Source: a virus (taxonomy: Duplodnaviria; Caudoviricetes). Taken from it: 30,382 nucleotides of DNA. The notes under the pieces are model-generated. The model was not told the origin of the DNA, did not search any database, and saw only the letters and a list, made by a program, of their open reading frames with translations. The stretch's first letter is position 1. Every line of letters begins with the position of its first letter. Shown here piece by piece: positions 1 through 30,382 of this stretch. Location: positions 1 to 30,382 of the IMG/VR virus record IMGVR_UViG_3300044681_000392; one strand, given 5' to 3'. The position numbers were made by a program, and so were the translations under genes.

Positions 1-78
1 ACGGTTAACCTTAGTAAAGGGTACGGAAAGGCTGATATTGTCGCCATGAGAGGACCACAAAGATTTCTCAATATTCAT
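1..78 (-). CDS. Probable prohead (capsid maturation) protease, 5' fragment running off the window edge
   Basis: Not in the ORF track. ATG at 78 reads MNIEKSLWSSHGDNISLSVPFTKVNR, open to the edge. It lies directly downstream of the portal and has its own promoter. The product is inferred from synteny. Confidence 0.6.
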   Translation of the reverse strand, partial: MNIEKSLWSSHGDNISLSVPFTKVNR

Positions 79-85
79 ATGCTCA

Positions 86-114
86 ATTATAATTTTTTAT
101 ATATAAAAAGGCAA
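86..114 (-). promoter_or_regulatory. Sigma70/SigA-type promoter, leaderless transcript
   Basis: TTGCCT (114-109), 17 nt, TATAAT (91-86), then 7 nt to the ATG at 78. No Shine-Dalgarno (SD) sequence. Confidence 0.7.
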
Positions 115-128
115 ATAACTAGTTGCCT
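104..128 (-). terminator. Weak intrinsic terminator after the portal gene
   Basis: Minus strand AGGCAA-ctagttat-TTGCCT followed by a T-run, a few nt after the portal stop. Confidence 0.45.
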
Positions 129-133
129 AATAA

Positions 134-1714
134 TTATTCGACCTGTCGACCTGCGCCCTGCTCATTTCGGCCTTCTCCAGAAATATCTGGTGAATTATTT
201 TCTCTTTCCTGATCCCGCCTTCTGGTATTTCCAGCCTGAGCCCTTACTTCTGCCTGTTGCTGTGGTTTTAAAACTACAACCTCATCACCGCTGTCAAGAG
301 CAACCATACCCTTGCGAGTTCTAATTTCATTTGGAGTAATTACCTGCATTCTCAAATATCTCTCATCAATCTTAGACTGAGTATCTTCGTCAGTAAGAGC
401 CAATTCATTAAATTTAAGCTGTAGGGCATCTGTCATTTCTGCAATAAGTTTATTTAATTTCTTTTCAAGAATATCCTGTGCTGGACGACATACCTGCTCT
501 TTAAATGTTTTATCAGCATCTCTGGCTGCTGCCAAATTAATTCCTTCTGGAGTTCCAATTTTATTTATTGGAGTTCTGTGAGCCATCAATATTTCATCAC
601 GATTCATCTTACGATATGTATTAAATGATGATTCTTGTGCTCCCGCCTCAATTGGCTCCATCTTAAATTCTGTCTTAGAATCTGAAGTGTCTGGTGGGAG
701 TGGAATATAAAGTGAGCGATGATTCTTTCCCTTTAATCCTACCTGGAAAAACTCAAGCAATTTACGCTCAGACTCTGTAGATAATTTAGCACCCTTGACT
801 GTAATAATATATCTTGGGACAGCTTTATTTTCAAAATAGTCTAAATTATATTTGCTTGCAAATTCGTTTCCAGCCACTGCATTTGAGGCTGAAACAATAT
901 CTGGGATTCCATAATAGTTGTTTTGCGGAGTATATTTCTTAATATGAATAATTTCATTGGGTCTATCTAAACCGCCTGCAATTGGATTAGGAGTTTCTTG
1001 ATCTCCAAAATTACGGAAGAATACGGCCTTGCCATAAAGCAATTGAATAAAGCCATCACGGAGACGACGGACACGCATCGTCTTTGACGGAATGTGTCCT
1101 ATATATCCTATCTTGCCAGAAGTTGTTCTGCTAATTTCAAGATAGCCGTTACCTGTTGCTTCGATATCTGTATAAAACTTAATTAATGTTTCTTTAAATG
1201 TTTCTTCTTCATTGCAATCTTCTAGCCAGTCGTGTAGATCTTGACGAATTCTGTCTAGCTTTCTACGTGCTCTAACAACCTGCTCATCAGATAATTCTTC
1301 CATTGCTTCAACGGTTCTGCGAGTTTCAATAAAATCAAATCCAAGTCCTACGATATTTGAAACCTTAGCATTAATTGCTGCGTAGTTATATGGAGAAATT
1401 TCGTATATCTTAGAAAGGTACTCAAGGTTATATGGGGGTTCGACAAGATCGAACATTGCATAACCTGTAATTGCCGCCTGTAATAAATTCTGTTGTGTTT
1501 CTGCGCCATCAATTCCAGTAAATCTTTTCTGAATATCTCTGTTCATTTTACGACGAAATGCTGGTGAAAGTCCAGAAACCTTTACCAGGTCATTACCTTC
1601 TATTTTAAATGGGTCATTACTCTTCTCAACTGGCTGACTATGAAACCTCATCCAATCAGAAGTATTAGAAATGTGAATTTCTTGACTGTTATCGTCTTCA
1701 ATATAATCTGACAT
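134..1714 (-). CDS. Phage portal protein
   Basis: 526 aa with portal-like motifs: TGNGYLEISR, EIIHIKKYTPQNNYYGIPD, NLDYFENKAVP, RDEILMAHRTP, ITPNEIR. Confidence 0.92.
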   Translation of the reverse strand: MSDYIEDDNSQEIHISNTSDWMRFHSQPVEKSNDPFKIEGNDLVKVSGLSPAFRRKMNRDIQKRFTGIDGAETQQNLLQAAITGYAMFDLVEPPYNLEYLSKIYEISPYNYAAINAKVSNIVGLGFDFIETRRTVEAMEELSDEQVVRARRKLDRIRQDLHDWLEDCNEEETFKETLIKFYTDIEATGNGYLEISRTTSGKIGYIGHIPSKTMRVRRLRDGFIQLLYGKAVFFRNFGDQETPNPIAGGLDRPNEIIHIKKYTPQNNYYGIPDIVSASNAVAGNEFASKYNLDYFENKAVPRYIITVKGAKLSTESERKLLEFFQVGLKGKNHRSLYIPLPPDTSDSKTEFKMEPIEAGAQESSFNTYRKMNRDEILMAHRTPINKIGTPEGINLAAARDADKTFKEQVCRPAQDILEKKLNKLIAEMTDALQLKFNELALTDEDTQSKIDERYLRMQVITPNEIRTRKGMVALDSGDEVVVLKPQQQAEVRAQAGNTRRRDQERENNSPDISGEGRNEQGAGRQVE

Positions 1715-2049
1715 TATTTGCCTGCCTTTTTCATTTCGTCTTTGTAATTTCCAATATCAAGCGGATCTGGGACTAAACCCCACTCCAGCCTTTGCTTTTG
1801 ATATTCAAACTCTTCGTCATCTATCTTTCTACGCCCTGATAAAAATTTGGGTTGTCCCTCATAAATACCGTATGATCGAACCGCATTCGCTAAAGCATCT
1901 ATTCTTGCTTTGTTATTTTTCATGGCAGTAACAGAAAGATAATTTCCGTCATCATCGCCAATCCAGCGTCCGTCTGGCATTTCCCAGACGTATATACCTA
2001 GGCGGGTCTCTTCTCCAAGATCAGTGTATTTAATCTTTCCAGTATCCAT
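1714..2049 (-). CDS. Hypothetical phage protein co-transcribed with the portal
   Basis: 111 aa. TAATG overlap with the portal start and a leaderless promoter upstream. Confidence 0.8.
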   Translation of the reverse strand: MDTGKIKYTDLGEETRLGIYVWEMPDGRWIGDDDGNYLSVTAMKNNKARIDALANAVRSYGIYEGQPKFLSGRRKIDDEEFEYQKQRLEWGLVPDPLDIGNYKDEMKKAGK

Positions 2050-2056
2050 TGTTTTT

Positions 2057-2065
2057 ATTTTACCA
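2057..2065 (-). promoter_or_regulatory. Extended -10 promoter, leaderless
   Basis: TGG-TAAAAT, then 7 nt to the ATG at 2049. Confidence 0.65.
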
Positions 2066-2111
2066 CTCTTTATAGTTTAAGTCCAGCTTTTTGTCACGCT
2101 ATATGACAAAA

Positions 2112-3857
2112 TTATACAGATTGAAGCACAATCCAGTCATTATTATAATATACTGGGTCTAATTCTGTCAGGGTAATGGCAGATTCAGATATTGTTTCTA
2201 CAGGCTTTCCTGTATATAGTTCAAAATGTGTCTCTACTTTGCCCGCCGTTAATTCAGAATCATATATAGCAATATTCTTGTATAGATTGCTGGGGCCTCC
2301 TGTAGTCTCATAATTAAATTGAATAGTTCCAGATATTGAATTTGTAAATACAATAACGATATGATGAGGCTCTTCTTCTACTAAATAATTAGTTATATCT
2401 GTAGCCGATGAGACATCTACATCATTTATGTATACCTTGCTTATATTGGCCTTAGAAATTGTTCCAGAGCCATTCCAGCCGAATCTGGTAGTTGTACCTA
2501 CAGATCCATACAAAAGGGTGTTAGAAGCCAATGTAAGGGGCGTAAAGAGCATTTCTACAGACTTTACAGAACTGGCGGTGGTCAAATCAAATCCCGCTCC
2601 ATCTTTAGCCCTAATTCCATTCATATAATTACGAGATAGAATAGGATAATTTAAAGATCCTAAATAATAATCTGAATTAGATGTAATTTTGTCTCCATAA
2701 TTGTCTGCATAAATAGTTCGATCTGAATAAAATGTAACACAGAAAAATGATAATTTAGGCAAGAACTTGCTCGCATCTGTAGTAGACATTGTTATTTTTA
2801 TATAAACTTTATTACTTGAATCAAAAGAATCTTTTGTGTATTGTGGTAATGGCTGTCCATTACTGCATGCCGCCCAATTTATTCCATCAACGCTTGACTC
2901 TACAGATATTCCTAAATCATTACGCCATTCTACTTTAGAAGTATTTAATCCAATTTGAGATGGAATTAAAAAGGAATCTTCTAAAACGAATGTTTTAGCC
3001 TGAGAGGTTTCTGTTTTATAAAAAGTAATATGTTTTTTATTTATATCATAATAAGTATTGTCATCTACAAAATCTGTCCACGGTTTATTTACTGGATAAG
3101 AATAATCAAATGAGGCACGAATATTAGCATCTGTTCCGCTGAATAAAATTCCATTATCTGGGTATACAACATGAATTGAAGAAACTGTAATATTACCATC
3201 TATATAATGTCGTTTCAAAGATGTCTGAGTTAATGAATATCGATATACTGCTGGCGCATCAACAATAAAAGAATCACCAGAATTTAAAGTTGGTCCAGCC
3301 TGTAAGGTTAATGATGTATTGGTAAATTTAAAATTAGATAAAGATTTAGAAGCAACTGGTACTGAGTCAACATAAAGAGTAATTCCATTTACTGAATATA
3401 TTCCAGCAATATGTAAAGATTTTTTGCTATATGGCAGACAATATCTTACGGACTCTGTATTGGAGACACGAAATACAATATCTCCCTTATGCCAATATAA
3501 GCCTATGTCATTTGTGGTGTCTGCAAAAAGGGGGGTCTCATCAGAAGATTCTATTGATTGATTAAACCATACTTCTAATGTAAAGTCATTATCTGATGTA
3601 TATTTTGTTCCGAGTCCCGCACCAACATTTGCGCCATAATAATCTTTTGTAATTGGAAATGTTGCGTATGCTGTATTTGTAATACGAGTACCAGAAATTC
3701 CGCCTGCAACAAGCGGTAGCATGTTTGATGCGGGTGATCCTATATATGTTCCATTATTACCGCATCCAGATATATCTGTTGCGGTAGCACCAGAAGATTC
3801 GTCTAGTGGCCAAAAGCCAATAGGGTAATCTTTAATTACCTTTAGTTGATATGACAT
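2112..3857 (-). CDS. LamG/concanavalin A-like domain virion (tail) protein
   Basis: 581 aa. N-terminal PIGFWPLDESSGATATDISGCGNNGTY, FTLEVWF and LYVD are typical of LamG-like folds. A second degenerate LamG-like domain lies at the C-terminus. Confidence 0.8.
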   Translation of the reverse strand: MSYQLKVIKDYPIGFWPLDESSGATATDISGCGNNGTYIGSPASNMLPLVAGGISGTRITNTAYATFPITKDYYGANVGAGLGTKYTSDNDFTLEVWFNQSIESSDETPLFADTTNDIGLYWHKGDIVFRVSNTESVRYCLPYSKKSLHIAGIYSVNGITLYVDSVPVASKSLSNFKFTNTSLTLQAGPTLNSGDSFIVDAPAVYRYSLTQTSLKRHYIDGNITVSSIHVVYPDNGILFSGTDANIRASFDYSYPVNKPWTDFVDDNTYYDINKKHITFYKTETSQAKTFVLEDSFLIPSQIGLNTSKVEWRNDLGISVESSVDGINWAACSNGQPLPQYTKDSFDSSNKVYIKITMSTTDASKFLPKLSFFCVTFYSDRTIYADNYGDKITSNSDYYLGSLNYPILSRNYMNGIRAKDGAGFDLTTASSVKSVEMLFTPLTLASNTLLYGSVGTTTRFGWNGSGTISKANISKVYINDVDVSSATDITNYLVEEEPHHIVIVFTNSISGTIQFNYETTGGPSNLYKNIAIYDSELTAGKVETHFELYTGKPVETISESAITLTELDPVYYNNDWIVLQSV

Positions 3858-3868
3858 TTATTCTTAAA

Positions 3869-4243
3869 CTATTCTTCTGGAGTAACTACAACTTGCCAGT
3901 TCAGGTCTTCTTCTACCCAACGATACATCTGTCCATCTGTTGGATATGGGGTTGGTGCATCCCAAAGACATGTCTCTTCATTTAGTATCCATGAATTAAA
4001 AGGCTTTGGTGGAATGAATGCATCACGAGTTGCGTCGTATGAATATCCAATTCCTGCGTAGTTCTTTCTTAGCGGGGTTCCGCCCAAAGAATGTACTCCA
4101 CCCTGTGTATTATATGAAGTCTTTACCCAAGTTCCGCCAAGGTTATCAATTAACCACTGATAGCCCTCGTCTGAATCTTCGTTGCTTCCAACTAATACAC
4201 GAGTAACGATGTTATTTTCATCTAATTCGGCCCAATGTGCCAT
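3869..4243 (-). CDS. Small Trp/Pro-rich partner protein following a Gly-rich tail protein
   Basis: 124 aa, MAHWAELDENNIVTRVLV...RKNYAGIGYSYDATRDAFIPPKPFNSW. Strong RBS AAGGAGG. Confidence 0.8.
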   Translation of the reverse strand: MAHWAELDENNIVTRVLVGSNEDSDEGYQWLIDNLGGTWVKTSYNTQGGVHSLGGTPLRKNYAGIGYSYDATRDAFIPPKPFNSWILNEETCLWDAPTPYPTDGQMYRWVEEDLNWQVVVTPEE

Positions 4244-4297
4244 TTTTACCTCCTTATGGTAAATTTTTATTATTTTATCATTTTGTAAATGATAAGT

Positions 4298-5722
4298 CTA
4301 GAATGTAATGCTTCCGTTATTGTTAAATTTATAAATTTTATATCCGCCCGTGTTTGTGAAAACTGGAGAACCAGTAGTAGATGTTGCGTCTGGCAATAAA
4401 TTTGAATAAGAAATTATAACTACTCCTGATCCTCCATTGCCAGCTGCTTGTGGATCATCTCCACGCATTCCACCTCCACCTGAACCTGTATTTATTAAAC
4501 CAGCTGTTGGGAAACCGCTATTTGAGCTAGCATTATTTCCTGTACCTCCCACACCGCTTCCGCCAGAGCCTCTAGCTCCATCTCCACCACCGCCGCCTCC
4601 GCCGCCATAAAATTGTGAAGATCCTGATATAGTAGAAGAGACTCCATCTCCACCATTTGGAATTGTTCCTGCGCCGCCAGCGCCTCCGCCGCCGCCAGAT
4701 GGATTTATTGTGGTTCCTCCGCCAAGATTATTTTGAGGAGATCCAGAAGTTCCTCCTCTACCAGAACTTTGAGTAGCATTACCTGCGCCGCCTCCGCCGC
4801 CTACAAATGTAAAGGCTGAGCTACTAGTTCCTGCTGATACTGTTCCTATGCCAGTTGAACCAGTTCCACCAGCGCCTACAACAATATTAAATTGAGTTGA
4901 AGTAGCAACCGAAGCTGTTCCTGCCTGATATCCTCCAGCACCGCCGCCGCCTCCGTAGCATACTCCAGGCGTTCCTTTAGCTCCTGACGCTCCGCCACCA
5001 ATTATAAAATATGATATAGATATGTTTGCATTTGGTGTAATTGAATTTGTTGCAGAAGTTACAGAGCTTCCATTTTCATTTGTTGCGGTTACAGTAAATG
5101 TATATTCTGTTCCATTTGTAAGGCCTGTTACAGTTATTGGCGACGATGCGCCAGATGCTGTAAATCCACCTGGACTTGAAGTAACTGTGTATGTTGTTGG
5201 TAGTCCACCAGTACCTCCAGGTGTAAATAGAACTGTTGCCTGCGTATTGCCTGCTGTAGCAGAAATATTTGTAGGAGTTTCAGGTTTTGTACTTGGAGTA
5301 AATGGAGAAGATGTAAATGAATTTGACGTATTAAAATTATTTGTAGACGTTATTGCAAATGTGTACGATGTTCCATTTGTTAATCCAGATACAATAATTG
5401 GTGAAGAATTTCCAGTTTGAGTAATTCCTCCTGGACTAGACGTTACGGTATAAGAATTTGGCAAACCTCCTCCAGAACCTGGGGTAAATGCGACTGATGC
5501 AGAAGATGTTGCTGAGTAGGTAGAAGGAGAATTTGATTGAGACACAGAATTAATTGTCGGAACTGCTGGAGGTGCGCTATTTGCCACCCATCCTTGAGAT
5601 GTATAAATCTCTAAGCAACCTAACGTACCATTATAAAATACATCACCAATTGATGGAGATGATGGCCTATCTGCTGTTTCGCCTTTAGGTGTACCTGATA
5701 TAGATGATTTTCTAATTGCCAT
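4298..5722 (-). CDS. FN3-repeat, glycine-rich tail/adhesin protein
   Basis: Two FN3-like domains (YTVTSSPGG...SSPITVTGLTNGTEYTFTVTATN) and a Gly-rich C-terminal domain. Paralog of 6228-7850. Confidence 0.85.
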   Translation of the reverse strand: MAIRKSSISGTPKGETADRPSSPSIGDVFYNGTLGCLEIYTSQGWVANSAPPAVPTINSVSQSNSPSTYSATSSASVAFTPGSGGGLPNSYTVTSSPGGITQTGNSSPIIVSGLTNGTSYTFAITSTNNFNTSNSFTSSPFTPSTKPETPTNISATAGNTQATVLFTPGGTGGLPTTYTVTSSPGGFTASGASSPITVTGLTNGTEYTFTVTATNENGSSVTSATNSITPNANISISYFIIGGGASGAKGTPGVCYGGGGGAGGYQAGTASVATSTQFNIVVGAGGTGSTGIGTVSAGTSSSAFTFVGGGGGAGNATQSSGRGGTSGSPQNNLGGGTTINPSGGGGGAGGAGTIPNGGDGVSSTISGSSQFYGGGGGGGGDGARGSGGSGVGGTGNNASSNSGFPTAGLINTGSGGGGMRGDDPQAAGNGGSGVVIISYSNLLPDATSTTGSPVFTNTGGYKIYKFNNNGSITF

Positions 5723-6228
5723 TAATCAAATCTCCATCCTACCGTAGCCCCTGTATATACAAATGTGGAGCTTGCTTGGTTTACGTCTATTATAGCATCT
5801 TCTGTTTGTCCATTAATCTTATTACCGTTTCTTGATATTGTTATATTATTTGTTGCCGCCGTCCCTGATGCATCATATATTGCAATTGTGTCTCCTAGAG
5901 TAGGACTAGCAGGAAGAGTCAATGTTCTTGCTACTGTTGTATCTACAAAGTAATTATAATTTGCCACCATTGTAATATTAGATGATACAGCTTGGGCGGT
6001 AGGACCAGTAGGAATTGATACTGAGCCTCCTAATGAAACCGCCGATCCATTAATAGTAATACTTGAATTTGTTAAAGAAGCATTTTCAATGTTAGACAAA
6101 GTATTATTTAAACCACTAATTGTTTTATTGGTTAAAGTTTGATTTCCATCTATTGTAAGAGCATTAGGAATGGCGGTAGCTACTTCTTGCCATGTAGTTC
6201 CATCCCATACTCGAATTAATTTAGCCAT
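5722..6228 (-). CDS. Tail fibre adapter-like protein
   Basis: 168 aa. The C-terminal domain YFVDTT..TLTLPASPTLGDTIAIYDASG..NITISRNGNKING is shared with the C-terminus of 10718-14011 and resembles T4 proximal tail fibre N-terminal modules. Confidence 0.7.
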   Translation of the reverse strand: MAKLIRVWDGTTWQEVATAIPNALTIDGNQTLTNKTISGLNNTLSNIENASLTNSSITINGSAVSLGGSVSIPTGPTAQAVSSNITMVANYNYFVDTTVARTLTLPASPTLGDTIAIYDASGTAATNNITISRNGNKINGQTEDAIIDVNQASSTFVYTGATVGWRFD

Positions 6229-7850
6229 TAGAATGTAATGCTCCCGCTTCCTGTGAACTTGTAATACTTATATCCCCCAGTATTATATAATGTTGGAGAT
6301 CCAGTAGTTGATGTAGCATCTGGATATGTATTTGAATAACGAATAATTATAATTCCTGATCCACCAGAGCCACCGCCATTACCGCTAGAGCCTCCTCCGC
6401 CGCCTCCACCAGTGTTTGCAGTTCCAGGATTACCTGCGTTTGGTTTAGGAGCAGATCCTCCACCACCGTTTCCACCAGATCCTCCTGGTCCAGAACTTGC
6501 AGCTACACCTCCACCACCACCGCCTGCATAATAGTATGTTCCACTAACATTATGACCAGAAGATGTTGCAGCTCCCCATGCAGAATAAGTAGCTAAACCA
6601 ACTCCTCCTGTACCACCTTGTCCACCCAAAAGTCCGTTTGTTCCAGCACCACCAGCTCCTCCGCCGCCTCCTCCAGATTCAACACTTGAGCCATTTGCTG
6701 TAGATCCTCCAGCAAAATTTTGTGGATTTCCTGATCTAGAACCAGGACTATTATATCCACTATTTGCTTGCCCTCCATATGCTGTGCTTGAAAAAGCTGT
6801 TGTATTTCCTCCAGCACCTCCGCCACCACCAGCTGAAGAACCAGCTGAACCACCAGCTCCAACTGTAAAGCTATATTGAGTTCCAGAAGTAACTGATTGG
6901 TTGTCCAAATATACTATACCACCACCGCCACCACCTGGGCCACCATAGTGGCCACCGCCACCTGAGCCAGCGCCAACTAATAGAACTTCTACTGAAGGTA
7001 CTGATAATGTTTGTGGCGTAATACTACTACTAGCAGAACTTGATAATGATGTTCCGTTAGCATTTGTTGCTGTAACTGTAAACGTATATGCTTGTCCTGT
7101 TGTTAAATTACTAACAACAATTGGCGAAGAAGAGCCAGATGCAGTAATATTTCCTGGAGATGATGTAACTGTATATCCAGTAATTGATGATCCACCAGTT
7201 GCATTTGCTGTAAATGGAACAGATATAGATGTTGTAGAATCAATGGTAGGAGTACCAATTGTAGGTGCTTGTGGCACAGTAGTTGCAGTAACGCCTGATG
7301 AGGCAGAAGAAGCAGAAGCAGTTCCATAATTATTTGAAGCAACTACGGTATATGTATATTGTGTTGATGATTGCAAACCTGTAATAGTAATTGGAGAAAA
7401 TGAACCAGTTGCTGTATATGAACCTGGAGAAGATGTAATTGTATATGTTCTACCAAGGATAGTTCCTGGAGTAAATGAGATTGAGGCGGAACCATTATTA
7501 TATGCCCGCCCAGTTCCAACATTTGTTGCAACAACATTTGTAACAGTTGATGCTGCTGCTCCAACTTGCTCCCATCCATAAAGTCCGCTATATACTTCTA
7601 GAAAACCTGTTTGTGTATTTGAGTAAACATCTCCCTCTGTTGGGGATGCAGGGCGGGATGAAGAGTTGCCACTTTGAATTCCTTTATTATCCTGAACATA
7701 TGCTTGTGTAGCAAGAGAAGACGTATCAGTAATTCCATGAACAGAAGTTGTAGCAGAATTATGTGCAGAAATTGCAGCGGCAACTTCAGTATCAGTTGCT
7801 GCATCTGTATTTCCGCTAAATAAATTTGCTATGTTTCTGATTCTAGACAT
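6228..7850 (-). CDS. FN3-repeat, glycine-rich tail/adhesin protein
   Basis: Two FN3-like domains and a Gly-rich domain ending PDATSTTGSP...NTGGYKYYKFTGSGSITF. Confidence 0.85.
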   Translation of the reverse strand: MSRIRNIANLFSGNTDAATDTEVAAAISAHNSATTSVHGITDTSSLATQAYVQDNKGIQSGNSSSRPASPTEGDVYSNTQTGFLEVYSGLYGWEQVGAAASTVTNVVATNVGTGRAYNNGSASISFTPGTILGRTYTITSSPGSYTATGSFSPITITGLQSSTQYTYTVVASNNYGTASASSASSGVTATTVPQAPTIGTPTIDSTTSISVPFTANATGGSSITGYTVTSSPGNITASGSSSPIVVSNLTTGQAYTFTVTATNANGTSLSSSASSSITPQTLSVPSVEVLLVGAGSGGGGHYGGPGGGGGGIVYLDNQSVTSGTQYSFTVGAGGSAGSSAGGGGGAGGNTTAFSSTAYGGQANSGYNSPGSRSGNPQNFAGGSTANGSSVESGGGGGGAGGAGTNGLLGGQGGTGGVGLATYSAWGAATSSGHNVSGTYYYAGGGGGGVAASSGPGGSGGNGGGGSAPKPNAGNPGTANTGGGGGGGSSGNGGGSGGSGIIIIRYSNTYPDATSTTGSPTLYNTGGYKYYKFTGSGSITF

Positions 7851-8088
7851 TATCTACTGGCTTCTCCAAGTTAAAATATGCGTAGGCTTCATCTTCTGAA
7901 TCAAACCATCTCCACCCGTCGACGGGATATTCATAAGTATCCTTTTCGTCCCTATATAGGGCATAGTCTTGGTTTAATACATATAATCTACCACAGACAA
8001 GAATGTTCTCATTTTCAACTCTATAGAACCCGTCGGTTTTTTCATAGTACCCCTCTTCAGGAATAATTTCATTATGTCTAAATGTCAT
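7843..8088 (-). CDS. Small acidic/aromatic partner protein
   Basis: The ORF track starts at 8106, but the likely start is MTFRHNE at 8088 (ATGA overlap with the upstream stop). Confidence 0.7.
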   Translation of the reverse strand: MTFRHNEIIPEEGYYEKTDGFYRVENENILVCGRLYVLNQDYALYRDEKDTYEYPVDGWRWFDSEDEAYAYFNLEKPVDNV

Positions 8089-10718
8089 GATCCAGTTACC
8101 GTCCATCCTTTAGCTGTAGCAATAGAAGGTGTGTCATCTACTGTTCCGTGGTTGCTAGTCACGGTAATTGTTTGGGATCCTGCTGCCGTTCCTAAAGATG
8201 TATAAAGATTATTTAGGGCGGTTCCGTCAAGCCTCATTCCAGAAACATCCACTGCATATCTCAGTCCAGTTAAAATTATTGAAGATAAATTTGTAAAGGC
8301 TGAACCGCCAAACATGTTGGTTGGGGATGAGGTAACACCAGTAAGGTTAAAGCTTACGGATTTTAAAGCCCTTCGTGCACTATTCACAAAAATAAATGAA
8401 CTAGAAGCAGTAGTAGTATAATAAGTAGTACTTGAGGAATAAAACATAAAACTGGCTGAAGTGATTGCAGGAGTATTAAGTGTTACAGTCTCTAAACTAA
8501 TTGTATTAACTAAAAAATTCTGTAATCCCGAACTAGATATTGCAGATAAATTAAAAGATGGTATAGATTTTAATAAAACACAATTTTTAAACATACTACT
8601 CATACTAGTAACAAAAGATGTATTAAATAAAGGAACTGAAATCAAAGAAGTGCAGTCTTCAAACATACTATTCATAGCTGTAACAGAAGATGTATTAAAT
8701 AAGGGAACTGATTTTAAAGAAATACAAGCAGCAAACATATTATTCATATTTGTAACAGCAGATGTATCAAACAGGGGAACTGATTTTAAAGCAGTACACC
8801 CATAAAACATATTATTCATAGCTGTAACAGAAGATTTATTAAATAAGGGAACTGATTCTAAAGCAGAACAGTTCTCAAACATATAACCCATATTTGTAAC
8901 AGAAGATGTAACAAAGAAAGGAACTGATTCTAAACTAGTACACCCATAAAACATATTAGACATAGTTGTAACAGCAGAGGTATTAAATAAAGGAACTGAT
9001 TTTAATGAATCACATTCATAAAACATACTAGACATACTTGTAACAGAAGATGTATTAAATAAAGGAACTGATTTTAATGAATCACATCCATGAAACATAT
9101 AAGTCATATTTGTAACAGCAGATGTAACAAAGAAAGGAACTGATTCTAAAGCAGAACAGTTATAAAACATATAACTCATATTTGTAACAGCAGATGTATC
9201 AAACAGGGGAACTGATTTTAAAGCAGTGCACCCCTCAAACATATCACTCATATTTGTAACAGAAGATGTATTAAATAAGGGAACTGATTTTAAATTAGAG
9301 CAAGCAGAAAACATATTATTCATATTTGTAACAGAAGATGTATTAAACAGGGGAACTGATTTTAAAGACCTACAAGCAGAAAACATACCAAGCATAGTTG
9401 TAGAACTAGATGTATTAAATAAAGGAATAGACTCTAAGGACAAACAACCATAAAACATGTAAGACGTATCCGTTACTGATTCTGTGTTAAATAACGTTAT
9501 TGATTCTAATGAGGAACAGTTGTAAAACATATAAGAAGTATTTGTAATTGTAGAATTACTACCAAATGAAACATTTTTTAATTTTATACAATGTGCAAAT
9601 AAATATGCATATGATGTTAGATTACTAGATACAATATTTACTCTTTGTAGATATCCCATATTAAATGTAGGGGTGATTGACCCAGTTAATTTAATTGTTG
9701 TTAGATTTGTTCCAGCAATTGCTATATCTAACCACGGAATTTGTGCGGAAGTACTAAGGTTTGTTCTTGTAAATGTTTGTTGTAGATCTAATATTGTTAA
9801 ATTTTGTCCCGCCTGCGGAGTTACTGTAACAATAACTTGCTTAAATCCTTCAGATGTTACAGTTGAAGAAATTGATGAGTAAGTATATTTATGTGAAGCC
9901 TTTGTATTTGATGTAAAATCTTCTGGAGCTGATCCATCGCCCCAATCAACTGTATAATCTCCTTGTGCTAATAACGCAACATAGTTTGAGTCATCATTAG
10001 ATATTCCAAGGAGACCGACAAATTTTTGTTCATTTGATTGGGGTGCAGTCAAAGTAATCCAGTCAGCTGGTCTTGTCCAACCAATAATTGTTCCCGCTGC
10101 ATTAATTCCATCTTGAAGAATATGATAATTTGAAACTGTTGGCCTAGCAACTCCAGGATTTTCAACAATTATTGAGTATGGAGAATATTCTGTTGGAAGC
10201 GTATCTGGTGATGTTATTGTCAAAGATGTGGCCGAATTTCTTGTTACTGAATCTGCCGCTCTTTCTACCCCATCAGTTCCTTTAAAATACACCGCTACGT
10301 TTGATGCAAAATTTGAACCCTCTACGTATAACTCTGCATTTACAGTATTTACAAATGCTGGATTTATAGAAGAAATTACGGCAGCAGCTGTAGTCTCATT
10401 TGATGTAGATGTAGATACAAATCCAGACTGGTTATACGAGAATGAAATTATATCTGATGCTGTTCCGCCTAAAATTACTAATTTATTAAATTCTCCTGTA
10501 GTAGTTAATGTAAGTCCACTTGATGTTCCAACCAATGTTCCAGATGAATTATATGCATATGCATCTATTGATGAATCTGCAAGGACTGAGGATATGGCAT
10601 ATTTGCCAGCAGGATAATTTGAAGATAAGGTTGTAGTCGTAACATTTCCAACTATATTTATAGAAAAATTATTAGCAGAGGATGATCCTCCCAGCAGAGA
10701 TGTTCTAATATCGCTCAT
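8085..10718 (-). CDS. BspA/DUF285-type leucine-rich repeat surface/adhesin protein with IPT/TIG- and PKD-like domains
   Basis: Likely start is MSDIRT at 10718 (TAATG overlap). It has an IPT-like ISSINP..VEGSNF, a PKD-like YTVDWGDGS and 14 repeats of xMxxMFxxCxxLxSVPLFNTSSVT. Confidence 0.85.
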   Translation of the reverse strand: MSDIRTSLLGGSSSANNFSINIVGNVTTTTLSSNYPAGKYAISSVLADSSIDAYAYNSSGTLVGTSSGLTLTTTGEFNKLVILGGTASDIISFSYNQSGFVSTSTSNETTAAAVISSINPAFVNTVNAELYVEGSNFASNVAVYFKGTDGVERAADSVTRNSATSLTITSPDTLPTEYSPYSIIVENPGVARPTVSNYHILQDGINAAGTIIGWTRPADWITLTAPQSNEQKFVGLLGISNDDSNYVALLAQGDYTVDWGDGSAPEDFTSNTKASHKYTYSSISSTVTSEGFKQVIVTVTPQAGQNLTILDLQQTFTRTNLSTSAQIPWLDIAIAGTNLTTIKLTGSITPTFNMGYLQRVNIVSSNLTSYAYLFAHCIKLKNVSFGSNSTITNTSYMFYNCSSLESITLFNTESVTDTSYMFYGCLSLESIPLFNTSSSTTMLGMFSACRSLKSVPLFNTSSVTNMNNMFSACSNLKSVPLFNTSSVTNMSDMFEGCTALKSVPLFDTSAVTNMSYMFYNCSALESVPFFVTSAVTNMTYMFHGCDSLKSVPLFNTSSVTSMSSMFYECDSLKSVPLFNTSAVTTMSNMFYGCTSLESVPFFVTSSVTNMGYMFENCSALESVPLFNKSSVTAMNNMFYGCTALKSVPLFDTSAVTNMNNMFAACISLKSVPLFNTSSVTAMNSMFEDCTSLISVPLFNTSFVTSMSSMFKNCVLLKSIPSFNLSAISSSGLQNFLVNTISLETVTLNTPAITSASFMFYSSSTTYYTTTASSSFIFVNSARRALKSVSFNLTGVTSSPTNMFGGSAFTNLSSIILTGLRYAVDVSGMRLDGTALNNLYTSLGTAAGSQTITVTSNHGTVDDTPSIATAKGWTVTGS
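8535..9545 (-). repeat. Coding tandem repeat, about 14 x 72 bp (24 aa LRR units)
   Basis: ggaactgatt recurs at a 72-bp period and the protein repeats are visible in translation. Confidence 0.92.
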
Positions 10719-13700
10719 TATCCAACCTTCCATCCATATGTGTTACCAGTATAAAGTAATGTATACCAGCCACCATTATTGTCAATAATTAAATTTCCTG
10801 TTCCGCCATTTATTAAATTTCCGTTACGGGCTACTGTTATATTATACGTCGAAGCGTTTCCAGAAGCATCTAGTATTTGAATTTCATCATTAAGCGCAGG
10901 GGACGCAGGCAGCGTCAGAGTAAGCGCAGAAGCCGATGTAACAAAATATCTCTTCTTAGTCACCAAGTTAGTATTAGCAGATATTGATAATGGGGCTACT
11001 GAAGTATTAGCGGCAAGTAAGGCATCTGTTTCTGCTTGCGTATATACATCTACTGAGTTTAGATTAGTTATTGTTACTACTTCGATTATATCGTCTGCTG
11101 CCGCCGCTTCTATTAATGTAACAGTATTTCCGCCAGATGTCGTATAGTCTGTAGTTCTAAGAAGTAGAAGTCCGTTGAAATATACCTGCTCGTATCCTTC
11201 TATGAATGATACTGCTGTAGTAAATATTGTTTGCCCTAGTGTTGCAGTAAATGATTGACGACGAATTATATTTGGATCAAACGAGTCTGAATATGAATCT
11301 GATTCGATCCAGATTTGTCCTACTTCTGGAGATGTTGGGGCATCTGCTTGATATAGGGATCCTGGTTGTGTAGATGCATCAATCTGATCTATAACGAATG
11401 CTGTTGTAGCTACTTGAGTAGTATCTGTTCCTACCGCCGCTGTTGTTGTAAACATTGCTCCAGTAGCATCTACTTTAGCAAGTACTGTTCCACTATTATT
11501 CCGCCATTCAGTAAGATTAGCAGTTTGAGATGCAGCGCCTTTGACTATTAAGCCTTGTGCGCCAGCAAGGAAACCATTAACCGTTATTGTTCCATTATTA
11601 TCAATGAGTAGTTTTGTTGTTAAAGAACCTGATGCATTATGGTCTGTCTTGAAAGCAAGATACGGTCCAGAACTAGGACTTGTTACATAAGCACTTTCAA
11701 TTTTTACAAATGTGAATCCTCCATAATACATTGATAAAGCAGTACCTGTGCCAACACCTGAAACATCATTTTTTAATATTAAAGGTGTTGTTATATTAGA
11801 TGAAGAGACAATATTTGCTGTAATTTGACCTGTAGCACCAACACTGGCAAGCACAGTTCCCGCACTATTCTGCCATTCTGTTAAATTAGAAGTTTGAGAT
11901 GCTGTTCCTTTAACATAAAATGTCGGATTTGTTGAACCTGTTCCAGAAACACCTAATGCGGATCTGCTAGAAGTTCCAGAATACAAATATGCTTGAGTAT
12001 CTATTGGTGGATTTTGATTTAGTCTTATACTAAAATTACCACGTAATTCTGCATTATAATCAACATAGAAATTAACATTATTGTCTGCTCTTCTCAAGTA
12101 CAGCAAGTCATCTGTATTTCCAGATTTTCCTTGAGCAAATATTCTTCCGTTTGGTCCTACCCCCGCAATAACAGTACCAGCATTATCCTGCCATTCTTGT
12201 AGGTTGGCGGTCTGGGATGCATTTGCACGAATAACAATACCTTGTCTTGATGCAGTTGGAATGCTAACATTTAAGAAAGCAGAGTGGTCACCTGTTCCGC
12301 CAATAAATGTTCTTCCTGCTGAACTTTGAGTTATATTGCTACTAACATATAAACCTCCGCTAGGTGTTATATTTGCAATTACTGCTCCGCTAGAATTCTG
12401 CCATTCTTGTAGGTTAGCGGTTTGAGAAGGGGCACCTTTGACTATTACACCAACGGTAGATGCTCCAGGAGAAAGAACATTAAGTCTGCGATAAGAAATT
12501 ACTTCTGCTAATGGGCTAACTGCAAAAATAAGTCCGCCAGTTGGATTTTGAACTTCAAATAGATTTGCTGTTTGAGAAGTTATACTTTTAATAATCAAAC
12601 TAGTAGTTGATGTTGTGCTAGATATAATAGTATCTCCACCAGACTTAGATACTTTATCTCCTAATGCTGTTGTTATTGTTGTAGCATAATTAGGATCATC
12701 TCCTAGCGCTGCCGCCAATTCATTAAGAGTGTCTAAAGTTTCTGGAGCAGATGAGATTAGGTCAGATACTGCAGTATTGACATATGTTTCTGTTGCATAT
12801 CCTGATAAATCTGTTGATTTTAGATATCCATAACCATCTACTGTAGAATCAAGCGAAGAAGTTGGGGTATATGAAAGTAGTTGTGTATCTGTATAGCTAT
12901 TAGCATTTCCTTCTGCTGTTGAAGCAGAACCTGCTGGGTCATAATTTACAGCTAACCCATCAGCATATGTTTCTGCTGCTGATTGAGCATTTGAAGCTGC
13001 TGTATCAGCATATGTTTCTGTAGCATATCCAGTTAAAGATGGAATTTCTGAAGTTAAAGCGATAGTTCCTGTTGAATTTGGAAGAGTTACTATAATATCT
13101 GATGTTACATCTGGAGATTGCAAAGTCAGTTCATGGTCATCTGCAGTAGACCCTTCAAATATAATTTTATCTTGTGGTATTAGCAAATCCCCGTCTGGAT
13201 TTAATTCGGCGGGACCAGATGGCTGTCCTAATGCAGTTAATGGTATATAATCTCCAAGACTATTCTGAACATCTGAAGAAGATACAAAATCTTGAGTTAA
13301 ATCATAGTTTTTCCATAAACCAGTAGAATCATCATATATTAGAGCATCTTTATCTTGAATATCTGTAATTAATACATTATGAAGTTCTTCTATTTCAAAT
13401 CCGTTTTGAATTTTAACAAACATTGAACCTGTATTCTGGTGTCCGCCTCTTACTACAATTCCTAAGAATACTAAATGTGAGGGAGCTACTGGTTTGCTTA
13501 TAAGTCCAAATATTAATGATCCTGGAGTAGATCCAAGCCATACTGGATCCCCGTCATTTGCTCCAGTTGTATCAATTCCTTCTAGAAGTCCTTCTGATAC
13601 AAGTAAGCCTTCTCCGCCAGGAATTATGTTTTCCGCCAAAATTCCAAATGTCTTAGATGATGTTGATTCGGCGGAATTTGATGAAAGAGCTACTCTTAAT

Positions 13701-14011
13701 TTACCAGATGCCCCTACTGATCCTGAAGCATATACAACTTGACCTTTAAGTAATGTTATTTCCGAAGCTCCATTTACAACAACTTGCTCAATTTTATTAG
13801 CAGTTGAAGTTACTGGATTTAATTCTAATTGTCTTATTCTATAATCATGGCTAGTTGTAACCGCCGAATTATCTGTTCCGACCTTGGCCTGTAAGGCCTC
13901 TATGGCGTCATTAGCATTTATATGTTGATCAGAATGTGAGGGGCTATTTAACTGATCAGTAGATACTGGATTAGTTAATGAATCTAATGAATTAGGAAAG
14001 TTAGTAGCCAT
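10718..14011 (-). CDS. Long tail fibre protein
   Basis: 1097 aa. Tail-fibre motifs APETLDTLNELAAALGDDPNYATT and TDTTQVATTAFV, five SQTANLxEW-type repeats and a C-terminal adapter domain. Confidence 0.85.
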   Translation of the reverse strand: MATNFPNSLDSLTNPVSTDQLNSPSHSDQHINANDAIEALQAKVGTDNSAVTTSHDYRIRQLELNPVTSTANKIEQVVVNGASEITLLKGQVVYASGSVGASGKLRVALSSNSAESTSSKTFGILAENIIPGGEGLLVSEGLLEGIDTTGANDGDPVWLGSTPGSLIFGLISKPVAPSHLVFLGIVVRGGHQNTGSMFVKIQNGFEIEELHNVLITDIQDKDALIYDDSTGLWKNYDLTQDFVSSSDVQNSLGDYIPLTALGQPSGPAELNPDGDLLIPQDKIIFEGSTADDHELTLQSPDVTSDIIVTLPNSTGTIALTSEIPSLTGYATETYADTAASNAQSAAETYADGLAVNYDPAGSASTAEGNANSYTDTQLLSYTPTSSLDSTVDGYGYLKSTDLSGYATETYVNTAVSDLISSAPETLDTLNELAAALGDDPNYATTITTALGDKVSKSGGDTIISSTTSTTSLIIKSITSQTANLFEVQNPTGGLIFAVSPLAEVISYRRLNVLSPGASTVGVIVKGAPSQTANLQEWQNSSGAVIANITPSGGLYVSSNITQSSAGRTFIGGTGDHSAFLNVSIPTASRQGIVIRANASQTANLQEWQDNAGTVIAGVGPNGRIFAQGKSGNTDDLLYLRRADNNVNFYVDYNAELRGNFSIRLNQNPPIDTQAYLYSGTSSRSALGVSGTGSTNPTFYVKGTASQTSNLTEWQNSAGTVLASVGATGQITANIVSSSNITTPLILKNDVSGVGTGTALSMYYGGFTFVKIESAYVTSPSSGPYLAFKTDHNASGSLTTKLLIDNNGTITVNGFLAGAQGLIVKGAASQTANLTEWRNNSGTVLAKVDATGAMFTTTAAVGTDTTQVATTAFVIDQIDASTQPGSLYQADAPTSPEVGQIWIESDSYSDSFDPNIIRRQSFTATLGQTIFTTAVSFIEGYEQVYFNGLLLLRTTDYTTSGGNTVTLIEAAAADDIIEVVTITNLNSVDVYTQAETDALLAANTSVAPLSISANTNLVTKKRYFVTSASALTLTLPASPALNDEIQILDASGNASTYNITVARNGNLINGGTGNLIIDNNGGWYTLLYTGNTYGWKVG

Positions 14012-14019
14012 ATATGAAT

Positions 14020-14028
14020 ATTATACCA
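14020..14028 (-). promoter_or_regulatory. Extended -10 promoter, leaderless
   Basis: TGG-TATAAT, then 8 nt to the ATG at 14011. No SD. Confidence 0.7.
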
Positions 14029-14037
14029 GCCTTAAAG

Positions 14038-14073
14038 TATAAACAGATGCCCCAGATTTCTCTGGGGCAATCT
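14038..14073 (-). terminator. Intrinsic terminator hairpin
   Basis: Minus strand TGCCCCAGA-GAAA-TCTGGGGCA followed by TCTGTTTATA, downstream of the 14092 stop. Confidence 0.7.
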
Positions 14074-14091
14074 ATTTATTATTGATTTTAT

Positions 14092-14349
14092 TTACTCAGG
14101 TGCAGACTCTTCTGGACCCCAAGTTGTTGGGTGTAGCTCATCTAGTTCGGTGCCAGGAATTGGAATAAATTTAGACCCATCCCATGTGCATCCGATAGCG
14201 ACCTTATCAGAATTTTCTTTGTCGTCTGCGAGAATTGTTTCATTTGTGCCATACATTATAGAAGCAACAACTTCGGCTGCTTCTAATGAATCTGCTTCAA
14301 AAATATAAAACACTTCATCTGAATTATTAGTTAGTGCATATTTAGCCAT
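14092..14349 (-). CDS. Small acidic partner protein
   Basis: 85 aa, MAKYAL...VAIGCTWDGSKFIP. RBS AGGAGG. Follows a Gly-rich tail protein. Confidence 0.75.
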   Translation of the reverse strand: MAKYALTNNSDEVFYIFEADSLEAAEVVASIMYGTNETILADDKENSDKVAIGCTWDGSKFIPIPGTELDELHPTTWGPEESAPE

Positions 14350-14361
14350 TGTTTCCTCCTA

Positions 14362-16005
14362 TTAGTTAGCATCCATCCACTCTAGAATAACGATTCCTGG
14401 ATCGCCATTTTGTGGCCAATCTCCATGTACATAATAATCGATATCTCCAAAGTTGGTTGTATTACGATTTTGTCTTCCGTTTGTTGCAGCTCCACCGTTT
14501 CCATAAGGAAGAACACGATAATGTGCAAATCCTTCATTATAGAAATATCTAGATGGGTTTTCAACGTTCGCAAAGTTTGCAAATCCTCTTCCTGGTCCTC
14601 CAGCAGAGTAACCTTCTACAGAAGGCTTTGCGCCTTGAACTCTAAACTTTGCAAATTCTGAAGAAGATATGCTATGCAAATAAAATGCTGAAGTTCCAGA
14701 GTTACCACCGAATCGATGATAATGTGAGTTTGTAGGCATTTGCCAACCAAATGTACGCCAGATACCACCAGCGTTTTGACCAACAAAGCCTTGGCCATCT
14801 GTTATATTATACGGAGTTGTGCTTGTGTTTCCGCGGAATATTTCTCGGAATGCTGACCCACCAGCACCTCCACCATCTCCACCGAAAACAATAGAGGTTC
14901 CGTTTGAATCATTTGAATGAGAAGTTCCAAAACCTCCCATGTGTCCTCCTGGACCACCGAATCTTTGCTGAGCCCATCCACCGATAGCTTCATCGGTAGC
15001 TCTCATTCCACCGCCGCCACCACCAGCAATTATGCCAGTTGTGCCTGCAGTCAATCCAAGATTATTTAGACGTGTGATATATCCTTCGTATGCTCCACCA
15101 GTCCAATATGAATTACCATTTTGAACATATTGTGGGCAATGATTTACTTCGCTGCTTACATAGCAACCAAATATCTGCGACATCTGGTTAGTACTAGCAA
15201 CACGCATACGAATTCTTAGTCTTCCCTTAGTTGTTCCTACTGGAGAAGTTCCGCTATCAGAATATTTTCCATCACCTACAGAGGTATAGTTAAATGTTTC
15301 TGGGTTGGCAGAATTTAGCAGATTATTTGCATTATCATACCATTCTAGTGTTACTGTAACAGTATTATTGCTCTGACCAAGGCGTGTGTAAACGCCGTAA
15401 TAATAGAATGTATTCTCTTCAAGGTTGAAGTAATCTGATAAGAACTCATATGCTGAGTCTCCAGAAGTTGAAACTATTGTTACTCCATAAGAAGACTTAA
15501 AAACATCTTGCGTATTACCTGTATCTCCACAAATAAAATGACGATTTCTTAAGTTCTGGTTAGTAGTTGAATCGTAGTCAGACCTAAATACTGATACTGA
15601 TCCACCTACTGTTGCATTTGTCCATCCAGATGTGCTCCATTGACCTAAAGTATTAGTCATAAAAGGATTTTTGACACGGTTGGTTGGTGTTGTTGGTGAA
15701 TTTCCTACAATTGTATCTCCACCGCGAGCACCATTAGTGGATTCTCCACCGCTTGATCCTCCAGATCCAATAATGATTGGAATGCTACCTGTAATTGCTA
15801 AATCTTTAACAACTACAGCGCCTCCGCCACCACCAGCTGAGCCATATCCTTGGCCTCCTCCGCCACCGCCACCTACGGCAGTAACTTTGGCCCACAGCGG
15901 CTTATCTGCTGTAAAACCAGAAGGAAGTTGAAACGTTCCTGATGATGTAAAAATTTGCTTTTTAAGTGTTGCTCCAGACGACGCTGGATATTGAACTAGA
16001 CCCAT
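14362..16005 (-). CDS. Glycine-rich tail protein with an inserted carbohydrate-binding-module-like domain
   Basis: IFTSSGTF..VTAVGGGGGG Gly-rich domain interrupted by a CBM4/9-like segment (NRVKNPF..W, VTLEWYDNANNLL, PVGTTKGRLRI). Confidence 0.75.
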   Translation of the reverse strand: MGLVQYPASSGATLKKQIFTSSGTFQLPSGFTADKPLWAKVTAVGGGGGGGQGYGSAGGGGGAVVVKDLAITGSIPIIIGSGGSSGGESTNGARGGDTIVGNSPTTPTNRVKNPFMTNTLGQWSTSGWTNATVGGSVSVFRSDYDSTTNQNLRNRHFICGDTGNTQDVFKSSYGVTIVSTSGDSAYEFLSDYFNLEENTFYYYGVYTRLGQSNNTVTVTLEWYDNANNLLNSANPETFNYTSVGDGKYSDSGTSPVGTTKGRLRIRMRVASTNQMSQIFGCYVSSEVNHCPQYVQNGNSYWTGGAYEGYITRLNNLGLTAGTTGIIAGGGGGGMRATDEAIGGWAQQRFGGPGGHMGGFGTSHSNDSNGTSIVFGGDGGGAGGSAFREIFRGNTSTTPYNITDGQGFVGQNAGGIWRTFGWQMPTNSHYHRFGGNSGTSAFYLHSISSSEFAKFRVQGAKPSVEGYSAGGPGRGFANFANVENPSRYFYNEGFAHYRVLPYGNGGAATNGRQNRNTTNFGDIDYYVHGDWPQNGDPGIVILEWMDAN

Positions 16006-16006
16006 A

Positions 16007-16309
16007 TTATGACACCTCTGTTCCAGAGATGTGGGCTTTGAGACCTGCAGAAGAAGCTACTCCTGCAATAATTTCATTAGCCTCTAGCACCTGACGAAGA
16101 TCTAGGGCAAGAATTCCATTTGCGGCTACGGAGACAGAAGATAGAACTTCGTGCGTTCCGAGCTTTATGGTACCCGTGATTGCAGATGCAGTTGTGTTAG
16201 TTAGCACAATATTTGTTACAACAGTGCTTGTTGCACTAGGTGTTGTATATAGTGTGCCTTCTGATGTTGCTAGCTCTTGTCTAGCAAGCTTTTTAACAAG
16301 ATTTGGCAT
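16007..16309 (-). CDS. Small beta-rich virion protein
   Basis: 100 aa, TLYTTPSATSTVVTNIVLTN..ISGTEVS. RBS GGAGG. Confidence 0.75.
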   Translation of the reverse strand: MPNLVKKLARQELATSEGTLYTTPSATSTVVTNIVLTNTTASAITGTIKLGTHEVLSSVSVAANGILALDLRQVLEANEIIAGVASSAGLKAHISGTEVS

Positions 16310-16330
16310 ATTTATTACCTCCGATTAGCC

Positions 16331-17704
16331 TTAAATTGCTCCCATAAGAGATAGAACAAAGTCATTCTGTGTTCTAGTATCTACATAGGACTTACTCGTT
16401 ACTTCATTTGCAGCTGTTGCTTCAGAAGTAACAATAAACTGTGCTGCCTGTAGCTTATCATATACTACACCAGCCTCAGAATAATTAATTGTTGTTGTTG
16501 GAGCAGTCGTAATTCCAGAAGAAAGCTTCCATACTCCGTCGCTTGCATCTTTAGAAAGCGCTGAATACTTTGTATCTCCTGATATTACATATTCTCCAAT
16601 AAATGAGAAGTCTACAAGATTTCCTGTATTGTCTTCTGCTACGAAAATTGCAGGATTTGTGACTGCTAGATTTTCAGAAACAACTTGTGTTCCTCCACCT
16701 GAGAATGTAATCTGTCCTGAAATTGTTACATCTCCAGCTACATTCATATCTCCAAGGATACCTACGCCACCTACTACAGTTACAGCACCTGTCTGTGGAG
16801 AGGTTGAAGGAGTTGGAATCTCAACATGTACGTTTTGATCTGGAGTGATTGCAATTTGAGTATTTCCCGAAGAATATCCTCCAGCTGCAATAATAATCTT
16901 ATTTTCAGAACCAGTGTCTGCTGTTGCTAAAACAAGATTTCCAGCTCCGTAATACATTGTTGCTGAACCGCTTGCTCCTGTTGTAGTAACATTTGATGCA
17001 GTTTTAGCATATGTAAATGTTGTTGAACTTGGAATTGTTGCAATTGTATATGTACCATTAAAGGTAGAGTCTACATTTGAAATTGTTACAGTTTTACCTA
17101 GTTCGAATCCATGATCAGCAGAAGTTGTAATTGTTGCTACATTGTTAGCAAGTCCTTTGCTTACAACGGTTGCAGTCAATGGAGCTTTTGCTGCGGTAAA
17201 AAGATATCCGTCATGTGGACCAGTAATTCCATATGTTGCATCGTCAAACTGATTACCAGTCATACCAATGCCAGTCCAACCGCTTGAATCGTCGCCGTTG
17301 TTAGCGTAAACGATTATATCTGTTGAAGATGTAGCATCATCATTACTAAACGCTATCTGTGCAAAAGAAGAGTCAGCAGTTCCAGAATCATATCTGAATA
17401 CTGCTACTGCATTTGTAAGAGAAGCTGAAGTGCCCCAGCTTTGTGGAGCGTCTCCTACATATAATTCTCCAGCCGTAGCTGGAGCTGTTCCATTTAAAAT
17501 ATTTGTGACCAGAGTATTAATTGTTGTTTGAGCATCAGCAGTTGCTGCAACAACATCGTTCACACCGAGCATTTCCCCCAGATTTTTGAGTGCAGCGGAA
17601 ACGAATACCAGGTCTTGCGCCGTATAAGTAGACGACGCTAAACTAGTTGTAATCTCAGACTTAATATCGTCAATCTGAGTTGACAAGCTTGCATAATTTG
17701 GCAT
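16331..17704 (-). CDS. Tail/virion structural protein
   Basis: 457 aa, Thr/Ser/Ala-rich. Contains the ATITTSADHGF..TVTISNV..FNGTYTI..TTFTY beta module and the fibre motifs GAVTVVGGVGI and KSYVD. Confidence 0.75.
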   Translation of the reverse strand: MPNYASLSTQIDDIKSEITTSLASSTYTAQDLVFVSAALKNLGEMLGVNDVVAATADAQTTINTLVTNILNGTAPATAGELYVGDAPQSWGTSASLTNAVAVFRYDSGTADSSFAQIAFSNDDATSSTDIIVYANNGDDSSGWTGIGMTGNQFDDATYGITGPHDGYLFTAAKAPLTATVVSKGLANNVATITTSADHGFELGKTVTISNVDSTFNGTYTIATIPSSTTFTYAKTASNVTTTGASGSATMYYGAGNLVLATADTGSENKIIIAAGGYSSGNTQIAITPDQNVHVEIPTPSTSPQTGAVTVVGGVGILGDMNVAGDVTISGQITFSGGGTQVVSENLAVTNPAIFVAEDNTGNLVDFSFIGEYVISGDTKYSALSKDASDGVWKLSSGITTAPTTTINYSEAGVVYDKLQAAQFIVTSEATAANEVTSKSYVDTRTQNDFVLSLMGAI

Positions 17705-17720
17705 TATTAGTTCACCTCTA

Positions 17721-18860
17721 TCATAGTATTGTTATTCCTGCGATTTGTTCAACCTGTTTTACGAGGGGGAATCCGCTAACAGCGACTGGATTTATTGTAA
17801 TCGTTGTACGATTATTTAGCAAGTCATCTGTTACTGTTGCCCCTATAAAATTGAATTTGAGTCTGGCTGGAACTGATCCGCTAGAATCATATTGAACTTC
17901 TTGATAAAATGGACTTGCCCAGGAAGCGACAGACCCATCTGTTGTTAAGAATTTGCCAGCATTTGTACTCTGGCTTGGCAGTGCAGACCCAGATCCGCCT
18001 AGTGATATTACAGACCCGTCTATTGTTATAGAGGAATTTGTAAGAGCGGAATTGGGAATATTAACTAAATTAGCTCCAGAAGTACCAGCGGGCAAAGTGA
18101 CCGTGCCAGTAAATGTTGGGCTATCTATTGGAGCTTTTGTAGAAAGTCCATTTGCAACTGTAGTAAAAAATGTTGGATCATTATTTATTGCAGCTGCTAA
18201 TTCTTGTATAGTATCTAATAAATTTGGAGAAGATCCAATTAGATTTGAAATTCCTGAAGCAACTTCAGAAATAACAAACGCTGTTGTTGCTACTTGAGTA
18301 GTATTTGTTCCAGCAGCTGCAGTTGGAGCTGTTGGTGTTCCAGTAAAAATTGGAGAAACTAATGTTTTATTAGTTACTGTTTGTTCTCCTGTTAAAGTGA
18401 CATTTGCAGCACCTTGAATTGCATCATATAAATCATCAATATCTTGTTGAATTTGATCTTTAATTGCTGCTAAAGCTGACTGCTGATATAAGCCTTCGGA
18501 AACAACTTTTCCTAAAGCCATATTTGTTGTTGCAGTTTCAATTGCCTTCATCTGCAACAGAAGTTCTTTTGAATCTAGAACAGCTGCAGCAACTGCACCA
18601 ACTGCTCCAGTTACTGGATCTCCAGTAACATTGCTTAAAACTGTAAATTGAGTAGATGTTGCAGAATCTACTATTGCATTTTGTAAATTAAATGCCTGAG
18701 TTGATAATCCAGTTATCGATATTACTTGTCCAGCAGAAAAGCTGTTGCTCGCAGTATATGTAACCTGTGTTCCATTTGCAGAGGCAGCAGTTACATTAAC
18801 AGTCAAAGCATTTAATCTTGACTGAATAAGTGATTCTATATTAGAAAAATTTAGTGACAT
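17721..18860 (-). CDS. Tail fibre protein
   Basis: SPIFTGTPTAPTAAAGTNTTQVATTAFV and LDTIQELAAAINNDPTF tail-fibre motifs. Confidence 0.8.
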   Translation of the reverse strand: MSLNFSNIESLIQSRLNALTVNVTAASANGTQVTYTASNSFSAGQVISITGLSTQAFNLQNAIVDSATSTQFTVLSNVTGDPVTGAVGAVAAAVLDSKELLLQMKAIETATTNMALGKVVSEGLYQQSALAAIKDQIQQDIDDLYDAIQGAANVTLTGEQTVTNKTLVSPIFTGTPTAPTAAAGTNTTQVATTAFVISEVASGISNLIGSSPNLLDTIQELAAAINNDPTFFTTVANGLSTKAPIDSPTFTGTVTLPAGTSGANLVNIPNSALTNSSITIDGSVISLGGSGSALPSQSTNAGKFLTTDGSVASWASPFYQEVQYDSSGSVPARLKFNFIGATVTDDLLNNRTTITINPVAVSGFPLVKQVEQIAGITIL

Positions 18861-18869
18861 ATTTTCTCC

Positions 18870-19634
18870 TTATAACGCCGCCAATGCCAGTACTTCTACG
18901 TCCGAAAGCTGTGCTGCCGTAGCAAAACCAGAAGTATTGAAGGCTGTTGTTTGAATTGTATTATCTGAAAACTTTATTCCATTAGCAGATACCAAAATTC
19001 TATTATCTGGATCTGTTGCGGCAACTCCGTCTGCTTGACCGATAGCGCTTGTTGGAATATAGTCTCCAAGGCTGTTTCCTACGTTATCTAGTTGATCTTG
19101 AACATTATCGACGAGACCACTTAGATAATTTATTTCAGTTGCTGATACAGTTACTCCCTCAAGAATATTTAATTCAGCGGCAGAAGCTGTTATATCAGTT
19201 ACATCTGAGATTTGATGAGTATGTGATGAATCTGCTTTTGCAGATAAAAGATTATCTATTTCTGTTTTTGTGTATACATTTATTTCTGTTGGAGAAGACC
19301 ATGTTCCAGCAGATTTTGTATATAAATTTAAATTAGTTATGTCAAAATATACGTCGCCATCTTGTCCATTAGCATTTTCTGGTATTCCTGAACCAAATGT
19401 TGCTGTTGCTACTATGCTTCCGCCTGCGCCAACAATTACGTTACCATCATAATCATGACTGTGATTTACTGTTCCGCCGCCACTTTCACCAGAACCAATA
19501 TTTACCCAGCCGCTTGCAGTATAAACTCTTATCTTTGAATTAACAGAGTTATAATAAATATCTCCTACTGTTGCAGTTGTTGGGTCTTCTAAAAGAGAGA
19601 CTAGGTTAACGGGGACTTTAAATTGTCTACTCAT
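18870..19634 (-). CDS. Tail/virion structural protein
   Basis: 254 aa with fibre-type motifs GDIYYNS, GQDGDVYFD, YTKTEIDNLL, HTHQISDVTD. Confidence 0.75.
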   Translation of the reverse strand: MSRQFKVPVNLVSLLEDPTTATVGDIYYNSVNSKIRVYTASGWVNIGSGESGGGTVNHSHDYDGNVIVGAGGSIVATATFGSGIPENANGQDGDVYFDITNLNLYTKSAGTWSSPTEINVYTKTEIDNLLSAKADSSHTHQISDVTDITASAAELNILEGVTVSATEINYLSGLVDNVQDQLDNVGNSLGDYIPTSAIGQADGVAATDPDNRILVSANGIKFSDNTIQTTAFNTSGFATAAQLSDVEVLALAAL

Positions 19635-19636
19635 CG

Positions 19637-20860
19637 TTATCCTACAATTACTATTCTATATTCTCCATCTGATGGTGCAGCAGCAAATTTTACTGTAGTT
19701 GTATTAACGGAAGTGTGTTCAACATCCGCCTCAACTTGTGCATATGGAGAAGCAGTTTGATAGATTTGAACGGTAACATCTTGTGAACCAAGATTATGGG
19801 TAAACAAGAAATGTGTATTTGTTGGGCTATTGATAGAATCGGCAAGAAGAATACCCTTTTTAAACTTGCGAGTTATCTCATGATAATTTGTACCGTTATT
19901 TGTTAATGTCCACTGATCAGATGCTTCATTCCATAGAATTTCAACATCAGCTTCATCTCCACGCTCTACTCGGATTCCAGCGTCTGCAGTAGGGGCACCA
20001 CTAAAGCTAGTATTAAGATTAATCTTATTATCTTCAATATTAACCTGTGTGGTATTTACTGCATTAATTGTACCTGTTACATTTAAATTACCGCCAACTG
20101 TTAAATCGTTGGTAATCGTTACATTATCTGGAAGTCCAATTGTGACTGTAGCATTTTCTGAACCAGAACCAGATACTGTTATTTCATTATCTGTTCCTTG
20201 AATTCCTGCTACATAGTTTCCAGTTGTTTGAGTTGCAAGGTCTACGTTCTTTATTGTTACATGGCCGTTTGTTACTGTAAAGTCTGCATCTGCAAATGAT
20301 GCGATACCTTTATTTAGGGTAGTTGCATCTTCTCCAGATATTGTGATTGTATTTTCTGTTACTGTAACATCTATTCCTTCTCCGCCAAGAACGCTGAGGT
20401 CCTCGCTAAGAAGAGAAATTGAAGTTGTAGCTCCACCATCACCAATAATATCTAGTGTGGTTGCTACATCTACTTCGCCTGCTGCAGTTAAACGACCTTG
20501 TTGATCTACTGTAAATGTGGGTATCTTGGTTTGTGAACCATAAGACCCAACAACTACTGTTGTATCGTCAAGGTCTATTGTGGTAGTTCCAGCATTATCA
20601 TCATATACTGCTGTTAAAACATTACCACCTAGGACTGAAGATCCAATTACATCTTGAATTACTTCAGTAGATGCCCCCATCGGCATCCATGGACCATCTG
20701 GCGAAGGTAGTCCATTGTAATAATACATTACATTGTTAGTATTATTGTAGTAGAGTTGTCCCGTTACTGGAAATGAAGGGGCATCTCCTATATTTACAAT
20801 TCTAGCATTAATTAACTCATTTTTATTGAGATTAATACTGGTTACAAACAGTCTTGCCAT
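19637..20860 (-). CDS. Tail/baseplate structural protein
   Basis: 407 aa with fibre motifs FTVDQQGRLTAA, LTVGGNLNVTG, DAGIRVERG and a C-terminal THNLG..DVTVQIY domain. Confidence 0.75.
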   Translation of the reverse strand: MARLFVTSINLNKNELINARIVNIGDAPSFPVTGQLYYNNTNNVMYYYNGLPSPDGPWMPMGASTEVIQDVIGSSVLGGNVLTAVYDDNAGTTTIDLDDTTVVVGSYGSQTKIPTFTVDQQGRLTAAGEVDVATTLDIIGDGGATTSISLLSEDLSVLGGEGIDVTVTENTITISGEDATTLNKGIASFADADFTVTNGHVTIKNVDLATQTTGNYVAGIQGTDNEITVSGSGSENATVTIGLPDNVTITNDLTVGGNLNVTGTINAVNTTQVNIEDNKINLNTSFSGAPTADAGIRVERGDEADVEILWNEASDQWTLTNNGTNYHEITRKFKKGILLADSINSPTNTHFLFTHNLGSQDVTVQIYQTASPYAQVEADVEHTSVNTTTVKFAAAPSDGEYRIVIVG

Positions 20861-20873
20861 TTACTTTGCTCCT

Positions 20874-21317
20874 CTAAGACAGGTACGCTGTCCCTGAGAA
20901 TGGTTGAGCCATTGTCAGTGTTAAAGTGTTGTTATTATTATACTCTATTCCTGTTTCTAATATGTCTCCAGAGCTTGTTTTTACAGTTACATTTGGGCTT
21001 ATGCCCATATTATGGTTTATTGCTACAGAATATACGCCATTTACTGGTTCTGGTATTTGTGCCAGCTCCCAGCTATAAATTAGGGAGGCATTTAAAAGAA
21101 AACTATTTGCGCCATCCCAAGTAAAATCTGTAGGCTTTGGTCCATAAAATTTAGTAGTTAACAAATCGTAATAAAAGTCTCCCTCTAGGCCAAGGTTACT
21201 CGCTGGAATTCCATTTCCATTTAGAATAGATCTACCTCTAGGTCCCTGCGGACCAGAAGTGCCTACAACAACCTTATTTATTGTTTCATTGACTACTATT
21301 GTATTATCTAAACTCAT
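20874..21317 (-). CDS. Virion structural protein with a short collagen-like stretch
   Basis: GPQGPRG, GLEGDFYYD and a C-terminal INHNMG..PNVTV domain related to the previous gene. Confidence 0.7.
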   Translation of the reverse strand: MSLDNTIVVNETINKVVVGTSGPQGPRGRSILNGNGIPASNLGLEGDFYYDLLTTKFYGPKPTDFTWDGANSFLLNASLIYSWELAQIPEPVNGVYSVAINHNMGISPNVTVKTSSGDILETGIEYNNNNTLTLTMAQPFSGTAYLS

Positions 21318-21661
21318 ATTGTTACCGACCTACTTAATGTTAAAAATCCTTCTATTAATTTAGTTTTAACAAGATTTGAGTCTGTAATCATAAGATCATA
21401 AGAAGATTTTGGATAGAATAATTTATTTGTCTGAGTAGGAGTCATCCTTATGGTTATTTTTCCATTAGGACCATCTATTGTTATTCCTCCAGATGGAGAA
21501 GTTAACGTAAAGGCTAATTTGCTTCCACCCTTTGTGTCACGAACCTGCATTTTTGCGGTTGAACCAGTTAAATCAATAGGGTTATTACTAGAGTCTTTAT
21601 ACTCTATTGAAAATGTAAAAGTAGCATTTTGATCTACTTCCCAATTTTTTTGTGCTGCCAT
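21314..21661 (-). CDS. BppU-like baseplate/adaptor protein
   Basis: DQNATF..PIDLTGSTAKMQVR..YDLMITD..LIEG pattern. Likely start is the ATG at 21661 behind RBS AGGAG, not the TTG at 21667. Confidence 0.7.
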   Translation of the reverse strand: MAAQKNWEVDQNATFTFSIEYKDSSNNPIDLTGSTAKMQVRDTKGGSKLAFTLTSPSGGITIDGPNGKITIRMTPTQTNKLFYPKSSYDLMITDSNLVKTKLIEGFLTLSRSVTI

Positions 21662-21676
21662 TTGCAAAAATCTCCT

Positions 21677-21722
21677 AAAATAGGAAAACTCCTATGCTCA
21701 TTTTAGCACAGGAGTTCTCCTA
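21677..21722 (-). terminator. Long terminator hairpin overlapping an extended -10 promoter
   Basis: 18-bp stem 21681-21698/21705-21722. Its two mismatches are G-U pairs on the minus strand, and TTTT follows. TGC-TAAAAT (21708-21700) spans the loop. Confidence 0.7.
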
Positions 21723-21735
21723 ATTGGTTATTAAA

Positions 21736-21966
21736 TTATGCGGTTGGCTTTGTAAATCCGAAGCTGTTTTCGTTTGGATTTAGAGCCTTTAGAATAACTG
21801 GCAAGCATGCTGCTATACCACCCTTAATTAAATCTCCTGGGTCAGTATTTCCAGTCATGTAAAGAGCAATAGCGGCACCAAGGAAGTGGCGGCCATAGCT
21901 TGCTAACGCTGCTAGAATTTTCTCTTGCATTGTTACCTTTCCATCATTGTTTAGATCTTGTTTCAT
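21736..21966 (-). CDS. Holin-like small membrane protein
   Basis: 76 aa with two hydrophobic segments (ILAALASYGRHFLGAAIALYM; LIKGGIAACLPVILKAL). RBS AGGAGG. Resembles actinophage holins. Confidence 0.6.
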   Translation of the reverse strand: MKQDLNNDGKVTMQEKILAALASYGRHFLGAAIALYMTGNTDPGDLIKGGIAACLPVILKALNPNENSFGFTKPTA

Positions 21967-22034
21967 AAGACCTCCTATTTCTGGGCACGGTGCCCAGGAA
22001 TTTTAGGGTTGCCCCTAAATCTATTATACGCCTA

Positions 22035-23969
22035 TTATGCGGAAATGTCTACAATCTCGCAATTTCCGTCTGAAGTACATGCTAGGCTTTGTGTTCCAGT
22101 AGTTCCATCTTCTGTTTCGTAAAAAGATAAATCTTCCCAGCGAATTGATGACGGCATTTTAGCAAGAAGTTCTAGGTATTCTGTTTCTGTGACCTCTTGA
22201 TAAGGAGCCTGCTTATACGAATGATCTGAATGCGGTAGGAATGAAATCCCTGATACCTCATCAAAATGCTTATATACCCAAGCACCTACTTCCATCCATT
22301 CATCTTCTTTAACAGATACAGTAATAGATGGTTTATGCTCACACCATTCACGCTGATACACAAGCCATGTATTTAGGTGATCAATAGCTGTAAGATCATC
22401 ACGAACAATTGCCCCTTCTGGTGCTTTTACTGGAAATGAGAATACATAAGTTTGATCTGGTTTCATAAAATCATCTTCGCATGGAATTCCAACTTCTTTT
22501 AAGAAAGTTGAAAGTGGATCTTTTTTGTCCCCACGAACTGTGCGAATATAGTATGGGGAATGCCAAGGGTGCATACCTGAAGATACCCCTGTTAGCTGTG
22601 AAACAGTTCCCGATGGCTTGACGCAAGTAATTGCAGCAGACTCATTGATTCCAATCTTTGCTGCCTCTTCTTTATTTGTTTCTCTGGCGTAAGCCCTCAT
22701 GTCGTTTAAGAATTGACCTAGGCCTTCTAGATCCTGCTTACCAGACATGAACTCATGTCCAAACTGTCCAGTTATAGAAACGCCAAGCAGTCTTTCTTCT
22801 TCAGTATTATCTTTCCAGATTTTACGAAGATACTTGAAGTCGGTAAGTGTTGATTGCCAAGTTCCAAGTATTGTTGCTAGGGCTATTTTCCTCTGTATGT
22901 CTTTTCTAGAGTCGTGCTCTCTGATGACAACTTCAGAGAGATTGCAAAATTGATACGGGCGAAGAATGATTTCAGAACAAGGATTGGTACCATAATGAAT
23001 ATCAGGGTCCCTTCTACCAAACTTAGCGGCCTGTGATTGTGCAGCCTTGACATTGTATATACCTCTTTCTCCAGACTTTGAATCATATAGATTTTTCCAC
23101 TCAGCAATAAACTGCTCCATCTCTGGTTTACGTGAATATGCTACTGAATTGTTTGAAAGTGCACGTTGAGAATTATTCTCCCACCAATTTCCTGACTTAG
23201 CCTGTGCCATCTCTATATCATTAATATTAGAAAGTGAAATCATAGCGGAACGACGAACTCCACCAACTACCACAACTTCGCCAATTTTACACATAATGTC
23301 ATGAGCCTCAATAGGCTTTAACTGACGGCCTGCTGCTGATTTAAACTTTGCAATTGTAAAATCAAAAAGATTAATTAATGGCTGGGGTCCAGATGAACGG
23401 CCCCCCATTGTTTTAAGACGTGCGCCTGCTGGGCGAAGTTTTGATACATCTATTGCTGGGACTTGTCCAGCCCAAAGCATTGCAAGAAGTTCACGATAAG
23501 CCTTTGCCCAACCAGACTTTGAATCTTCAACTACGATAACAGTTGTAGATTTTTCAAATGACTCTGGGACGGCGGGAAGTTTATTAACATACTTATACTC
23601 TACAGAGAAACCTACTCCAGTTCCACACATAAGAATATACATTGTTTCATCAAATGAACGTGGGTTATCTACTGGAACAAATGAGCAGTTATATCCTGCA
23701 ACATGATCTCTGTCAAGAGCAGCACCTGCAGTCATTACTGCTCGCATCGAAGGCATTACATTTCTATTATAAACAGCATTTTTAAGTTCTTCTATAAGTT
23801 CTGTAGATGGCTCATAGTTATATCTTGTAAATAAATGATCTAGCATAAATGCAAAATATCTATCTACTGTTTCACCCCATGTTTCACGACGGTTTTCATC
23901 AGATAACCATCTTGCATATCTTGATAAAGCAATAAAATTTTCATAGGGGTTTTCAATAACTTTCGCCAT
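22035..23969 (-). CDS. nrdJ: Class II (adenosylcobalamin-dependent) ribonucleotide reductase
   Basis: Active-site motif TNPCSEI, VVVGGVRRSA, CVKPSGTVSQL and C-terminal redox cysteines ACTSDGNCE. No beta-subunit gene is adjacent. Confidence 0.92.
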   Translation of the reverse strand: MAKVIENPYENFIALSRYARWLSDENRRETWGETVDRYFAFMLDHLFTRYNYEPSTELIEELKNAVYNRNVMPSMRAVMTAGAALDRDHVAGYNCSFVPVDNPRSFDETMYILMCGTGVGFSVEYKYVNKLPAVPESFEKSTTVIVVEDSKSGWAKAYRELLAMLWAGQVPAIDVSKLRPAGARLKTMGGRSSGPQPLINLFDFTIAKFKSAAGRQLKPIEAHDIMCKIGEVVVVGGVRRSAMISLSNINDIEMAQAKSGNWWENNSQRALSNNSVAYSRKPEMEQFIAEWKNLYDSKSGERGIYNVKAAQSQAAKFGRRDPDIHYGTNPCSEIILRPYQFCNLSEVVIREHDSRKDIQRKIALATILGTWQSTLTDFKYLRKIWKDNTEEERLLGVSITGQFGHEFMSGKQDLEGLGQFLNDMRAYARETNKEEAAKIGINESAAITCVKPSGTVSQLTGVSSGMHPWHSPYYIRTVRGDKKDPLSTFLKEVGIPCEDDFMKPDQTYVFSFPVKAPEGAIVRDDLTAIDHLNTWLVYQREWCEHKPSITVSVKEDEWMEVGAWVYKHFDEVSGISFLPHSDHSYKQAPYQEVTETEYLELLAKMPSSIRWEDLSFYETEDGTTGTQSLACTSDGNCEIVDISA

Positions 23970-24026
23970 TTTTGAGTAAAGCTCCTTCTCCGCCTTGCGG
24001 TTAATATAAAAAATGAATAGGTTCTT

Positions 24027-24035
24027 ATTCTACCA
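24027..24035 (-). promoter_or_regulatory. Extended -10 promoter for nrdJ
   Basis: TGG-TAGAAT about 58 nt upstream of the ATG. The leader carries RBS GAAGGAG. Confidence 0.55.
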
Positions 24036-24061
24036 AACTTTATTTAGCGTGGGAAGAGGTT

Positions 24062-25057
24062 TTAAAATTTTTCTTCTAAATGTTTGAATGCATTCTTAGT
24101 CAACTTAACCCAATTGTATTCTTCATGTATTTCAGTTGACTGAGCATAATAATAACCAGAATATGCTCTAAAGTTTTCAGTAACATCTAACATTTGTTTT
24201 TCAAGATGCTCTTGATCTGGTTTAAACATTTGACCAACATGCGGATCTCCAACAGCTTTTGGCAAAGTCTCATTAGTAAGTGTAGACTTTAACTTTAAAG
24301 GGCCTATATATTTTTCATATTGTGCCCAAGGATAAGTTGTTATCGTCGGCATACCGCTTGCTAATGCCTGCAATGGGATAAACCCAAAACCTTCTCCCCA
24401 TGTAGGATAAACTAAACAATGGTGGGTATGATAAAGATCTACAAGGTTTTTAATATCGAACTCATCTGTTATTATTGTTATATTAGAATACTTTTCGTTT
24501 GGCATTATTGCATTACCAAATTTATCATAATATCTTAATGTATGAGAATTGTGAGCTTTTATGGTTAGTCTGTATTTAGGATTATTTCCAAATAGTTTAG
24601 TGAATGCCTGTAAAACATTTTCTCCGCCCTTTCTTGGAGCGGGCTCTCCAACATGCAAAAATCTAAATGTATCTCCAACTACCCTGCGATATGGTTTCCA
24701 GATATCTTCTATTCCATGTGGATATACTTTTATATCTTTTGTTACCCCATTATTTTTAAAAACTTCTGCATTCCAATTTGATGTGGCCCAAACTTCATCG
24801 CAATCATTATTATAGGAATTTACCCAATCTCTTCTCATTCCTGTAGATTCCCACGGAGTATAGCCAATTTGGTATTGATTTCTATGTAATTTAAAATGTT
24901 GAGGCTGTGTAAAATTTAATTGTATTTGAGCTTTGGGGTCTGACCAACGAACTTCATGTCCTAATTTATGCAAAGAATTAACTATATTTTGTGCGGCGTA
25001 TCCAAATCCAACAGAAGGATTTAGCCCAGAACGGGGAACATACAAAGAAATACGCAT
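24062..25057 (-). CDS. Glycosyltransferase family 4 (GT-B)
   Basis: YTPWEST, YPHGI, FLHVG..RKG and LVYPTWGEGFGFIPLQALASGMPTI. Likely start is MRISL at 25057. Confidence 0.88.
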   Translation of the reverse strand: MRISLYVPRSGLNPSVGFGYAAQNIVNSLHKLGHEVRWSDPKAQIQLNFTQPQHFKLHRNQYQIGYTPWESTGMRRDWVNSYNNDCDEVWATSNWNAEVFKNNGVTKDIKVYPHGIEDIWKPYRRVVGDTFRFLHVGEPAPRKGGENVLQAFTKLFGNNPKYRLTIKAHNSHTLRYYDKFGNAIMPNEKYSNITIITDEFDIKNLVDLYHTHHCLVYPTWGEGFGFIPLQALASGMPTITTYPWAQYEKYIGPLKLKSTLTNETLPKAVGDPHVGQMFKPDQEHLEKQMLDVTENFRAYSGYYYAQSTEIHEEYNWVKLTKNAFKHLEEKF

Positions 25058-25077
25058 TAAATTCCTAGTCAACTAAC

Positions 25078-25107
25078 TTGACAGTTGCTCACCGCCAATG
25101 CTATTAT
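25078..25107 (+). promoter_or_regulatory. Sigma70-type promoter, divergent from the GT4 gene
   Basis: TTGACA (25078-83), 18 nt, TATTAT (25102-07) with a TGn extension. It overlaps a minus-strand TATAAT (25111-25106). Confidence 0.65.
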
Positions 25108-25139
25108 TATAGTTCGTTATCTCTATAGGAGGAATACCC

Positions 25140-25712
25140 ATGGAGAATATCAAACAACGTTTGAGCGAAGTTGCTCATAGTTGGACATCTATAGGAATGA
25201 TAACATTATTTCTATTTGGAGTCCAGCCCCAAGCAATAGAAACTCAAGCAAATGCTGTGCAGCCAGAAATAGCTGTAGAGCAAGTAGTACTACCGAAACA
25301 ACTGAAAAGAGAAACGCTGGAAAAATTCAGCAACACTGTATACAAGCCTTCGGAGACACTTACAGATAAAGAACTTAAAGAGTTATTAAAAGCTGTAGGT
25401 TTTGAAGGAAAAGCCCTTAAAACGGCTTGGGCTGTTGCTAAGGCAGAGTCTAATGGTAGACCGATGGCTTACAACGGTAACAGGAATACTGGAGACAGTT
25501 CCTACGGAATTTTTCAGATTAATATGTTGGGAAAACTCGGCATTGATCGAAAAGAGAAATTCGAACTGCGATCAAATATACTTTTATTTGATCCTGTTAT
25601 AAACGCAGAGATAACGTATTACATGACTCAAGGCGGAAATGACTGGAGCTCATGGACATCCATTAGGAGTGGAGCCACCCAAAGATGGTTGGCAAAGTTC
25701 CCTGAACAGTAA
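25140..25712 (+). CDS. Lysozyme-like lytic transglycosylase (SLT/Rpf-like fold) with an N-terminal hydrophobic anchor
   Basis: Catalytic AES, SYGIFQIN and DWSSW motifs. N-terminal WTSIGMITLFLFGV. RBS AGGAGG. Confidence 0.85.
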   Translation: MENIKQRLSEVAHSWTSIGMITLFLFGVQPQAIETQANAVQPEIAVEQVVLPKQLKRETLEKFSNTVYKPSETLTDKELKELLKAVGFEGKALKTAWAVAKAESNGRPMAYNGNRNTGDSSYGIFQINMLGKLGIDRKEKFELRSNILLFDPVINAEITYYMTQGGNDWSSWTSIRSGATQRWLAKFPEQ

Positions 25713-25727
25713 GAATGGAGAAAGTCA

Positions 25728-25940
25728 TTGAAGATACAAATAGTATCTAAATATTTGGCTTTAGCAGAAGAGGGCCTTGTTCCTGGAATATCATGTCCAG
25801 TAGATCAAGGCCTTCTTATGCCTAATTTAGATTTAAATGATACAATTTACCTATATTGCTTATCTTGCAATTATAAAAACAGTATGGGGTTAGAAGTTTA
25901 TGACAGAATCGAAAGAGCCGTTAAAGCAAATACAAACTGA
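25728..25940 (+). CDS. Small zinc-ribbon-like protein
   Basis: CPVD...CLSC. TTG start with GGAG upstream. Confidence 0.65.
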   Translation: MKIQIVSKYLALAEEGLVPGISCPVDQGLLMPNLDLNDTIYLYCLSCNYKNSMGLEVYDRIERAVKANTN

Positions 25941-26016
25941 CGGTGGAATAATAATAGAAACAGACCAAATGGGTCGAGAGAAATTCTGGGAAGACTTAGG
26001 AAGACCTAATGACTGA
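25900..26016 (+). CDS. Small hypothetical protein (38 aa)
   Basis: MTESKEPLKQIQTDGGIIIETDQMGREKFWEDLGRPND. It bridges the gap and overlaps both neighbours. Below the ORF-track cutoff. Confidence 0.55.
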   Translation: MTESKEPLKQIQTDGGIIIETDQMGREKFWEDLGRPND

Positions 26017-26221
26017 AAAAGAGAAATCGCAAAATTTAGAAGATAACCTAGATATGGTTAATTATATTATGCTACACCGCATTTATGATATATTAACACT
26101 TATTGCAAATAAATTGGTGGGACCAGAAGATACATCCAAGCTTATAGAATATCACGATCAAGGATTTTTATTAGGTCCCACCCCATCATATACGCCAAAC
26201 GAAACTGATGAAAATAACTGA
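26009..26221 (+). CDS. Hypothetical protein
   Basis: 70 aa with AGGA upstream, in the operon. Confidence 0.7.
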   Translation: MTEKEKSQNLEDNLDMVNYIMLHRIYDILTLIANKLVGPEDTSKLIEYHDQGFLLGPTPSYTPNETDENN

Positions 26222-26375
26222 AGACGATTATATAACATATTATGAGAATATTTTAGATGTATGCAAGTCTTGTGACTTGTATTTTGAAGATGAAGATTCT
26301 TGTCTTATAAATAATAAATTGGTTTTTGAAATTGTAAAATCAGAGTCTCCAATTTGCCCTATAGGTAATTGGTAG
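26208..26375 (+). CDS. Small four-cysteine protein (CxxC...C...CPxGxW)
   Basis: 55 aa, MKITEDD...CKSCDLY..SCLI..ICPIGNW. Below the ORF-track cutoff. Confidence 0.65.
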   Translation: MKITEDDYITYYENILDVCKSCDLYFEDEDSCLINNKLVFEIVKSESPICPIGNW

Positions 26376-26377
26376 TG

Positions 26378-26406
26378 TTGACTTTAGTATAAATAAATAT
26401 TATACT
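26378..26406 (+). promoter_or_regulatory. Near-consensus sigma70 promoter driving a small RNA
   Basis: TTGACT (26378-83), 17 nt, TATACT (26401-06). Confidence 0.8.
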
Positions 26407-26412
26407 AATATG

Positions 26413-26500
26413 GTATGGGTTGCAGCATTCCACTTTGCTCCCCGTACATGTGCTTCGGCGCAGCAAGTCCCAATCGGATCCGCCTCTGATTGGGATTTTT
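26413..26500 (+). ncRNA. Unclassified ~88-nt structured small RNA
   Basis: It has its own promoter and no credible CDS, with three hairpins including a C(UUCG)G loop and a terminal 11-bp stem followed by U5. Confidence 0.7.
26468..26500 (+). terminator. Intrinsic terminator of the small RNA
   Basis: TCCCAATCGGA-tccgcc-TCTGATTGGGA-TTTTT. Confidence 0.8.
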
Positions 26501-26504
26501 GCTA

Positions 26505-26533
26505 TTGTTTTCTTTATATAAATATTGTATAAT
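26505..26533 (+). promoter_or_regulatory. Promoter, leaderless transcript
   Basis: TTGTTT, 17 nt, TATAAT, then 6 nt to the ATG at 26540. Confidence 0.6.
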
Positions 26534-26539
26534 TATTGA

Positions 26540-27250
26540 ATGTCAAATAACAAAGAATACTACGACGTTTTGATAACTACTCCTGGTAGAAACATGGACA
26601 GGAGATATGTTTTGTCTTTGCTGGCAACAATAAAAGAACTTGATAGTCTAGGAATTACTTGGTCCTATAGCAATCAATCAAGCTCTGATGTTTCAATAGC
26701 TAGAGAAGCAACTATTCTAGGATCTTGTAGGATTATGGGCTGGGCTTCAAATTTTTCTGCCCCCATAAATGGAAACATAGATTATAAGAAAATTTTTTTA
26801 ATAGACTCAGACATATTTTGGAAGCCAGAAGATTTTTTAAAATTATATTATTCTGAAGAAGATGCCATATCTGGTGTGTACCTGCAAGATGATCAGGAAA
26901 CAACAACATTACTAACGCCTTTAAAAGAAAATGATGGTGCTTTTTCAATGTTTACTGAAAGAATGAGAACTCTTTTAAGATCAGAGATTGTTAATAAATC
27001 AGCAAAATTTGAAATATCTGGATGCGGATTAGGATTTGTATGTTTAAAAAAGGGAATATTTGAATCTGTAGAAAGACCATGGTTTCAGCATTTGACAACT
27101 TCTGGAGAGGTTATCAACGGCGAGAAAATTGTAGAGTTAGTATCTGAAGATATATCTTTTATTAAAAGATGTCGTGAAAAAGGATTTAAGTTTTATGCTG
27201 ATCCAACAGTTCTTGTAGGACATGTTAAAAATTGTGTTATTGACTGGTAA
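26540..27250 (+). CDS. GT2-like (GT-A) glycosyltransferase
   Basis: DSD motif (IFLIDSDIFW), GCGLGFVCLK, SEDISF and DPTVLVGHVK. Confidence 0.8.
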   Translation: MSNNKEYYDVLITTPGRNMDRRYVLSLLATIKELDSLGITWSYSNQSSSDVSIAREATILGSCRIMGWASNFSAPINGNIDYKKIFLIDSDIFWKPEDFLKLYYSEEDAISGVYLQDDQETTTLLTPLKENDGAFSMFTERMRTLLRSEIVNKSAKFEISGCGLGFVCLKKGIFESVERPWFQHLTTSGEVINGEKIVELVSEDISFIKRCREKGFKFYADPTVLVGHVKNCVIDW

Positions 27251-27260
27251 AAGTATTCAG

Positions 27261-27332
27261 AGCCCAATATCAGATTTGAACTGATGACCCTTCGCTTACA
27301 AGGCGAATGCTCTGCCACTGAGCTAATCGGGC
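27261..27332 (-). tRNA. tRNA-Thr(UGU)
   Basis: GCCCGAT/ATTGGGC acceptor stem, anticodon arm TTCGC-CTTGTAA-GCGAA and T loop TTCAAAT. No encoded CCA. Confidence 0.93.
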
Positions 27333-27336
27333 TGAG

Positions 27337-27407
27337 AGCGGATGATGAGAATCGAACTCACCCCTTCTGCTTGGAAGGCAGAGGCACTACCAATATGCAA
27401 CATCCGC
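27337..27407 (-). tRNA. tRNA-Gly(UCC)
   Basis: GCGGATG/CATCCGC acceptor stem, TCTGC-CTTCCAA-GCAGA, TTCGATT and U discriminator. Confidence 0.93.
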
Positions 27408-27411
27408 ATTG

Positions 27412-27484
27412 CTGGACCACCAGGGCTCGAACCTGGGACCTAGAAGTTAACAGCTTCCCGCTCTGCCGTCTGAGCTATGGTCCA
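27412..27484 (-). tRNA. tRNA-Asn(GUU)
   Basis: TGGACCA/TGGTCCA acceptor stem, GGAAG-CTGTTAA-CTTCT, TTCGAGC and G discriminator. Confidence 0.93.
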
Positions 27485-27556
27485 ATAATTCTAGTATACT
27501 AAATTTAGTGCGAAATTAAAAGTGCGCCCGAAAATTGCGGCGGCGGTAGAAGAGAA

Positions 27557-27625
27557 CTACATCCAATATCCCAATAACACAATAATACCCATAACAATAA
27601 ATAAACTAGATATATACAATATCAT
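27557..27625 (-). CDS. 22-aa single-transmembrane micropeptide
   Basis: MILYISSLFIVMGIIVLLGYWM. The start overlaps the HNH stop (ATGA). Confidence 0.55.
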   Translation of the reverse strand: MILYISSLFIVMGIIVLLGYWM

Positions 27626-27915
27626 GATGCCTTATTATTTCCCTTATTAATCTTTCTCATATGTGTCCTAATTCGATGACAATTAGAACAAACTATCTCA
27701 CATTTAGCAATTTCTTCATCTATCTTCTTCTTGGACAGAGTAGGGATCAATTCCATTACATTTTTATGCTTTTTACCACGGACGTGGTCAAAGTCCATCA
27801 CATAATATGGATATTTGATCCCACAGTCCAAACAAGGAGTCTTCTCCTTAAGATCTCGTATGTATTGCGCCAAATAAGCCTTCTGCTTGGCAATAGAGAC
27901 CTTTTCAGACTTCAT
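27622..27915 (-). CDS. HNH endonuclease
   Basis: CLDCG..MDFDHV..KCEIVCSNCHRIRT. Confidence 0.88.
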   Translation of the reverse strand: MKSEKVSIAKQKAYLAQYIRDLKEKTPCLDCGIKYPYYVMDFDHVRGKKHKNVMELIPTLSKKKIDEEIAKCEIVCSNCHRIRTHMRKINKGNNKAS

Positions 27916-28011
27916 AGGGTCTTTGACCCTTTAGAGACTCTTATAAAGGTCCTGCAGACCTTTTGAGTCTTCATCTATGATAATACCTACAAAGAAGCAT
28001 CATATGGCTTA

Positions 28012-28020
28012 ATTATAGCA
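28012..28020 (-). promoter_or_regulatory. Extended -10 promoter, leaderless
   Basis: TGC-TATAAT, then 8 nt to the ATG at 28003. Confidence 0.65.
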
Positions 28021-28049
28021 AGGAGATTTTTTTAATTACCCGCCAAAAA

Positions 28050-28385
28050 TTATTTTGATAAATATGCGATAGCTTTATTAAGTAAATCTATGTCATCTCT
28101 AAACTGACCTAAACCAATATTACATGAATTACATAACCAAGATCTAAACTCACCAGTTTCCCAGTTATGGTCTAAATACCATTTTGGTGAAGTTTTGTTA
28201 CAAATAGGACATAGATATCCATCTTCTGGATATGGAAATTGTTTTTTTAGTTGACTAGTTATCTTTTGAGATTCACCTTGACATATTTTGCAAACAGACT
28301 TGTAATGAATTTTCTTCAAGCTTGTTACAGCAATGACCATTTCTGATAATGGTTTTTCTATTTTGCATACTCGACATGTTTTCAT
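28050..28385 (-). CDS. Recombination endonuclease VII-like nuclease
   Basis: CPIC..LDHNWETGEFRSWLCNSCNIGLGQFRDD..AIAYL plus N-terminal CxxC pairs. Likely start is 28385 (ATGA overlap). Confidence 0.85.
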   Translation of the reverse strand: MKTCRVCKIEKPLSEMVIAVTSLKKIHYKSVCKICQGESQKITSQLKKQFPYPEDGYLCPICNKTSPKWYLDHNWETGEFRSWLCNSCNIGLGQFRDDIDLLNKAIAYLSK

Positions 28386-28489
28386 TTGCATACCTTATAG
28401 TGATTATATAGTGTCATATGGGCAAAGCCTGATCTACATTCTATTTCCCGCCCACATTTATCACAAATTATTATCCGATTAGCCGCCAT
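28382..28489 (-). CDS. 35-aa zinc-finger-like protein
   Basis: MAANRIIICDKCGREIECRSGFAHMTLYNHYKVCK. Leaderless, and its stop overlaps the endonuclease VII-like start. Confidence 0.65.
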   Translation of the reverse strand: MAANRIIICDKCGREIECRSGFAHMTLYNHYKVCK

Positions 28490-28495
28490 ATATTT

Positions 28496-28524
28496 ATTAT
28501 ATATTATCTAATTATTCTAGTCAA
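28496..28524 (-). promoter_or_regulatory. Near-consensus promoter, leaderless
   Basis: TTGACT, 17 nt, TATAAT, then 6 nt to the ATG at 28489. Confidence 0.8.
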
Positions 28525-28530
28525 CTGCTT

Positions 28531-28722
28531 TTATATACAGTCTATATGCATTACATGCTTAGTATTTACATTCCATAAAACTTTGGAATGCTTTTCGATC
28601 CAAGCTTGACAAACATCACATTTTTTAGGATATATACAGGTTATCTCTTTCCAGTCATACTGGATCGACTCTTTCCTAGCTAAAACTTTCCTATTAGTAA
28701 TTTCATGTTTAAATTTAGCCAT
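28531..28722 (-). CDS. Small zinc-binding protein (CxxC...HxxC)
   Basis: Likely start is MAKFKHE at 28722 behind AAGGCGGA. Contains CDVC and HIDC. Confidence 0.6.
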   Translation of the reverse strand: MAKFKHEITNRKVLARKESIQYDWKEITCIYPKKCDVCQAWIEKHSKVLWNVNTKHVMHIDCI

Positions 28723-28789
28723 TGCTTCCGCCTTTAAAAAATAAAACCAAAGTCCCACCATGAGACATAAGTAAAACATATTCAATAAT

Positions 28790-28965
28790 ATTGGCATTTC
28801 CAGAACATAAGAACCCCTATACCCCTTAAACTATTTCTTTAAAGGAACCCCGAAAATGGCAAGTTATAAATTCGCATTTCATCGGTTAGATCTTATGTTA
28901 GGAAAGGCATTTCCGTCACATCTTGAAGTAGACCCCTTGATATTATCTCCAAAACTCTTCAAGGC
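28790..28965 (-). ncRNA. Putative structured untranslated RNA or long leader
   Basis: Follows promoter TTGACC-18-TATCAT (28999-28970). Several nested stems and no convincing minus-strand ORF. Confidence 0.4.
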
Positions 28966-29135
28966 CTTAATGATATCATGCACATTTTATTTAGGTCAAG
29001 ACATTACGAGATCTTTTTTAAAATCGCAGAATTTTTGATCAACTAAAAATCAAGTTTTCTAAAATGTTAATATATTTTTTATTTGTATGATGCGGGGTTT
29101 GGCAATGTCCGATTTGTCTAATTAGTGCGCCCATA

Positions 29136-29176
29136 TGTGATTTAATTCACAGAAAAATAATGTGATATGACTCACA
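29136..29176. promoter_or_regulatory. Two tandem perfect CRP/GlxR-type boxes
   Basis: TGTGA-tttaat-TCACA (29136-51) and TGTGA-tatgac-TCACA (29161-76). Confidence 0.75.
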
Positions 29177-29202
29177 ATGTCCGATTTATACGCATTTATA
29201 AG

Positions 29203-29232
29203 TTGATAAATGTCAGTGGGTAGGTATATAGT
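29203..29232 (+). promoter_or_regulatory. Early-type promoter 1
   Basis: TTGATA, 18 nt (containing ATGTCAG), TATAGT. Confidence 0.6.
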
Positions 29233-29263
29233 AAAGGTATTAGATAAAAGAAAGGTTCAACAG

Positions 29264-29380
29264 ATGAACACTATATATGAATCAAGAAACGACTACATGA
29301 TAGTAGACCCTAACGACTACATCACCTGCCCAGTATGGGGCTTTCAAGTTTACAAATCTCACGATTGCTCAAAGCACTAA
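29264..29380 (+). CDS. Small hypothetical protein (38 aa)
   Basis: MNTIYESRNDYMIVDPNDYITCPVWGFQVYKSHDCSKH. RBS GAAAGG. Confidence 0.65.
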   Translation: MNTIYESRNDYMIVDPNDYITCPVWGFQVYKSHDCSKH

Positions 29381-29396
29381 AGAAAGGAGCATATAA

Positions 29397-29564
29397 ATGC
29401 TAACTCAAACTACATTAAATAAAATCGTCTATGAATATCAACACGGCGGTGTTCAAGGTAATCACCCTGAACTAACCACCTATGAGCGTAAAGCTCTTCT
29501 AGGGTATCTCTTCAGACTACCCTCAAAATGCTCTCCTGAGTGTGAGGCAACTCACACCGCATAG
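29397..29564 (+). CDS. Small hypothetical protein (55 aa)
   Basis: MLTQTTLNKIVYEYQHGG...CSPECEATHTA. RBS AAAGGAG. Confidence 0.7.
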   Translation: MLTQTTLNKIVYEYQHGGVQGNHPELTTYERKALLGYLFRLPSKCSPECEATHTA

Positions 29565-29606
29565 GCGGCGTGTCGGGTTGAAAATGTCAGCCCGCTCTGA
29601 TAGTCT
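29541..29606 (+). promoter_or_regulatory. Early-type promoter 2 with a CRP-type box
   Basis: TGTGA-ggcaac-TCACA (29541-56), CGGCGTGTCG (29566-75), then TTGAAA (29578-83), 17 nt (ATGTCAG...TGa), TAGTCT. Confidence 0.7.
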
Positions 29607-29636
29607 AACGACATAACAAAATTGAATAAAAGGGTA

Positions 29637-29678
29637 TGAGCCTAGCAAATAAACCGAAAGGGTGAGCCTAGCAAATAA
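29637..29678 (+). repeat. 16-bp direct repeat TGAGCCTAGCAAATAA x2 in the 5' leader
   Basis: Exact copies at 29637-52 and 29663-78. Confidence 0.9.
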
Positions 29679-29729
29679 GACCCAGCCAAACAAACTAACT
29701 AACTAACTAAACGAATAGGAAATAAATAA

Positions 29730-29894
29730 ATGAAAATCACTTACTCAGTATGGCAAGGCTCTATCATCAAGGGCACAGGATTTACCGCTAACACAATGAA
29801 AGAAGTAATGAAAACAATAGATGAACTAAATGAAACAGGTGTAAAGCCTAAGTTTGAAGCGTTTATCTCTAAGGTAGAACAGGAAGTAAAATAA
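29730..29894 (+). CDS. Small hypothetical protein (54 aa)
   Basis: MKITYSVWQGSIIKG...KVEQEVK. RBS AGGA. Confidence 0.7.
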   Translation: MKITYSVWQGSIIKGTGFTANTMKEVMKTIDELNETGVKPKFEAFISKVEQEVK

Positions 29895-29896
29895 AA

Positions 29897-30070
29897 ATGT
29901 ATTCATGGGAAAACAATAATAACGATTATAAATACGAAACTATTCAACACTACGCACCCGTAGAAAGTTATAGTCACCTGGATGATGAACTTGAAATCTC
30001 CCTAGATGAAATGCTAGAATTAGAAGATGAAATTGAAATGGAAGAATTGGAAGGTGAGATTTATGCCTAA
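29897..30070 (+). CDS. Small highly acidic protein (57 aa)
   Basis: MYSWENNNND...LDDELEISLDEMLELEDEIEMEELEGEIYA, with 19 D/E, 1 K and 0 R. Confidence 0.7.
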   Translation: MYSWENNNNDYKYETIQHYAPVESYSHLDDELEISLDEMLELEDEIEMEELEGEIYA

Positions 30071-30161
30071 GAAAAATTGCTCCATGTGTTATGGTAGGGG
30101 CGTTATCTATGTAGGTAATCGCTATGAATACACTATAGAACCTTGCGAGTGTAAAGCATGA
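30063..30161 (+). CDS. 32-aa zinc-finger peptide (CxxCxGxG...CxC)
   Basis: MPKKNCSMCYGRGVIYVGNRYEYTIEPCECKA. AAGGTGA upstream. Confidence 0.65.
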   Translation: MPKKNCSMCYGRGVIYVGNRYEYTIEPCECKA

Positions 30162-30283
30162 ATAGATTATTAACTACCGCCGTCCAGCTTTTCCTAGTGG
30201 TATCCGCTGCCTATATGCTCCGCCTAATATGGGCAGACCTAAAACAAGATGTGACAGACACCATAAAAGATTTGCGAAAATAA
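30158..30283 (+). CDS. 41-aa membrane peptide
   Basis: MNRLLTTAVQLFLVVSAAYMLRLIWADLKQ... with an ATGA overlap. Confidence 0.6.
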   Translation: MNRLLTTAVQLFLVVSAAYMLRLIWADLKQDVTDTIKDLRK

Positions 30284-30284
30284 T

Positions 30285-30302
30285 CGGCGTGTCGCCTTGA
30301 CA
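30285..30302 (+). promoter_or_regulatory. Third promoter-like module
   Basis: CGGCGTGTCG-cc-TTGACA, the same spacing as module 2. No clear -10. Followed by ATGTCCGATTT (30350-60) and TGTGA at the window edge. Confidence 0.45.
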
Positions 30303-30382
30303 AAAGCTGATCTGGCCCCCACGCTTTTGCGGGCCCGATTTGTACCATTATGTCCGATTTTAAAAACCCCTGAAAAATGTGA

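Follow-up and report, generated by a model that had tools for sequence, protein, structure and literature searches.

The window analysed here, a 30,382-nt stretch of DNA, is a 30-kb fragment of a tailed phage in which portal and tail genes are present, and one short GC-rich segment within it raises the question of whether it encodes a small RNA and, if so, what that RNA would act upon. An earlier note on this DNA had proposed a stand-alone small RNA gene, with its own promoter, three hairpins and a terminator, whose product would be a regulatory or decoy RNA with exposed loops. Complete relatives of the phage span 104–113 kb, and the freshwater (lake) origin of the group is taken from sequencing-run labels. 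Among annotated phages, the best matches of the window's ribonucleotide reductase are Streptomyces phages of the Stanwilliamsviridae (65–66%), and one complete relative, G002, encodes WhiB, the gene for which serves as a marker of actinobacterial hosts for phages (PMC10914622, available part). Because of these reductase matches and the WhiB of G002, an actinobacterial host is likely for the group, as judged from gene content. Past the reductase comes a glycosyltransferase; the + strand then carries an SLT_3 lysozyme-like gene and three small ORFs, after which the element in question follows.

Results

A predicted small RNA gene with three hairpins

The promoter-like site, the three hairpins and the run of five U were all present in the window sequence where the earlier note had placed them (Table 1). 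The promoter-like site (TTGACT at 26378–26383, a 17-nt spacer and TATACT at 26401–26406) ends six bases 5' of G26413, the predicted +1; the window scan returned 40 such sites against 31.5 expected, a single site being not above chance. In P1, the lower stem pairs GTATGGG (26413–26419) with CCCGTAC (26441–26447) and the upper stem pairs AGCA (26424–26427) with TGCT (26436–26439) around an 8-nt loop, with a pair of G26422 and C26440 beyond those described earlier. P3 consists of an 11-bp stem (26468–26478 with 26485–26495), the loop TCCGCC (26479–26484) and T5 (26496–26500), and its UCCGCC loop is fully unpaired in the predicted fold. The 91 nt from 26413 to 26503 fold at −41.5 kcal/mol on the + strand (z = −5.1; 0 of 200 shuffles equally stable), as compared to z = −2.3 for the opposite strand, and the GC content of the element is 53% against 14–15% in the immediate flanks, as had been remarked.

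Table 1. Features of the RNA locus and of its proposed target in the window
Feature	Position	Strand	Basis or remark
Sigma-70-type promoter-like site, TTGACT-17-TATACT	26378..26406	+	Promoter scan, 10/12 consensus matches; conserved 5' of homologs
Predicted three-hairpin small RNA of about 88 nt, single copy in each genome	26413..26500	+	Fold, homologs
P1: 7-bp lower and 4-bp upper stems, separated by a UU pyrimidine bulge, a G-C pair and a single bulged base; loop UUCCACUU	26413..26447	+	
P2: 5-bp hairpin, TGTGC-TTCG-GCGCA	26449..26462	+	
P3: intrinsic-terminator-like hairpin and U5	26468..26500	+	99.4% of cells paired; 8/11 pairs change on both sides
Proposed seed, invariant A-UCCGCC-U (six-base loop plus its closing pair)	26478..26485	+	Homolog loci
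Class II (B12-dependent) ribonucleotide reductase gene, proposed target	22035..23969	-	phrog_367; PF21995 on G002 ortholog
GGCGGA, proposed target site, directly 5' of Shine-Dalgarno AAGGAG in reductase leader	23989..23994	-	
Upstream block: SLT_3 lysozyme-like protein and three small ORFs	25140..26375	+	Precedes the RNA gene in all classes
Downstream variable gene, glycosyltransferase-like, own -10 box, not part of the RNA	26528..27250	+	phrog_1574

A 40-codon ORF (26410–26532) overlaps the element; it starts 5' of the predicted +1 and homologs do not preserve its frame (spacing modulo 3 of 21, 29 and 16 among 66), and a coding reading was dropped, in agreement with the earlier view that no credible CDS is present. 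Identity as a tRNA or tmRNA was likewise rejected, with no ARAGORN or Rfam call on the element; the calls in the window are three tRNAs at 27260–27484 (ARAGORN/Rfam), which are also its sole Rfam matches at gathering score. For the element itself, no Rfam match was obtained at gathering score and only chance microRNA hairpins at E up to 10, which places the RNA family outside Rfam. The next gene does have a promoter element of its own, as claimed, with TATAAT at 26528–26533 six bases 5' of the ATG at 26540, although its -35 is weak (TTGTTT) and the site is absent from the promoter-scan output; this gene is probably leaderless. At the sequence level, the element reads as an RNA gene with its own promoter and an intrinsic terminator and without a conserved ORF.

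Covariation and conserved parts of the RNA

Homologs were compared in an alignment (A1) of 66 sequences drawn from 101 distinct cores, with near-identical sequences and one truncated row removed. Standard pairs are formed by 96.9% of its 1833 cells, and 21 of 28 pairs change on both sides, while none of 500 shuffles reached the observed pairing and slid controls gave 33–47%, a result favoured both by taking the structure from the window row and by the relatedness of the sequences. The covariation among related phage contigs that the earlier note had looked to is thus strong. G-U cells outnumber A-C cells by 181 to 17 in the family alignment, and this excess marks the + strand as the RNA strand. 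A promoter-like site matching at least 9 of 12 consensus positions precedes 111 of 191 distinct homologs, as compared to 3 of 105 control windows. Of 91 distinct downstream contexts, 60 begin with an ORF on the same strand, 18 with an ORF and 12 with a tRNA on the opposite strand, and 1 has no feature; given the conserved promoter-like site and these varied downstream features, a stand-alone gene fits better than a leader. Covariation thereby supports a conserved, structured RNA gene absent from Rfam, and the stand-alone gene of the earlier note is upheld by pairing, strand bias, promoter conservation and changing neighbors, its transcript being predicted.

Parts of the RNA vary considerably. 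All five pairs of P2 change on both sides and its loop is UUCG or GNRA-type, and P2 is missing in three loci (L503, L505 and L506), suggesting a role as spacer or stabilizer. The bulge pattern of P1 is common, not universal (159/191 distinct instances), and loop 1 reads AUCCCA in 120/191, the loop being dispensable across the family. A scan for other stems, which required the UCCGCC loop, returned 103 loci, 54 of them with a true hairpin: 20 loci with a short P1 carrying the bulge (class B), 27 with a plain P1 lacking both bulge and loop 1 (class C), 5 in which the terminator hairpin stands alone behind a promoter-like site with P1 and P2 gone (class D), and 2 further true hairpins outside these classes. 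The anchor gene lies upstream in 18/20, 22/27 and 5/5 of classes B, C and D, respectively, the remainder being short loci. In contrast to these variable parts, A-UCCGCC-U is invariant in alignment A1 and in all 193 protein-anchored loci that carry the element. Because the protein-anchored set, for which the loop was not required, also contains only A-UCCGCC-U, the terminator loop is what selection has retained. The regulatory or decoy role proposed in the earlier note can be narrowed to this single loop, which that note had not singled out and which alone is invariant and has a conserved complement in phage leaders (see below); the loop of hairpin 1 is dispensable.

Distribution among phages and bacterial genomes

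By protein queries alone, 216 loci of relatives were fetched, many contigs occurring twice. A terminator hairpin followed the anchor gene in 190 of these, 19 ended within 600 nt, 2 were without the anchor, and 5 failed the test. Three of the failing loci carry the element with one stem mismatch, and the other two had 623 and 636 nt left, occupied by an inserted gene, the element lying elsewhere up to 1963 nt from the anchor. The element is accordingly present in 193 of 195 informative, partly redundant loci. A pattern-scan estimate for the commonest class alone is about 310 stored stretches in IMG/VR, where an exact 21-mer of the window's hairpin 1 had 0 matches because the window's loop 1 departs from consensus. 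Against annotated phages, blastn gave 24 weak matches, all of them short of 80% query coverage, and a search of parts of the Streptomyces relatives did not reveal the RNA.

Among bacterial genomes, a GTDB pattern scan gave 33 matches, of which 2 are the element. The two contigs concerned, L288 and L305, are assigned to a Saccharibacteria MAG and a Bacteroidia MAG, respectively; they carry the RNA and the reductase context of this phage and are probably phage contigs misbinned within MAGs. In unrelated bacteria, two terminator-like hairpins (L283 and L304) share the loop but are without P1 or P2 and were dropped as homologs. An RNA model applied to 151 sampled genomes of the actinobacterial class of G011, under strict filters and with no positive control in the set, found 0, and no host homolog of the RNA emerged from the GTDB matches and sampled genomes searched.

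A complement of the terminator loop in phage leaders

The exact complement of the terminator loop is GGCGGA, of which the window contains 37, one of them in a leader (23989–23994), that of the reductase. Across 186 loci, GGCGGA occurs in 88 of 90 distinct 40-nt reductase leaders, at positions −27 to −11, with the next best hexamer at 74/90. Of the two leaders without it, one reflects a mis-called start, and in the other (L130) GGCGGA is truly lost, the RNA loop and the leader hairpin being retained. In the window and seven long relatives, GGCGGA precedes the reductase in 8/8; it also precedes a 134-aa gene in 4/5 genomes, a 72-138-aa gene in 4/5 and a DnaB-like helicase in 3/6. In these last three genes, it sits at the Shine-Dalgarno position, and in the reductase of G001 it lies between the Shine-Dalgarno and the AUG. 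Seven reductases with 40–50 extra N-terminal residues (L481, L482, L486, L496, L499, L501 and L502) still have GGCGGA 5' of the new start.

Across 604 clustered genes, with starts from a simple caller and some of them misplaced, hexamer counts at −30 to −1 were 25 for GGCGGA, 11 for GGTGGA and 38 for GGAGGA, counts that are not independent since the genomes are related. GGCGGA was the commonest hexamer with five or six G+C in this interval, and at −60 to −31 it was outside the six commonest permutations. Kept in at least three genomes, GGCGGA was found in 4 of 118 clusters as compared to 0 for GGTGGA. Conserved hexamers are not unusual in leaders, since 15 of 76 gene clusters had one that every genome shared, for the most part a promoter or Shine-Dalgarno word. 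Sequence bias could raise the count of GGCGGA because it is Shine-Dalgarno-like and the commonest Gly-Gly codon pair (134/543). A target for loop 1 was sought among the same 604 genes, with GTGGGA before one gene and GTGGGAT before none. In Streptomyces relatives, GGCGGA occurred at 0/158 and 0/42 ORF starts and in 0/10 reductase leaders, a comparison that amounts to one evolutionary contrast only, and no hairpin complementary to the phage's own reductase leader was detected in 74 of 131 kb of Genie2 or 26 kb of Birchlyn. In protein-anchored loci, both loop and site are fixed and no compensatory change was seen, the loop-requiring DNA pattern scans being blind to variants.

In the window's reductase leader, the site lies opposite CCGC (24000–23997) as the 3' arm of a small hairpin, and folding predictions have it paired in 87 of 88 reductase leaders. 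The GCGG in the window leader is 2–3% unpaired; the hairpin is predicted at −4.8 kcal/mol versus −10.2 kcal/mol for the bare loop-site duplex. The 5' arm of the leader hairpin shifts register among relatives while the 3' arm is fixed, and the hairpin leaves the Shine-Dalgarno uncovered. Farther upstream on the - strand (24027–24055) lies a reductase promoter-like site with a nonconsensus -35, TTCCCA (CTTCCC or CTTCCT in most relatives), which may mark a class of phage-activated promoters.

Discussion

Proposed mode of action and rival explanations

We interpret the element as a base-pairing repressor of the phage's own mRNAs that would act in the manner of the 6C (B11) RNA, via its terminator loop and GGCGGA, an interpretation to which we give an even chance of being correct. 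A host-type promoter would yield a separate RNA of about 88 nt that folds into a stable form. Its exposed UCCGCC loop would then pair with GGCGGA beside or within ribosome-binding sites, presumably in the absence of a chaperone on the model of the actinobacterial 6C RNA, and translation of the reductase, the helicase and the two small genes of the phage would be lowered. Repression is favored over activation on account of where the site falls, which is over the Shine-Dalgarno position in three genes and, in one reductase lineage, in the gap from the Shine-Dalgarno to the AUG. Accumulation of the stable RNA could serve as a slow brake on DNA-synthesis genes, for late switch-off or for dormancy in starved hosts, and the P1 bulge likely offers a protein-binding site that the RNA can do without. 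Weighing against this reading, a six-base loop affording six or seven pairs is a short seed, loop and site show no compensatory change, L130 has lost the site from its reductase leader yet retains the loop, and the site is predicted to be folded away in reductase leaders. A bolder form, which we put forward tentatively and regard as somewhat doubtful, is a private translation-control circuit: DNA-synthesis and early genes would be marked by the variant ribosome-binding word GGCGGA, and the terminator loop of one RNA would read only GGCGGA and switch off the class, leaving host and late mRNAs untouched, with the P1 bulge tunable by a phage peptide.

It is unlikely that the RNA base-pairs mainly with host mRNAs, GGCGGA in phage leaders being merely a Shine-Dalgarno variant. 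A fixed host target would account for the unchanging loop, and 6C RNA acts on host genes via G-rich leaders (PMC6486639, available part), but the status of GGCGGA as the best-conserved hexamer of reductase leaders, separate from the true Shine-Dalgarno and at shifting positions, would be left unexplained. Similarly improbable is a protein-binding or decoy RNA, in which a protein of the phage or the host would recognize loop and bulge, the leader complement being coincidental. In its favor, the loop and its closing pair are both invariant, and the P1 bulge has the layout of the arginine-sandwich motifs of HIV TAR and 7SK, in which, in the part of PMC6189040 at hand, a pyrimidine bulge precedes G-C and A-U pairs. 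That likeness is one of secondary structure only, and the bulge is lost in some phage lineages, being missing from the 27 class C and 5 class D loci; the exact six-base complement conserved in leaders also argues against coincidence.

We consider it improbable, to a slightly greater degree, that pairing is real but activating or stabilizing, with the loop opening the leader hairpin or protecting the 5' region of the mRNA. In most reductase leaders, a hairpin just 5' of the Shine-Dalgarno has the site as its 3' arm, and this arm alone keeps its register, both of which suit such opening; the hairpin, however, does not cover the Shine-Dalgarno, and binding should block ribosomes in G001 and at the three genes with the site at the Shine-Dalgarno position. 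Poorer still are the prospects of a terminator only, perhaps for both strands, or of a cis-acting leader of the next gene. P3 is indeed terminator-like, class D is a single hairpin, and converging genes or tRNAs follow in 30 of the 91 distinct contexts. Against this, terminator loops have no need of a fixed sequence, the element's own promoter-like site is conserved, the G-U bias marks the + strand, and the genes that follow are of various kinds and lie on either strand (same strand in 60 contexts, opposite in 30, no gene in 1). A self-cleaving ribozyme of the HDV-like type, to which one might be led by the pairing potential of UUGC (26420–26423) with GCAA (26463–26466), the nearby tRNAs and a nesting of P1 and inner helix that we take to resemble such ribozymes, is scarcely credible, as there is no Rfam ribozyme match, the P1 interior is lost in classes C and D, and the nested double pseudoknot, rejected as a candidate, is unconserved (pairing in 75% of cells, a level reached by 148 of 500 shuffles).

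Comparison with known RNAs

Membership in the 6C family, RF01066 in Rfam, was rejected: the element had no match to the Rfam 6C model, whether at gathering score or with E relaxed to 10, and the loops are UUCCACUU and UCCGCC, the longest C run in consensus loops being three, not six. If base-pairing repression holds, the phage RNA would thus share the mode of 6C/B11 yet not be a 6C member, and it is uncatalogued in Rfam. RsaE and LhrC of Firmicutes use unpaired C-rich motifs, also in terminator loops, as anti-Shine-Dalgarno seeds. Unlike these chromosomal RNAs, to which it has no sequence relation, the phage RNA has a seed, UCCGCC, that matches the variant GGCGGA rather than the usual GGAGG.

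The 6C RNA represses panD and dnaB by C-rich loops without chaperones, and its stem-loops carry six conserved cytosines (PMC6486639, available part). The likeness lies in a small structured RNA of the actinobacterial world with C-rich loops, the G-rich ribosome-binding targets of 6C including the dnaB helicase in the same portion of that source. In contrast to 6C, the phage RNA is phage-encoded, has one invariant loop, located on the terminator, and has the phage's own mRNAs as proposed targets; furthermore, 6C targets are mostly single-stranded (PMC6486639, as far as available), in contrast to the predicted pairing of its proposed site. A survey of the same source collection with the same class of method, PMC10690425, lists 8,495 candidate structured RNAs from IMG/VR phages according to its accessible part, and the present RNA may be among these unnamed candidates. 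Searches by motif and contig name in four table and document supplements of PMC10690425 gave no match, and no description of this RNA was found in the literature searched.

The RNA constitutes a well-supported family that Rfam lacks and that nearly all members of a widespread group of freshwater phages of 105–113 kb possess. Most candidates of this sort lack what is available here, a defined seed together with a defined, conserved target site, and the proposed pairing is thereby directly testable by one reporter experiment. If the proposal is true, the phage times its own nucleotide and DNA-synthesis genes by a trans-acting RNA and a dedicated Shine-Dalgarno variant.

Other elements in the window and in Streptomyces phages

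Three further elements of the window were observed. Past the tRNA cluster, a GC-rich element (27518–27556; AAAAGTGCG..CGAAAA.TGCGGCGG) borders the variable gene block and is represented by 38 distinct variants in the fetched loci; it may be a DNA site or a leader. A direct repeat, GAGCCTAGCAAATAA, occurs at 29638–29652 and 29664–29678 in a long untranslated stretch before small + strand genes and is possibly an operator or early-promoter element. On the + strand at 30207–30236, a second hairpin has a 10-nt loop containing UCCGCC (z = −2.0); it was not seen in the loci of four relatives.

Eight loci of Streptomyces phages related to Genie2 (L462–L469) exhibit a promoter-like site, a hairpin and a terminator-like hairpin approximately 650–800 nt 5' of a lysozyme-like gene on the same strand. 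The element had no Rfam match and was not detected in L470 and L471. In 8/8 loci, the terminator-like loop is complementary to the upstream region of its own genome over 8–11 bases, as compared to 3–7 bases for those of the others. The element is a candidate covarying RNA with a loop-loop pseudoknot in culturable phages, distinct from the RNA of the window.

Follow-up and report, generated by a model that had tools for sequence, protein, structure and literature searches.

We have studied a stretch of DNA of 30,382 nt (the window), which is a fragment of a tailed phage and is 24% complete. It has portal, tail and ribonucleotide reductase genes, together with tRNA genes. The portal has 58–60% identity with those of Streptomyces phages of the Stanwilliamsviridae, and WhiB is found in five out of five complete relatives, which points to an actinobacterial host. 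A peculiarity of the structural region is an 882-aa protein of unknown function which contains at least 12 repeats of 72 nt (positions 8470–9561). The early block has promoters of the PafBC type, and several DNA words are repeated around its promoters (ATGTCCGATTT, GGCGTGTCG and TGTGA..TCACA, in positions 29108–29190, 29566–29575, 30285–30295 and 30347–30362). The PafBC-type motif, given as tGTCgg(N10)tA(N3)T in a passage of PMC8635444, is confirmed in the window at 29211 and 29585. The second site is a candidate PafBC-dependent promoter, whose pattern it matches in positions 29585–29606. Behind it there is a leader which carries two identical copies of a 16-mer. The features of this region are collected in Table 1. 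A preliminary description of the leader had reported the 16-mer pair, the GGGT/ACCC arms, a hairpin capped by GAAA and an (AACT)x4 tract. All of them are there, position for position, but the central CUAG/CUAG helix and the A-box upstream of the hairpin had been overlooked.

Table 1. Features of the early promoter region and leader found in the window
Feature	Position	Strand	Basis and remarks
PafBC-type promoter, first in the early block	29211..29232	+	Sequence and motif; no element behind it
Composite promoter	29578..29606	+	SigA-like -35, PafBC -26 box, extended -10
SigA-like -35, TTGAAA	29578–29583	+	Sequence; 17 bp spacing
PafBC -26 box, TGTCAG	29585–29590	+	Sequence
Extended -10, TAGTCT	29601–29606	+	Sequence
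Predicted transcript start, AUA	29613..29615	+	Inferred from -10 spacing
A-box, here ACAAAAUUGAAUAA	29616..29629	+	Candidate site for NusA; predicted to be single-stranded
Outer stem, 5' arm GGGU	29632..29635	+	Pairing and covariation
Copy 1 of the 16-mer, TGAGCCTAGCAAATAA	29637..29652	+	Outer module 5' strand (29637–29643) and inner module 3' strand (29644–29652)
CUAG of the central helix	29642–29645	+	Within copy 1
Inner hairpin, GAAA loop, A.G junction	29653..29662	+	64 of 64 distinct spacers fold
CC-GAAA-GG hairpin	29654–29661	+	Sequence
Copy 2 of the 16-mer, TGAGCCTAGCAAATAA	29663..29678	+	Inner module 5' strand (29663–29669) and outer module 3' strand (29670–29678)
Outer stem, 3' arm ACCC	29680..29683	+	Pairing and covariation
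(AACT)x4 linker	29693..29708	+	Unconserved; falls at the junction at which relatives lacking the element rejoin
Shine-Dalgarno (SD), AGGA	29717..29720	+	Sequence
First downstream ORF, 54 aa	29730..29894	+	ATG at 29730; no family match
Three more small ORFs (57, 32 and 41 aa)	29897..30283	+	Same unit as the 54-aa ORF; no PHROG match

The doubling of the 16-mer is not due to chance, since it is longer than any repeat obtained in simulations: the longest close direct repeat in positions 28801–30382 has 16 nt, as compared with 12 nt or less in all 200 dinucleotide-Markov simulations. The sequence has exactly two matches in the whole window, allowing up to three mismatches. The exact 16-mer was found in 119 viral loci, from 14 of the 64 parts of IMG/VR, and a second copy is present in 115 of them. 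Two of the remaining four are cut by the end of the locus, the other two are lone copies in one unrelated context. A pattern search for bases other than T in position 7 of copy 1 gave no matches. The AACT tract is not conserved, as two or more repeats are found in only 9 out of 285 elements. The folding energy of the window element gives no signal (z 0.19), so that the case for an RNA structure rests on comparison.

Looser doubled patterns lead to estimates of about 860 stretches of viral and 1,300 of metagenome sequence. The element is found in hundreds of contigs of freshwater actinobacterial phages, uncultured phages from lakes. In 185,579 prokaryote species genomes the doubled pattern is present in only four contigs of 1–10 kb, three of which carry the same phage-type promoters. 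These four contigs (L120–L123) come from MAGs that are not actinobacterial, and have the look of phage DNA binned by mistake. Cultured phages gave no blastn match to the element, and seven whole Streptomyces and Rhodococcus relatives no credible match to our model. The family had not been recognised in the preliminary description; a search of Rfam 15 returned only tRNAs and chance matches, none of them at gathering score.

The predicted RNA structure of the leader is well supported by its homologs. The preliminary description had placed the two motifs between an outer and an inner stem and suggested looking for covariation of the stems in phage metagenomes: the outer, central and inner stems do covary, while the motifs stay fixed. 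The outer arms match over at least 4 bp in 90 of 101 distinct pairs, as compared with 21% (maximum 33%) when partners are shuffled. The 64 distinct inner spacers all fold, with a mean of 4.3 bp versus 1.6. In an alignment of 85 elements 93.8% of the cells pair and two-sided changes appear at 10 of the 14 pairs; the covariation score is 0.467, versus 0.10 in shuffled and at most 0.15 in slid alignments. RNAalifold recovers the same three helices. Among 257 two-copy elements, the C-G of the central pair, which is formed between the two copies, is replaced by G-C in 21 and by A-U in 5, and inserts of 1 nt are complementary in 64 of this set. Six rows of this tally do not fit, at least four of which, judging by their spacers, are pairings made by the script across adjacent hairpins; one row with a 2-nt insert is not complementary. 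Homologs with a single copy or without pairing had been named beforehand as telling against the structure; what prevails is doubled copies and pairing. The sense strand has 21 G.U as against 7 A.C, and 37 of 113 spacers end in a GNRA loop, which favours an RNA transcribed from this strand.

The true unit of the element is not the 16-mer, it is a 4x6 internal-loop module, UGAGCCU / AGCAAAUAA, with the general form 5'-UGAGCCU / AGCRADUAA-3'. The two 16-mers of the window are two modules placed head to head and stacked on the CUAG helix. Hairpins may have one, two or three modules, in either orientation. Our census has 124 two-module arrangements, 19 with three modules, 5 head-to-tail and 3 tandem 2+2. 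Its 104 single-module rows are mostly chance and were set aside: a loose single-module scan gives mostly chance matches, so its rows were kept only when an A-box precedes. Genuine single-module hairpins do occur, and a collapsed single 16-mer was found once, in G034. The density of modules reaches five within 250 nt. The two-fold symmetry which had been put forward as the principle of the design is thus incidental, since modules occur singly, in threes and head-to-tail. Identical strands are found in 538 of 569 cases for the 5' side and 460 of 574 for the 3' side, in searches whose patterns favour invariance.

The core of the module has 10 unpaired nt. A standard kink-turn has a bulge of 3 nt, followed by tandem G.A and A.G pairs. 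The module is no standard kink-turn: it has no tandem GA, and its possible bulge is directly followed by an invariant U. It is presumably closer to loop E and S-turn motifs. It may be drawn in the manner of loop E or the sarcin-ricin loop, with U-A, sheared G.A and U.A pairs and a variable bulge, and it resembles the GAG/GUA half of 5S loop E. It differs from loop E in being a 4x6 loop with mostly AAUA instead of AGUA. As regards mimicry of rRNA, no matching loop was found in the rRNA of E. coli or Tsukamurella. Some leaders with one or three modules, of the OCCTAG type (L246, L250, L276, L301 and others), keep a second hairpin of variable sequence between the element and the SD.

The hairpin is coupled to the A-box, a low-complexity sequence with consensus AMAAHUAAAUAR, which is found 3–9 nt after the predicted start. 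This is the case for 27 of 33 PafBC promoters with an element, as compared with 9 of 392 others, and 132 of 152 elements are preceded by an A-box. The predicted start position has ATA in 210 of 239 elements. In the relatives G041 and G047 box and hairpin are missing together, as one clean indel before the same gene.

The A-box resembles the segment bound by NusA after the boxA of rRNA operons. According to a section of PMC8632103, the linker between boxA and boxC is the part of rrn complexes bound by NusA and SuhB. When scored with an A-box matrix, the decamers which follow rrn boxA are in the top 0.03–0.4% at four out of four Gram-positive sites: in Tsukamurella they take places 8 and 2 among 6,791 positions, ranks which are inflated by the high G+C, and in Priestia places 9 and 2 among 2,691. 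The E. coli sites rank 84 and 3,772 of 6,991; the leader decamer is in the top 1.2%, the spacer site is not high. The spacer of lambda nutL, AAAAUUAA, which binds NusA according to Table 1 of PMC2724277, is contained in 64 of 285 elements. The same article describes AUA as critical for mycobacterial NusA. On the other hand, boxA, whose Bacillus consensus is given in a passage of PMC13753749, is found in none of the 285 elements. A -10-like pause hexamer also fits the same letters of the A-box (145 of 239, versus 57 of 495), and is not independent of the box. YRAAUA is common to the A-box and the 3' strand of the module. Two cultured Streptomyces phages, StarPlatinum and Tomas, have a near copy of the actinobacterial rrn boxA and linker in an early leader, with the order hairpin, boxA, linker and GTGTG before a DUF945 gene (L373:2356–2590, minus strand; L504:430–490). 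This copy sits near the end of the early block. The corresponding leader of BoomerJR has no boxA and keeps the downstream hairpin.

Elements are found at the head of early blocks, mostly behind promoters which SigA could use. They lie behind 24 of 190 promoters of rank 1–2, as compared with 1 of 484 of rank 6 or later. A SigA -35 is present in 19 of 32 PafBC promoters with an element and in 156 of 1,019 others; many other elements sit behind a plain SigA promoter. The element is always 14–49 nt behind the -10. Strong matches to the model are limited to one or two per genome, with up to three elements per contig. Some phages have the element on both divergent arms, some arms serving only 1–5 small ORFs, and in places cassettes of promoter plus element are found in tandem. 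Each gene group of the early block has its own promoter. In subclade B a PafBC promoter, too, serves the same ORF, and the element is missing from its transcript.

The sequences which follow the element are variable. An SD and ATG are reached 22–61 nt away in 74 of 152 elements, while 64 run directly into the next promoter with no ORF between them. The proposed control of a micro-ORF operon may hold where an ORF follows, but does not describe the latter group. The first ORFs after elements fall into 54 unrelated clusters. There is no terminator, as a U4 run follows the element in only 2 of 278 cases. The SD is unpaired at 0.66 in the median, and no alternative terminator or SD-sequestering fold was found, so that an expression platform is absent. 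Further downstream, U-tract terminators are absent in 10 of 12 subclade-B blocks; per 6 kb they amount to 2.1 with the element and 0.7 without it (p 0.11). Expression data on a relative give only scraps over its early block and none over the element.

The element is accessory, and its presence or absence before one and the same gene amounts to a clean indel. The ortholog of the 54-aa ORF in G041 has a similar promoter without the element. Two samples of block heads were drawn irrespective of the element: among 73 selected by a marker gene it is present in 33 and absent in 40, a count which includes one doubtful single and near-duplicates; nine selected by the portal have two full elements and a collapsed one. 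The clade nearest to the marker-gene query has it in 13 of 47. Within about -7 to +10 kb of the marker gene there is no ORF family whose presence follows that of the element. The best associated family (11 of 33 with the element, 0 of 40 without it) appears to be the marker of a subclade. A basic peptide which is conserved, ELRRSNAA...KKKYTRK (L253:13224–13355), is found in 48 of 79 long loci; it was rejected as a phage partner, since it also occurs without the element. It is weakly like DUF7230, has weak matches (E 0.2–0.8) in about 290 cultured mycobacteriophage records, and may resemble ArfA-type ribosome rescue factors.

We give a probability of about 40% to the element being a cis site which loads host elongation factors, with no N protein and no boxA. 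The predicted cassette, a single-stranded A-box and a hairpin with one to three invariant internal loops, would stand at the 5' end of the first transcripts; transcription and start site are those that we infer from the promoters. The A-box would probably load NusA, the internal loop might bind a further host protein or the polymerase itself, and additional modules would add avidity. RNA polymerase could then transcribe past the early block's untranslated gaps, the obstacle being presumably Rho rather than U-tract terminators. A protected transcript started by SigA would cover the block before the PafBC switch of the host fires 10–16 internal promoters. This reading is suggested by the position at head-of-block promoters, on both divergent arms in some phages, by the joint loss of A-box and hairpin, by the likeness of the A-box to the rrn linker and the nutL spacer, and by the absence of an expression platform; we also count in its favour the rrn boxA-linker copy of StarPlatinum and Tomas. 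Against it we find no boxA, no fixed loop like boxB and no N-like gene that tracks the element. Few U-tract terminators lie downstream, the gene groups have promoters of their own, divergent arms may be short and more than half of the blocks sampled do without the element. The A-box is of low complexity and also fits a pause hexamer, and the rrn boxA copy, absent from BoomerJR, is situated close to the block's end. The free number and orientation of the modules are also odd for an RNA which docks on one polymerase.

The element is nut/put-like by its position and lacks the sequence features which define nut and put. Like lambda nut it heads early operons, and an A/U-rich segment, predicted to be single-stranded and similar in sequence to the NusA-binding spacer of nutL, precedes its hairpin. 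Lambda nut consists of boxA, spacer and boxB, and works with N and NusA/B/E/G, whereas our element has no boxA, no boxB loop and no N-like, arginine-rich partner gene that tracks it, and its hairpin bears one to three repeated internal loops. In HK022, as described in PMC9378689, putL and putR follow PL and PR, and put RNA, which suppresses termination, forms two adjacent stem-loops of about 70 nt with a triplex which binds the beta-prime zinc domain of RNA polymerase. The element shares with put a size of about 60–75 nt, a place downstream of early promoters, sometimes on both arms, and no need for a phage protein; it differs by being a single hairpin with a repeatable loop, accessory, in an actinobacterial host. 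The rrn leader signal has the order boxB, boxA, linker and boxC and works with NusA/B/E/G, SuhB and S4. The A-box resembles its post-boxA linker in Tsukamurella and Priestia, but boxA and boxC are absent and the predicted transcript starts only 3–9 nt before the box.

Instead of acting in cis, the cassette might itself be the product, a multivalent decoy in trans, made first from strong SigA promoters, which soaks up a host protein that binds RNA, such as a defence sensor, a nuclease or a Nus/KH protein. This is the main rival reading, with a somewhat lower probability than the cis site. One to three modules per hairpin and up to five in 250 nt, in either orientation, would suit a decoy better than a cis docking site for polymerase. 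The elements with no ORF before the next promoter, the tandem cassettes, the patchy distribution, like that of anti-defence genes, and the YRAAUA shared by A-box and module point in the same direction. The decoys CsrB and RsmZ have multiple hairpin loops with GGA and are free small RNAs with a terminator. The element is like them in that an invariant motif of a protein-binding type is repeated on variable stems; it differs by having an internal loop, in one to five copies, placed within 5' leaders. There is no terminator here that would define a small RNA, there are only one or two strong matches per genome, and a cis role accounts better for the fixed place at the operon head.

It is improbable that the element is a stabiliser of mRNA or an enhancer of translation which, by attracting S1 or a KH protein to its box and loop or by blocking decay by RNase J/E from the 5' end, raises the output of whichever ORF follows. 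Its constant place behind the -10 and its indifference to the downstream gene, in front of which it can be inserted, would agree with such a role. But some 20 single-stranded nt before the hairpin do not make a simple 5' shield, a plain stabilising stem needs no invariant loop, and the ORF of subclade B is also served by a transcript free of the element. A riboswitch-like module which binds a ligand, or a small ribozyme, is very improbable, although the near-invariant loop residues and the 5' UTR position would fit. With no terminator or SD switch, unrelated downstream genes, no Rfam match and so small a core, the ligand-sensing switch suggested earlier finds little room. Still less credible is a tandem DNA operator, also mentioned in the preliminary description, or an activator of host PafBC in the form of RNA or single-stranded DNA, which the position of a near-invariant 16-mer next to PafBC-type promoters might recall. 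The repeats are spaced by 25–34 bp with no phasing, and the compensatory flips, complementary inserts, excess of G.U over A.C and GNRA loops are features of RNA. An RNA activator is disfavoured, as single-stranded RNA of 12 nt did not activate PafBC in an experiment reported in PMC11804915.

In summary of the literature, a full-text search for the motif gave no match. Four supplementary tables of Fremin 2023 (PMC10690425) do not contain it, though it may be among the 10,006 candidates of that work, and the passages covered from PMC10085705 have nothing relevant to the element. The element is a real modular RNA family with a putative job; it seems undescribed, though the alignments of Fremin 2023 or the supplement of Weinberg 2017 may hold it. 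A literature search for RNA elongation signals or decoys in actinobacterial phages returned none. We know of no such element described in these phages.

Returning to the loading of host factors, a tentative and somewhat broader idea is that the first phage RNA is a modular device for host takeover made only of RNA, with a NusA-type tail and a stackable loop, without boxA or phage protein. Evolution might have tuned the loop from one to five copies in order to capture an elongation or defence protein of the host, and the device could bridge the gap until the PafBC alarm of the host takes over early transcription. If true, the phages of the actinobacteria that abound in lakes would carry antitermination or decoy RNA of a new class. 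The element is small (60–75 nt) and near-invariant in hundreds of contigs. Nature provides controls, in that one promoter type and gene can be found both with the cassette and without it, and versions occur with one, two and three modules. Once its partner is identified, it should become clear how transcription begins in these phages before the DNA-damage switch of the host is on. It is also a possible compact, stackable RNA part for expression in actinobacteria.

Two other motifs were observed in related early blocks. A small RNA motif, found in about 110 other places and in L249:10877–10915 and L261:8890–8930, has a short stem, which covaries, and a CUGAGYA loop; the UAAAACURCUC that comes next is able to pair with the loop as an H-type pseudoknot. 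It has no Rfam match and lies after stop codons and before tRNAs. Other head-of-block promoters (L600, L601, L608, L621, L634) have a different accessory leader, formed by an A-rich run and a GCGG...CCGC hairpin with an A-rich loop.
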